A stretch of 64,000 nt of DNA. Source: Eledone cirrhosa (taxonomy: Eukaryota). The position numbers were made by a program, and so were the translations under genes. The stretch is from positions 267,778,001 through 267,842,000 of the forward strand of contig OZ024742.1 in assembly GCA_964016885.1 (NCBI GenBank), written 5' to 3'. Shown here one piece after another: positions 1 through 64,000 of the stretch. Under the pieces are notes generated by a model, which was given only the letters and a program-made list of their open reading frames with translations, had not been told where the DNA came from and made no database searches. How positions within the stretch are numbered: position 1 is the stretch's first letter; each line of letters begins with the position of its first letter.

Positions 1-199
1 TGAATAGTTTTTAGGATTCCCCAGTTCAGCAGCGAGTAGGTTAAAGAAAATTGATAATTACAACAATAAAAGCTGAACAGAGAAAACATTTTTTTAACAA
101 ACTTTACAATAATTTGTACAACCATAATGGAAATTCCAAGTAACAGACAATACATAAATTGCATTGCTAGAGCCTCAGAGTATACAATATTTTTGTTCC

Positions 200-365
200 G
201 CCCCTGGGAGCAAAGATGAAAGGATTGTTTGGCGAGCTCACCCTAGAGCATACAATTGACCAATTTTAGAAGCATGGTTTTCGCAGATGACGGCCAGCCA
301 CTTTTAGGGTTTGACCCTGAGCCTCGTTGATGGTAATCGCGAAACTTATTCTCCCTGCTGTACTA
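200..365 (-). pseudogene. Helitron PIF1-like helicase C-terminal remnant
   Basis: The ORF 266..508(-) ends in ISFAITINEAQGQTLKVAGRHLRKPCF and is followed by a frameshifted GQLYALG. This resembles the Helitron helicase motif FAMTINKSQGQ...FSHGQLYVALSR. Confidence 0.75.
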
Positions 366-544
366 GTAACAATTTTTCTTCTGGAAAATCTGATCTTGCG
401 GCCAGGCTGGGACTTTTGGGTGGAATATCGGCAGTAACAATGACGATAAGCCGTCTGGGCTTTCGTGAAATAAATACGTTTGTTTATATTTTGTTTTTGT
501 GTATGCAAAAATATCTGTACACGAATATATAATTATATATATAT

Positions 545-800
545 ATATTAAAATAACAGATTAAAGTTTAAGCAAAGAATCGCTGCTTTCACTCTTAACG
601 AGATCTTCTGAAACTAAAAAAAATCAATCTGTGAACGCAGAAGTAAATGTTTCGAAAAACGTTGCAATCGAAGGAAAATAGGAAGACGATACTTTGGTTC
701 GTGAACACAGACATCTATTATAAGCTTGCGACGTTATAGCTATGTATATAATGCAGACAGCCAGACATACAGAGACATATTATAAGGGCGCGACGTTATA
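545..800 (-). mobile_element. PLE pseudo-LTR (family A) segment inside a Helitron-derived element
   Basis: Near-identical to 54045-54200 and 56800-56965. It continues into the 'gcgcccttataatatctgtctgtat' segment shared with 13800-13860, 29140-29190 and 46700-46745. Confidence 0.75.
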
Positions 801-1068
801 GCTATGTATATATATCTAAAAAGACAGATTAAGAAAGAGAGGGGAATGTCGTATAACCGGAAGTGTTGACATTTGAACATTTTAAAGAAGTGAATATTTA
901 AATAAACAATAAAATATTTTTGAACGAAATTTAGAAGACAAAAATACCTCACTTTTATACTTGGAAAAATTTACATCTATGGTGCAAATTTGGTGATGTT
1001 TGGCGAAGTCGTTTGGCGAAAAGTTTGTTACATATATACGGCCGTCACCTTTACAATATAGATATATA

Positions 1069-1149
1069 TCCCTACCATAGTTTAATTCGTGGAAGATGCA
1101 ACTATTCGAAAAGAACAATATTTGAAGAATTCACGAATTCATCAGGGAA
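1069..1149 (-). ncRNA. Type I hammerhead ribozyme, G12 mutated (probably inactive)
   Basis: Minus strand reads TTCC CTGATGA ATTCGTG...CACGAAT TAA ACTATGGT A GGGA: stem I, a perfect 7-bp stem II and a quasi-palindromic stem III. Confidence 0.7.
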
Positions 1150-1200
1150 ACATTATTCACTTTAAAGAAACCATATTTATCATGAAATTCTACATACCAG

Positions 1201-1310
1201 TTGCCGATCCAGCATGCTTCACAAAAAACATGTGTAATATTAAGAGACTTCTATTCATGTAACGTTTCAATTACACAACGAGTTTTTGTACAGCATGCTG
1301 GATTGGCAAA
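1201..1310. repeat. Imperfect inverted repeat / small hairpin element
   Basis: ttgccgatccagcatgct...acaaaaa...tgtgtaat pairs with attacaca...tttttgt...agcatgctggattggcaa. Confidence 0.7.
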
Positions 1311-1329
1311 TGGATTATTTTTTTCATAT

Positions 1330-2192
1330 AATCTATCTGATGGAAAAATGTGTGCAGTTTTTAAGGCTCCATACAAGCTTTACGAGCTGGGTGGCATGAA
1401 TTTTTTCAGGATGTCTGAAGGTTGTTTCATGGTTCAGGCAATGACTTTTAAACCGGCTCTCAGACATTCCAACATAACTTCAGGCTTCAGCTTGGTGGTT
1501 CTGGTTGTTGGAGGTCGCATCTGATTGATATATCAGTGATGGAGCGGTGCACTGTTAGTCTAGTGGGACGTCTATGGCCTTCTGCATGATCATCCATACA
1601 GTGCAGGGCTTTTGCGCTTATTGATGATTGGTTTTAATGTTATTGGGATAGGAGACACCTATTTTCACTGTACTTCGATTGAATATCTGTCGGTATTTAT
1701 AGCCAACAGGGAAGTGGTGATCTAGGGACTCTACAAATTACAAATTTTAAGTGCGAAAGGAGGTGCGAACCATATAACGTCTTTATGTCTCGGGATTTTC
1801 CTTCTAGATGTAAGTGATTCGTTTGGAGAAACCGCTGCTAATTAGTGCTGGGTTGTAGCAGGGTGCTGGCTATCAAAGATAACTCTGCTAGAAGAGTATT
1901 TGGATACCCTCTTACTAATTTTATTGATAAGATTTTTAAAAAACTACAGGGGTGTCTACAGTCCCTATGAATGTTCATATGTTTCTCACTGGGTATGTGT
2001 AATAGTCTGTATGTGCGTGCCCGTAGGTCTAACTTAAGGTCTAGGAAGTTAGCATTGGTGAGCTTGGTGGATATCGTAATTTTAAATCCTAGGCTATGGA
2101 AGGCAGTGACAGGTTTTTAATAAATATGTCGAGATCATGGTCGTTTTTATTGCTTCATAATGCCAGACCGTCATCACTATATAGGTCCTTAT
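1330..2192 (-). pseudogene. Degenerate PLE RT C-terminus plus GIY-YIG endonuclease
   Basis: Minus-strand LYSDDGLAL (YRDD-like) at ~2160-2190 and YVGMSESRFKSHCLNHETTFRHPEKIHATQLVKLVWSLK at ~1360-1480. A HHR lies downstream at 1069-1149. Confidence 0.75.
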
Positions 2193-2229
2193 GGAAGTCA
2201 TTGAATTTATAGGCACATTTTACATTGTA

Positions 2230-4640
2230 ACTACAACGGATTACTACGACGAGGCCCTGAAAAGAAGTGGGTATATCGACAGGGTAACATATATACCTAG
2301 TAACACCAGACCAAATCCCTCCACGGTGCATCCTACGGATTACATGACCACACGTACTACAAGTAATGTCGATAGTGATAAACGAACCCACCATATAAAG
2401 CTCAGCAAAAAAAGGAACGGATAATAACACCCTCCACCCGCACAACAAAAACAACAACAATACAGTAGATAGAACTCACACTATGTTTAACACATCAACA
2501 CATGCACCTAACACCACACCCCCCACACACTTGAAAAACACTGGGAACCCACAAACCCACTAACAATGATAAAACAACTAAAAATAATAATCATCTAACC
2601 GCTTGTTACAACAATAACAACAAAACTAACAACCCACGAACGCTAAAAGACAAACCGCGGCACACCAACACTAACAAGGAAGATGACAAGATCCAAACAA
2701 CATATAACACACCTTACGACTCCAGAATAAATCGAAAACCCAAACGTAGAGCGTTCTGGTATAATCCTCCATATTGCCCCCTAAGAAAGGGCCGTTTACC
2801 CACCAATTTCTTTTCAATCTTAAGGAAAATCTTCCAGCCCACACATATACCACCAGATATTGAACTCCTATACGTTTAATCTATCAAACACTACCATACC
2901 TAACCTACAAAAGAGAACAAATGCGTCTAACATATCAACATTACAGTACAGCTTAGAACAAACCAATACCCCAACTACTAGTGCGGATATTCCAAATAAT
3001 TAACCTAACCCATCAAACCCAGGAAGCATCAACACTAGTACTAACACCGACACCAACACGAAGAGGGTAATTATAGGGCATCACAACCTAATATATAACA
3101 CCCCATAATACGCCATACAGTGCCCCAAATAGAGACGTTAATAATGGCAATATTTGCACAAACAATATTAACAATAGGAACAACCCGATATGGACCGGCG
3201 ACCACAGGAAATAACAAATAATAATATAAACAAAATAATTGTTTCTACTTTTAGTACAAAGCCAGCAATTAACCAGTGTATTACTGGTACTTTATTTTAT
3301 CGACCCAATAAGGCTGAAAGGCAAAGTTAACCTCGGCGGGATTTGAATTCAGAATGGCAAGGGCCGTAACTCTATGCGTCAAAGCATGGCGTCCGACCCT
3401 CTACCGATACTGCCAATCCACCGTCCAAATAATATGAACAAAATAATGATATGAACAAAATAATGATAGAAACAAAAAATAAAAATAAATAAATCGCAGA
3501 AGGTTATACATATCTTTTAACCAACCATTTAGTTTAAGCACATCTACTAACATACCTAAGCTCTTCTCTATAATAGGTGAACACCTCCAACCTAGGTATA
3601 GATACCATAAACTAACAAAAATACGATAAATCTAATTCTCAAACACACATCATATAGTCGCACAATGGGCTTTTAGTAACAATAAGTGATTTAAAAAACA
3701 CACACTAAACCGAATAATAACACAGCAATTGAATACATCAAACCAAAACAGACAAAATATCCTTTCAAATGATAATATCAATCATCCACTACCTGGTACT
3801 ATGAATAACTCTCAAATTACATCTATGTCTATTAATAATATTAGTACTGATATCAGCATAATTATTACCCTAGGATCTACAATCCTTTATACTAACTCTA
3901 TAATTAATCCAAATTGTAACTGTTGAAATAAAACATTATACCCACTTTCCCGTAATTGATTGACTGATAATATTTTGTATGTTTGAACATTTAACACCTC
4001 TCAACAGTCTAAACTTTACATAGGAGCGACCTCAAGTAGATTCAAAACATTTAATTCCCATATCCACTCTATTAGATAACCTAAATTTAAAATGCGTCGC
4101 CATTAACTAGTTATATAAAGGAATTAAACAAAAATAAGAACATACCTTATACATTTCATTGGGAATATTAAGTCAATCTTTGGCTTATAAACTTAACAAT
4201 TGAATATGTAGATTATGCATCCTTGAATCTCATTCAATTATTAAATCTAAAGCTAACCTTTTAAATAAGAAATCAGATTTTTTTTTCCACTTGCCCCATA
4301 AAAACCTATAAAGGTTTAACTATTATAAACCCAACAATGTCAGTTAATTACATTATATTTCAACTAGTGCTTAATCATATACTAAATCCTTAACAATGTA
4401 ATCATCTACCAATAGTCTTTAATATTTATATAGATTATATGATACATTTGTTTAATTAATATACTGTCTTATCGTTTTTACCTTAATGATAATAAATACT
4501 TAAATATAATTCCTGAGGATGCTTCATTCTATTCCTTGCCACAATGTTGATAATTTTATAGGATAAATATATATTAGATAGACATTTAACATAAAAGCAT
4601 ATACATTTATTTATGTCTATATGCTTCAACCAGTTAATCA
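2230..4640 (+). pseudogene. Degenerate Neptune-like PLE 3' half with a SINE insertion
   Basis: Motifs YYDEALKRSGY, FWYNPPY, CNC, YIGATSSRFK and ICRLC parallel the intact ORFs at 36704-37924 and 54869-55966. There are many stops, and a HHR-like remnant at ~4512-4632. Confidence 0.75.
3235..3424 (-). mobile_element. tRNA-derived SINE (octopus-type family)
   Basis: Head ggattggcagtatcggtagagggtcggacg and body tctgaattcaaatcccgccgaggttaactttgcctttca...ggtcgataaaataaagtaccag. At least 8 related copies are in the window. Confidence 0.85.
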
Positions 4641-4915
4641 TGAGTTACGTTCATTGTAATATATCTTTAGTCTCTCACATTTATATATAGTTTATGATAC
4701 ATTATTAACTATATATATTAATTTATTTAATATAATAGATTATCTTATCTCATCTGACCTCCTTTATGTTTGACCTTAATAACTTATATTTCATTAAAAT
4801 GCATTAATATTCTTAGATAACTCACATAACTCATTGCCACATATACGATAAATATTCTTTAGATAAGTGTATATGTGTAACATATGTTAATTCAAATATA
4901 TGTACTTAACAATAA

Positions 4916-5794
4916 TCTATATATATAAAGCTGTGGTTGTCTGTCTGTCTATCGATTTTTGGCACACATCTCCTCTTAGAATCTCTGACGGAATTGCACC
5001 GAAATTGCTATACTTGTACATTGAGCCCTAGCGAGGACATCGGAAAAAAATATTTCAATTGACCCACCCTATGTGACGAAATCGAATCTAATGTATCGAT
5101 TTTTGAGCGTAAGTGACGAGTTATTTCCCTTTGTTCTATATATATAAAGCTGTGGTTGTCTGTCTGTCTATCGATTTTTGGCACACATCTCCTCTTAGAA
5201 TCTCTGACGGAATTGCACCGAAATTGCTATACTTGTACATTGAGCCCTAGTGAAGACATCGGAAAAAGAATATTTCAAATTGACCCACCCTATGTGACGA
5301 AATCGAATCTAATGTATCGATTTTTGAGCGTAAGTTACGAGTTATTTCCCTTTGTTCTGTTTACATTGAGCGTCTTACGTTCTGTTTACATTTTCTGCGT
5401 GCAAAAATTAAAAAAATTACGCTGGCTTTCTCAGCGTTTAAAATGACATTAACACAATACACGAACAGTTGTCGAGCCAGCAAAATTTTGACCTGCTAAA
5501 TTCATCAGTTCGAACACTAAGCTTCCGTTTTGCTTCATTTCCATTTAAAAACCTTTTAAAACAATATTTTTACTTGAAAACAAGTTTATTTAAAGACTAC
5601 GTAAAACAAGCAAATATTTCGTTAAAAAAAGCAAAAATTATATAAGTTTATTTAAAATATATGTATCTGTAAATTTCGTTAGGCGTGCAGACAGACAGTC
5701 GTGCAGAAAGACTTTAAGCCAAAAAAGACACTTAACATTGTAACTTTAACACAGCTACTAAGCGACCCCGAGCAACGCCGGGCTTTACTGCTAG
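4916..5794 (+). mobile_element. Non-autonomous Helitron with a tandemly duplicated 5' end
   Basis: 5' TC(TATATATATAAA), 3' hairpin cccgagcaacgccggg then CTAG, inserted at A|T. The segment 4916-5134 duplicates 5135-5354. Confidence 0.85.
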
Positions 5795-6433
5795 TGTTTC
5801 GATAATGCAAAATTAAAAGTTTACTTTGTTACTTAAACACCAATATAACCCCTAAAATTACCTCCCTGGTTCACCTCCACAATAATATTCTGAATTACGT
5901 AAACATTTAATTATTTATATTCATCTATTCTTTTTACTTCTAGTTAAATATTATTCATTATTTAATCATTAGTATAGTCGTTATAATATCTCTGTAACAA
6001 TTTAAACATTGAAATATATTCTCTTCGTATATTTCATGCTTCTTGATATAATTTTATGTCTGCAGTAAATATCTTTCAAATTTATCCCTGTTAAATTCGA
6101 AGGATGATTTTTGTAAATAATGATTATTGTTTTGATAAAACTGTATAACTTCTAATTCGTTATTGGAAAGTTATTAGTCTTTCAAATAACGTTTAAGTAA
6201 TTTAATACAATTGATACCACGTTAGTTGACCTATGACTTAATTAGAATGATCTTTATTGATATTTTATTAACCGCATTGGATTTGAAATTAAGCTCTGAG
6301 CATTCATAGAGTTTACGCTCATAGCACATTGTTAAATAAAATAATTTTCTGTCTATGTTATATTCCTAACTTTTAATTTTGGTTTACAAGCAGATTGTAA
6401 CTATGTACGATTGTAACTATGTACGATTGTAAG

Positions 6434-6599
6434 ATTGATCCTAACATAGTATTGAGCTAAATTACATCTAGTAAATGAGTACAATTTATTCTCATAATTA
6501 TTACTATTAATATATATATATATATGCAAATGTATATAACCTGAGGGAGAGAGAGAGAGAGAGAGAGGGAGAGAGGGAGAGAGGGAGATATATATAGAT

Positions 6600-6676
<77 letters not shown>

Positions 6677-9120
6677 AAAAAAAGTAATGCAGACTGAGAA
6701 TAAGTATATATATACGTCGTTTACATTTACGCTATATATATATCTTTTCCTGAGTCCAATTTTTTTCGTTGCTATGGCAATGCAGCTGGACTGCCGATCG
6801 CTATATTTGATTTGAAACGCTGTCTAAACGTATTCTTATTACTCTGGGGTATTATTCTCCATCGAGAGGAAAAGCTGCATTCCGAATTTCCATTCGCTAG
6901 CTTAGCCGCAGCCTAAAATTCGTTAATGCTGTACTAAAATTTGTATTTTAACTCCTAGAATTAACGATTAACTGATTAATTTAATTAGACAATTTTATTG
7001 ATGGATTAATTGTTTATGTTTGTTTGATAACTTCTGGTTGAGTGCTTAATTGGGTTTGTCTAAGGCAATTTCATTCCTTTGTCTCAAATTTCGAATTCAC
7101 CGCCAAAACGGGGGGGTTACCCCCCTTGGAGAAAACCACGTGTCTATAGCGAAATTTTCTGCTAGAACACACCCGCTGAGGCTATAGAACGCAAGACTTG
7201 TTGACGAAGTAAATCCTTTGTTCTGTCGTCAAAGGCCATTAACTTGCAGACCCCTGCAATCGGAATTAGTCGAACTCGGATTTTACTAGCGTGGATCTTG
7301 TATGTTATATGTGATGCATATCGTATGCTATACGATATACATTATGTATTGCATTCGGTCTCCGCGTGATGTTCCAGGTCAGTCAAAAATATTTTCCTGA
7401 GTCCAATCTCTTTCGTTGCTATGGCAATGCGGCTGAACTGCCGATCGCTATATTTGATTTACAAAGCTATCTGAATGTATTGTTATTACTCTGGGGTATT
7501 ATTCTCCATCGAGTGCTAAAGCTACATTCCGAATTTGCATTCGTTAGCTTAGCCGCAGCCTAAAGCTTCGTTAATGCTGTACTAAAATTTGTATATATTT
7601 GATTTATTGATTTATTGATTTTTTATCTGAGTGTCCCGAATCTTCCAGATCGCAACTTTTCGATCGTACGGTTGATTATAGACTTGTTCTATGTGTGACG
7701 GTATTTTAACGATAGTTATAGCTCTGATTTATCTAAATTATGGAGCCCTCTGCCGCTCATATCGAATTTTGTTTATCGTGAACTCGTGCGCCGATTTTTC
7801 GATACTCGATTATTCTACTATATTTAGCTCTAGACATAGTTATTGACCAGTTAATTTTATTGTTCATTTTTTGTCGATTCTATTAAATGATGAATAGCTC
7901 CTGTTTATTTTAACATGTCTATTGAGCACTCTTATTCGATATGTGTATTTCCACATTTTCCAGAATATTTTTCGCGGATATAGAGGTTATCTCCCTTGCC
8001 GAATTCCATGTGCGTATTTAGCTTGGGTTATGCCTTTTCATTCGTTTGGACAAAGCTCGTTGAAGAAGTAAATTTCCTGTCCCCTGGTATCTAGAAGTCT
8101 TATATATTTTTATGTGAGCTGATAGAGAACAGTTTAAGGATTTACAGAAACCCAAGAAGCTAGATTTAACATCTTTCTAGCGGGTCCGGGTATGCTTTTT
8201 ACATTCATTTGATTTATTGATTTATTGATTTTTTATCTGAGTGTCCCGAATCTTCCAGATCGCAACTTTCCGATCGTACGGTTGATTATAGACTTGTTCT
8301 ATGTGTGACGGTATTTTAACGATAGTTATAGCTCTGATTTATCTAAATTATGGGGCCCTCTGCCGCTCATATCGAATTTTGTTTATCGTGAAATCGTGCG
8401 CCGATTTTTCGATACTCGATTATTCTACTGTATTTAGCTCTAGACCTAGCTATTGACCAGTTAATTTTATTGTTCATTTTTTGTCGATTCTATTAAATGA
8501 TGAATAGCTCCTGTTTATTTTAACATGTCTATTGAGCACTCTTATTCGATATGTGTATTTCCACATTTTCCCGAATATTTTTCGCGGATATAGAGGTTAT
8601 CTCCCTTGCCGAATTCCATGTGAGTATTTAGCTTGGGTTATGCCTTTTCATTCGTTTGGACAAAGCTCGTTGAAGAAGTAAATTTCCTGTCCCCTGGTAT
8701 CTAGAAGTCTTATATATTTTTATGTGAGCTGATAGAGAACAGTTTAAGGATTTACAGAAACCCAAGAAGCTAGATTTAACATCTTTCTAGCGGGTCCGGG
8801 TATGCTTTTTACATTCATTTGATTTATTGATTTATTGATTTTTTATCTGAGTGTCCCGAATCTTCCAGATCGCAACTTTTCGTTTCGTACGGTTGATTAT
8901 AGACTTGTTCTATGTGTGACGGTATTTTAACGATAGTTATAGCTCTGATTTATCTAAATTATGGAGCCCTCTGCCGCTCATATCGAATTTTGTTTATCGT
9001 GAACTCGTGCGCCGATTTTTCGATACTCGATTATTCTACTATATATATATATATAGCGTAAATGTAAACGACGTTTATATATACTTATTCTCAGTGTGCA
9101 TTACTTTTCTTTATTTCTCC

Positions 9121-9207
<87 letters not shown>

Positions 9208-9292
9208 AGGTTACATACATTTGCATATATATATATTAATAGTAATAATTATGAGAATAAATTGTACTCATTTACTAGATGAAATTTAGGAT

Positions 9293-9296
<4 letters not shown>
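6434..9296. mobile_element. Fold-back element: long TIRs enclosing ~610-650 bp tandem repeats
   Basis: 6434-6743 is the reverse complement of 9045-9296, including the internal microsatellite. Internal direct repeats are 6745-6945 / 7393-7593, with 610-bp units at 7597, 8207 and 8817. Confidence 0.8.
7597..9040 (+). repeat. 610-bp tandem repeat, about 2.4 units
   Basis: atttgatttattgatttattgatt... recurs at 7597, 8207 and 8817 with near-identical units. Confidence 0.95.
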
Positions 9297-9386
<90 letters not shown>

Positions 9387-9679
9387 GTGTGTGTGCGCCT
9401 ATATTCGTTAGTCAATAATAATAATATGATAATAATAACATAATATTATTAATATTCGTTTTTTTTTGCCATCAAAGAGCCTCATAAAACGCCACGTGGT
9501 AGATGGCAACGGCATATCATTGTTCCAGCAGAAGCGGAGAGAAAACAATCGACAGTTGTTTCGGGGTTATTGCTCCTTATCGAGATTGTGTATTCTCAAA
9601 TGTAGGCAAACCCAGGTATCAATATTCAGTTCTATGAAGAAATTTTCCGTCGAGCACTGATTTAAATTGAAGAACACTT

Positions 9680-10480
9680 TTGGCTATAGAAGGCAAGTAT
9701 TTTGCAAGAGTTTGTTTGCGGACTGGCAAAAACAATCCGTCAAATTGTGGTTTAACTTCAATTGAGTTTGCAAGAGAGATAAATAATGACGTCACAAAGT
9801 TGGCTGCATTAGTGATTGAACATGAGCATAAACGTATTCCAGAACAACGCTATGCATATTATGAAATCATTTCATCAGTCAGATGAATTTTCTTTCTTGA
9901 TGCTCCAGGTGACACAGGTAAAAGATGTGTAACAACATTACTTCCCTCCAAGGTAAGGCAACAAAAATAATTGTTTTTGATGTAGCATCGCCTGGCATTG
10001 CTGCCACCCTTCTCCCAGGAGCACGAACAGCTCAATCTGCCTTTAAATTATAGCTTAACGTGGTTCTAAATGACAGTCCAATTTGTAAAAGAAGCAACGG
10101 CTCAGGTTCAGAAAAAGTGTTGCGCCAAGGCCATCTGATAATTTGGGATGAAGGCACCATTTCACATAGAGGAGCAATGGAAGCTCTTGTTAAGGCCTTG
10201 TGGGACATAAGAGGCAACAATATATCTATAGGAGAAGACACATTTGTTTTAACAGGAGACGTCAGATAGACATTACCTGTCATTCCGAGAGGAACAATAG
10301 ATGATGAAATAAAAGCATGCATTAAGTATTCGCAGATATGGAATAAAGTAGATAATTTATTCTTCAATACTAACATGCGAGCTTTATTACACTGTGGTCA
10401 ATATACAGAACTGTTTCAATTCGACTACTACAATTAGGGAAAAGGGACAATACCAATTGAATGCAATGGTCATATCAAAG
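9680..10480 (+). pseudogene. Helitron RepHel helicase (PIF1) remnant
   Basis: FFLDAPGDTGK (Walker A), VASPGIAATLLPGARTAQSAFKL, LIIWDE and VLTGDVR*TLPVIPRG, with stops. Confidence 0.9.
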
Positions 10481-10829
10481 AGAGCTAAGTTGTGGTAATC
10501 TGTGTTGCTAGAAATGACAGCGAAATAAAACCTTAGCTTCTACAGCACACACAGATTGAGTTGTATCTATTTATGTATTACTCCTTCTTTCATTTTGTAT
10601 TCCTATCTATCTATCAACGTTGTAGTAACTTTTTTTTGCTAGATATGACAATAAAATAAAATCCGAGCTACTGCAACACACCCACACACATATTGATTTG
10701 TAACTATCTATCTATTACTCTTTCTGTCTCTCTGTATTCCTATCTATCGCCAAGAACAGAAAACATTCTCCAAAGGAGAATCAAATGGATTAGTCTAGTA
10801 TATAATATATAAAAGAGAGTTGACAAAGT

Positions 10830-11330
10830 AAAGAAATCAGAGACTGTAACTGGGAAGTCATTGCTAATCGACTTGGAGAACACGGCGTTTAATGGAAAAC
10901 TGGAATTTGAACAATCTACGTGTGGAGCATGAACATCTAAAGAGGGGTCTGGGTAAGGGTGAAAAAGATATTATTTTTCCTGGATTTTCAGCTGCTTAAA
11001 ATTAACTTGTGTGGAAAGAGTGTGGTCGGGTTTGTCACAGAAAAGAAATGTGAAAAGAGATGCCGTGTATAAAATGCCGCTTATTGTCTCTTTGGCAATT
11101 CATCCTGTTAGGAGTTTGGGAAACAATATGCTTCTATTGACGGAATACGAAAATTCACCAAAACAAAACAGAGAATCAACATTGGTGTAACAGTCTTCAC
11201 TGCAACACATGCAGAAATGAGTGTAGGTAGTCACCAGGTTTAAAGAGTCAATTTCCTGTCATCAATGTGCGAGAAAATAATTAACTAAGGGCAATTCTCG
11301 AAATCGAGATGCAGCCTTCATATATGTATG
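10830..11330 (+). mobile_element. Degenerate RTE-type LINE 3' end
   Basis: Decayed C2H2-like coding. The tail 'ggcaattctcgaaatcgagatgcagcc' followed by (ATGT)n is shared with 11850-11885 and 15525-15556. Confidence 0.45.
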
Positions 11331-11340
11331 TATATATGTT

Positions 11341-11886
11341 AAGTCACTCTCTAGTGCTACTGATAACATGTAACCCAGTATAACCTGTTCATGACCGGGT
11401 CGTCAGTAACTAAATCGGCACCCCATCAAGCTTGCTTGGTAAGGGGGATGAATTTTGACACTCTGCGAGATGAAAAGCAAAACCCATTGAAGTGCGGAAG
11501 AGCGCGGGAGACTCAACGGCCCTCCAGTTAAGTTGTTTTTCTGTGGAGCGAGGGACCCCTAGTCTTGATTTAGACATCACTCTAAGAGAGGTTTACTCTG
11601 ATTTAAAACCTGCGACTTCGTTTGCAGCCAATGATGTGGACAAGTTCTTCTTTATGTGCAAATCAATTTGATGTTCACATAGTGGGATTGGCCCTGTGCA
11701 AAGCCTTTCCTCACTTAAAAAAGATTCAAGCACATGCATCGCTTGATATGTGACATTTTGTGCGATGAATGGCATGGCTGGACATAGGCAAGTCCATAAC
11801 AGGGCTAAAAAGCCAAATCCGTCATGCTCATGTTTAAGTATCAAGCGATGGCATTTCTCGAAATCAGGTTGCAACCGCCATCAAAT
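11341..11886 (+). mobile_element. Non-autonomous RTE-derived element in (ATGT)n
   Basis: Homologous to 14951-15558 and 58275-58550. It ends in the shared tail and (ATGT)n. Confidence 0.7.
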
Positions 11887-11961
11887 ATGTATGTATGTAT
11901 GAATGTATCTATGCATGCATGTATGTATGTATGTATGTATGTATGTATGTATGTATGTATG

Positions 11962-11993
<32 letters not shown>

Positions 11994-12004
11994 AGTTCGT
12001 ATAA

Positions 12005-12170
12005 TTGAAACCGTTGGTGTGTTACTGTTCAGTATGAGTATATTTGCTTTCAGCATAGAGGTATGGCCCTCTACGTTCCGAGATCAAATCTCGCCGAGGT
12101 CAACCTTGCCTTTCATCTCCACGGAGTCGACAAAGCAAAGCACCAGTAATGCGCTGGGACAATCGCTAGC
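12005..12170 (+). mobile_element. Diverged SINE copy
   Basis: tcaaatctcgccgaggtcaaccttgcctttcatc...gtcgacaaagcaaagcaccagtaatg matches the SINE body. Confidence 0.75.
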
Positions 12171-12224
12171 CCCGTGACAAAAGCAGAAAAAAAATTATTA
12201 TTATAGTTGTTGTTTTCATCTGCA

Positions 12225-13400
12225 TACAAGAGGTCTCATAAGAGACCTCTTGTATGCAGATGATTGCGATCTTGTAGCGCACAGAGAGAGTGATATGTAG
12301 CACAATTTGAATGCATTTTCTGATGCTTGCACTGCCCTAGGATTGACTGTCAGTCTCAAGAAAACCGTCGTCATGTACCTACCTGCCCATGGTAAGCAGT
12401 ACAGTGAGCCAAATATCTATGTGTATGATAAACGACTTAGAGTGGTTGATCAGTTTGTCTACCTGGGAAGCAATGTCAATAGATACAGCAACCTTGATAA
12501 TGAAATTCCACTTAGTGTTAGGAAAGCAAGTGATGCTTTCGGAAAGGTAGAAAGGCGACTCTGTGGTCGGTGAGACATATGCAAGAAGTCAAAGGTAAAG
12601 GTGTACAAGGCATGTGTGCTCTCTTCTCTTATTTATGCCTGCGAGACCTGGGTCACATATCGAGAACACCTTAAACAATTGGAGCGTTTCCATGGCGTTC
12701 ACTGGAGGGACCACATCAGTGATGTCGAGCTTTTGGAAAGCTCCTTATGACAGCATAGAAGCTCTTGTGCTTAAGCAAAGACTTCGTTGGAGTGGTCACC
12801 TTGCCAGGATGAAGGATTCTAGAATACCAAAACAAGTCTTTTATGGAGAGTTAGTCAAAGGAAAACGTTCTCCACATAAACTCAAAAAGAGGTATAAGGA
12901 TTCGTTGAAAGCTTCTTGAAAAGACGCTAACATCTCTGCTGATATATAGGAAAATGTTGCTGCTGATCGTAATAAATGGAGAAAGACACAATATATGAGG
13001 GGAAAATTGCCTTTGAGGCATCTCTAATTGCATACGAGAAAGTAAAGCGGGATGTGAGGAAGGGCATTACTGTTGCATTTCCAGACAGTGAAGGTCCTCC
13101 TCCTATGGCGCTGACATGCAGCGTTTATGCGAGACTCTGCATAAGCAATGCTGGACTTGAAATTCATCTCCGCAGTCATAGAGTGAGAACAGTGGTGACT
13201 ACCAGGCTGCTGTTGGAGATGCTACTCATTATGCTTGCCAAGCATGTGGTAGAGAATGTAAATCAGCAGGAGGGCTCAAACGACATGCAAAATACATGAA
13301 CTCCAACCACAGACGGTTATTTCCAGTTAATGTTTTGGGTGCTAAATCTGTGCAAGACTTTTTAGATAATTGGCTGGGCTAAAAAGTCACATTCGATTGC
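12225..13400 (+). pseudogene. RTE (BovB-like) LINE RT C-terminus with C2H2 fingers
   Basis: LIRDLLYADDCDL, FVYLGS, LRWSGHLARMKDSRIPKQVFYGEL and CSVYARLCISNAGLEIHLRSH, with frameshifts and stops. Confidence 0.9.
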
Positions 13401-13455
13401 AGTACTTTTAATTGTTATCGTGTGTGTGTGTCTGTATGTGTATATTAATATATAG

Positions 13456-13598
<143 letters not shown>

Positions 13599-13622
13599 TG
13601 TGTGTGTATGTGTCTGTGTATA

Positions 13623-14073
13623 TCTATATATATAAAACTGATGTTGTCTGTGTGTGTGTGTGTCCTCATTTTTGCAAAGTCTATACAAATCCACATTTCT
13701 ACTCCGATTGACTTCAACCTTGCGGTTTAAAGATATTAAGTGCAGCTTTTATTTTTCAATTTTCTGTTGTTGAAGGGGGTGTTAGGCGCCCGTTATCCAT
13801 CTCCGTCGCGCTCTTATAATACCTGTCTGTATACCTGGTTGTCTGCATTACGACATTCTGTCGAACATTGATGACGTATTATGTTCGCTATTATCCGTTC
13901 ATTACCAGGGAACGTCTTCACGAACCGAAGTATCGTCTTCCTGTTTTCCTTCGGTTGCAACGTTTTTCGAAATATTTACTTCTGCGTTCACAGATTGATG
14001 TTTTTAGTTTCAGAAGATCCCGTTAAGGGTGAAAGCAACGATTATTTGCTTAAAGTGTAATCTGTTATTTTAA
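13623..14073 (+). mobile_element. Helitron 5' portion carrying a PLE family-A pLTR with a HHR-like motif
   Basis: Starts TCTATATATATAAAACTG and is homologous to 46480-46942(-). It ends in the family-A pLTR (HHR-like motif at 14006-14056). Confidence 0.75.
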
Positions 14074-14187
14074 TCTATATATGTATATATATAAAACTGA
14101 GGAAGGATGTATGTATGTATGTATGTATGTATGTATGTATGTATGTATGTATGTATGTATGTATGTATGTATGTATGAATGTATGTA

Positions 14188-14228
<41 letters not shown>

Positions 14229-14830
14229 GTGTGTGTGTGTGTGTAAAGCCCGAGAAGTACCCAACCGACCTTTTTCAAACTTTAGATGTGTATTACTTAT
14301 ATTTCAGGGAGTGTTATGCATATAAAACAAATTCAACTTTTTGCTCCCCTAGGACGCGCATTAGGTGAGAAATTGTGTTTTTTCCAGCTTTTTAAGGGTT
14401 TTTTGAGGCGTTACCTCAGACCGATTGCCTTGAAATTGTAACTATGTATTAGTCCGTCTCTTCTTCATACCGTGAGCAAAGAAAATCCAACTTTTTCATG
14501 GCCTAGATCCAGCAGTACGTGAATAACTTTATTTTGTTCAGCTTTTTAGGGCTTTTTTGAGACATTACGTCTAGCCGATTTTCCCGAAATTTCAAGGCAT
14601 ATTATGCACATAAAAAAAATTCATTTTCTTGATCCATTAGGGCCCGCATTAGGTGAAAAACCTGCCTTTTTCCTACTTCATCGAGGAAAATCTTAGATTA
14701 TCCAGCCATCAGAGTATTCGGTTTATTTTTTTTACATATTGTGTAGGCATGCAGTTTTTCCACGATTAGATGTTGGTGGCCCGCGTTCCAAAATACCTTA
14801 TCCCGTGCAACGCCTCAGTACTACTGCTAG
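14074..14830 (+). mobile_element. Non-autonomous Helitron (nested)
   Basis: 5' TC, 3' cccgtgcaacgcc...ctgCTAG, at an A|T site immediately after the pLTR end of the preceding element. Confidence 0.85.
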
Positions 14831-14950
14831 TATATATTATTATTATTGTTGTTGCTATTATTATTGTCGTTATTATCGATAACGAAGGGGAACCCATCAT
14901 CCCATCATCGCGTATGTATGTATGTATTTATGTATGTATTTATGTATGTC

Positions 14951-15558
14951 AGGTCACCAGTTGGTGCTACTGGTAACATGTATCCCAGTACAACCTGTCT
15001 CATGGTCGAGTCGTTGGCGACTAAACTGGCAACCCCACCAAGGTTTCTTGGTGAGGAGGGTGACTTTGGACATCCTGCAGGACTAAAAACAAAACCTGTC
15101 AAAGGGCAAAGGAGCTCTTAAGAGTCAATGGCCATCCAAAATCACCGGGAGAGATGACCCCTTAGCCTTTGTCAAGGCAGAATTCTAGGAGAAGGAAAAC
15201 TCTGATATAACACCCGCAACTCTGATGGTATCCAATGATGTTGAATTGTTCTTCTTTTTGGTAAATATCATCTTAGTTAAGAGAGTGGGACTGGCTTTGT
15301 GCAGTGCCTTTCCTCACTATAAAAGCTTCACGGCACAGGCATTGCTTTATATCTGGAGATCTCTCTGCACTTGTCATCACATGGTACCATGCACCCAGCA
15401 CTATGTGTCAATAATTGTCACAAGTGTAGCGTTTGTACCTACCAGAGTTTTCAAGTTGCTGGCTGGACTAAAAATTCACACTCGTTCAGCGCATCGGTAG
15501 GGGTTCTCCTACATATAAAGTAGTGGCCGTACTCGAAAACGAGTTGGCAGCCACCATT
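14951..15558 (+). mobile_element. Non-autonomous RTE-derived element in (ATGT)n
   Basis: Homologous to 11341-11886 and flanked on both sides by ATGT repeats. Confidence 0.7.
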
Positions 15559-16049
15559 TATGTATGTATGTATCCATGTATGCATGCATGTGTGTATTTA
15601 TGTGTGTATGTGTGTGTGTATCTATGCATGCACGTATGTATATAGTTATGAATGTATGTATCTATGTATGTACGCATTCATGTATATATATATATATATA
15701 TATATATATTTCCTGAATATATAAATATATATATATATGTGTGTGCTTGCGTGTCTGTGTTTTCATGTGTGTATATGAGTATATGTTTACGTACATATTT
15801 GTAAGTGCTTGTGTTTTTGTAACTGTGAGAGTGAAAGGGAGGGGCATAGAGTGAGAGGGTAGCAGTAACAATGATAAGCATAGAATATATCCGACTTCCA
15901 GGGAAATCTTGACATATCAGCTGACGTAAATCTATTGCGTTCGTTGGTCATTTAATAATCAGATCACATAGACCTGACATACCTGACAAGATTCCAAATT
16001 GTTCCGTCGGGATTTCATCTAGTATTCACAATTTACTAAGAAATTTAGA

Positions 16050-16101
<52 letters not shown>

Positions 16102-16127
16102 TCTCTCGCCCTCTCTCTCTCTCTCTT

Positions 16128-16166
<39 letters not shown>

Positions 16167-16306
16167 TTCCTCTCTTTCTATCCCTCTCTCTCTCTTTCTC
16201 TCCCTCTCCCTATCTCCCTCTCTTTCCCTTACTCCCTCTCTCTCTCTCGGACATCCTCTCTCACACACACGCACACATATAAACGTTTATACAGGTACAT
16301 ATATAT

Positions 16307-16410
<104 letters not shown>

Positions 16411-17741
16411 TCAGTGTTGGTCGAAACATTCCGGATATGTCAGCTCGTGTTGCTTTCGTGAAACAATGCCGATGATAAATTCCGTATATACACACTCATG
16501 TGCTGAATCATGAATCTATTTTGGTTTTTCAAGTCTTGGAATCCGGATAGAATTATTTGCTAGTCTGTCTACTACTGAGAAGCCAGATGACAACAATAAA
16601 GCTAAACGTGTGTCGGCCTTGCCGTAATTCACACAGGTTTCGAATTTCCTATGCAACTCGATAACTGTTGATGCGGTCGCATCCTATCAACAACCATTTG
16701 AGTATGATTTAAATATGTATTATATATTCAAACACATTTATAGATGGGTGCGCCAGAAACCGTTAGATCTGGGTATTTTTCTTGTACGATTGTTACACGC
16801 TGTGTATGTACAAGACCTTTGAAGAAATGAAACACTTCCTATTCTGAGACAATGAATTCATTCCGGTTATCATTGAGCGCTCATCGGATTATTCCATATA
16901 TATTATCCACTCGTGTACCGTTGACGACGACAGATTCCTATCGTGCGTGTATATATATATGTACACACGCATATATATCCATGGTATGTGTATCTGTCAG
17001 TAGGTGTGTGTGTGTGTGGGTGCGTACGTAGACCCACATATGACAGGGTATGTCTATATGTTTATATGCGGGTACAGGTACTTGTGTGTAGATATATGTA
17101 CAGGTCTGTGTCTGTGCGTGTATGTGGGCTTATGTCTTTGGAAGTGTGTCTGTCCTATGCCTATCCATAAGGATATGCGTGTATGTGCGTGTGTGTGTGT
17201 CTATGTATGTGTCTGAGAGTGTTTGTATATATATGTGCAGATGTGCCTGAACGCCGATATGTGTCTTTGTATGCGTGTACGTGTGTGTCTGCGCGTGTGT
17301 GCGCGTGTGCGTGCGTGTGAGACCGGATGTAAGGGGCTGTATAGGCAGGCACCAATAGGCATGTGGTGATCTGTATGAGGGTGTGGGTGTGCTTGGGTAT
17401 GTGTAAGAGAGGGAGAATGTGTGTGTGTATATATGTGCATGGGGGTATGTGTGTGTGCCTGCGAGTGGGTATGTGTGTGTGTGTATTTGTGTGTGTATGT
17501 GTATATGTGGGTACATACTCCGGAGTGTGAACAGACGTATGAGATACCAAACCCAGCATGGCTCCATTGAAGTATGTCGGACGGATAATGGCTGATGACC
17601 AGTGTAGCATTAAATAGTGACCAGAATTTATGATGCCGTAGAAAAACAACAGCCAATGGCATGACAAGAGTGGAAGATGTTTTTTGGAGGTGTTTTTGAT
17701 GATAACACCCCAGTGAGAAAATTTGCTCCGAAAGAAGTGCA

Positions 17742-17842
17742 TGTGTCTGAAGAAATCTGCAGCCGTAGAATCAGCCAGATCCACACAGATCGATACAATG
17801 ATCATGTCTCCAGCTACCTGTCGGCGAAACAATTGTAACACG
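17742..17842 (+). ncRNA. Type I hammerhead ribozyme (family E, long domain II)
   Basis: TGTGT CTGAAGA ...~70 nt... GAA ACAATTGT A ACACG. The homolog at 52128-52220 has a covarying stem I. Confidence 0.7.
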
Positions 17843-17970
17843 ATGCAGCACTGATTTTTCGTTTGTTTATACTATTCACACTCAGCTCTGTAAGATTATT
17901 GAGTGCTAATTTGGCATACCGCCTATGGAAGCACCATATCTACCATTATACACACGTATATATATATATA

Positions 17971-18092
17971 GTGAAGGCGTGTGGCTGAGTGGTTAGAGTA
18001 TTGGATTCACAATCGTGAGGTTGTGAGTTCGATTCCTGAACCAGGCGATGCGTTATGTCCTTGAGCAAGACACTTTATTTCACGTTGCTCCT
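17971..18092 (+). mobile_element. tRNA-derived SINE head (second family)
   Basis: A box tggctgagtgg and B box gagttcgattcc, then gtccttgagcaagacactt typical of tRNA SINE bodies. It follows (TA)n. Confidence 0.8.
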
Positions 18093-18191
18093 TCTACCTG
18101 GAGTTGCGACCGATAGATAGTATTAGCAATTGGAAAGACCAACGGAAACATAGTTTCCTCGGTCCGATTTGACGAAAGTCGATCGACTAGA

Positions 18192-18256
<65 letters not shown>

Positions 18257-18431
18257 ATTTAGTATATCTACCAACATATGCGTACAGATGTACACTAATG
18301 CTAGCAAATACATAAGTTATGTCATAGTACCTAGGTGGTTCAATGCAGGAGGATGCAGAACAATAATATGAAAGACGTAAAATAAGAAAATTTAAAAAAA
18401 ATTAAAAATTAACTTACTTACTAAAATTTTC

Positions 18432-18513
18432 ACTCCAACTAATTAGTTTCTGTAATGGGATAAAGATAGTTACGTAATATAACCATCGAGAATTCATTAC
18501 GTCATCAGGGAGT
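18432..18513 (-). ncRNA. Type I hammerhead ribozyme (family C)
   Basis: Minus strand reads ACTCC CTGATGA CGTAATG...CATTACA GAA ACTAATTAGT T GGAGT, with a perfect palindromic stem III. Confidence 0.85.
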
Positions 18514-18968
18514 CTATTCTCAGCTAAGTCTCCAGGCAATGCGCGGACACTGGGGACTCATATAAAAATAATAATAATTCGGTGGATGGAACAGCTAGCG
18601 GGGACTGGATTCCATGCACTGAAAAAGTTCGCTGTCTCTGGTCAAATGGCAGATTCCAAAGAATCAATCACGTGACACTGAGGCTAGTTCCGACTAGCCT
18701 CAGTGTCAGGAGTGGGTTGGTAAGATGACAGAAGCCTACTACCACACCAATGAATTAGTAGTGGTTTTGGCAGGTTTGCTCAACAAATAAATAATTTGGA
18801 GATAAATATAGAAAATTTAGTATATCTACCAACATATGCGTACACATGTACACTAATGCTAGCAAATACATAAGTTATGTCATAGTACCTAGGTGGTTCA
18901 ATGCAGGAAGATGCAGAACAATAATATGAAAGACGTAAAATAAGAACATTTTAAAAAGCTCAGAATAG

Positions 18969-19050
18969 ACTCCCTGATGACGTAATGAATTCTCGATGGT
19001 TATATTACGTATCTATCTTTATCCCATTACAGAAACTAACTAGTTGGAGT
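18969..19050 (+). ncRNA. Type I hammerhead ribozyme (family C, inverted copy)
   Basis: ACTCC CTGATGA CGTAATG...CATTACA GAA ACTAACTAGT T GGAGT. Confidence 0.8.
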
Positions 19051-19129
19051 GAAAATATTAGTAAGTTAATTTTTAATTTTTTTTTAATTTTCTTATTTTA
19101 CGTCTTTCATATATATATATATATTTATT

Positions 19130-19212
<83 letters not shown>

Positions 19213-19312
19213 TATATGTCATAGTACCTAGGTAGTTCAATGCAGGAGGATGCAGAACAATAATATGAAAGACGTAAAATAAGAAAAACCACAAACCCTC
19301 CATCTCAACTCA

Positions 19313-19350
19313 CCTTTTGAAAAGCAGAAGAACTGCGAAACCGGTAAAGG
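19313..19350 (+). ncRNA. Minimal type I hammerhead, U3-A8 core variant
   Basis: CCTT TTGAAAA GCAG AAGAA CTGC GAA ACCGGT A AAGG: all three stems are perfect and C3-G8 is replaced by U3-A8. Confidence 0.75.
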
Positions 19351-19419
19351 AACCAAATAAATATATATATTTAAAAAAAAAATAAGACTTCAGTTGCATT
19401 TTCGATTTCATCCCTTTTT

Positions 19420-19630
<211 letters not shown>

Positions 19631-19744
19631 TATATACATATATATATATATATACGTTTGTATATGTATAATAACGCCCAAAAAATGCAGGTATGGACAT
19701 AGAATAAAGAATGCAAATGCAAAAGATATTGTTGACAATTAGTC

Positions 19745-21236
19745 TTTTACCTTAGATTTATTTAAATGTCCTTAATTTTCGAGATAATATCTCTTCTTCG
19801 GACGAAGTAAAGCGGTTAAACCAGTGTTCTAAATAGCTTGCCAAGTCATGCTGACAGGAAATGGTATAGAATTATCTGTTCTATCGCTAATGTCAAAGAG
19901 TTAAGGTTAGGTGGATAAAGAGTAGTCTCCCTTTAAATGTTTTTTTGTTGTTGTACATGCCTGTTTAAGTGTGTGGGAGAATGCATGAAGGTGTATGTGA
20001 GTGTGTGTGTGTGAGTGTGAGAAGATATGTCTATACGTAAATGTGGGGGATAGATGTTATCTCGTGTTAGAACTGGTCTTTGTGTGTGTATGTGTGTGTG
20101 TGAGAGAGAATACGTGGAGGTGTAAGCGTGTTGTGCGTGTGGGGGGGGGGGTGTAAACATGGGGCTAGAAGCTCTATAGAGTTATAAATTGTGTGTTGAG
20201 TTCTAGTCTATTGTTGATTGGTGGTTGTGTTTTGTCTATAATCAGTGCTTCCTTAATTCTAAGATTGCAAAGGTTTCTTTCCTTAGTTTCTATCCTAACT
20301 GTTATGGTTTTGACGGTGTTTTTGCATTTAACTAGGTGTTTCTTAAATGAGGAAGAGTTAGTATTGCGGTGTTCTTTTATTCTTATGTGGCGTGGTCTGG
20401 TGGTGCTACCTACGTAGAACTTGCTACATTTGTCACACTCTAGTCTGTATACGACGTAAGCCTGGTGGCATAGGTCTGTGTCGTTGATGGGGCAGTCGGC
20501 TAGCTTGCAGCAGTTGTCATGTCTGGTGGAGTGTCTTTTGGTTAGCTGTCCGCGTAGAGAAGGACCTGAGTGGGCCAGTTGGATATCTAGTCCCTCTCGT
20601 CTGATAGCTCTGCGGATGGCTGTTGTTGTTTCGTCACTGAAGTGTGGGAGCTTCAGGAATCAAGTGTTAGTGCCGCGGGTGTGGTGTCCTCTGTTCTTTC
20701 TGGCACGGTTTGTGGTGGATGTCGTGTATCTGTTCAGTTTGAGTACTTCCAGGAAATGTGTGGTGTGTGTGTCTCGGTCTCTAGCGTCGGTGCATTTGTT
20801 CCGGATACGTCCTAGTTCGTTCCTTTTGTATCCGAACTTAGCGCCGGCTGGGAGGGCCGATCTGAAATGTACGAACAGGTCCCTGCTGGCGGCTTTTTTA
20901 TAGAAGCAGGTGTGGATGTTGCCTTCCTCTGTTACCCTGAGTTGGAAGTCCAGTAGGGATAGGGATCCGCGGTCATCGGCGTGTCCCATGCTGAACTTTA
21001 TACTGGCGTCCATGCTGGAGAATGTTGTGTATATATTATCTGCCCCCTCACGGGATGATGTAAGGATGAGTATGTTATCTACATATCGGGTGAAGAAGGT
21101 ATGGGAATGGCAGGTGCTGAGGGCTCGGCATTCTAGCTGGTTCATATAGGTGATGGCCAGCAGGCCCGATAGGCTGGATCCCATGGGTAATCCTGTTGTC
21201 CGTCTGTATGTGTCGTGGTGGTGGTGGAAGGTGAAG
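19745..21236 (-). pseudogene. 5'-truncated PLE (RT plus GIY-YIG) with 3' UTR and degenerate HHR
   Basis: The ORF 20660..21325 contains GLPMGSSLSGLLA, TRYVDNIL and LSLLDF. Downstream is VVYRLECDKCSKFYVGSTTRP. CCGAAGA-GAGAT/ATCTC-GAAA lies at ~19765-19805. Both ends are near (TA)n. Confidence 0.85.
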
Positions 21237-21261
21237 TATATATATATATATATAAGAATTA

Positions 21262-21299
<38 letters not shown>

Positions 21300-21301
<2 letters not shown>

Positions 21302-22125
21302 GAAAAAAATGAAACGAAATTTCATTTCTCACACTTAGTACGGCTGTTACTTAAATATAAGTATGTATACGTACATACATATATGTATACAGTCGCACAG
21401 TATTATGTATATATATATATACATACATGCACACATATATATATATGTACGTATGGATTCAACGAACATTTATGATAATGCTCGGTGTGTTTTTAAACAA
21501 ACATCCCGAATTAAGCCGTACAGTGTCTAGCAACCATCGTTGTTCATTTGTTCAACACTGCCAAATGAAAGATGTACTAGTTTCAAGCTTATTAGCTATC
21601 GTCAGCAACGTATACCTACTTGCCAGATGATGGAACGTCTGAAAGTATATACTTGCCTTATGCATATTAACGGCTGAGCCATACGTACATATATATATAT
21701 GTGCATGTATGTATATATATATATAGATACTACTGTGCGTCTGTATACATATATGTATGTACGTATACATACTTATATTTAAGTAACAGCCGTACTAAAA
21801 GTGAGAAATTAAATTTCTTTTCATTTTTTCCGTTTATCGTTTTCGATGCCCCCGCCGATTAACTCACTCAGTATTCAAATTAGGCTGCTCAGCCGTTAAT
21901 ATGCATAAGGAAAGTATATACTTTCAGACGTTCAATCATCTGGCAGGAAGGTATACGTTGCTGACAATAGCTAATAAGCTTGAAACTAGTACAGCGTTCC
22001 TTTGTCAGTGTTGAACAAATGAGCAACGATGGTTGCTAGATACTGTAAGGCTTAATTCGGGATGTTTGTTTATAATAACACCGAGCATTATAATAAATAT
22101 TCGGTTAATCCATACGTACATATAT
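21300..22125. mobile_element. Retrozyme-like non-coding element (family B) in inverted configuration
   Basis: 21300-21680 is followed by an inverted copy of more than one monomer (ccatacgtacatatat at 21679 and 22110, ~430 bp period). HHRs lie at 21570-21610(-) and 21955-21997(+, G8A). It is flanked by (TA)n. Confidence 0.8.
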
Positions 22126-22130
22126 ATATG

Positions 22131-22191
<61 letters not shown>

Positions 22192-22194
22192 ATA

Positions 22195-22779
22195 TAGTGA
22201 AAATAAGAACGGGAACAAAACAGAGAGGCAGTACGAACAAAGGTGTATTAGTTTCACGACCTTGAGAGTGGGGGGTGGGGGACGACGTTTCGTGCATACG
22301 CCCTTCTTCAGTCGAAAAGTGTGTGGGAAGAGAGTTCCGAGGGTGTTTAGGGGAGTGGGGGAGAGACATTAGAAAAAAGGGGGTGAGGAAAAGGAGGATA
22401 AACGGTGGAAGGGGTACAAATAAAAATAAATATAAACAAAGTAAAAATAAAAATAAACATGAAGATAAACAAGTGGTGGAAGGTTGTGGGGCGTGTAGGG
22501 GTGGTAGCGGGTGGAGTGGGGAGTGGGAGCCGGGGTGTCCGAGCGGGGAGGGCTGAAGGTGGTGTATGTGTGTGTGTGTATGTAGAGTGGGTGGTGTAAG
22601 TGGGTGTGGGTGGGTGTGTGTGTTCGTGTGCGTATGGTAGGGGGATGTTAGTGGTATTAGTTGCGGGGTGGTGTGAGTGGATGTGTGTGTGAGGGTTATT
22701 GGTGGTAGTAGGGTGTGTGGATAGTGTGAGTGCGTGTATATATGTACCGGTGGGTGTGTGCGTGAGAGGGGACGGAGGA

Positions 22780-22782
<3 letters not shown>
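22195..22782 (-). mobile_element. PLE-like 3' UTR/pLTR remnant with a degenerate HHR-like motif
   Basis: CA-rich stretch between (TA)n tracts. The minus strand has CTGAAGA AGGGCGTATGCAC GAAACGTCGTC at ~22280-22312, but stem I does not pair. Confidence 0.4.
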
Positions 22783-22874
<92 letters not shown>

Positions 22875-25480
22875 TATATACATATATATATAAAAACTTA
22901 AAGTCTATTATTCTCGAGATATTAATGTACATAGACTTTCTGAAAGAAGGACCGGCATGCATCCAGTTAATTGTCTGTAAATATGTTGCTATGGAGACGA
23001 ACGAGAAAGGCACTTTTTTCTCCTTGCTCCGGTTTATTCAGTTGTAGACATGTTTGCAGCGTCACTTATGCCAAGCTGTATCGGACATTTCCTTTCCTTT
23101 TAACAACAAAATGGAAAATGGAGAGCGATATGCATGGGTGACTGGTGGCCTTCCACAACAACGTTGCCCAGAATTGTGCCCCTGAAATGAACTTCCTAGG
23201 TGCAAACCCGCTGGCCATTCGTGAGCGAAGGTTGTCATTACTCTTTGCCATCTTTTACTTAATGTATGTCTAACATGTTTAATGCAAGAAGGATAATATA
23301 GCAAATTATAGATACTTTTTGTGCCAGTATAAAAATAGACCCTGGATGATACTACTGATGGAAGTACAGAAACGCTGGATATATTATTATTCTTATGACT
23401 GCCTTAGCTAAGTATAACCTATTAAATACTTGCAATTATAGCGTTAGTAGAATTATTAAGTAAACGGAAAATAAAACACAAACACATACACAGATACAAA
23501 CACAAAATACACGCAAATTTAAACTATTAATAACAAGCTATTTGCCATTCCCTCTCCCTAAACCGACAATTCAGACAAATAATATCATTCGCTTCTCCTG
23601 ATTTGTTCGCAGCCATGCCTCATTCCCATTTAGGAATATGTAGAATATTTTCCTATTCATGTTACCTAGACTTGAGTAGTTTCCATAAAATACACGGAGA
23701 GACATTATACTAAATACCAGATGATATTTAAGATTTTCAAGTCGGTTTATTCTGCATGTAAGCAATGTTGATATGTATAGAGAGAATGTTATTTACTGAC
23801 GCCGGTATATGTAAAAATAATTCCATTTATTTATCTTTATGTACGGAAATGACTTGGCTTACGTTCATAGCTAATCTGATCAGAAGTGGTATAATAAAAC
23901 TTGAAAGCTATAAAACACCAAGTACAGTATATATCTTACTCCTCTTCCTTCCTACCATCTGTCGGTCGTTGTGATATATCAACCCATATAAAAACGGACG
24001 CTAGCATAATTCTCCCTAATATGTTGTATAAGATTATAGTATTGATGAATTAGCTTTTTAAAGCGAATTGTTCTGGTTGACAGGTGACCTTAATCATAAT
24101 ATCTGAACAGGGGAAAAATGGCTTTCATTGAATTGAATATCGAAAGGAACTTATCCGTTACGAATGGTTAATTTATCGGTTTAATGTCCATTTATGATTC
24201 GAGATTCAGCTCTCTTTTATCCTCCAATTTAATTGATTGACGGTATTGTCTTTGAGTTATACTATATTATCTTTTTAATTATCCAGTCCCGGGTGTGATC
24301 ATTGAGCGAAGTAAAAATCGGTGCACCAAAATTATATTTCACTAGTGTAGTGGAATATTCTGTTGATTTCTTTGCATCATCTATTTTATCGTTTCCGCCA
24401 CTTCAGTGGCTACCTTCTGATTTGCTAATAGTGTTGACTCTCATTACTTGTTTCTCACATAAAATTTTACAAATATCTAAGTTCACATTTTATAATCTCA
24501 TATAAATTTCCAAACAAATGAATAAAACGCCTATCTTATGCTATTCATCTTCACACCTTTGCTTCACACCATTGTTGTTTCAGGCTTACATAACCGAGTT
24601 TGAAACCGTATTGTACTGTATATTGATGCTGTTTTAGATAGTGACTCACAGTATATGTTATGCGAAATGTTCAACTCTAAGTAATATAAAGAGAATGATA
24701 TGAATATCATATAATATAAATATCATATCATATAACGAGAATCATAAAATTCTGGTCACTCGGTTGCTGATTGTAGTGTTGTTGCCAATACTCATATCTT
24801 GTGTAACAAACAACTCCATTATCCAATGTGTTCTTGCATTTTAAGGTGAAGTATGATGTAAAACAAATGTGACTACGATTTTCAGAAGCTGGAATAAATT
24901 GCTGTTGTAGTAAATGCAGTTGATTTTGGTTGCTGAGTAAGGTTTGGTGGTAGCGTTGATACATTTTAATATGGGTGTTCTCCAGAGGTGATATGCTCAA
25001 AATGTATCGTGTGTTTCTTTGTATTAAGATTGAGAAACATCTACCTTTTTATGACAGATTTGTGTATTATATAACAGTGACATCATGAACTAGATGTCCT
25101 TGGCATAGCGGGCCCCTAAAAATAATAATTTACATACCTGGTATCATTGATCCTTATCATTTAGATCTTTATCTTTGTCTCCATAACCATCAAATAACAT
25201 TCAAATCCACCTAATTATTTTTGTACAGAGAATATACATTTTCCGCCCAGGAAAATAGTCATGGACTTGTTTCTGAGAATATTTCGCTCACATCAACTAA
25301 CAGATATAAGCACCGTATATCTTAAGCCTCATAGCCAGGAAAAACATGAATCAAGCTTTAAAAAGATTTATTGGAAGCTAATTAATGCTTTAAGGCTTCT
25401 TAATTGAATCGAAAGAATCGAAAATTGTATATGCATTGATAAAATGCACACTAATGCTCATATACTGTTAGATTTTGTAA

Positions 25481-25665
25481 TAATAATTGTTTCTACTTTT
25501 GGCACAAGCCCAGCAATTATCCCAGTGCATTACTGGTGCTTTATTTCATCGACCCCGTATGGAATAAAGGCAAAGTTAACCTCGTCGGGATTTGAATTCA
25601 GACCGTAAAGGGCCGTAACTCTATGCTACAAAGCATGGCGTCCGACCCTCTACCGATACTGCCAA
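25481..25665 (-). mobile_element. tRNA-derived SINE
   Basis: Same family as 3235-3424. Confidence 0.85.
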
Positions 25666-27677
25666 CGTACATTATTACGGTGTTGGTTTAATCTAGCACA
25701 AAATGTATTGTGATTAACATTTGTAGGTTGAATTTCACATCCTGTTGTGTCTGACTATATCATTCATCCTTTTGGATTCGAGAAAATAACTACTCCTCAT
25801 GTCGTAGGTTTGATTTCAATCAATTGCATCTCTACTTCGAAACTTGCAGTATGGAATGTTAGGAATGATTAATATTATATATTATATGAATATTTTGCAT
25901 GCACCACGGTTTTGCAATTATAAATCCGTTTAATATGTATTTGAAATATTCAAATCCTGAATTAAATGCCTTTACTCAGAGACCCTTGCTGTCTAGAACA
26001 TGACTCTAGAGATCCTCATTGTAACAATTTTGAATATACTGTATCATACTCTATATACGAACCACGAATAATACGTTAAAACATATTCAAACCATCTATT
26101 ATTTAAGTGATGTAAGAAAAAAACGTTTATTATTTCTCAGGTAGAAATGATACAGCACCACTCACATCTATAGCAAATATTGTCACACTAGAGTTCTAGC
26201 CCAAATAATAGCAACGCATCGAAATATGATAACAGGAACAAAGGGTTGGACGAGGGTATTAATCCGGGAGACAGTTTACGTCTACTTTTCAAGAATATTA
26301 TTCACACATTCGATGGACTTCCTGACAATTTCCATCTAACGACTTTAATTCACAAGGTTTGAATCGAATTGAGTCCATTTTAGGAGACACTTTCAGAATT
26401 AGGTTTGAGCACAGAACTGAATTGAATGTTTAACCGCATAGATACGTCTGTACGCGAAACTTTATAAGGGAATGTAAATTATCTATTAAATCGACTGCAA
26501 CATTCTACATGATCCATATTATGTATCCCAGAAGATGAAAGATAAATTAATCCATGTTGGACACTAAATCAAACTTTAAAGATACATTACAATTTGGCCT
26601 TCTACCATTTCAGATCATTCGTCTAATTTATATCGTATTTAAATTTTAATGAATTAACATAACTACATATCCATTTACACTCTCCGTATATCTTTTATGA
26701 TACTATTACTGACAATACTCATTTATTTCGTTTCAAGGAAGCTTAAATATTGATTAAAAACTGATGGAAATTCTTTTTCTTCAAGATAAAATATTCAACT
26801 AATGGTTTCCATAATTATTTTTAAAATATGGATGAACAAATTAAAATTACGTAAACAGTTTGACGCAGTTTAATCAATTTTGTTTGAATTCAGTGTATCT
26901 AAGGCAATACATATTTTGTTCTTATTTACTCATTTACTATTTTACCACTTCTAGCCGACTCGCTTATACTATGCTTTGGTGCCGCCATTTATTTGTGGAG
27001 GATTGCACAGGTTTTTTCAATAACAGCACTTCCGCACGTGAAGTGCTCATTTTGCCAACTTTTATAACAAACAATAAAATGATGAAATGCATCTTGTGGG
27101 GTCGCACTCAACAACCAACGTAAACACAGATAAACACTACAAATAATTCTGTCTACCATGTTCAAAAAATCACTGATTTATAAGCAAAGCAAAAAGAGAC
27201 GAGGACTTACAAAAAAGAAAGAAAAACGATAAAATTGCCTTTACTACCTTCTTCGTATGAGTAGAGAAAATTGTAGTATGTCCCTGAACACCGAATGTAA
27301 TTTACTTAGGATATTTTGGTGATACCTAACCCAAAACCCAAACGAACAAAGTAAATGTTTTCGGGGTAAAATTATCAAACAAAGGTCATCAAATCTTTAC
27401 AATTGGGAGAAGGCGAAGAAATATTCTGAAAACATATATAAATGAATTACGCATACACGGGAAAATTAGCGTTTAGGAGTGTGTTAGTGAGTGTTCGTGT
27501 CTACATGGGTGAGTGGATGTATAAGTGAAGGCTTGTACATTTATTTTCAGAATAGTTCAAATATTATATTTCCAAACGCATTTTAATGCATAGATATACA
27601 TACAAACATTCCAGCACACAGATACACACACACACACACACGCGCACACACACGTACAAAACAAACACACACACACT

Positions 27678-27710
<33 letters not shown>

Positions 27711-28915
27711 GTGCGTGTGCGTGAATGTGTGTGTGTATGCGTGTATGTATATGTTTATATGGTTCATAACGCTTAGCCGATATTACGGAAATAGGGGGTT
27801 CGATTCCGCTTTAGCGGCCAATGGCAACTCATTTTTCCATCGTTAAATGTCTTCACACTATATTATAAACTATATTATAGCATCTCTGCGCATGAGCATA
27901 ATATTATTTACATTCGCTACATCCCTTCGGCGCAGGGAGACTTCATTAAATTTGAGATGAATACTATCTCCGAGAGTAATGCCACAAATACCAGCCTTGT
28001 TGAATAACTGGATATTCTTCTAAATTTTCGAATTCATAGAGATGTCCGACTCAATAATAAATTCATTTTACAAGGACTTGTTACAAGGACTTGTTACAAA
28101 CCGCATGGATGAACACACCATCCAGCAACATTAGTGGAGTACCGAAGAAAAGCGACACCGGGAAACGCAAACAAATTTCTTTTTAGTTGTATCTACAGAA
28201 GGAACCAAAATAATATATCGCATTCTCTTGGAGTTACGAACTCAATCATAATTTATTTAATAAATTTTTACCATTTTATAAAATGGTAAAAAGAAAGTCC
28301 TTCCGTTGGCTACAATATACTGGGTGAAATACATCCAGAGCTAAATCACTTCACAACCCCAAAATTACGACAACAAACGACATTGTTCATTGTAAGTCTC
28401 CCAGATCGGACATGCAATCAACATTACGTGCTACATGCCGCTATGCTACTAGTCTTTGTCGTAGCAAGCTGAACATCAACAAACAACAGACATACATGAA
28501 CAGTCACTTGAAACAACTATACCGGTAATAAATTTGACACCACGTGTATCAATTGATTCTAAGTCGACCCTTATGGAAAACACTGTTAATAATAATACAT
28601 CTACCAAGAGTATAAACAATTGTATACAGAGTATAAACAATTGAAATATACTCTCAACGAAACTTTCCAGAGAGAAATTAATTCGTGTATAAACATTTCT
28701 CTCACGGAACGTAATAAAACAACAGTAACAAACAAGATGATCCAAATAATGAAATCGTGCGTGTTATTGATGAAATTGAAGGTGGATATTTTCGACAAAT
28801 TAAAATCCTAACTTTTTAGCAAATCTGTTTATATACACTGACAACGACAGAGAAACATTATCTTGGTGATAACAGGGATGTTAACAAATACAAGACACAA
28901 CCAAAAACACCATTA

Positions 28916-29239
28916 TCTATATATCTAAAACAGAAAATGTCTGTCTGTCTGTCTGTCTGTCCGATCACTAAATCTCGAGAACCACCCAACCGATTGTTTT
29001 CAAACTTTACACATGTAATACTTATGGTCCTGTGAGTCTTTTGAGCAAAGCTTTTCAATGCTCTACGGACCGCATTAGGCGATTTAGCGATCTCTCTCTT
29101 AGTCTTATTATTTTTAGATAGATACATAGATATAACGTTGCGCCCTTATAATATCTGTCTGTATGCCTGGTGTCTGCATTACGACATTATGACGTAGCTG
29201 TGTGTGTGTGTGTGTCTGCATGTGTGTGTATGTATATAT

Positions 29240-29286
<47 letters not shown>

Positions 29287-29397
29287 TGTAACTTTTTTCT
29301 AAATATTTACTTCTGCTTTCACAGATTGAATTTTTAGTTTCAGAAGATCCCGTCAAGGGTGAAAGCAGCGATTCTTCGCTTAAACTTTAATCTGTTA

Positions 29398-29484
<87 letters not shown>

Positions 29485-29698
29485 AACTGTTTCTACTTTA
29501 GGCACAAGGCCAGCAATTACCCAGTGTATTACTGGTACTTTATTTTATCAACCCCGTAAGGATGAAAGGCAAAGTCAACCTCGGCGATGAATTAGTTTTG
29601 CGAGGTTTTTTATATGAAATCGTGTGTCGAAACAAATATTGTTATACTTGGGGATATTACACAAATATGACCCTCTCCAAGTATAACAATATATATAT

Positions 29699-29778
<80 letters not shown>

Positions 29779-29917
29779 GTTTTTAGATATTTTTGCATAA
29801 ACAATAACAAAATATAAACAAACGTTTTTATATCACAAGGCCCGATAAGGATAAATATATATCAAATATATAAGAACCCTAGAGCAAATCCCGAGCAACG
29901 CTGGGCCATTCTGCTAG
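28916..29917 (+). mobile_element. Non-autonomous Helitron carrying PLE family-A pLTR pieces and a SINE fragment
   Basis: 5' TCTATATATCTAAAAC and 3' cccgagcaacgctggg...CTAG|T. Internal family-A pLTR at 29300-29403 and 29840-29889, and a SINE tail at 29484-29588(-). Confidence 0.8.
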
Positions 29918-29939
29918 TATATTACTAAAATAGAAAAAA

Positions 29940-30492
29940 AGGATTGTTGATCTACAGAAAACTATAGGATGTGTTTTAACATCCTCACCAACAAAGAGGG
30001 AAAAAGAAAATAGAAACGATGTTTGGTTACCACGTAACCAGAAATGTTAATTCTCAAGAATTGAGAAATGTCAGCGAGAATATCTGATACCAGAAGAGGG
30101 TAGCTGAAAGAAAAATAATTAATAAAATGTTCAAACGAAAGCAAAAATCAGTTTACAGAGATATGAAGGACAAAGTAATAAATGTCATTGAAGGTCGCAT
30201 CCCAGAAAGACCTAGATCCCCTTGGAGAAAAATATCTAGTGAAAAGATTCACCCAAGATGTAATGGGACTAAAAGAAATCCAAGAGAAGTACTGCCCCTA
30301 GACAACAATAAAACCCTACAGAATAAATGATGATACACTTGGGACTGCGATAGGAAAACTCCAAAATAAGAAAACACTAGGAAGAGACTTGATTGTATGC
30401 TACTGGTACAAACGAACACTCTATCGGATGTATCTTATCAACCTCTACCAGCAACCTCTCAAGGGTGATGCACATACACCAGGGTGGTTAAC
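29940..30492 (+). pseudogene. R4/Dong-like non-LTR element fragment (N-terminal to RT)
   Basis: KIINKMFKRKQKSVYRDM is homologous to 42916-43113(-). It is followed by a K.P..K..G.D-like remnant. Confidence 0.55.
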
Positions 30493-30494
30493 AT

Positions 30495-31530
30495 TTAGGC
30501 GTTTAGGTGGTTTCTATCGCTACAATCGACACACCGTCGCCTTCTACCTCCTGGATGTTTTTTTTTCTGGTCTGCTTGGATTAGGAGCTCCATTCCAGAT
30601 CCGAACGAATCTTCCTCTTTTATTCTTATGACCTCGATGACTTTTGTGTCATCCTCGATGTCGTTTAGGACGGCAGCCATCAGCCAGGTAATTTCTATGG
30701 CTAACGGAATCTGGGTTACCCTCACTCTCACGTGACTTTTCCGCAGTAACTTTGGCCTAGTGTGAGCTAGTTGCGCTTTAGTGGAGCCATGGTTTTCTCT
30801 CTTGCTTCCTGTGTGGGTGCAAAGAGCACATCCACGATCCCATAACTTTGTTCACGTATGATGTGGGTTTTCTGAGCCCACACATGTTCCAATGACTTTG
30901 GGATCTGGGACTCGGATGCCCGCTTCACTCGGTGTGTTTTTGCGCTAATTGTACGGTATGACACCGTACATAGCCGCCGATGTTCCCTGGTGTTCGATGG
31001 AGGAGAGAGGGTGACCCATAGCCCATTTTTCTTCACCATTCGCCTGGCCTCGTTCCTGACTTACCTCAATCGTTTCGTTCTTCGCTGGTGTTGTTATTCT
31101 TGTTGTTGCTGTTGTTGTTGTTATCGTTGTTCTTCTTATAACTATTTTTGTTTCAGTTGTTGCTTTAGTGGTCGTGATGGTGTCAGTGGAGTTCGAGGTA
31201 CTGCTGAGATTGTGGCTGTGGGGACGGTGGTGTCCATATTGGTGAATGATGTTAATGAAAGTGGAGAATACATTTCGTCAGCACGAGATAATTTGTTTGT
31301 TTCACTTGTCGCTGGGGTGGTGGTGATGGTATCAGTGGTGTTGGATGGGTTCCTCGACATTTTGGCTGTTGAGATGGCGGCTTTCACACCGGTAGACATT
31401 GACAAAAGTGGAAAATCCACATCTGCTTCACCGGATAAAGGCTGGCGATAGCTATTTTTGCTGCTGCTGTTAGTTGAATATGATATTGGTGGGAGTAGTG
31501 TCAATGTCTCAGCCGCTGTCAATTTGGGAG
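30495..31530 (-). pseudogene. Tx1/L1-like ORF1 fragment
   Basis: TVSYRTISAKTHRVKRASESQIPK...GIVDVLFAP and RVRVTQIP align by eye with ORF1 at 59090-59370. Confidence 0.75.
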
Positions 31531-31699
31531 ACGTATTGCGTTCATATTTTTTGATTTAAAAAAAGTATTGTTTTGACAAAATAAAGTTAAAATTTGGCCT
31601 CATGGCCCCAATATTATGGAGTGTCCTTGTCAGACAACAGTTAAAACACAAGTTTCCACAACTATCAATGCAAAACAACGTAGAAGTAAGTAGCCAATA

Positions 31700-31887
31700 A
31701 TAATTGTTTCTACTTTTGGCACACAGCCAGCAATTACACAATACATTACTGGTACTTTATTTTATCGACCCCGTAAGGGTGAAAGGCAAAGTGAACCTCG
31801 GCGAGATTTGAACTCACACCATAAAGGGGCGTAACTCTATGCTGCAAAGCATGGCGTCTGACCTACTGATACTGCCAATCCCCCGCC
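31700..31887 (-). mobile_element. tRNA-derived SINE
   Basis: Same family as 3235-3424. Confidence 0.85.
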
Positions 31888-31919
31888 ATAATAATGATAA
31901 TAATAATAATAATAATAAT

Positions 31920-33090
31920 GGAGAGAGTTAAATTCCAGGGGTCATCCTGTCACCATCTATGTTTATTCTATGCATGATTCCACTGACAATGATTTTAAGA
32001 AAAGCTGAAGCTGGGTATGTATTCCAAGATCACCGTCAAAAAGTCAACTAATTATTCATGGAGGACATCAAGCTTTATGGTAAGAATGGATCCCAGCTTG
32101 GCTCCCTCGCTGAAACGGTTTATACATGTATGTATATGCTAACATCAGAATGGAGTTCGGATTAAAAAGTGTAGTGTATTAAGCTTGAACAGAGGACAAA
32201 TTAAAAGCATTGAGTGTTGGTGCTGCCAGCAGGTAAGGGTATGAAGCAAATAGAAGAGGAAGGCTATAAGTACTTAAGGATATTGGAAGTTGATAAGCTA
32301 ATGCAGGGGAAAATGAAAGAAAAATTAACAGTGGAATAGATGTACACACTGAGACTTATTATCAAGTCGAAACTGAATGGACGGAATATGACGGAAGCTA
32401 TCAATAAATGGGCTGTCACTCCTTAGATATGGGGCGGGGATGATCACGTGGACATTGGACGGGGTAAGCAGTTTAGATCGAAGGACAAACATTTTGTCTA
32501 GATATGGTGCAGTTTACCTAAAGAGCGACACAGAGAGTTTATATGTACCAAGAAGAAGTGGAGGAAGGGAGTGATGGGGCGGGGGAAGACAGCATTATAA
32601 CAGAAGAAAATACATAAGCAATTCCACAGAACCTGTTTTGCTGGAAGTAAGAAGTTCAGGGATATGCAATATAGACAATTGTAAACAGAAAAAAACACTG
32701 TACAAGCATTTGAAGACTTATGAAACTGAAATTAGATAAACTGAAAAAGTAATATTTGGACATTGCTATAGAGATTGTGAATATAGAACAGACTGAGAAA
32801 AAAGGCGGTTATGGATGGCTAAATGTAATCTAAAGCCTGTAACAGAAGCCTTAATATGTGCTATTCCAGAACAACCTCTAAGAACTAATTACATCTACTA
32901 CAGCAGAAAGTGATACGTGGCGAATTTGTGGCATGGATGGAGAATCTGCATGGCATATTACCAGTCAATGCACGCCACTAGCTCATAATATTTTGAGAGA
33001 CGTCCCGACAATATAGCAAGGAACTTTATGGCAAATATGTACTTGACAAAGCAGAAAAGTTGTATGGACATAACCCTGAGGGTGTTATCG
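31920..33090 (+). pseudogene. R4/Dong-like RT plus CCHC (RLE-type) non-LTR remnant
   Basis: FQG..LSPSMFILCMIPL, LFMEDIKLYGKN, YKYLRILE, RLYVPRRSGGRG-like and RICG...ESAWHITSQCTPLA...RRPDNIAR. It is preceded by (TAA)n. Confidence 0.8.
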
Positions 33091-33094
33091 AAAT

Positions 33095-34725
33095 ATTTAG
33101 CGCCTTCAAATGTTTCCACCACATTATCTCTTTCACCATGGTCACCAGACAGGACAAAACGCGCCTGCTCTTCCGGACTAAAAGGGGACGGCGGCTACAC
33201 GCGTCAAAAGGTTTTCGACAAAAACCCAAAGGTCAACAATCCTTGGACACTGGAAAAGTGCGTGCAGGACGGTTTCGTCGCGCTGTCGCATCTCGGACAG
33301 GTAGGGCTGATGGTACTTCCATGCCTGTAGAGATTATCCAGAACTGGTAAATCTGCTTGGGAGCACTGCCAGACTAGGGATTACTTGAATTTGTCTTTGG
33401 ACCACGGCTCGAAGGTTCTCCCGAGGAGATTGGCTAGTTGATTTTCATTGACGCGCAGAGTTTCTCCAACAACACCATCACTCTTTCCCTCCAGTAAAGA
33501 CCGATAAATCGCCGAGATAGAGTTTCCACCGATCGCAGGGCCCGATAGAACGAGGGTGCTGAGAATCTGAAGATATTCCAGTCTCCAATCACTCCCTTTC
33601 GGTCTTCGCTTGATCCAGTACTGCAGCTCCACCAAAGAGACAAGCTGGGGAAAAACGTGTCTAGAGCTGGAGATGTGATAGCCTTCACGCATGTTTGTGC
33701 ATCATCAGCAATTTAACCGGTCTGTCCGTCCAGCACCCGACGATGCTGTTGCATGGCATGGACCTGTCTCTCCAGTGGCCACCCCGCAGGCCCACCGACG
33801 TTTCTTGGTTAATCATTGCACTTGTCAACACCTCGTATGTGTTTCGCTCTCGACAACACTACAGTGACGTTGACGGCATACGCTAACATGGTTTCCCCAC
33901 ATCTCCTTTCTCGAGGGATGGCTCTAGAATCAATACTAGAAGGGATGGCTCTAGAATCAATACATACAACTGGGACGAGAGGTGGCAAACTTGGCGGACC
34001 GAGTGCATGATCTTAAATGGTTCCGAAAAGTGATTCATCACTATCACCACAGAGCAAATGTCGATGTGCATGATAGCGACCCACCCTTGTTTCATCAAAG
34101 TTTTTTAAGGGCTCCACCGGTGTCATGTTCCTTACCTATCCTCACCATGATATATCGCATGAGGTATAGGTTGTCGTGGATTAATCTCTTTTGAATAGCG
34201 CATGTCTGAGTCACTCCGAACAGTTTCCCGATGACAAGTTCCAGCCTGCGTTTAGCAAAGATATGGGCCTGAAATTGTCTACGTTATCCCCCTATTCGTG
34301 TAATTTCTCAGCAGCACCACCGCTCCTCGTCTCACAGAGCTGGGAATTTTCACGTTCTGCTTCCAGTTGCAGTAGGCGTCTGCCAACAGGTTGCTAAACA
34401 AGTTTGGCATGTGTATGTCAAGCTCGTAGGGAAGACCATGCAAACCATGTGATTTACATATCGTGCAGCCAGTTATTGCATCCCGTTTTCGGCCTTTCTC
34501 AAAACCCGCTCCGTGGTCAAGAACTATTTGCCGCTGAAACGGAGCACACAATTACTCGGAATCCTATAGCATGCGCCGGTATTGGACCTCCCAAAACTGG
34601 GTCCTGGATTAAAAGCACGCGCCTTAAATCTGACAACGCAGCCTTCGTTCTTTGCGATGAAAAACTGGTCGAGAACCAATCACACCGCAAGGACGTCGGT
34701 CGCGATGCCTTTACTAATAGTTTTG
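33095..34725 (-). pseudogene. Tx1/L1-like ORF2 fragment (RT to 3' zinc knuckle), internally deleted
   Basis: Homologous to 61490-63790 (HSVRQ.CHLS, RHVFPQLVSL, gacgaaaccgtcctgcacgcact). Confidence 0.85.
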
Positions 34726-34751
34726 AACAGTTGCATTATTTTCACCTACCT

Positions 34752-34950
34752 AAGGGCAGTGGATTGGAAGTATTGGTAGAGCGTCGGACAATATGTTACA
34801 GCCCTTTACGTTCTGAGTTCAAATCCCGCTCAGGTTAGCTTTGCGTTTTATCCTTACTGTTAGATAAAATAAAGTACCAGTTACGCACGTGGGACGATTT
34901 AATCGACTTTTCCCATAACCAAGGCCTTGTGCCTAAATCAGAATACATTA
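34752..34950 (+). mobile_element. tRNA-derived SINE
   Basis: ggcagtggattggaagtattggtagagcgtcggac...tctgagttcaaatcccg...aaataaagtaccag. Confidence 0.8.
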
Positions 34951-35242
34951 TCATTACCTCCCTTACACTTGACATAATCTCATGTATGAATTAACGACAA
35001 CCATCTTAGTATTAATGACTGAAAGCTAAGCCGCACTAGCAGATGTAGCGTTCCTATGACCTAAGCCAGAGTAGGCTTTAAAATATTAGGTAGTATGCAA
35101 CTGTGCTGCGAAATTATGTATAATAAAACAAATTGACTCTCTTTTTCCTATAATTATTACAGAGAAACACGTGATTCCCTATATATATATATATATATAT
35201 ACAATATTAAATAAATGGAAACTATATTTATAAAACCATATT

Positions 35243-35308
35243 TATTTCATTATATATATTTCAGGGATATCATATTAACAATATGCTATGCCTTCCTCAG
35301 ACAAAATA
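35243..35308 (-). ncRNA. Type I hammerhead ribozyme (canonical core)
   Basis: Minus strand reads TATTTTGT CTGAGGA AGG..CATATT GTT AATATG..CCT GAA ATATATAT A ATGAAATA. Confidence 0.85.
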
Positions 35309-36703
35309 CAATATAAACAGTTTTATAGATAAATAGATTCGACATACCGTAACAACATCGACTTGCATTTGAAGAGGTTGATTTGGCAGTGAAAAAATTG
35401 TACACAGAGAGAAAGAAAGAGAGAAAAAAGAAAGAAAGACAGAAAACGAAGAAAAGGAAGAAAAAGAAGAAATGCATGGAACAAAATAGAGAGATGGAAA
35501 GATAGATAAAGAGAAGAACTTCATGTAAAGAAACAGAAAGAGATATATATATAGAGAGAGAGAGGAAATAGAGATAGATACATATATATATAGAAAATTA
35601 GGTAGTGGGAGGTCTGTTGAGTAAATGTATCAATGATACATTTATTTATTTATTTATTTATTTAGCTCTAGTATTAATGTAAGGGAGATATATATATAGA
35701 GAAAAAAATATATAGAGAGAAAAAAATATAGCGAGAGAAAAAATTTAAAAATAACCACATATATGCGAGGCGTAAAAACCCTATGTTTTAATGTAGAGGT
35801 ATTAGTATTTATAAAACATCCACTATATTGTAAATATCAGTATTCCTGAATGAGACAAGTATCCATAGTGTGTGAAAATTAATGATCTTATGTTTAGTTT
35901 TTTTAAAAAATTCATATGTTTATGTGATAGCTACAAACATCCATGTGAATCTACATGATCAACTCCGCAAACCCTAAGTTCACGGAAAACATTCTCAATG
36001 TGGTATAAAAATTTGAGTATACATATATGTGTATTATTATTCCTGTCTTTACTCTACAAGATTATCTATCAAGCAGAAATAGAGAGCAGATTTCAATATA
36101 CTAATAAAAATATAAAAATATATATCAGAAACAAAACTAAAAAATAACAATAATAATAATAAGTAATAATAAAATAGAAAATAGAAAACTAAAAAAATAT
36201 TACGAAAGAATATTACATATTAAAAATATTACATATTAAAAAATTTACATATTAAACATATTAAAAATATTAAAAAATAAAAATATTAAAAATAAAAATA
36301 TTAGAAAATACTACAATAATAAAAAATAAAAAATAAAAATAAACCACAAAGATCAACCCTTCAAAATTAATTGACAATATATTGCCAAGTTCATTATAAG
36401 CATCAGAGTCGAAAAACAGACAAAGCCAAAAATTATCTATCAAATCACATCTAGCAAAGATCATTTCAAAAAGTTTAGGATGCCCAATTTGGTCTACATG
36501 TGTTCTTATATTTAATATAGAAGTTTATCTAGTGTAACGTTTATTCGAAATATTTGGAGCATCAGCTTTTAGGGTAGCTTAATTTTTCATGGGGAATGTT
36601 TAAATAAAAATAAAATAAAAATAAAAAATGAAAAAGAATAAAAAGAAGGAATTAAAGATTTATCGGCTAGTTTCCCATATAAATATAAATCAAACTAAAT
36701 ATA

Positions 36704-37924
36704 CTACATTTTAAATTTAAATTTATATTTAAACGTTGAGTTTAATCTATGTTTGCAACAACTGAATAAATTTGTCCGTAGATTAAGGGAATTTTTAGAT
36801 TTTAGTATAAAGAATATCTCCTCCGCGCAGAGGTCACATGTCTCAGAGGATGAATTAAAAGGAATCCCTCTTGAGACTATATTCCAAGCCGTCGAATATC
36901 TAACGTTATCTAGCTTAAGTTGCCAGAGTACGCCTGATAGTGCCGTTGAAGATTTTTTGCTTGGATCTGTGAAAGAATTCTTGTGGTTATTATAGCGAAG
37001 TTTAAATTCCGTCGATGTGGAACCGACGTAGTTAAAAGAATTAGAGTCAGTATTAACATTACAATTGTATACTATATTTTTAACTAAGCAGTTGTTATTT
37101 AACGGACATTTAGATCTATCTCTACAGTTACATTTGTTAACTTGTATATTATTTATGCTATTATCACTAGGTTTTAAGTTCCTATTATTTATTCTATTAA
37201 TATTTTGTGCTAAATTTTTGGTGGATGAGTATGTTAATTTTATTGTATGTCTATTGAAAATTGAGTGATACCTATGTGTTCTAGGGAAGCGATTATCAAG
37301 AGCTTTGAAAAATAGTTTAGCGATGTGGGTTTTAATGTTTAGTGAGAAAGGGGGGGCAAACCAAATTATGTTCCTAGTTCTATTTCTTTTTTGGCCTTTG
37401 GAATTATTGTAATGCTTTCTATTATAGTTGTTAAGATTGTTGCCGTAATTAAAAAAGTTGTTACTTTGTTTAGTTTGTCTTTCATTATCTATGTACACAA
37501 TCTTATCAGCATATCCTGCTCTAGCTAATGCTTCATTATAGTATTGGGCTTTTTCGTCGAAAATCTTTCTATTCGACGAGATCCTAGAGATACGTTTTTG
37601 AACAGAGTTTACTATAGTGTTTTTGACAGATCTGGGGTGGTTAGAGTTAAAGTTGACATAGTTTAAGTTTTCATTCAACTTGTGAAAAGGATAGTGAAGA
37701 CATGTGTTGAGATTTAATGTTATATCTAGGAAATTGACTATTCTATGTTTGTTCTCAATTTCTATTTTAAGATTAAAGTAATTAAAAAATTGTGTAATTT
37801 GTTTACATTTTCTATTTAGTTCAGGGTTATTATTATCAATAAGTAAAAGCATGTCGTCTCTATATAAACCTCCGGTAGTACCGGGTATTTTCCTATGTAG
37901 CGAATTGATTAAAAATAAGCCCAC
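36704..37924 (-). CDS. PLE RT C-terminal half, Cys linker and GIY-YIG endonuclease (uninterrupted 406 aa, 5'-truncated)
   Basis: [42 protein letters not shown]...[16 protein letters not shown] and CDLCAEE. Confidence 0.9.
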
Positions 37925-37947
37925 AAGGTCAGTTACCTGAGCTGAGT

Positions 37948-38065
<118 letters not shown>

Positions 38066-38097
38066 CGCGCGCGTATATATATATATATGAATATATA

Positions 38098-38141
<44 letters not shown>

Positions 38142-38192
38142 AGAATATTTTCGAAACAGCGAGTGGGTTTGAAATTATTAGAAATGTAAGTT

Positions 38193-38387
38193 ATCGCCGT
38201 ATTTTGACTAAAGAAATTAAAGAAGGGGTGATGTGTTGGTGTAAATGGCAGCACAGTGGTCCGGATAACCAAAGATGTGGATTCCACCCCCATGTACGTC
38301 AATACTCATCTTTTTCCATTTCTCCGAGGGTTCTTAACCCCACTATCAGGCTAAATAATTTCTTTAATTTCTTTAGTCAAAATACGG

Positions 38388-38391
<4 letters not shown>
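38193..38391. repeat. 32-bp perfect inverted repeats around a tRNA-like core
   Basis: atcgccgtattttgactaaagaaattaaagaa (38193-38224) and its exact reverse complement (38360-38391), located between (TA)n tracts. Confidence 0.85.
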
Positions 38392-38447
<56 letters not shown>

Positions 38448-38452
38448 CGTTT

Positions 38453-38543
38453 AATTATTATAATTATTTCCACGGTTCTCTATGCAATCGAGAAGTCTTC
38501 CATGCATTTGTTGTTGTTATGAGAACGGTATCCTCAGATGAAA
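38453..38543 (-). ncRNA. Type I hammerhead ribozyme (weak stem I)
   Basis: Minus strand reads CAT CTGAGGA TAC-C-GTTCTC...GAGAAC-C-GTG GAA ATAATTAT A ATAA, next to (TA)n. Confidence 0.65.
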
Positions 38544-39033
38544 TTCAATTTAGTGATATGCTACCGGCAGGAAAAAGCACACGTCCTTCTGCTCGTGTGT
38601 CCAGCAGATATACGAGTCCTTGAAATGGTCTCACAGCCGTCGTGTTTGGTGGAGTAAAGTGCTATCCACGTGTGAATTAGCTAAATCAGGATTCACGCAC
38701 CCACCACAGAGTTGAGGCTGTAAATCAGCAGAGAGGTAACCTCTCAAGTATGCTGTGTTGATCTGTATCAAACGAAAAACTATGCGTAGCCAGAGCGCAT
38801 TAGATAGTGGAAGCAATAAATGGAATTCTGAGGGAGGGATGGGGTATATATTTTGTTGAGACCCACATTCAAAACGGCTACAACAACAACAACAGCAAGA
38901 ACTACGATGACAACAAGAGCAAACACCGACCAACGTTGCCTGCGCTGGCCGCAGCAGTCCTAGTCATAGCGCTACCCCGCTGACAACAACAACGATAACA
39001 ACAGCAACAGTAATCAGTCACAACAGCAACAAC

Positions 39034-39064
<31 letters not shown>

Positions 39065-39940
39065 GCAAACACCGACCAATATCGCCTACATTGGCCGCAG
39101 AAGTCACAGTGACAGTACCACACACCTGACAGCAACAACGATAACAACTACCAGAGCAATAAACGGAACTATGAGGTAGGGCGATACATAGACTTGATGA
39201 CAACTTTTCCCATGACCACAGCAACAACAACAAACGTAACGGCAACAACACTAACACGGCCCATCACCCACACGGTCGTCGCAGTAGTGGTGCTATTAGT
39301 GATATTAGTACCCAGTTAATGGCAGCGAATACCCATTTCCCGAAAGCAAGACAGCGGTAACACCAACAACAATAACAGCACCAGTAATAAACCCACCACC
39401 GCGACGACGGCAACAAAAGGCCTGGTTGAGCGGGTCGCTGAAAACAGATTCTTACATTACTAACATAATAATCAAAATAATCCTCGCTTCCACCCTAAGG
39501 CACCTGGCCAGCAATAATCACAGTGCAGAAAATAACTAACCACAATAGCAGTCAGTTGTAACTACAATGGTGTTAATACTATCAAAAAGGGATGCTAGAC
39601 ATTGGAAGTGAGCAGTGGGAAGCGAAAATAGGGACAGAAAAACATATAGATATAAATTCATGCACACATTTAGAGAACATAAGAACAAACGGAACAAAGA
39701 TTATACATAAATACAACAGTAGGTATAGATACGGAAATATAAAACCCGGGATATAAAACACGGGCCCTCAAAAATTCCAGCCGTGCATACAAGCTATCGA
39801 ATGTTCTCCATCGTAACCCAAAACTATGAATGTTGAGAGCTTTCTCCTGCTTCTCCTGTTTTTACCAAAACAATGTCTTCGGAACACACACACACACACA
39901 CATACACATACACACACACACATACACACACACACACGTG

Positions 39941-39997
<57 letters not shown>

Positions 39998-40174
39998 CCA
40001 AAAGTTAAACAAGGTTCATTGATTAATCAATGAATATAGATGAGAAGCACTCAACAGTTAAAGGTTTTCTGGAGTTATTAATATTATTCAAAATATTAAT
40101 AAATATAGATATTCATGTCTTGGCAGACTGGAATTGAACCATCAGTACAGATGAGGTATGTCATACATCAATTT

Positions 40175-40246
40175 ATATATTTTATCTGATGAGGACGTAC
40201 TGAGGAAACAGCACAGTACCTCCGAAATATATATAATAAAATATAT
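40175..40246 (+). ncRNA. Type I hammerhead ribozyme (canonical, 11-bp stem I)
   Basis: ATATATTTTAT CTGATGA GGA-C-GTACTG...CAGTAC-C-TCC GAA ATATATAT A ATAAAATATAT. It lies inside ~33-bp inverted repeats (40083-40115 / 40256-40290). Confidence 0.9.
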
Positions 40247-40699
40247 TTGATTACGTGAATGTCTATATTTATTAATATTTTGAATTAATACATATATATA
40301 TATATATATATATTAATGGATGCAGTAAAAAAAAACAATTACACAATTACTCACCGTTACATGGGGTAGTAGAGTGGGTAATATGAGGGTTTCGGCATCC
40401 CGATGGCTGAGCTCTTGCCATTTCAACAACTAGATCCGATAATTTAAATTAAAATATATACAGAGACAAAAGAGCCATATATCGTTAGAGAAATACTTAG
40501 TATTTCGTACATATACACAAATCATACAATATTTGGAAAAAAATTCATAATTTAAGGTAGAAACGTTTTTACTTTCCTTACTGTACCGTTTCATAGTTTT
40601 CCTAAAACAAAGCAAAAATTGATCGAAGTAATTGACCATCGATCACCAACTGTCGATTCTGGTAAAGCTATGGAAGACGCTGATTTTTGTGAGCTCTTT

Positions 40700-41760
40700 G
40701 TGACCAACAAGCCCAGCACGAGAAAGAACAACCCTATTGCATATGTTACAGACATCTTCTTTTAAACATTTAATGTTTAATCCTTTTGACCTTAAATCAA
40801 TCACAACCATTATAAACCAGACTTCCCCTAACAGATCTACTCTTCGGCTTGTCTTCCCAATCCTCAGCACTAATACCAAGATTTTTCAGGTTAACTTGGT
40901 TTTGTGTCTGGGGCGTTCACCAAGAGTTAAATCTCCCTACCAAATTCGCTTAGGCAATTGTTTATCTCTCCTCCACGTTAAATGCCCAGCCCAAAGCAGT
41001 TGTTTACGAATTAGAATTATTTTCTATGCTGGGTGTATTGACCCGATACAGAATAAAGGCTTCCAGTGTAAATAAATGCCACTTTCCAATGTCTTGATAT
41101 TATTTTGGAATGTGGTCCCAATCTTAGAAGAAAACAATTGACCAATCAGGATAGAGGATTACTAGACATTTATCTTAGTGCCTTACGAGATGCATCTGTC
41201 CGACGAAACTCGTCCTTCCAACCTACCGAATGGTTTGCTGGATTTTTCAAACTTTAGTTCAATATCGAAGTCCAATGAGCTATCTATGGAGAGTGCAGTA
41301 TCAAGGTAGACAAATGTATTAAGAGTCATCAAACTCTTATCCTGAACAAAGATGTTTCGATTGGCGTAACATTTCTCAGGAAGTGCTGTATACATAACCT
41401 TGATTTTTTTCTGTGTCGATATTAAGCTTAAAAGCAGTGCACGCTCCCAAAGCATGTCCATGATAGCTTAGGTGTGCTCCTCAGTATGATCAACAAGTTT
41501 GGCGTCGTCAGACTTGGGCAACTAGATAGTACTTGATATGACCCTAAAGCGTGTCAAATTAGAAACCTTACCCGTGGTCGTGAAATGAAGATACACAGCA
41601 ACATTATTATGAAACGCATACACGAAAGTCAGAGCAACGAGAACAGAGAACAGTTGGTGCTGGATTGCCCCTTTGCTAAGCTCTATTGTATAGTGTTTTG
41701 ACTACTACATCATGCCTCATGGGTATATAGTGCCGTGATGACATCTTTGGACAGCTGTTT
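40700..41760 (-). pseudogene. RTE LINE RT remnant
   Basis: FVYLDTALS...KPFGRLEGRV and a RWAGHL...LPKRIW-like segment homologous to 12225-12920. Confidence 0.75.
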
Positions 41761-41899
41761 ATGACATGGTTGATATCTTAAATGTTAATTCTGCAGATTC
41801 GACATTTGTTGTCACATCTAGTTGTTTTGCCTACATCTCTATCTCTTTTATGAATCAAGGTATTTTGTGCTAATTTTCGGTTGTTGGATTGCAAATCTA

Positions 41900-43113
41900 A
41901 TTCCTCAAAGTGAAGCTAATATACCGGTTGTTGGTCCAAAATAGACAGCTTTTCTTATCTATATTACTTTCACTCTGGCGCTACCTGGCAACATATCCAT
42001 GCATGGTTTTTTACTCATACGTATGCAGTTTTTGATAAATGGATTCACTGTTGCTTTGCTGGGCAATTTCCCTGTGTGTGAGTTTTTGATAATCTTGCAG
42101 GGAGTATCTTTCAAGGAAATTCTTCCTAAATCTCATGATCTTATCTGCAGACAAACTTGCTCAATAGATGGGCTCCTACGCTAGGACGTTCGTAGACGGT
42201 GTCGGAGGGATATGATGCAATACTCTAAAGTTGTCTGGACTATTTGTTAGCCTCTTTCTCCACTGCTTGCTTTGCAAGTAGAGGCGATCTATATCACTGT
42301 TGATGTGGAAGATTACAGTGTTGTCTAGGATTTTTCGGATTTTAACGTCAATCGCTCGGAATTCGTCTATCTTCGAATTGAGTATTACAAACACTGGTGT
42401 TAGGACAGACACAGCAAACTCATTGTGAGCCACTGTTTTATTGTGCGCAGAATATTGGTGACCGTATTTTTCTTAATCGGGTGTAATATTCCCTGGTGAC
42501 GCATTCCGCATTACAAATAACATTACAAGCTTTGACGCATAGAGATACGGCCCTTGCCATTCTGAGTTCAAATCCCGCCGAGGTTAACTTTGCCTTTCAT
42601 CCGTACGGGGTCGATAAAATAAAGTACCTGTAATGTACTGGATATTTGCTGGCCTTGTGCCAATAGTAGAAACAATTATAGTATATATTTTAATCTATCC
42701 CTATCTACATGTAGCAACCCTCGTCCGATATCAGTCAAACAGTTAATCCATTTAAATTGTATGTTTCTGCTGTAGTTTAGATGTAATAGTTATTTTTGAT
42801 TTCTTTCAGCCACACTGCATCTTGGTTGAATTTATTTCTTTTCACTCCATATTTTTCTCCAGAAGGAATCGATGTCTTTCTGGGACATGGTATCAGTGAC
42901 ATTTATTACTTTGCCCTATATATCTCTATAGACTGATGCTTGCTTTCGTTTGAATGTTTTATTAATTATTTTTCTTTCAGCTACCGTCTTCTTGTATCGA
43001 GGTTTCTCGACGAGAGCTCTTAATTCTTGTTCGAGGGTTATTAGTTTATATTGAAGAGTTCTGGTTGTATTGTCGCCACTTTTTCGATGCATGGTATTGT
43101 TGGCCATAGGCAA
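41900..43113 (-). pseudogene. R4/Dong-like non-LTR fragments, split by a SINE
   Basis: AHNEFAVSVLT...IDVKIRKIL...FHINSDIDRLYL and INKTFKRKQASVYRDI. Confidence 0.7.
42525..42680 (+). mobile_element. tRNA-derived SINE (5'-truncated)
   Basis: tctgagttcaaatcccgccgaggttaactttgcctttcatccgtacggggtcgataaaat. Confidence 0.85.
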
Positions 43114-43210
43114 GTCCCTACCAGTTATAAAACGCCACGTCCGTGACGCTCATGCTAATGTTGCAGCCATCAAGTATGTATGTATACATGCATGTGTGTA
43201 TGTATGCATC

Positions 43211-43257
<47 letters not shown>

Positions 43258-43261
<4 letters not shown>

Positions 43262-44746
43262 ATAATAATAAAATTGAAGACTAAAATCCAAAGAGGGCTC
43301 GATAAGGAAAATATATATCAAATATATAAGAACCGTAGAGCAAATATTTATTAAAATAACAGATTAAAGTTTAAGCAAAGAATCGCTGCTTTCACCCTTA
43401 ACGGGATCTTCTGAAACTAACAAAGTCAATCTGTAATACGTCATTAATAGAAGCGGTGAAAAACAATTACGCGCAAAGACAAAACCACGTTTATGGTATA
43501 AAAGAGGTCGTAGACTAATGTTCTCTAAGGTGGTGCATAGAGACGTTCTCTGGCAATGAACGAAAAAACGAAGATAATAAGTCATATGTGGAGGGTGGAG
43601 AACAATAGCACGCAAAGACAAAACCACGTAAATGGTATAGCAGAAATCGTAGACTAAAATTCTAACTAGGAAACCAAATGAATCTCCGCTACAGAGTTAA
43701 GAACAAAGTAAATAAATACAATACAGTAGTAATAGAAACAAATAAATACATACACGCAAACAGATACGTACATACACAAGCATACGCAAAACCTTACCAT
43801 GGTTATACAAAACCACGCACATATAAATATGTGTGTGTATGTATGCGTGTATACAAATAAATAAATAATTATATAAACGTATATAAGTAAATAAATACGT
43901 ATATAACAAGCGCACAGGCATACCTACATATAAATACACGAAAGTTCGGAGACGTAAGTCAACTAAAACAAGAAGTACACATATACACACACCCACCATA
44001 CGTACGAACCTGCTCACTCACGCGGACACAAAACTCCCGTATACACATAGCCAAACCCTAAAAACCAGAATATGTAAAAATTATACGCTATAACAGTCAA
44101 ATATACGTACGAGAAAGTATACATACCTTCACAGAACATACGGGTAATATATACTTACCTATGCAAATAAGTAAAGGAATAAACAAACATATACTTAGCT
44201 CCCACATCAAGACGTAAAATATCCACGTATAGATCGTGCTATCCGTTAGGGTATAACGTGGGGCTGTAATACAGGAAAGTTTTGTGCAATTTATGTTTAC
44301 AAGCCGAAATTGCCTCAGATTTTTTGTTTGAGATGTGGTTTGTAGCGTAGAGTATTTCCAGGGCCTCAGCGGCGCAGAGGTCACATGGTCTTTTATTTCC
44401 GTTATACGATCTAGCCCTAGCTAGGATCTCCCAGTGTAACTTATATTGGGTGTGGTTGTCTTTTAGACTCCAGATATAAGCTGAAAGTGACGTCATGTTC
44501 CTTCTTAGAGGGTAACGAAAAGAATGGGTATGCATGTAAAGACGCTGCTTGAAACTATTGGCCGTTAACCCTATGTAGGCCCTACGGGAGGTGGGTGTTA
44601 CAACCTTCGTCTTCCTGTCTTCCTCCGGTTGCAACGTTTTTTGAAATATCCAGTTCTGCGTTTACAGATTGACTTTGTTAGTTTCAGAAGATCCCGTTAA
44701 GGATGAAAGCAGCGATTCTTTGCTTAAACTTTAATCTGTTATTTTA

Positions 44747-44752
<6 letters not shown>
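43258..44752 (-). mobile_element. Family-A PLE, heavily 5'-truncated, with an inverted 5' pLTR
   Basis: 44239-44606 is nearly identical to the GIY-YIG end of 54869..55966. The 3' UTR/pLTR spans 43258-44238 and the inverted pLTR piece 44607-44752. (TA)n lies on both sides. Confidence 0.9.
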
Positions 44753-44777
<25 letters not shown>

Positions 44778-45759
44778 AGAGTATGTACACGTACATACAT
44801 ATATGTATACAGACGTACAGTAGTATGTATAATCATACATATGTACACATATATATATGTACGTACAGGTTTACCGAACATTTATTATAACTTTCGGTTT
44901 GTTTGGAAACAAACAGCCCGAATTAAGCCGTACAGTGTTCTGCAACCATCGTTGCCCTTTTGTTCAACACTGACAAAGGAACGATGAACTAGTTTCGAGC
45001 TTATTAGCTGTCATCAGCACCGTATACCTTCATGTCAATTGATTGAATATTTGAAAGTATATACTTTCCTGATGCATATTAACGGCTGAGCAGCCTAATT
45101 TGCATATCGAGTCCGTTAGTCGGTCGGAAGTACGAAAAACGATAAATGGAAAAAATGAAATTTCATATCTCACTCTTAGTCCGGCTGATACTTAAATATA
45201 AGTATGTACACGTACATACATATATGTATACAGACGTACAGTAGTATGTATAACCATACATACGTGTACACTAATCTATATATGTACGTATGGGTTTACC
45301 GAACATTTATTATAATGCTCGGTTTGTTTGTAAACAAACAGCCCGATTTAAGCCGTACAATGTTCGGCAACCATCGTTGCCCTTTTGTTCAACACTGGCA
45401 AAGGAACGATGAACTAGTTTCTAGCTTATTAACTGTCAATCGATTGACAGGAAAGTATACGGTGCTGATGACAGCTAATAAGCGAGAAACTAGTTCATCG
45501 TTCCTTTGTCAGTGTTGAACAAAAGGGCAACGATGGTTGCCGAACACTGTACGGCTTAATTCAGGCTGCTTGTTTACAAACAAACCAAACATTATAATAA
45601 ATGTTTGGTAAACCTATACGTACATATATATATATGTGTACATGTATGTATGATTACACATACTACTGTACGTCTGTATACATATATGTATGTACGTATA
45701 CATATTTATATTTAAGTATCAGCCGTACTAAGAGTGAGAAATGAAATTTCATTTTTTCC

Positions 45760-45760
<1 letters not shown>
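44778..45760. mobile_element. Retrozyme-like family B: 421-bp tandem monomers plus inverted arm
   Basis: agtatgtacacgtacatacat occurs at 44780 and 45201. The inversion is at the palindrome ctgtcaatcgattgacag (45433-45450). HHRs lie at 44981-45023(-) and 45459-45501(+). Confidence 0.85.
44981..45023 (-). ncRNA. Minimal type I hammerhead (family B)
   Basis: Minus strand reads ACGGTG CTGATGA C AGCT AATA AGCT C GAA ACTAGT T CATCGT. Confidence 0.85.
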
Positions 45761-45791
<31 letters not shown>

Positions 45792-45798
45792 TTATATA

Positions 45799-46942
45799 CT
45801 AGCAGTGTATCCCGGCGTTGCGCGGGTAATAGCACCCCCATTGAGAAACGTTTATTTGTGAGTGCCTGTTAAAAACTCATTAAAATATACTGAGCGGACA
45901 CTTGTTTTATTTGGAGAAAATTAAGGAGTTGAAAGTACAGTTTAGCTGTCTACGTGCATTGTTCATAGAAATATTGTTGAACCCCTTCTTTTCATGCTTC
46001 TCTCTTTTGGCCTATTGGAGTAAATGTGAAAGAGAAATTAACAGGTGATGTTGGCAGAAGGTTCCAGTGTCATATCAGTAAGGCGTAGGCTTAAAAGTTC
46101 TTTCGCACTCTTTCCACTAAGTTACTCTTTCTCTCTATCCCCCTCGGTGCAGTCCCTTGCGAATTTCTCGCGTAGGCCTTGTGTAGATTTGCACCCGATC
46201 CATCTGTCCGATGCACATGTCCGCTTTGTACGGCTTTTGGAGGAAGGAATGACCAGCAGTACGTTGTTCGGTATTATTACGAAAAGGTGTAGCAGAGAAT
46301 CCCGCATGAAGTAACAGCTCGAGAGGAAACTGCTTACCTCGAAGATTCATTCGCCATCGTTCTTAACGCTCCGTTCAGTTGGTATTTGTTGGTCTACAGT
46401 TAGTTGAATGGCGCACAAAAGCTTAATGTTTATTGGCAAGAAGTGGCCACTGGGCTGGCTTCCCTCACTTATAAAATATATTAAAATAACAGATTAAAGT
46501 TTAAACAAATAATCGCTGCTTTCACCCTTAACGGGATCTTCTGAAACTAAAAGATCAATCTGTGATTGCAGAAGTAAATATTTCGAAAAACGTTACAACC
46601 AAAGGAAAACAGGAAGACGATACTTTGGTTCGTAAAGACGTTCCTTGGCAATGAACGGAAAATAGCGAACATAATACCTCATCAATCTTTGTCACAATGT
46701 CGAAATCCAGACAGCCAGGCATACAGACAGATATTATAAGGGCGCGATAGAGATCGAAAACCAGCGTCTAACACCCCTTTAACAGCAGAAAATTGAAAAA
46801 TAAAAGCTGCATTTAATATCTTTAGACCGCAAAGAATATATAAAAATGCAAGTTTGAACTCAATCGGAGTAGAAATGTGGATTTGTATATACTTTGCAAA
46901 AGTGAGGTTACACACACAGACAACTACAGTTTTATATATATG
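45799..46942 (-). mobile_element. Non-autonomous Helitron with a captured family-A pLTR
   Basis: Minus-strand 3' end acccgcgcaacgccggg...CTAG|T at 45799. The 5' region is homologous to 13623-14073. The pLTR with HHR-like motif is at 46480-46680. Confidence 0.8.
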
Positions 46943-46949
46943 TATATAT

Positions 46950-48315
46950 AAATAAAGATGAAAATGCGAAGTTGAAGGTGTTAGAGTTCTTTATTATTTG
47001 AGCCGTTATACATATTTCAATGACGATAAACATCGAGATCTCTTCAGGCACCAAACATTGATTAAAAGGTAATATTTCTGAGGCAATTTTATTTGGAAGG
47101 GGGCGGACTAAAGAAAAAGTGTGTTTTTGCTTCGGTTGTCCGCCCCCTTCTGGTTTCAAGCCACCCTGACAGCTCTGCATATGTCACAGGGGGGTATGGG
47201 TGGCTGACCCCTTCATCCAGAATACTTTCAACCATGTATGTTCTCTCTATCTACCAATCTCCCACCACCTCGGCCAAAAACACGATATGGTCAGTGGGAC
47301 CTTCAAGCCAGCCAAAATTTAACTGCTGGCTTTGGCAACCAGTAAGATTTCGGTGTATTTGTACCCGCCATCCGTTTATGGCGGGATAATCACCCCGAAG
47401 CGAAAAATTTCCTTTCTGCTATGGTTAATATAACTTATCATAGAAAATATTTAAAGTTTCTCAACCCGAGAACATTTCTAAATTTAAAATGTTAAGAGTT
47501 ATATGTTAGGAGTCCAGACAACTAGACAACAGTCAATTTGCTAAGGATGAGAAAATGTCTGGCCTCTTGTCGTGGATGACATGTAAAATTTAAAATATCT
47601 AATTTAACGAGCGTTAAAATTAAAAATTAAACGAATGTAAAACATTAAACAAATGTAAAAATTAAACAAATCTACAGTTGGTATTCCGGTGAATCCCGTG
47701 GAGACAAAAGATACATTGATAATTTAAGGAAAAATGTACAAGTAAGGAAGAACGGGGAAAAGGGAGATTATAATTGGGGGGGGGGGGTATGATTATAGCG
47801 TAAACAGGCCTATAGAGAGAATGAAGGAAACATAGAAGGAAAAAATATAGAAAAATTAGAAAGTAAAATCTGTGATAAATGTCTGAGTGGGGGCGAGTTA
47901 TAGAAAGTCAGTTGTATTCACAGTGCTCCAGCTATTTTGATCCGTGCAGTTTCAACTGCAGCTGAAGTAAATGTTAAATGGAAATATCCAAGAGTAAGAG
48001 CACACAGTCCAGAGGACGAGTTTAGTATAAATGTTTAAAACAGTGATATAAACAGGTACTCAAGTTTCGTTGGGTTCTGGGCCCACAATTCATTCAGCCT
48101 GTCATAAGAAAAATAAAAACAAAGATGCCCGCCTAGAGTTAATTCTGCTTTCCTTATATACATAAGATTTTACGCAGGGACAGCCAATTAAAAAAAAGTT
48201 TAGAAAAAGGGCTTTTCTTTAAATTATAGGGTAAGATCAAGAGAAGTAACTCTTGATAGACAGTCAATTTTGAATGATAATAGAAGCACAATGATTTATT
48301 CTATTTCACTCGAAA
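46950..48315 (-). pseudogene. Highly decayed PLE with 3' UTR hairpins and a HHR remnant
   Basis: RT-like remnants (NHCASIIIQ..., MNCGPRT) at 48060-48310. The minus strand has CTGAAGA GATCTCGATGTTTATCGTCATT GAA ATATGTAT A at ~47005-47047. Confidence 0.5.
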
Positions 48316-48324
48316 ATTATATAT

Positions 48325-49410
48325 ATATTTATTAAAATAAGAGATTAAAGTTTAAGCAAAGAATCGCTGCTTTCACCCTTAACGGGATCTTCTGAAACTA
48401 AAAAAAATCAATCTGTGAATGCAGAAGTAAATATTTCGAAAAACGTTGCAACCGAAAGAAAACAGGAATACCATACATTGGTTCGTGAAGACGTTTCCTG
48501 GCAATGAACGGAAAAAAGCGGAGATAATACTTCGTTATGTGGAGCGTTGAGAACAATTACACGCAAAGACAAAACCACGTTTATGGTATAAATGGAGTCA
48601 TTAGACTAATATTCTATTTAGGAAACCGAATGATTCTCGGCTTCAGAGTTAAGAATAATGTAAGGTGTGTATATGTGTATATTGTGTTTTGGGATACGTA
48701 CTTTTGGTGAACATATCTGTATTTATCTGTAGGTATATGTGCGTGCGTTATATACGTATTTATGTGTGTATATTTATATACGTTTATATAATTATAAGTA
48801 TACACAGATATATATATATATTATTTTAATGTGTATTTGGTGTATATGTTTGTATATGTGCGGGTACGTGTGTCACGCGGGTTTATGTATGTGTGCGCAT
48901 GTTTATGTGTACGTACATGTATATGCATGTATCGCGGGTGTTTTCGCGTATGCATGTGTATGTACGTATATAGATGCGTGTATGTATATATTTAATTATT
49001 ATTACTTTTATGATTTTAATAACCTCTGTCATTTTCGTTCTACAAATTTATTTACATTATTCTTAACTCTGAATCCGAGAATCATTCGGTTTCCTAAATA
49101 GAATATTAGTCTACGCCTCCATTTATAGCATAAATGTGGTTTTGTCTTTGCGTGTAATTGTTCTCACTGCACCACCTAAGGACGTGTTATCTTCGCTTTG
49201 TTCCGTTCATTGCCAGGGAACGTCTTCACTAACCAAAGTATCGTCTTCCTGTTTTCCTTTGGTTGCAACGTTTTCCAAATATTTACTTCTGCGTTCACAG
49301 TTTTAGTTTCAGAAGATCCCGCTCTAGGGGTTCTTATATATTTGATATATATTTATCCTTATCGAGCCCTGTTTGGATTTTAGTCTTCAGATTTATTATT
49401 ATTACTATAT
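48325..49410. mobile_element. Non-coding family-A PLE derivative: two inverted pLTRs around a TG-rich spacer
   Basis: 48327-48665 is the reverse complement of ~49050-49320. Further pLTR fragments run to 49535. Confidence 0.85.
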
Positions 49411-49703
49411 ATATATAGTAATAATAATAAATGTGAAGACTAAATTCCGAAGATTTAATCTGTTATTTTAATATATATATATAAGGGTGAAAGCAGCGAT
49501 TCTTTGCTTAAACTTTAATCTGTTATTTTAATAAATATATATCTATCTATATATATATATATATATATATATGTAGATAAATCTACCAGAATATACCGTA
49601 GTGTCCAATCCGTATGAAGAACTCAATGTAATCCAAATATCATGAAAAGAGAAGATTTATTCAAAAATGTTTTCGATGAAAATTACAGGAAAACAGAGTC
49701 AAG

Positions 49704-50084
49704 ATAAATTAATAAGAACAATGAATAAAAACAAAGAAACAGTTCCTTATATTAAAAAATTCATCATTTTACGATCGTTTCTAGGATATATATGTGTGTG
49801 TTGGTATGTATATTATATAGATCTATGTAAACATTTTACAAACTATCAAAGGAAATATACATACATACACATATATATGTTGTCTTCAAAAATAATCATT
49901 ATTTCTGAAGACAACATATATATGTGTATGTATGTATATTTCCTTTGATAGTTTGTAAAATGTTTACATAGATCTATATAATATACATACCAACACACAC
50001 ATATATATCCTAGAAACGATCGTAAAATGATGAATTTTTTAATATAAGGAACTGTTTCTTTGTTTTTATTCATTGTTTTTATTA

Positions 50085-50090
<6 letters not shown>
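49704..50090. repeat. ~390-bp near-perfect palindrome containing a hammerhead
   Basis: The arms mirror each other around ~49897. The plus arm reads CATTATTT CTGAAGA...GAA ACGATCGT A AAATGATG (49897-50032). Confidence 0.9.
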
Positions 50091-50136
<46 letters not shown>

Positions 50137-50272
50137 TTGTGGTAAGGTTGCTTAGATGCTTCCATAGGCGGTGTGCCGGTTGAGCACTCTATTCTCCTTC
50201 AGAGCAGAGTATAATAATATGAAAAAATAATGACGTCACTAGAAATATAGAAATAGACGATATGACCGAACA

Positions 50273-50380
50273 TCCCGCCGAGGTTATCTTTGCCTTTCAT
50301 CCTTACGGGGTCGATAAAATAAAGTACCAGTAATGCACTGGGTAATTGCTGGCCTTGTTCCAAAAAGTAGAAACAATCAT
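50273..50380 (+). mobile_element. SINE 3' fragment
   Basis: cccgccgaggttatctttgcctttcatccttacggggtcgataaaataaagtaccag. Confidence 0.85.
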
Positions 50381-50384
50381 GTAT

Positions 50385-50790
50385 GTAGAAAACCAGGGAT
50401 ACCCATTAAGGATCACAAATTAGATTTTAGGACTAATCCACCGATTAGGTTAATAGCACCCTCCAAGTCAGGTTACGGCCAGTAAATATATTATAGATAG
50501 GATTCTACCGGTACTTAGGACTAGAACTAGGCTTAGCTTATGGACTTCCACCAAGGAGGTAATAGACTGGTTCGCGCTATTAGATATCAAACATCAGGTG
50601 AATTTCATTCAGTTGGACGTAGTGAATTACTACGCGTCCATATCACTAGTAATCGTGAACAAGGCCCCCATGAGTGCCATGGCTAAAACCAACCTCACTA
50701 GAGGGGAAGTAGACATTATAGTAGCAGCGAGAAAGACGTTAATTAGGTTTGACGATAGATTATGGGAAGGAGGGACAGACCCGATAGTTT
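50385..50790 (+). pseudogene. PLE RT N-terminal fragment
   Basis: IKDHKLDFRTNPPIRLIAPSKS and EVIDWF...NFIQLDVVNYYASI match 54380-54620. Confidence 0.8.
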
Positions 50791-51558
50791 CGACATTTCA
50801 CACACAGTACCCTACTCCGTATACAAGCTGTTTTTGCGTATTCCATCCAGATTTTTTTTATGTAGTGTATGAATTTTCTTTACGTTTTCTTTTTGTAATG
50901 TTTTATGTATTTTGTCATGTACATCATCATATGTATTTTTATGCATTTTTTAAGTATATCCTTTGCATTGTTTCTATGAGCTTTCCATATGTAATTTGTT
51001 TATATGTTTTTTTTAATGTGGGTTATTTCACGTTAACACCCTAAGTCACCTCACTCAACGTGTACATAAAAGTGTGTCTGCATATAATTATATACTGCTA
51101 CGTGAGATGTTGCGTGCATTTTTTGACGTATTCCTTATATGCATTTTCTTGTATTTTTACGTATTTCTTCACGTAAATTTTCTTTGAGTATTCTTTGATG
51201 TACATCAGTATATGTATTTTTTATGTAATTTCTAAGTATTTTGTAAAATTATTTTCATATTTAATTTGTTTATATGTGGTTTGTATGTGGAGTATCTTAA
51301 GTTAACAACCTAAGCCATCTTACTTAAGGTGTACATGAATGTGTGTCTATATACGTATAAAGTGGTATGTGTGTAAACCTGTGCAAACGTGTACGTAGCG
51401 GCATGTATATACACAGAGACACACGCACAATTGTGAGTGTCTGTAATTATATATGTGTGAATGCGTGTGCCTATGTCCGGGTGTGTGTGAACATGCATAT
51501 ATATGGGTGCATATATGTGTGTATGTGTGTGTATAGAGATATGTATATATATATATAA

Positions 51559-51604
<46 letters not shown>

Positions 51605-52127
51605 GTGTGTGTGTGTGTGTGTGTGTGTATGTATATAGATATAGATATATGTATTTGTGTGGGTCCGTGTATGTTTACATATGTGCGTATATCTGTGTAT
51701 GCATATACCTGTATATGAGGGTGTGAATAAATGCATGTGAGCGTGTATGCGCACACGCATGAGCGTATGCGCGGGTGTGTGTGTGCATGTACGCACAGAT
51801 AAGTGTGTGATCAGGAACTCGGAATGTATGTGTGTGAGCACACGTGTGCGTGGGTGTACGTGTGTCGGGCTGCGGGCAAGCTAGGGACATGCAAGACGGA
51901 TGGGAACCCCATGCCTAGGTAGCAGTAATTCTGGCAACAGAATTAAGGTGAGTGGCAGCTCATGCCTGAATGGAAGTGGTCACTGGGCCGTTTCGAATGG
52001 TCAAACATACATATGACGTCTCGAACTCTTGACCAATCGATGGGCCGCGCAAACAGGATGATAGCAGAGGAAGGAAATTCAGAGGGTCGCAGTGCAACTG
52101 ACAGAGGATTTGTTTCGAAGTCGCTAG

Positions 52128-52220
52128 ACGTATCTGAGGAACTTGCGAATCCAGAGTCAGGTTCGATCCACAAATAGATCGCACCTCGAGCTGTTCGCCG
52201 GAGAAACAATTGTAATACGT
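52128..52220 (+). ncRNA. Type I hammerhead ribozyme (family E)
   Basis: ACGTAT CTGAGGA ACTT GCGAA...TTCGC CGGA GAA ACAATTGT A ATACGT, with (TA)n ~45 nt downstream. Confidence 0.75.
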
Positions 52221-52262
52221 TAATAAATTTTGTTTCGATGCATCACTGATTCTTCGTTTTTC

Positions 52263-52321
<59 letters not shown>

Positions 52322-52490
52322 TATATATATAAATAAATTTTGAGTATATGTTGGTTGTTTACCGACACCTCAGTATCCAGATTGGAGCACTCCACGAAGT
52401 ACGCAGGTTGGTTTGTTTATTCCGGGGTAATGTAAAATAATTAAGTCAAATGTGTAAAATTTGGTTTCGTTTATTATAAATTATAGATAT

Positions 52491-52545
52491 ACTGCTATAT
52501 ATATTTTGGTGACAGCCATCATTGGCTGTGACCTCTTCAGGCAGT
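52491..52545 (-). ncRNA. Type I hammerhead, G12A (probably CpG-decayed)
   Basis: Minus strand reads ACTGC CTGAAGA GGT-C-ACAGCCA ATGA TGGCTGT-C-ACC AAA ATATATAT A GCAGT. Confidence 0.75.
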
Positions 52546-53266
52546 CTGAATTGGTGTGGGAAAGACAGGTACACATGTTGTTGAAGTGTGTTTTACTCCG
52601 TCATTACATCGATGTGTCCAGCTCCTGGTTGTGTTGTTATTTCTCTGAGGAAATGGAATCATATGAGTTAGAACAAACGAATTTCGGCGTCATAGGACAC
52701 GCTCGCATCCCATTGGTCGGTTGTGAGAACATTCCACTGTCAAAAGTCTATAGAAAATTTCTGATGCAAGACAATCTGTTGTAGTTGTGTGTTTTAAGTA
52801 CAGCTGACCCCTCCATTGTGTTGGCACTGGTAGTGGTTTTAAGGGATCAGCTGGCAGGGCAGCTTTAGTATCTTGCTGTTATGTTCAGAAGAATTTGTGT
52901 GTGTAGGTTGGCATCTATCTTGCCAGCATTTCACGTGGTGGGCTGCCAAATAAAAAAGAAAATTGAAAATGCGTGTCTGTCACAAACAATATCAAAATTT
53001 GAAAGATTTGAAAATATTAACTGAAGTAGAAAACCTGTGTGTCAGAATCGGGAAGTGTAAAGAATTACAATTATTACACTATCATCCAGTGGTGCGTTTT
53101 AAGAGCAAATGAGATAAAAGTGGAGTGTAAAACATTAAAACGTGAGTGTCAAGATCTGGAAATGCAAAGATCTATAGTTCCTATTTCGGCATACTGTACA
53201 TATGCGTGTATGTCAACGTACATCGTTGCAAGCACACACGCACAAACACAGGCTCAGGTGCATTCC

Positions 53267-53310
<44 letters not shown>

Positions 53311-53349
53311 GCAAACACATTATATACACACACACATGCATATATACAT

Positions 53350-53409
<60 letters not shown>

Positions 53410-53418
<9 letters not shown>

Positions 53419-53886
53419 TACAAGTATCTATGTAAGTATAATTTTAAACAATAGTATCTGTGTATGTACATATGTATAAGTATGTGTTGCTGGACAGGAC
53501 CCCGTACTATCTGGCCTGGTCCAAAATCAGGAAAGTACCGCCTGATAGAGTGGGATCTGGCATCTGCAAACTATGTCTAAGTGAGACCCTCGTGATACTC
53601 AGCGGTGGAAGCAGCCTAATAAACCACAGGACTGACTTCTTCGGTACATGTATACACCTCAGAGCAGCGAACTTCCCCAAGACAATATGGACAATAACAA
53701 CACATTGGGATGGGAACTTCCCTCAACTACAGCGACAGTAGCCTCGCCACACTGAGCCTGAGGTAAACCACCCCCTACACACTCCCCACCACTAATCCTG
53801 CCTCGATCGACTCCTATAGCAACACATACTTATACATATGTCCACACATAGATACTATTGTTTAAAATTATACATATATAGATACT

Positions 53887-53895
<9 letters not shown>
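53410..53895 (+). mobile_element. Tiny PLE 3' fragment with inverted termini in (TA)n
   Basis: The GIY-YIG tail GICKLCLSETLVIL...CIH lies between inverted repeats 53410-53491 / 53818-53895. Confidence 0.75.
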
Positions 53896-53959
<64 letters not shown>

Positions 53960-54317
53960 ATAATAATAAAATTGAAGACTAAAATCCAAAGAGGGCTCGA
54001 TAAGGAAAATATATATCGAATATATAAGAACCGTAGAGCAAGTATTTATTAAAATAACAGATTAAAGTTTAAGCAAAGAATCGCTGGTTTCACCCTTAAC
54101 GGGATCTTCTGAAACTAACAAAGTCAATCTGTAAACGCAGAACTGGATATTTCAAAAAACGTTGCAACCGGAGGAAGACAGGAAGACGATACTTTGGTTC
54201 GTGGTAACGTTCGCTGGCTAAGAACGGGAAAAAACGAATAATACGTCATTAATAGGAGCGGTGAAAAACAATTACGCGCAAAGACAAAACCACGTTTATG
54301 GTATAAAAGAGGTCGTA

Positions 54318-55966
54318 TCACATCTGATCTCAACATCCTGGACCGGACCGAACCTCTGGACCCTATCTCTCCCCACTTTATCCTGAAGGATCACAAATCC
54401 AATTTTCCGAACAACCCGGCTTATTAACCCTACGAAGTCCGATTTAGGTAGACTTAGTAAAACGATTCTTGATAGAATTATACCTGAAATTAGAAGTTTG
54501 GCCCCTCTCGCACTGTGGAACAATTCTTTCGCGGTCATTGATTGGTTCAACGGCATATGTAACAAGGAACATTGCCGTTTTATCCAATTTGACATCAACA
54601 ATTACTACTCCTCCATCACTTTACCACTTCTCCTTAGAGCTATCAATTTCGCTAAAACACTCACAGTGGTTAAGGATTTTGAAGTTGATGTCATCCTTAA
54701 TGCCCGAAAGTCGGTGATTAATTTCGACGACTTTATTTGGATTAAAAAATCCAATAGTACCCCATTCGACGTGAGTATGGGCGCCAGTGACTCTGCAGAG
54801 GTCACTGATCTTATTGGCCTTTTCCTTCTTTTCTCTATCAAGGACGAATTCCCCAACGCGGGCGGTGGTTGTACCGTGACGATGGTCTTTTGACCATGTC
54901 TAAGTGCGGACCTCGTGCTTGCGACAGGTTCAGAAAAGAACTCACAGCCTTCTTTAAAGGCTTCAACCTCTCTATACAGGTTGAGGCCAATCTCTCGGTC
55001 GTTAATTACCTCGACGTTACCCTCAATTTATTGAATGGGTTGTATTACCCGTATAGAAAGCCGGATGATACGCTTAATTACATAAGTAAGCATTCCAACC
55101 ATCCTGCCAGCATAACCAAGAACCTGGTAAGAAACGTTTCATTGAGGCTTTCCCGTCTTTCCACCAACGAGCGCATTTTCAACGACCATTCCACTTATTA
55201 CAATGAAGCTCTTGCTCGAAGTGGATTTGTCGATAAGGTAGCATATACAGAGTACGAAAATAGACCTAGAAGAAATAGATCCCGTTGCATTTGTTGGTTT
55301 AACCCACCATATAATATGGAGGTGGCCACACCATTAGCTAAGATCTTACTTTCCCTTATTACGAAGCATTTTCCCCCTACACATAAATATAGTAAAATTT
55401 TTAATAGAAATACTATTAAAATTTCTTACTCTACGACTCCTAACCTTGCACATAACATCACAGCTTCAAATTTAGCTAAACTACCTTGCCGTCGGAACAC
55501 GTGCAACCCTGTAGTTAGTACTAACTGTAATTGTAGGAATCGGGCTGATTGCCCCCTATCCGGGAAATGCCTCTCTAGTAACCTTGTCTACAAATGTAAG
55601 GTTGTAACACCCACGTCCCGTAGGGCCTACATAGGGTTAACCGCCAATAGTTTCAAGCAGCGTCTTTACATGCATACCCTTTCTTTTCGTTACCCTCTAA
55701 GAAGGAATATGACGTCACTTTCAGCTTATATCTGGAGTCTAAAAAACAACCACACCCAATATAAGTTACACTGGGAGATCCTAGCTAGGGCTAGATCGTA
55801 TAACGGAAATAAAAGACCATGTGACCTCTGCGCCGCTGAGGCCCTGGAAATACTCTACGCTACAGACCACATCTTAAACAAAAAATCTGAGGCAATTTCG
55901 GCTTGTAAACATAAATTGCACAAAACTTTCCTGTATTACAGCCCCACGTTATACCCTAACGGATAG
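54318..55966 (+). pseudogene. PLE RT plus GIY-YIG ORF with two frameshifts (~54417, ~54869)
   Basis: LKDHK, LINPTKS, FIQFDINNYY, FDVSMGASDSAE, YRDDGL, WFNPPY, CNCRNRADCPLSGKC, LVY...YIG and CDLCAAE. Confidence 0.92.
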
Positions 55967-56893
55967 CACGATCTATACGTGGATATTTTACGTCTTGATG
56001 TGGGAGCTAAGTATATGTTTTGTTTATTCCTTTACTATTTGCATAGGTAAGTATATATTACCCGTATGTTTTGTGAAGGTACGTATACCTTCTCGTACGT
56101 ATATTTGACTGTTATAGCGTATAATTTTTACATATCCTGGTATTTAGGGTTTGGCTATGTGTATACGGGAGTTTTGCGTCCGCGTGAGTGTGCAGGTTCG
56201 TACGTATGGTGGGTGTGTGTATATGTGTACTTCTTGTTCTAGTTGACTTACGTCTCCGAACATTCGTGTATTTATATGTAGGTATGCGTGTGCGCTTGTT
56301 ACATACGTATTTATTTACTTATATACGTTTATATAATTATTTATTTATTTGTACACAAGCATACACACACACACATATTTATATGTGCGTGGTTTTGTAT
56401 ACCCATGGTAAGGTTTTGCGTATGCTTGTGTATGTACGTATCTGTTTGCGTGTATGTATTTATTTGTTTCTATTACTTCTGTATTGTATTTATTTACTTT
56501 GTTCTTAACACTGTAGCGGAGATTCATTTGGTCTCCTAGTTAGAATTTTAGTCTACGATTTCTGCTATATCATTTACGTGGTTTTGTCTTTGCGTGCTAT
56601 TGTTCTCCACGCTCCACATATGACTTATTATCTTCGTTTTTTTGTTCATTGACAGAGAACGTCTCTATGCACCACCTAAGAGAACATTAGTCTACGACCT
56701 CTTTTATACCATAAACGTGGTTTTGTCTTTGCGCGTAATTGTTTTTCACCGCTCCTATTAATGACGTATTATTCGTTTTTTCCCGTTCTTAGCCAGCGAA
56801 CGTTACCACGAACCAAAGTATCGTCTTCCTGTCTTCCTCCGGTTGCAACGTTTTTTGAAATATCCAGTTCTGCGTTTACAGATTGACTTTGTT

Positions 56894-56944
56894 AGTTTCA
56901 GAAGATCTCGTTAAGGGTGAAAGCAGCGATTCTTTGCTTAAACT
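56894..56944 (+). ncRNA. Variant hammerhead-like motif of the family-A pLTR (CAGAAGA core)
   Basis: AGTTT CAGAAGA T CTC GTTAA GGG T GAA AGCA GCGATTCTT TGCT T AAACT. About 9-11 copies are in the window. Confidence 0.65.
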
Positions 56945-56960
56945 TTAATCTGTTATTTTA

Positions 56961-57069
<109 letters not shown>

Positions 57070-57537
57070 TTATGGAATACTGTTGGCTTCTTACTACAAT
57101 AATTTCTATACTTTTCATTTATATATATATATGAGGGAGCTTATAGATTGGACAACACACGCTGTCTTTTCGTGGGGTAAGCCTTTAATTAATTTATGTA
57201 TTCTGAAATATCAAAATACAACAAATTTTTGCTCACTAGACTCGGGAATATCATGACAGAAGTTTGTGGATGTTACACAAATATTTTCGTATATTTTACC
57301 AGAGCAATCCTTATTTATATTTTACATTTTACATTTACTTACATCTCAATATTCAAATTTTGGCTAAAATTCAAATTTTGCAAAGAGAAGAAAACGGAAA
57401 AATGAACTAGATACATCTCACAATAACGTCTACACTCTCTACCCACCACCACATCTATATTTACACATGTCATTACCCTATCTAGACTAAAGTCACCGAC
57501 CTGTTGTCAAATTCTCTACTCTGTGTTGTATGTGTAC

Positions 57538-57608
<71 letters not shown>

Positions 57609-57861
57609 CATCACTCAGTCAAACGACCAGATTTCAACCCCAACATCTCAACAACACCGGCACTAATGTTTACTGCAACAACAGCTTCAGAATGAATTGA
57701 AATGAACATTTACAACAACAACGGCATCAAACGATAAAAAAAAAAAGAACACAAAATAACAAAACACACAGACAACTCAACAACAACAGCCACCACCACT
57801 ATAACCACTACCACCACCATCACCAGCGACCGGGCCTTAAGAAAACAAGAACTTTAATAAT

Positions 57862-58013
57862 AATAATTTTTCTGCTTTTGGCACAGAGCCAGCGATTGTT
57901 CCAGTGCATTACTGGTGCTCTCTTTTGTTGACTCCGTGAGGATGAAAGGCAAGGCTGACCTTTGCGGGGTTTGAGCTCGGAGCGTGGAGGGCCATAACTC
58001 TGTGCTGTAAAGC
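57862..58013 (-). mobile_element. Diverged SINE copy
   Basis: gcacagagccagcgattgttccagtgcattactggtgc...gatgaaaggcaagg matches the SINE body. Confidence 0.7.
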
Positions 58014-58274
58014 AATTATAATAATACTGAACGGTAACACGAACGGCTTCAACTATACGAACTCTTTTGAAAGTCAACAGTTGATATAATCTTGTAATCT
58101 TGTATCAGTAATGACGGTAATATATATATATATATATGTGTGTGTAAGTGAGTAACGTGTTTGTGTTTGTTTGTATATATGAGTGTTGGTGTGTGCGCGC
58201 GTATGTATGTGTGTGTGTGTGCGCGTGTGTGTATGTTGTACGTATAAGTGTCAATAAGTGATTTTCTTTTTATG

Positions 58275-58550
58275 CGCGGGGACATAGAAATAGTCGGGCT
58301 GGATACCCAATCGCGCAGTTAAACCACTGGGAATGAAGAACCCCTAGCCCTTGTCAGGGCATTCTTCTAGGAGAAGGCATCTCAAGGAACTGGGTTTACT
58401 CCAACATAAAACCTGTGGCTCAGTAGTTACCGATGATGTTGATCTTTTCTTCTTTTCGGGGTATAGCTACTGTCGCTCAGAGAGTGTGATTGGCTCAGTG
58501 CCAGTCTTTCCTCACATTAAAAATATTCGTCACGCACAGGCTTTGCACGA
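58275..58550 (+). mobile_element. Fragment of the RTE-derived non-autonomous family
   Basis: cccctagcccttgtcagggcattcttctaggagaagg...gatgatgttgatcttttcttc matches 15158-15345. Confidence 0.65.
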
Positions 58551-58599
58551 TTGCATTATTACAAAGGAAAAGAGGATTGTTACAGATTTAAAATTATCA

Positions 58600-61500
58600 A
58601 ATATTTGTAACACAAACAACAATAACACCAACAACAACATAAACAACAACACCATCAAAAACAACAGCAACAACAAAAATAACAGCGGTAAGGTCGAGAA
58701 CGACAATGACAATGACGATATCAACAGCTAAAACAACAATAATAGTAGGAACAGTATCAACAAAAACAGCAATAATAACAACAGCCACAATAACAGTAAC
58801 AACAGCAACATTATCAACGAAAACAACAACAACAACACCAACAACTTTACCAACGAAAACATCATCAATGACATCGATACCTGTAACAGCGACCACAGCA
58901 CCACCAGTAAGACCAGTAGCGGCAGCAATAGTGGTGCTGCTGAAAAAGGGACCACTTCTTTTGCAGGGGTCGCCCGAAATATCGAGACCGTCTTAGTCAC
59001 AGGGGAGGAAATGGCAGTCGCAAGGGCCATGGTGACAAGAATCGCCAATAGAGTCTCCCTGAAACCTCCACCCGGTTTTTTCAAGGACCAGCAGCTACAG
59101 ACGGTGACTTACGGAACCGTAAGCAAAATCTCACATCGGGTGGAGAGAGCCACAGAGGCTCAAATCCAAAAGGCCTTGGGGTGCAAAACCCACATCACCC
59201 GAGGCACAGTAGACGTACTTTTCGACACCCCCAGGAAGCGAAGTCTCACTCTTTGGAAACCCTAAAGAGTGAGAAGATAGTCTTGGTGCCCTCCTACTGC
59301 GGGCAGAAAATTGTGAGGGCAAAAGTGACCAAGGTCCCACGCAACGTGCCCATACCTTGGCTGGCCGCGTCTGTCCGTGTTGGAATGGAGGACAGGACGA
59401 CCATGCTGCAATTAGAGAAAAATAGGGAGAGAGAACTGTTCAGGTATAGGCATGCAAATGCTTATACAAACTGACCAGGAATGTATCGACGCTACCCCCG
59501 ATATCATAGACATCGAGGAAGGACTCCAACTCCCTATAAGCGTAGAAGGAAGACGTCCAAAATGTTATCTCTGTGGGTCGAAGGGTCACCTTTTGCCCGC
59601 AGAAGACAGCGTAGAAGAAGGCCCGTCTCCTTACAATACCTGGTCCGCTGCTACCAAGAGCAGGGCAGTCAACAAACGCAGTAGTCCATTCCACGGTGAG
59701 CAGGAGGGCAACGTCCCAGGCACCCGTACCAAGGCTATGGACAACTAAAGCAGCAGCATCAGTGGCGGCAACACCAATAGCTACATTTGAAGTAGCTACA
59801 CCAGCAACAAAATTGCCGAAGAGGACTCCACTACCACCACCAACAGCCGTCGAGCACATACCCCTCCCACACCCCACGGAATCCGACATGGAGTTTGAGG
59901 CGGGAGTGAAGTGGCAAACGGTCTGCCGCAAAAAACAAGAAAGAAAAAAACCCTTAGATTCACCCTCCAAAAGCGAAGGCACACAAAGAGGGGTAAAGGC
60001 AGCAAGGAAACTTGCAGCAAACCCACCACCATCACCACCACAAGCACCACCGCCAACAACAACCACACCGCCAGCAGCATCACCAAAAACATCAACAACG
60101 CAAACAAAATAAAACACACGCACCAAACAGCAACAAGAATTAAAACAGCAACAAGTAGAAAACAGCAACAAAATCACCCCTCCCTCCAAAAGGTACACAG
60201 CCATAAACATGGCAAAATAAAAGAACACATACAATATATAAAGCAGCACACAGACATCACAGAAAAAAACTACTACACCCCACCAACATCAAGAACTCTC
60301 CCAACAAACAAGCATCATTGAAATCTCAATAGAATGTACAAACTTTTAAAACAAAAATTCCCCAACGCAGTTGGAGACTTCAGATGGTCGGTTACTAAGA
60401 GGATATACAATGACATCCTCTTGGAAACACCCATGACCAGCCAAAGGGACGGTTCTACTGTCCCTTCACCACATGATCAAGGTAAGTGACCCTTTTTCAC
60501 TTACCCTGTTTTTGATCCAACATGGACGTAGTCAGAATAGACAGTATAAATGCACGTGGCCTGGGGCCATCTTGGAAGCAGGGTCACCTGCTCAACGACC
60601 TCAGGTCACTAAACATAGATGTGGGGGCCAGCAGCGAGACCAGAATCTCCGAAACACAAGCCTTCGCACCGATCTTCGGCGGCTACGATGTATACGCATC
60701 TCCCAGCCCACCAGGATCGGGGGGAGGGTTTGCCGTCCTTTTTCGGAGAGGCTTGGATCTCGCCATACGGGCTCTTCCTGGACCTAGAAGTTAAGTCGGT
60801 GGTGTAGGACGTGACCGGCAGCGAAGGCAATGCTTTCAGGCTAGTAGCCGTCTATGCCCCAACAGGGGCAGGAGGGCCAGATGTCTTCAGACGTCTAGAG
60901 ACTTTTCTTGGAACGTCCCGCATTTATTGTTAGTGGGCGACTGGAACGGTCTTGGATGCACGCTGGAACGACTTGGATGCACGTTGGAATTGTGTGGGGC
61001 TAGTGGATAGGGGAGGAGGGTGCAAGAGCCTCACCTACCTGATTCAGACGTTTTGAAGTGTCTGACAGGTATCGACTGGATCACCCGAATGTGCCAATGT
61101 GGACATGGACAAACTTCATCGGGTCATCCAGATCGTATCTCGATAGGGTATCTGCAGAAAACTAGATAAGGCTAGTATAAGTTGTCCACAATTTAAAATA
61201 GTCGACTACACAGACCACAAATTTGTGATCTGTGAGATCGACATAGACAGACTTCATAGACAAGGGCCCGGTTACTGAAAACTGAACGCGTCTTTTCCGG
61301 CGCGTAAAGCCTACAGAGACCGGATTAGTGATCAGTAAAGCGGGCGTTGACGGGAGCGGTCGTTAACAACAGGTGGTGGTTCGCCCTGAAAAGGGCAATT
61401 AAAGTAGAGTCGATTAGCTTTAGCAAAGGACTAGTAATAGAGGAAAATAGAGTATAGGGAGAGCTAGTCAGAAAGCTAGAAGAGGCGTTTAGGAGAGACA

Positions 61501-64000
61501 TCGCAACCAACGTGCTTACGGCGAGATTGGCACTCGACCAATTCTTCAATGCAAAACACGAAGGCTGCGTTGTCACAGCTACAGCGCGTGCTATAAAACA
61601 CGAGGGGACAAAAGCCGTCCAATGGGCCAGGGTGACAGAGGCGCTACGTGGCAATAAAACCACAATTCGGTCTTTGTCTGACAAAAACGAGTGCGTGTTG
61701 CTCGAACTCGAGCAGATGTGTGAAGCTTTTCAGCAGCACTTTGCTGAACTGTTCTGGATCAGTGCCGGCCCGGATCGGGCCATGGATTTCAGTGCATACC
61801 TCGACGGACTGCTAGGCTCTCGACGACAGCAGCACAGTGTTGCGAAAAGCAAATAACAGCCGGTGAAATACGGGAGCGATGGCTAACTGCACGAGGGGTA
61901 AATCGCCAGGTTTGGATGGTCTGCCCCTACGAGCTTTATGTATTTATGCCAGACTTGTTCGGTAACCTTTTGGCAGATGTCTACTGCAACTGGCAGCAGA
62001 ACGGGAGTATTCCCAGTTTTGTGAGAGGGGAGCGGTGGCGCTGCTAAGAAAAGACCCAAACAAGGGGGATGTTATCGATAACTTCAGGCCCATAACCCTG
62101 CTAAACGCAGAGTTCAAGATTTTGGCAAAGGTGTTAGCAACGAGGTTGGCGCTTGTCGTCAAGGGTCTGGTGGGAGAGGCGCAGACATGCGCCATTCCGG
62201 ACAGATCCATACACGACAACCTCCACCTCATGCGATACATCATAGAGAGGGTGGTTAAGGAACCTGGCACGGGTGGGGCCCTGATCAAATTGGATCAATC
62301 CAAAGCATTCGATAGGGTCGACCATTGGTAGCTGGCGGCGGCCCTCGAGGCCCCCGGTTTCGAACCCGTTTTCAGGGGATGGATCGCTGCGATGTACAGC
62401 GACATCTGCTCAATTGTGACGGTGAACGGTCACCTGTCGCAGCCGTTCAGCATCATGCACTCGGTCCGCCAGGGTTGTCCCCTTTCGCGCCTCTTGTACG
62501 TATTGGCTCTCGAGCCGTTACTGTACAAACAGGGATCGATGAGGGGAGTCCCACGCGAAATAGGATGCGGGAAATCTGAATCGGCATACGCCGACGACGT
62601 CACCGTGGCGTTGTCGAGCACCGCCACGTCCAGATGCTCGGCACCGCTCTCAAGGAATACGAAGCGGTGACAGGAGCAAAGATAAGCCAGGAAAAGTCGG
62701 TGGGCTAGCAGCTCGGCACCTGGAGAGACAAGTCCATGCCGTCCGACAGCGTCGTGGAGCGTTGGACGGACGGACCGGTTAAATTGCTCGGGATCTGGTT
62801 CGGACCGGACCTCCAGATGGAGAAAAACTGGAGCGAGGTGACGAGCAAGGTGGCCTCCCTTACCCAGAAATGGGCCGAGAGTAAGCTGTCCCTGAAAGGC
62901 CGGGCGGAGGTGGCGAATGCGTACATCGCATCCGTCATCTGCTACCGCCTAACCGTCGTCCTTTGCCCCGGCCCAACTCTCACCAAAATGGAGCACCTCC
63001 TCTTCCGCTTTTTGTGGAAGGGGTGCGCTCCCATGGTCAGACGATCCATCTGCTGTCAACACCCGTTGCGTGGAGGACTAGGCATGCCATGGCTGATGAT
63101 GCGCAAATATGCGTTGAGGATGCGACATCTCTGGTGCTTCCTTGACGGTGACCAGGTGTGGTCGCCGTTCGCCAGGCACGTTTTCCCACAGCTTGTCTCC
63201 TCAATGGAGATGCAGTCCTGGGTCAGGAAAAAACCGAGGGATAGCGCTTGGAAACTGGAATGTCTCCAGGCGCTCACTGCCCTCTGCTAGCGGGGCACCA
63301 GTATCGGTGGAACATCCAACTCGGCGTTCTATAGAGGACAAGTGGAGGGGAAGAGCGACGACGTTCTCGGAGATATCCTGGGCGTCGAAGAAGATCAGCT
63401 GTTTGCTCTCCTTCGGAGAACTTTCAGCCTGGGGCCTATGGAGAACTTCCAAAAATCCCTGGCCTGGCAGTGCTACCGGTGAGCGTTGCCGGTTCTAGAT
63501 AAGCTCTACAGGCACGGAAGTGCCGTCACCCGAGCCTGTCCGTGATGCGGGCAGAGCGACGAAACCGTCGTGCACGCACTCGTTCAGTGTCCGAACATTG
63601 CTGGTATGTGGAGCTATGTCGAACCGTTGCTGTCGCGTGTGAGACTGAACCGGTTATCGACTGAGTCCATTGTGCAGATTGTCTCGTCGTCTTCCTTCGA
63701 GGAGGAAGGGCAGGCGGTTTTCATCTGCCTGGTGGCCATGGCGAAATAGATTGTTTGATGGACAATGTTAAAAGGGTTAAAGACAGACACTTTCCTCTTC
63801 GGCGAATCCCGAATTAACTTTTTCAAGTTTCACTTGAAGAGGAAAATCAAGGTGGCCAGGCAAGTGCTGCCTTCTAGCAAGTTTGTTGAAAGGTGGGTGA
63901 ATGTAGCGAGAATGGTCCGAGTGAACGGGACCGCTCTGAATATACGCCTGTAGTTTGAAATAGAAAAATTGAGAGAGGGCTCGTGCCCTGGTGGTCAGGG
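58600..64000 (+). mobile_element. Near full-length decayed Tx1/L1-clade LINE
   Basis: ORF1 remnant with CYLCGSKGH knuckle (~59560). ORF2 APE (INARGL, LVAVYAP, GDWN, DH), RT (FRPITLLN, LDQSKAFDRVDH, SVRQGCPLS, AYADDV) and 3' CP*CGQSDETVVHALVQC. Many frameshifts. Confidence 0.92.

What the first reader, a model, noticed from the sequence alone, without database searches (positions are those of the whole stretch)
18254..19110. Family C: ~557-bp HHR monomer with a perfect 16-bp hairpin
Seen: a direct repeat ~557 bp apart, an intact HHR (18432-18513, minus) with the perfect palindrome AACTAATTAGTT, and an inverted arm that begins just upstream of the ribozyme. The monomer also has a perfect stem TGACACTGAGGCTAGT-TCCG-ACTAGCCTCAGTGTCA (18674-18709). 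It is unrelated in sequence to family B. Inference: a second, independent retrozyme-like family, with the hairpin possibly serving as an RT-recognition or stability element.
Basis: partly seen in the sequence, partly recalled or inferred. Interest (0 to 1): 0.72.

Follow-up and report, generated by a model that had tools for sequence, protein, structure and literature searches.

The report
Hammerhead retrozyme; hairpin is private mutation
This is one copy of a very abundant protein-free repeat with a predicted self-cutting RNA motif, likely moved by Penelope-type retrotransposon enzymes; the perfect hairpin that drew attention is found in this copy alone and likely arose as a one-off copying error, so the element is a new member of a known kind.

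Summary
The direct repeat (558 bp apart), hammerhead, inverted arm and 16-bp stem are all in the sequence. The hairpin is not a family feature: its junction occurs once in the 3.0-Gb genome against 226 matches of the plain form. It is an exact 21-nt inverted copy replacing 6 nt. The family unit is about 545 nt and non-coding; 12,089 places match the hammerhead's 3' half, and helix II covaries. Copies sit in (TA)n as head-to-head arms ending at two fixed sites 113 nt apart, one per arm in 74 of 75 clean pairs. An autonomous Penelope-like element here does the same (8 of 10 clean). At 20 places both arms start at the predicted ribozyme cut (controls 3, 0, 10), likely a trace of cleavage in the cell. 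Verdict: a non-LTR retrozyme likely moved by a Penelope-like enzyme. No parent element or RNA evidence was found. The scan had already noted both footprints on other DNA, including this genome.

The parts
18254..18811 (-). Full unit (558 nt here; family about 545 nt). Its 3' end is fixed end B, running into a (CT)n/(TA)n tract
   Evidence: differs from the family majority at 2 substitutions outside the hairpin insert
18811..18957 (-). 5'-truncated upstream unit (family positions 399-545) forming the direct repeat, a pseudo-LTR-like partial tandem
   Evidence: 140 of 144 identical to 18256-18399
18957..19112 (+). Inverted arm (family positions 272-432) ending at fixed end A, followed by (TA)n
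   Evidence: 94% to the main unit over 160 nt; arm-pair analysis
18432..18513 (-). Type I hammerhead of the minimal Penelope type: helix I 5 bp, helix II 6 bp with a C.A mismatch at its base plus a 9-bp inner hairpin (18465-18487), GUU cut site between 18437 and 18436
   Evidence: cleavage predicted, not assayed
18437..18448 (-). Perfect 12-nt palindrome of helix III, predicted to pair between two ribozymes (dimeric cleavage)
   Evidence: no fold as a monomer, -9.0 kcal/mol as a duplex; minor-allele frequency 2.6% or less at each base of helix III
18673..18708 (.). Perfect 16-bp hairpin, private to this copy: a 21-nt inverted copy (18688-18708) replacing 6 nt
18263..18312 (-). Conserved terminal hairpin (15+6 bp, 4-nt loop) ending about 9 nt before fixed end B; second copy at 18821-18870; candidate RT-positioning signal
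   Evidence: 92.7% of cells paired, 3 pairs with double changes, in 17 units; function inferred
18377..18421 (-). Conserved stem with a variable A/U-run apex, ending about 9 nt before fixed end A (site A near 18366-18368, read through here)
   Evidence: alignment, fold; covariation not counted
18969..19050 (+). Second hammerhead in the inverted arm; helix III palindrome and inner hairpin mutated
18557..18676 (-). Possible internal promoter: E-box-like motif (18662-18676) and TATA-like run (18557-18567) upstream of the ribozyme
   Evidence: largely conserved in 12 units of 66-98% identity; motif labels recalled; untested
19207..19287 (-). Separate short family fragment (window-unit positions about 421-493) fused to another repeat

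Best explanation
This is a young copy of a protein-free, roughly 545-nt hammerhead-bearing repeat (a non-LTR retrozyme) that is likely mobilised in trans by a Penelope-like reverse transcriptase/endonuclease, and its perfect 16-bp hairpin is private to this copy and likely came from one template-switch error. Mechanism, step by step. (1) Tandem copies are transcribed, probably from an internal promoter (inferred). (2) The ribozyme, probably acting as a dimer through its palindromic helix III, cuts some junctions and leaves others, giving RNAs with a cut 5' end and uncut multimers or ligated circles (inferred from junctions). (3) The enzyme cuts both strands of a (TA)n tract (target shown, cutting inferred). 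(4) Each DNA end primes reverse transcription at its own fixed site, A or B, which lie 72 and 185 nt after the cut site and about 9 nt past a conserved hairpin (ends shown, priming inferred). (5) The two cDNAs run for variable lengths, sometimes more than one unit, sometimes to the RNA's cut end, and are joined head to head (structure shown). The window copy is a B arm of 1.27 units joined to a 160-nt A arm.
For: Hairpin private. Abundance: 12,089 exact matches to the hammerhead 3' half, control 0; subfamilies 66-98% identical with units of 520-560 nt. Ribozyme structure kept: 94.7% of cells paired, 43 double changes vs 13.7 +/- 2.8 shuffled, one helix II pair seen as UA/CG/GC/AU in 19 sequences; the same pair reads TA 105, CG 20, GC 2 with no mismatched class among regex matches in 94 loci. 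Non-coding: longest ATG frame 28-91 residues and unconserved in 12 units; 0 tblastn hits at E <= 1 from 20 PLE frames. Two fixed ends: 89 of 95 free 3' ends at A or B in 55 loci, 80 of those 89 passing the microsatellite filter. One A plus one B arm in 74 of 75 clean inverted pairs (31; 24; 12+6+1; 1 BB, 0 AA). An autonomous PLE in the same genome shows the same rule in 8 of 10 pairs, a ninth A-like/B, one incomplete. Cut-site footprint: 8 of 68 5' ends in a preset window vs 2.3 expected, P = 0.0026; 20 fold-back junctions at the cut vs 3, 0 and 10 at controls; 8 of 15 fetched loci have exactly the cut-to-A and cut-to-B arms. Read-through junctions carry no insertions in about 190 pieces. Partial tandems, inverted copies, a tail at one end only and (TA)n targets are PLE hallmarks (PMC8557442 passages); two internal RT starts were shown for a PLE in vitro (PMC11167929).
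Against: No autonomous partner found: the pLTRs of two active PLE families and four window PLE UTRs do not match the unit. Cleavage, circles and transcription are not shown. The unit is longer than the 150-450 bp of PMC7229834 and the ribozyme is the minimal, not canonical, type. The minimum-energy fold of the window hammerhead is an inactive form, 2.5 kcal/mol more stable than the active one. 11 inverted pairs had a truncated arm and were set aside. One downstream control gave 10 fold-backs, half the cut-site count, and 5' ends also cluster at +7 to +11 where a palindromic A/T run offers microhomology. In PAc, cleavage was dispensable in vitro and no RNA-seq read ended at the cut. Li et al. 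saw cleavage in only 1 of 9 retrozyme dimers.
Confidence: 0.8

Rival explanations
1. One reading: the perfect 16-bp hairpin is a functional RT-recognition or stability element of the family.
For: The stem is real and very stable.
Against: 1 genome-wide hit vs 226 for the plain form; 1 of 135 covering pieces; absent from 11 other units across subfamilies; explained exactly by one 21-nt inverted copy. No descendant copy carries it.
Confidence: 0.02
2. Same element and enzyme, but templates are only circles or uncut transcripts; 5' ends near the ribozyme are places where the RT stalls at the folded hammerhead or finds microhomology, not cut ends.
For: Seamless read-through junctions; most arms pass or stop away from the cut; cluster at +7 to +11; 10 fold-backs at a downstream control; several cut-site arms start 1-2 nt before the cut, at the foot of helix III; PAc data.
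Against: Both arms of one insertion start within about 2 nt of the cut in 19 of 20 listed junctions, mostly blunt or with 1-2 filler bases; longer stems in the unit are read through; upstream controls give 3 and 0.
Confidence: 0.25
3. The copies are 5'-truncated pseudo-LTR remnants of an autonomous Penelope-like element, not a self-standing non-coding unit.
For: Architecture and minimal hammerhead are those of PLE pLTRs; only two active PLE families were examined.
Against: Unit position 1 is preceded by the unit's own end in 72 of 79 and 38 of 44 cases; the 7 exceptions are inversion junctions, a very short unit end or a fusion to family B, none an ORF; arrays with up to 6 ribozyme-bearing pieces lack an ORF; no coding remnant.
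Confidence: 0.07
4. The hairpin is an assembly or sequencing artefact (fold-back) rather than a real mutation.
For: Seen once only; contigs from four public runs show only plain forms at this site and no strand-changing joint.
Against: Those contigs are short, collapse thousands of copies and drop rare variants; the lesion has the clean form of a short-range template switch, a known source of perfect hairpins (PMC10710096 abstract).
Confidence: 0.1
5. A satellite, MITE or Helitron-type repeat spread at the DNA level, with the ribozyme as a passenger.
For: Some tandem arrays of 5-6 units or more exist.
Against: Fixed 3' ends with variable 5' ends, dispersed copies, arms of unequal length, RNA-structure covariation and cut-site junctions all point to an RNA intermediate.
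Confidence: 0.02

Closest known systems
Metazoan non-LTR retrozymes (Cervera and de la Pena 2020, PMC7229834, parts 2-3 of 6 read; Li, Clavereau and Pollet 2026, bioRxiv 10.64898/2026.07.22.740005, parts 1-3 of 5 read)
   Same: Non-coding, low-GC tandem units each with a type I hammerhead; thousands of copies; co-occurs with PLEs; the axolotl HHR_Amex2 also has a mismatch at the base of helix II.
   Different: Unit 520-560 nt (150-450 in the 2020 paper, 51-972 in the preprint); minimal-type ribozyme with a long interrupted helix II; mostly 1-2 units with an inverted arm; circles and cleavage not shown; no parent pLTR found; the preprint sampled no mollusc.
EN+ Penelope-like elements, e.g. PAc (Poseidon) of Anolis (PMC11167929, parts 1-2 of 4 read; PMC8557442, passages; PMC4209133, part 1 of 4)
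   Same: Partial tandems, inverted 5'-truncated copy, extension at one end only, AT-rich targets, minimal hammerhead upstream of two internal RT start sites.
   Different: No ORF; the 'tail' is 113 nt instead of 30-40; starts fall on short TA/CT-like sequence next to the target, whereas PAc starts at a site not homologous to the cut DNA; here junctions at the ribozyme cut are enriched, whereas PAc work found no reads ending there.
Non-autonomous Chlamys PLEs such as MRC1 (PMC8557442, passage)
   Same: Non-coding PLE passengers with pLTRs and multicopy head-to-tail insertions.
   Different: Those usually share 3'-end sequence with an autonomous family and belong to clades described as lacking canonical hammerheads.
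Short-range template-switch mutations (PMC10710096 abstract; PMC5453318 and PMC8794818 search listing only)
   Same: One event inserts a reverse-complement copy of adjacent sequence and creates a perfect hairpin.
   Different: Here it cannot be told whether DNA replication or the PLE reverse transcriptase made the switch.

Membership tests
Metazoan non-LTR retrozymes | Tandem units each carrying a type I hammerhead | tested here: met
   Two or more same-strand ribozyme-bearing pieces in 20 of 55 and 8 of 39 loci, up to 6; core intact in 132 of 164 spanning pieces. The window copy itself has only one sense ribozyme, so it is not 'active' by the preprint's rule.
Metazoan non-LTR retrozymes | No protein coding, no LTR/PBS/PPT, GC under 50% | tested here: met
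   Longest ATG frame 28-91 aa, unconserved; 0 tblastn hits from 20 PLE frames; GC 34-37% in 6 units. PBS and PPT were not searched for separately.
Metazoan non-LTR retrozymes | Unit length of a few hundred bases | tested here: met
   520-560 nt in 12 units: above the 150-450 of PMC7229834, inside the 51-972 of the preprint.
Metazoan non-LTR retrozymes | Hammerhead secondary structure under selection | tested here: met
   helix I 100%, helix II 98% paired with double changes. Helix III and the 3' strand of helix I were fixed by the search pattern for 17 of 19 rows, so their invariance there is not evidence.
Metazoan non-LTR retrozymes | Canonical loop 1-loop 2 tertiary contacts | tested here: inconclusive
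   Helix sizes fit the minimal PLE-type motif of PMC4209133; contacts were not modelled. Mussel retrozymes also lack most of these nucleotides.
Metazoan non-LTR retrozymes | RNA self-cleavage | not testable with these tools
   Indirect only: junctions at the predicted cut.
Metazoan non-LTR retrozymes | Accumulation as circular RNA | not testable with these tools
   Needs RNA data; see Tried and rejected. Circular folds are more stable than shuffles (z -3.8 to -8.7 in 6 units, 20 shuffles each).
PLE-mobilised elements | Partial tandem plus inverted 5'-truncated copy | tested here: met
   Both orientations in 36 of 55 and 26 of 39 loci.
PLE-mobilised elements | [quoted passage not shown] | tested here: met
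   74 of 75 clean pairs; autonomous control 8 of 10 clean.
PLE-mobilised elements | Insertion into (TA)n or AT-rich targets | tested here: met
   80 of 89 A/B ends pass the microsatellite filter and most others begin with short TA runs. Target duplications cannot be read inside such tracts.
PLE-mobilised elements | Sequence shared with the pLTR of an autonomous partner | tested here: inconclusive
   No match in two active families or four window UTRs; other PLE families of the genome were not examined.
Autonomous PLE | ORF with RT and GIY-YIG endonuclease | tested here: not met
   position 1 follows the unit's own end in 110 of 123 cases.

The most novel reading that the evidence does not exclude
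The genome holds a fossil record of the retrozyme life cycle: the hammerhead cuts in the cell, and a Penelope enzyme dimer grips two conserved hairpins 113 nt apart on one RNA, primes both DNA strands and runs both copies off the ribozyme-made 5' end. That would show that cleaved linear RNA, not only circles or uncut transcripts, is a real template for Penelope-type retrotransposition, contrary to the in vitro picture for PAc.
Probability: 0.55. Interest if true: 0.6.

Novelty: new member of a known kind. Interest (0 to 1): 0.38.

Why it matters
The headline feature is a private mutation and matters only as a clean example of a template switch. The family matters modestly. Retrozyme mobilisation by Penelope-like elements is proposed in print but not shown, and the role of the ribozyme in these elements is open. 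A non-coding 545-nt unit with two mapped start sites, a covarying hairpin beside one of them and junctions at the predicted cut gives a small, exact substrate for testing both questions. Seven paper searches listed no paper whose title or abstract start describes cephalopod retrozymes or genomic junctions at the hammerhead cut; the library lacks most subscription papers and supplements were not read.

Tried and rejected
Rfam scan of the window: 0 matches. Search for RNA runs: no RNA holder listed; this says nothing about expression. Laying contigs of four runs of unrecorded kind (one study): only plain forms at the hairpin site, no piece spans the locus, uninformative on whether the hairpin is real. 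Parent search: the 775-aa family and the 758-aa family have their own, different hammerheads and no profile match to the unit; four window PLE UTRs also gave none. The first tblastn gave hits only from frames reading through the unit itself and was redone with 20 curated PLE frames (no hits). Pfam recognised 2 of 9 PLE frames, so a family-wide parent search was not attempted. Homology to family B: none. First classing of autonomous-PLE ends failed because the fetched stretches clipped the anchor; redone. In one search a widened window scored L111 as AA and L128 as AB; both have a truncated arm and were dropped from the clean count. The 5'-end pile-up (18 of 162 in -4..+11) used a window chosen after seeing the data; only one search is a test. 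Target-site duplications could not be read in microsatellites. Look-ups of earlier notes by sequence and by place returned nothing.

Full report
Observation. All described features are present. On the minus strand a full 558-nt unit (18811 to 18254) is preceded by a 5'-truncated copy of its own 3' end (18957 to 18811; 140 of 144 bases identical). That copy is joined head to head to an inverted arm (18957-19112, +). Both outer ends run into (TA)n or (CT)n tracts. A type I hammerhead lies at 18432-18513 with a predicted cut between 18437 and 18436 and a perfect 12-nt palindrome in helix III. The 16-bp stem is at 18673-18708 (z -7 to -8). Rfam finds nothing. The genome is 3.0 Gb in 1796 contigs; that it is a cephalopod is my inference from size and repeat content, and no call names it.

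The hairpin is private. A genome search with the unit returned 2303 candidates, of which 40 were scored; the other full-length hits were about 15 nt shorter. Of 38 aligned units only the window's has the stem. The hairpin junction has 1 exact match in the genome, the plain form 226. In 94 loci, 135 pieces cover the site, and the only perfect stem of 13 bp or more in any piece is the window's. The 21 bases that make the left arm are the exact reverse complement of the family's next 21 bases, after which the sequence resumes 6 bases on. This is the form of a short-range template switch, known to create perfect hairpins in one step (PMC10710096, abstract). Whether replication or the reverse transcriptase made it cannot be told, and an assembly artefact is not excluded.

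The family. The 19-mer covering the hammerhead's 3' half has 12,089 exact matches, control 0; these are pieces, not insertions. The window's subfamily averages 98.5% identity to its majority. Twelve units from several subfamilies are 520-560 nt and 66-98% identical. They do not code. Position 1 follows the unit's own end in 72 of 79 and 38 of 44 cases, so the unit is self-contained and not the tail of a longer ORF-bearing element.

Conserved structure. In 19 hammerheads 94.7% of cells pair, with 43 double changes against 13.7 in shuffles; sliding the partners drops pairing to 35-46%. Helix III and part of helix I were fixed by the pattern that selected most rows, so the evidence rests on helix II and its inner hairpin. 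Helix sizes match the minimal hammerheads of PLE pseudo-LTRs (PMC4209133, part 1). Helix III does not fold alone but gives a -9.0 kcal/mol duplex, which suggests dimeric cleavage; the lowest-energy fold of the monomer is inactive by 2.5 kcal/mol. A terminal hairpin (18263-18312) is conserved with three double-change pairs in 17 units; this signal is weaker (180 of 500 shuffles reach three such pairs, 0 of 500 reach the 15 double-change cells). A second stem precedes the other fixed end. These, not the private stem, are the candidates for RT positioning.

Insertion footprint. Free 3' ends fall at two sites, A (family position 432) and B (545), in 89 of 95 cases. In head-to-head copies one arm ends at A and the other at B: 31 of 35 (4 truncated; 1 further locus arranged otherwise), 24 of 26 (2 truncated), 12 of 15 in a sister subfamily (1 BB, 2 truncated), 6 of 7 and 1 of 3 in the unselected sample (3 truncated). 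That is 74 of 75 clean pairs, with 11 set aside. A young autonomous PLE in the same genome has ends 156 and 217 nt after its own hammerhead and obeys the rule in 8 of 10 pairs, with one more A-like/B and one incomplete. [quoted passage not shown] Here the tail is 113 nt.

Trace of cleavage. 5' ends looked enriched at -4 to +11 of the predicted cut (18 of 162, post hoc). In 39 new loci that preset window held 8 of 68 against 2.3 expected (P = 0.0026). Fold-back junctions in which both arms start at the cut number 20 (19 after merging one likely duplicate) against 3 and 0 at two upstream controls and 10 at a downstream control (19 of 32 at one in four, P = 4e-5). Of 15 such loci fetched, 8 have just the cut-to-A and cut-to-B arms, 5 add whole units, 1 duplicates another and 1 switches into family B. 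Read-through junctions show no insertions in about 190 pieces, so longer arms likely came from uncut multimers or precisely ligated circles. Against this reading: the downstream control is high, ends also gather at +7 to +11 on a palindromic A/T run, some arms start 1-2 nt before the cut where a stall at helix III could also stop the enzyme, and PAc cleavage was dispensable in vitro.

What was not found. No parent: two active PLE families and four window PLE UTRs have unrelated pLTRs. Family B is not homologous but fuses with family C in L064 and L264, which could be nested insertion or template switching. Transcription, cleavage and circles remain untested.

Comparison and novelty. It works like a Penelope-like element without its ORF and meets the testable criteria of metazoan non-LTR retrozymes (PMC7229834, parts 2-3; bioRxiv 10.64898/2026.07.22.740005, parts 1-3), which the preprint already proposes are non-autonomous PLE derivatives. 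The Octopus vulgaris repeat paper has no occurrence of 'ribozyme' in its main text (PMC13282606, passages); the giant squid paper counts 235 hammerhead matches without describing them (PMC6962438, passages). Earlier notes of this scan report the same two-site rule and cut-site marks in other families and in this genome, and two disagree on cleavage. My A/B counts preceded, and the cut-site tests preceded. Verdict: new member of a known kind; hairpin claim refuted; interest 0.38.

Noticed in passing
window 19207-19420 (-); also L033, L212: A third family fragment is fused to a different short repeat (19288-19420) that recurs elsewhere; it shares a motif with the repeat at 21296-21444.
   Followed up: no
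window 21296-22162: Family B: hammerhead with a U.U mismatch at the base of helix II and a palindromic helix III, same inverted layout in TA tracts; no homology to family C.
   Followed up: partly
L064 about 4537; L264 about 1514-1540: Family B/C fusions. In L264 one arm starts at family C's cut site and passes into family B after about 20 nt through a short shared motif.
   Followed up: partly
L161 (G000:C1:147233000-147242999): Very young autonomous PLE: a 775-aa RT/endonuclease frame plus an overlapping upstream 476-aa frame, 4.2-kb tandem period, dozens of near-identical copies among 150 scored. Two frames are unusual for a PLE (recalled).
   Followed up: partly
L164-L193: Second active PLE family (758-aa frame) with CCAAT-like and TATA-like motifs directly before its hammerhead and start codon.
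   Followed up: partly
window 20174-21328 (-), 36704-38098 (-), 44239-44661 (-), 54387-55966 (+): Several broken PLE ORFs; Pfam finds RVT_1 and GIY-YIG in the first.
   Followed up: partly
window 17747-17840 and about 52134 (+): Two hammerhead-like motifs of another family with a long helix II region and a palindromic helix III.
   Followed up: no
window about 17970-18070 (+): tRNA-like SINE head just left of the insertion (seen by eye; no tRNA scan run).
   Followed up: no
G000:C5:11373893-11379641 (L084, L090-L096): Head-to-tail array of about 11 units of the 523-nt sister subfamily; a possible source locus for multimeric RNA.
   Followed up: no
L102, L107, L253, L266: The apex of the stem before end A expands as matched runs of A and T, keeping the hairpin while its length changes.
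   Followed up: partly

What the first reader, a model, noticed from the sequence alone, without database searches (positions are those of the whole stretch)
56894..56944. High-copy PLE terminus with a non-canonical hammerhead core (CAGAAGA, U-U at 10.1-11.1, CUU site)
Seen: AGTTT CAGAAGA T[CCC]GTTAA[GGG]T GAA AGCA..TGCT T AAACT recurs at ~565(-), 14006, 29336, 43368(-), 44680, 46498(-), 48348(-), 54066(-) and 56894, so U4A is fixed in the family rather than decay. Stem II shows a compensatory change: CCC/GGG in most copies, CTC/GAG at 565-615, and the wobble CTC/GGG at 56894. Inference: a natural HHR variant that standard CUGANGA searches would miss, carried by a recently active family.
Basis: partly seen in the sequence, partly recalled or inferred. 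Interest (0 to 1): 0.75.

Follow-up and report, generated by a model that had tools for sequence, protein, structure and literature searches.

The report
Penelope hammerhead with fixed U4A core
This is the hammerhead-ribozyme-shaped RNA end of a jumping gene with over 19,000 copies in this animal genome, and nearly all copies carry an A where working hammerheads have a U, which likely leaves it cutting itself only weakly or with help from the element's own protein (untested).

Summary
The motif is real: 9 copies in the window, all CAGAAGA. It is the 3' type I hammerhead of a ~3.26-kb Hydra-type Penelope-like retrotransposon. Genome-wide, position 4 reads A in 19,250 exact matches, U in 76, C/G in 119, so U4A is fixed. 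U-U at 10.1/11.1 is ordinary (14 of 25 published Hydra hammerheads). Only U4A is new; published mutagenesis predicts low activity. Old and young subfamilies differ at 20 of 188 upstream UTR sites but 0 of 67 motif sites, so the motif is under constraint. Copies run through the cut site, fitting reverse transcription from uncut RNA, as shown in vitro for another Penelope element. An unrelated family here has fixed U4C (3,966 copies). Best reading: an attenuated, probably protein-assisted hammerhead that insertion does not need; rival: dead ribozyme kept as a protein handle. No cleavage data. The scan noted this family before elsewhere in this genome. New variant of a known kind.

The parts
56879..56952 (+). 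Whole type I hammerhead fold: stem I (distal 56879-56886/56945-56952, 7-nt bulge 56887-56893, proximal 56894-56898/56940-56944), core, stems II and III
   Evidence: Complementarity read; 96.7% of cells paired over 9 copies, 20-53% when slid
56899..56905 (+). Core 5' strand C3 A4 G5 A6 A7 G8 A9; A4 (56900) replaces the conserved U4
56906..56918 (+). U10.1-U11.1 mismatch and 3-bp stem II (CTC/GGG wobble variant here; family norm CCC/GGG) with GUUAA loop
56919..56939 (+). G12 A13 A14, 4-bp non-palindromic stem III with 9-nt loop, CUU triplet; predicted cut between 56939 and 56940
   Evidence: numbering by established hammerhead convention; cut site inferred
54318..56968 (+). 5'-truncated copy of a Hydra-type Penelope-like element ending in (TA)n about 28 nt after the predicted cut
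54387..55966 (+). Remnant RT + C-terminal GIY-YIG-type ORF, frameshifted near 54870 (pieces 54387-54893 and 54809-55966)
   Evidence: 235 longer relatives at up to 46% identity; motifs
55967..56968 (+). 3' UTR / pseudo-LTR region (about 1 kb); CAGAAGA is its only C-N-G-A-N-G-A heptamer
53958..54317 (-). Inverted 5'-truncated partner copy with its own A4 hammerhead (core 54111) and the ~85-nt 'tail' (53958-54042), which is the start of the 5' UTR in tandem copies
56969..57070 (.). (TA)n target microsatellite
43260..44768 (.). Second insertion of the family: long copy with tail on the minus strand (core 43413) and short inverted partner on the plus strand (core 44685)
46476..49570 (.). Older-subfamily copies (cores 46543-, 48394-) and rearranged fragments at about 49097-49570
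525..703 (-). Older-subfamily 3' fragment (core 610) with the chance double change CTC/GAG
13867..14093 (+). Older-subfamily 3' fragment (core 14011)
29287..29410 (+). Older-subfamily 3' fragment (core 29341)

Best explanation
It is the type I hammerhead motif at the 3' end of a very abundant Hydra-type Penelope-like retrotransposon, with U4 replaced by A in 99% of matching copies, and it is likely an attenuated ribozyme that would cut weakly or only when the element's protein helps it fold, while insertion likely proceeds from uncut RNA. Shown: position, fold-compatible sequence, fixation of A4, ~3.26-kb head-to-tail units with an A4 motif at both ends, and two preferred 3' ends downstream of the cut site. 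Inferred, by analogy with the anole Poseidon element: the RT-endonuclease binds a tandem transcript, nicks (TA)n DNA and starts reverse transcription internally about 28 or about 113 nt past the hammerhead site, copying the motif intact. Inferred from hammerhead structure (recalled) and published mutagenesis: A4 removes the uridine-turn contact and lowers the rate. Inferred from comparison: residual catalysis is still selected, because the other catalytic positions stay intact in this and related families.
For: Homology: related PLE families in this genome end in canonical hammerheads at the same place, e.g. CTGAAGA-T-CC-GCTAA-GG-T-GAAAC, 905 matches, 97 of the first 100 with U4. A relaxed descriptor finds 108 motifs in 21 clusters in 864 kb and 0 in reversed sequence. 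Constraint: old versus young subfamily differ at 20 of 188 upstream UTR sites, 2 of 7 bulge sites and 0 of 67 other motif sites (Fisher p = 0.0026). Position 4 is the tolerated one: a second family has fixed C4 (3,966 matches, 99 of first 100), and an AU test rejects one origin with A4 (p = 0.0085); the nearest sampled relatives keep U4, one with the known U3-A8 swap. A natural U4C viroid variant is slow in vitro yet sufficient in vivo (PMC3088659). Uncut template: 139 of 155 fetched copies run 20 nt or more past the cut, 3 end within 2 nt of it; 0 of 30 copies with the 5' UTR start within 3 nt of it. In PMC11167929 hammerhead mutants did not affect insertion, the ribozyme cut only with the protein, and two internal RT starts made the tail.
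Against: No cleavage or RNA data: no RNA holder was listed. In a pairwise mutant scan of a type III hammerhead all CUGA-turn mutants except the C3-G8 swap had low activity and no second change rescued them (PMC9901934), which fits 'dead' as well as 'weak'. The constraint is not core-specific: loop III (0 of 9) and the 3' flank (0 of 15) are equally unchanged, and the core alone (0 of 13) is not significant. The hammerhead fold lies 2.8 kcal/mol above the predicted minimum and its inner stem I has pair probability about 0.05-0.07; folding z-scores were unremarkable (-2.0 to +0.7). Canonical-core families also extend past their cut sites, so read-through does not single out A4. There is no within-family covariation.
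Confidence: 0.5

Rival explanations
1. The ribozyme is catalytically dead. U4A was fixed because cleavage is dispensable, and the terminal ~90 nt are conserved only as a structure or sequence that the RT-endonuclease recognises next to its initiation sites.
For: CUGA-turn mutants have low activity; catalytic mutants do not affect insertion in vitro; conservation covers loops and 3' flank, not only the core; both ends of 6 of 6 regular two-motif units carry A4, so no canonical partner supplies cleavage; Naiads were reported to thrive without canonical hammerheads.
Against: C3-G8, G5, A6, A9, G12, A13, A14, A15.1-U16.1 and H17 are all intact, and in the related families located through their ORFs the recurrent family-level core changes were at position 4 or the compensated 3-8 pair. 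In the anole element the protein-binding region was mapped to the first 172 nt of the ORF, which there overlaps the hammerhead, so it neither proves nor excludes a handle.
Confidence: 0.3
2. A fully active natural variant: A4 is compensated by its context (A7, loop II contact with the stem I bulge), so the motif cleaves about as well as canonical PLE hammerheads.
For: Extended bulged stem I and a stable, non-palindromic stem III suit a monomeric ribozyme; tertiary contacts are proposed to offset natural core variants (PMC3088659); strong sequence constraint.
Against: No double mutant rescued the turn in the pairwise scan; the bulge that would make the tertiary contact is the one part that changes between subfamilies (2 of 7 sites, length varies); all 25 published Hydra-clade hammerheads keep U4.
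Confidence: 0.12
3. The real catalytic strand lies elsewhere (a permuted or pseudoknotted hammerhead), and CAGAAGA is a bystander.
For: Earlier unchecked scan notes describe permuted hammerheads in other families of this genome.
Against: No CTGANGA, TTGANAA or other CNGANGA lies on the sense strand of the 1,005-nt 3' UTR or in 330 nt covering the tail, 5' UTR and ORF start; CAGAAGA sits in exact register between stems I and II.
Confidence: 0.03
4. A chance resemblance in an ordinary repeat end, with no hammerhead ancestry.
For: No Rfam hammerhead hit; the hammerhead fold is not the predicted minimum; all copies are one family, so repetition adds no independent support.
Against: Rfam also missed the canonical-core hammerheads in the same window; related families carry canonical hammerheads at the same place with the same U-U and a near-identical loop II; the descriptor gives 0 hits on reversed sequence.
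Confidence: 0.03

Closest known systems
Hydra-clade Penelope-like elements and their 3' hammerheads (Craig et al. 2021, PMC8557442; section 11, passages, and supplement parts 1-2 of 59 read)
   Same: C-terminal endonuclease, RW(R) and DKT motifs, CxCX5C linker, (TA)n targets, partial tandems, inverted partners and tail; type I hammerhead near the 3' end with U-U at 10.1/11.1 (14 of 25 families) and U17 (10 of 25).
   Different: All 25 listed Hydra hammerheads have CUGA and G16.2; this one has CAGA and C16.2, a 9-nt loop III, an ~85-nt tail and a ~3.26-kb unit (Hydra generally under 3 kb).
PLE minimal type I hammerheads (Cervera and De la Pena 2014, PMC4209133; parts 1-2 of 4 read)
   Same: pLTR location, dispersed truncated copies, low activity expected; U3-A8 core variant already reported and seen here in a related family.
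   Different: Those have a minimal palindromic stem III and act as dimers; this has a 4-bp non-palindromic stem III and a position-4 change not mentioned in the text read.
Natural hammerhead core variants (Perreault et al. 2011, PMC3088659; passages and part 3 of 8 read)
   Same: U4C (viroid), U10.1-U11.1 and other core changes occur in nature with reduced activity.
   Different: The term U4A has 0 occurrences in its main text; figures and supplements were not seen.
Poseidon element PAc of the green anole (Frangieh et al. 2024, PMC11167929; parts 1-2 of 4 read)
   Same: Two preferred ends defining a tail, AT-rich targets, copies made from uncut RNA.
   Different: Poseidon clade; canonical C3-G8 core shown to cut with protein help; hammerhead overlaps the start codon, whereas here it lies about 200 nt upstream of the ATG in tandem copies.

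Membership tests
Type I hammerhead ribozyme (canonical) | Three-way junction, stems II and III closed, stem I open | tested here: met
   Complementarity in all 9 window copies, 96.7% of cells paired; predicted 2.8 kcal/mol above the minimum
Type I hammerhead ribozyme (canonical) | C3-G8 pair, G5, A6, A9, G12, A13, A14 | tested here: met
Type I hammerhead ribozyme (canonical) | U4 of the CUGA uridine turn | tested here: not met
   A in 19,250, U in 76, C/G in 119 exact matches
Type I hammerhead ribozyme (canonical) | A15.1-U16.1 pair and NUH cleavage triplet | tested here: met
   A56922-U56938; CUU at 56937-56939
Type I hammerhead ribozyme (canonical) | Covariation supporting the stems | tested here: not met
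   Within the family none beyond chance; across families the same layout recurs with different stem sequences, but these were not aligned formally
Type I hammerhead ribozyme (canonical) | Match to an Rfam hammerhead model | tested here: inconclusive
   No hit, but canonical-core PLE hammerheads in the window gave none either
Type I hammerhead ribozyme (canonical) | Site-specific self-cleavage | not testable with these tools
   No RNA holder listed; needs an in vitro assay
Hydra-clade PLE | Single ORF, RT followed by C-terminal GIY-YIG-type endonuclease | tested here: met
   YRDD then VY..YIG, CDLC, CKH in the window ORF; 641-aa open frame in L206; no Pfam hit
Hydra-clade PLE | RWK and DKT N-terminal motifs | tested here: met
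   RLRWRA at 35 (R for K) and DKT at 115
Hydra-clade PLE | CxCX5C linker | tested here: met
   CNCRNRADC in the window ORF, CNCRNRVDC in L206
Hydra-clade PLE | CCHH motif absent from the endonuclease | tested here: inconclusive
   Not seen by eye in the translation; no alignment to CCHH-bearing endonucleases made
Hydra-clade PLE | Insertion into (TA)n; partial tandems, inverted partners, tail | tested here: met
Hydra-clade PLE | Canonical hammerhead near the 3' end; length generally under 3 kb | tested here: not met
   U4A core; unit about 3.26 kb. Hence filed as Hydra-type, not as a proven member
Hydra-clade PLE | Groups with published Hydra proteins in an RT tree | not tested
   Trees held only sequences from this genome and unnamed database relatives

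The most novel reading that the evidence does not exclude
U4A is an evolved off-switch: A4 both weakens the uridine turn and completes a helix (UUUCA with UGAAA) that hides G12-A15.1, so the RNA stays uncut as a template until the element's own protein refolds it into an active hammerhead with an adenine turn. The C3:G12 decoy pair has predicted probability 0.39 in three A4 copies against 0.01 in one natural U4 copy. This would be an active hammerhead without a pyrimidine at position 4, and a damping step linked to a very large PLE expansion.
Probability: 0.15. Interest if true: 0.75.

Novelty: new variant of a known kind. Interest (0 to 1): 0.45.

Why it matters
Why Penelope-like elements carry hammerheads is an open question (Craig et al. 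2021 call it unclear). This genome holds a natural series in one group of elements: U4, U3-A8, C4 (3,966 matches) and A4 (19,250 matches). Measuring their cleavage with and without protein would show whether catalysis is needed, merely tolerated or actively damped. If A4 cuts, the hammerhead consensus and search descriptors must be widened; if it does not, a family with tens of thousands of copies spread in vivo without ribozyme activity, extending the in vitro result of Frangieh et al. 2024.

Tried and rejected
Rfam scans of the window and of the motif: no hammerhead family. Pfam: no hit for the ORF pieces or three relatives beyond sub-threshold noise. Viral contigs: one weak 39-residue match, not used. 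Sequencing runs: no RNA holder listed; contigs of two other organism labels held only 6 and 1 pieces at low depth, so they were not counted as independent occurrence. Stem II covariation: rejected. An ancestral U4 subfamily: not found; of 10 U4 matches inspected out of 76, 7 start at truncation or inversion junctions right at the motif and 3 are point changes in ordinary copies of both subfamilies. Ends at the cut site: no pile-up, but this is not diagnostic. A second core strand: none. Intact ORF: 0 of 20. Lower private mutation rate in the core (3 of 403 against 180 of 7,519 in the UTR) was not used, as the core is A-rich and lacks CpG. The fold comparison with the L165 family failed (invalid structure string). 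The A4 family's hammerhead had no diverged sister in 464 kb. Papers not held and so not read: Lunse et al. 2017 on PLE hammerhead variants, which may already list U4A, and two structure/biochemistry papers sought by recalled ids. 'U4A not in print' rests only on searches 31 (hammerhead + U4A: 0 papers), 43, 69, 74, 85 and the passages read; figures and most supplements were not seen.

Full report
Observation. The motif is at 56894-56944 as described. A search for CAGAAGA followed by GAAA gives 11 matches in the window against 0.76 expected; 9 belong to one repeat family, and two half-copies lie near 49300 and 49480. In the 3.0-Gb genome the exact 28-mer with A at position 4 occurs 19,250 times, with T 76 times and with C or G 119 times, so 99.0% read A. 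Of 10 T matches inspected, 7 begin at truncation or inversion junctions right at the motif and 3 are point changes in ordinary copies; there is no sign of a U4 subfamily.

Covariation does not hold. CCC/GAG or CTC/GAG: 682 matches, the first 100 listed all CCC/GAG, a C-A mismatch. CTC/GGG or CTC/GAG: 405 matches, 2 of the first 100 CTC/GAG. About 8 doubles are thus seen where about 14 are expected from independent changes (397 x 674 / 19,250; my arithmetic). In the window alignment the one double change is reached by 117 of 500 shuffles. Copies decay without regard to pairing after insertion, as expected.

Anatomy. Stem I is longer than reported: 5 pairs next to the core, a 7-nt bulge, then 8 pairs (56879-56952). 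C3-G8, G5, A6, A9, G12-A14, A15.1-U16.1 and H17 are canonical. Stem III has 4 pairs and a 9-nt non-palindromic loop, so the design is monomeric. The predicted cut is 56939/56940. The hammerhead fold is 2.8 kcal/mol above the predicted minimum for the common copy and 5.5 for this wobble copy. One competing helix pairs UUUCA with UGAAA; its C3:G12 pair has probability 0.39 with A4 and 0.01 in one natural U4 copy, but the inner stem I is about as unlikely in both (0.05, 0.06).

Context. The motif lies about 930 nt after the stop of an RT-endonuclease ORF (54387-55966, frameshifted near 54870) and about 28 nt before (TA)n. An inverted partner copy precedes it. Near-full-length copies show a ~3.26-kb head-to-tail unit, an A4 motif at both ends in 6 of 6 regular two-motif units, and RLRWRA, DKT, YRDD and CxCX5C motifs; 0 of 20 had a complete ORF, the longest frame being 641 aa. 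These are the Hydra-clade marks of Craig et al. 2021; the lead came from an earlier scan note and I checked it. A tree with the published proteins was not made. Copies end either 20-35 nt past the cut site (76 of 155) or further on, in the tail (63 of 155); 3 end within 2 nt of the site. The tail continues into the 5' UTR in tandem copies, and 0 of 30 such copies start within 3 nt of the site.

What is and is not unusual. All 25 Hydra-clade hammerheads in Craig et al.'s File S2 have CUGA; 14 have U-U at 10.1/11.1 and 10 have U17; all have G16.2 (my count). U10.1-U11.1 is also noted by Perreault et al. 2011. A relaxed descriptor run on 864 kb (partly chosen for these families, so not a census) gave 108 motifs in 21 clusters and 0 on reversed sequence. 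Three canonical-core clusters have U-U, one has CUU, and one family reads CTGAAGA-T-CC-GCTAA-GG-T-GAAAC (905 matches), close to the A4 layout although its protein is only about 26-31% identical. So only A4 is new. Position 4 has also changed elsewhere: a family with fixed C4 has 3,966 matches, and two copies of another family read CCGATGA. In a 36-row tree the A4 proteins group (100/98) with a family whose core is mostly TTGANAA, the U3-A8 swap (4 of 6 long copies), and a fragment lying beside a CTGACGA motif, probably the same insertion. An AU test on 15 rows rejects A4 and C4 as one clade (p = 0.0085; simpler model, group named after seeing the first tree).

Constraint. In 42 copies not picked by the motif's own sequence (one misaligned row of 43 dropped; 14 old, 17 young, 11 intermediate left out of the comparison), old and young subfamilies differ at 20 of 188 upstream UTR sites, 2 of 7 bulge sites, and 0 of 67 paired, core and loop sites (p = 0.0026). 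DNA contigs of run X1 show the same pattern: variants above 10% lie upstream or in the bulge, those inside the motif stay under 7% apart from this copy's own wobble site. The 3' flank is also unchanged (0 of 15), so the constraint may be on the terminus as a whole.

Mechanism. Frangieh et al. 2024 showed for an anole Poseidon element that reverse transcription starts at two internal sites, which creates the tail, that hammerhead mutants insert normally, and that the hammerhead cuts only with the protein present. The two ends and the read-through seen here fit that model (inference). For U4A itself I found no measurement; the pairwise scan in PMC9901934 reports low activity for all CUGA-turn changes except the C3-G8 swap, and U4C is slow in vitro but viable in a viroid. 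That U4 makes the turn through its imino proton is recalled; Perreault et al. note its contact with the A6-N7 phosphate. I commit to an attenuated, probably protein-assisted ribozyme that insertion does not need (0.5), over a dead motif kept as a handle (0.3) and a fully active variant (0.12). The sequence cannot separate the first two.

Novelty. Hammerheads at PLE ends, low activity and several core variants are known. A family-wide U4A was not found in searches or in the passages read, but Lunse et al. 2017, the most likely place for it, was not available, and figures and most supplements were unseen. Two earlier unchecked notes of this scan describe the same family on other pieces of this genome. 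Verdict: new variant of a known kind, interest 0.45.

Noticed in passing
window 35230-38098 (-): A second Hydra-type PLE (ORF 36704-38098, about 40% identical protein) ending in a canonical CTGAGGA minimal hammerhead at about 35300 with a palindromic ATATATAT stem III.
   Followed up: partly
window 18508 (-), 18974 (+), 19317 (+), 40186 (+), 45017 (-): Further hammerheads of other families: an inverted pair of CTGATGA motifs, a U3-A8 core (TTGAAAA) at 19317, and two more canonical cores. Rfam detects none of them.
   Followed up: partly
L071:7599 (-), L155-L164; genome-wide: A PLE family with fixed U4C (CCGAAGA), 3,966 exact matches, and an A-G mismatch at 10.1/11.1.
   Followed up: partly
L136:8620-8800 and about 50 other fetched places: The family nearest to the A4 family has a U3-A8 core, and 45 of 59 fetched pieces start within a 20-nt stretch inside the 3' strand of stem II, mostly as short inverted pairs: an unexplained, sharply fixed 5' truncation point.
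   Followed up: no
L031-L038: Most apparent U4 revertants of the A4 family sit at 5' truncation or fold-back junctions; TTC-A-GAA is a near-palindrome, so strand switching there can write T at position 4 (explanation inferred).
   Followed up: partly
window 20174-21328 (-): Decayed canonical PLE with Pfam RVT_1 and GIY-YIG matches, unrelated to the Hydra-type families by tblastn.
   Followed up: no
window 56542-56803: The 3' UTR holds an imperfect direct repeat of about 125 nt (77% identity) just upstream of the hammerhead.
   Followed up: no
window 62709-63290 (+) and 58732-60112: ORF fragments that by eye resemble a non-LTR retrotransposon (post-RT region and a low-complexity ORF1-like piece); no Pfam hit for the 62709 frame.
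   Followed up: no
window about 29839-29887 (-); L041, L048, L058, L159: A different short repeat carries a 49-nt stretch matching this family's tail, suggesting a non-autonomous passenger that borrowed the RT start region (inferred).
   Followed up: no
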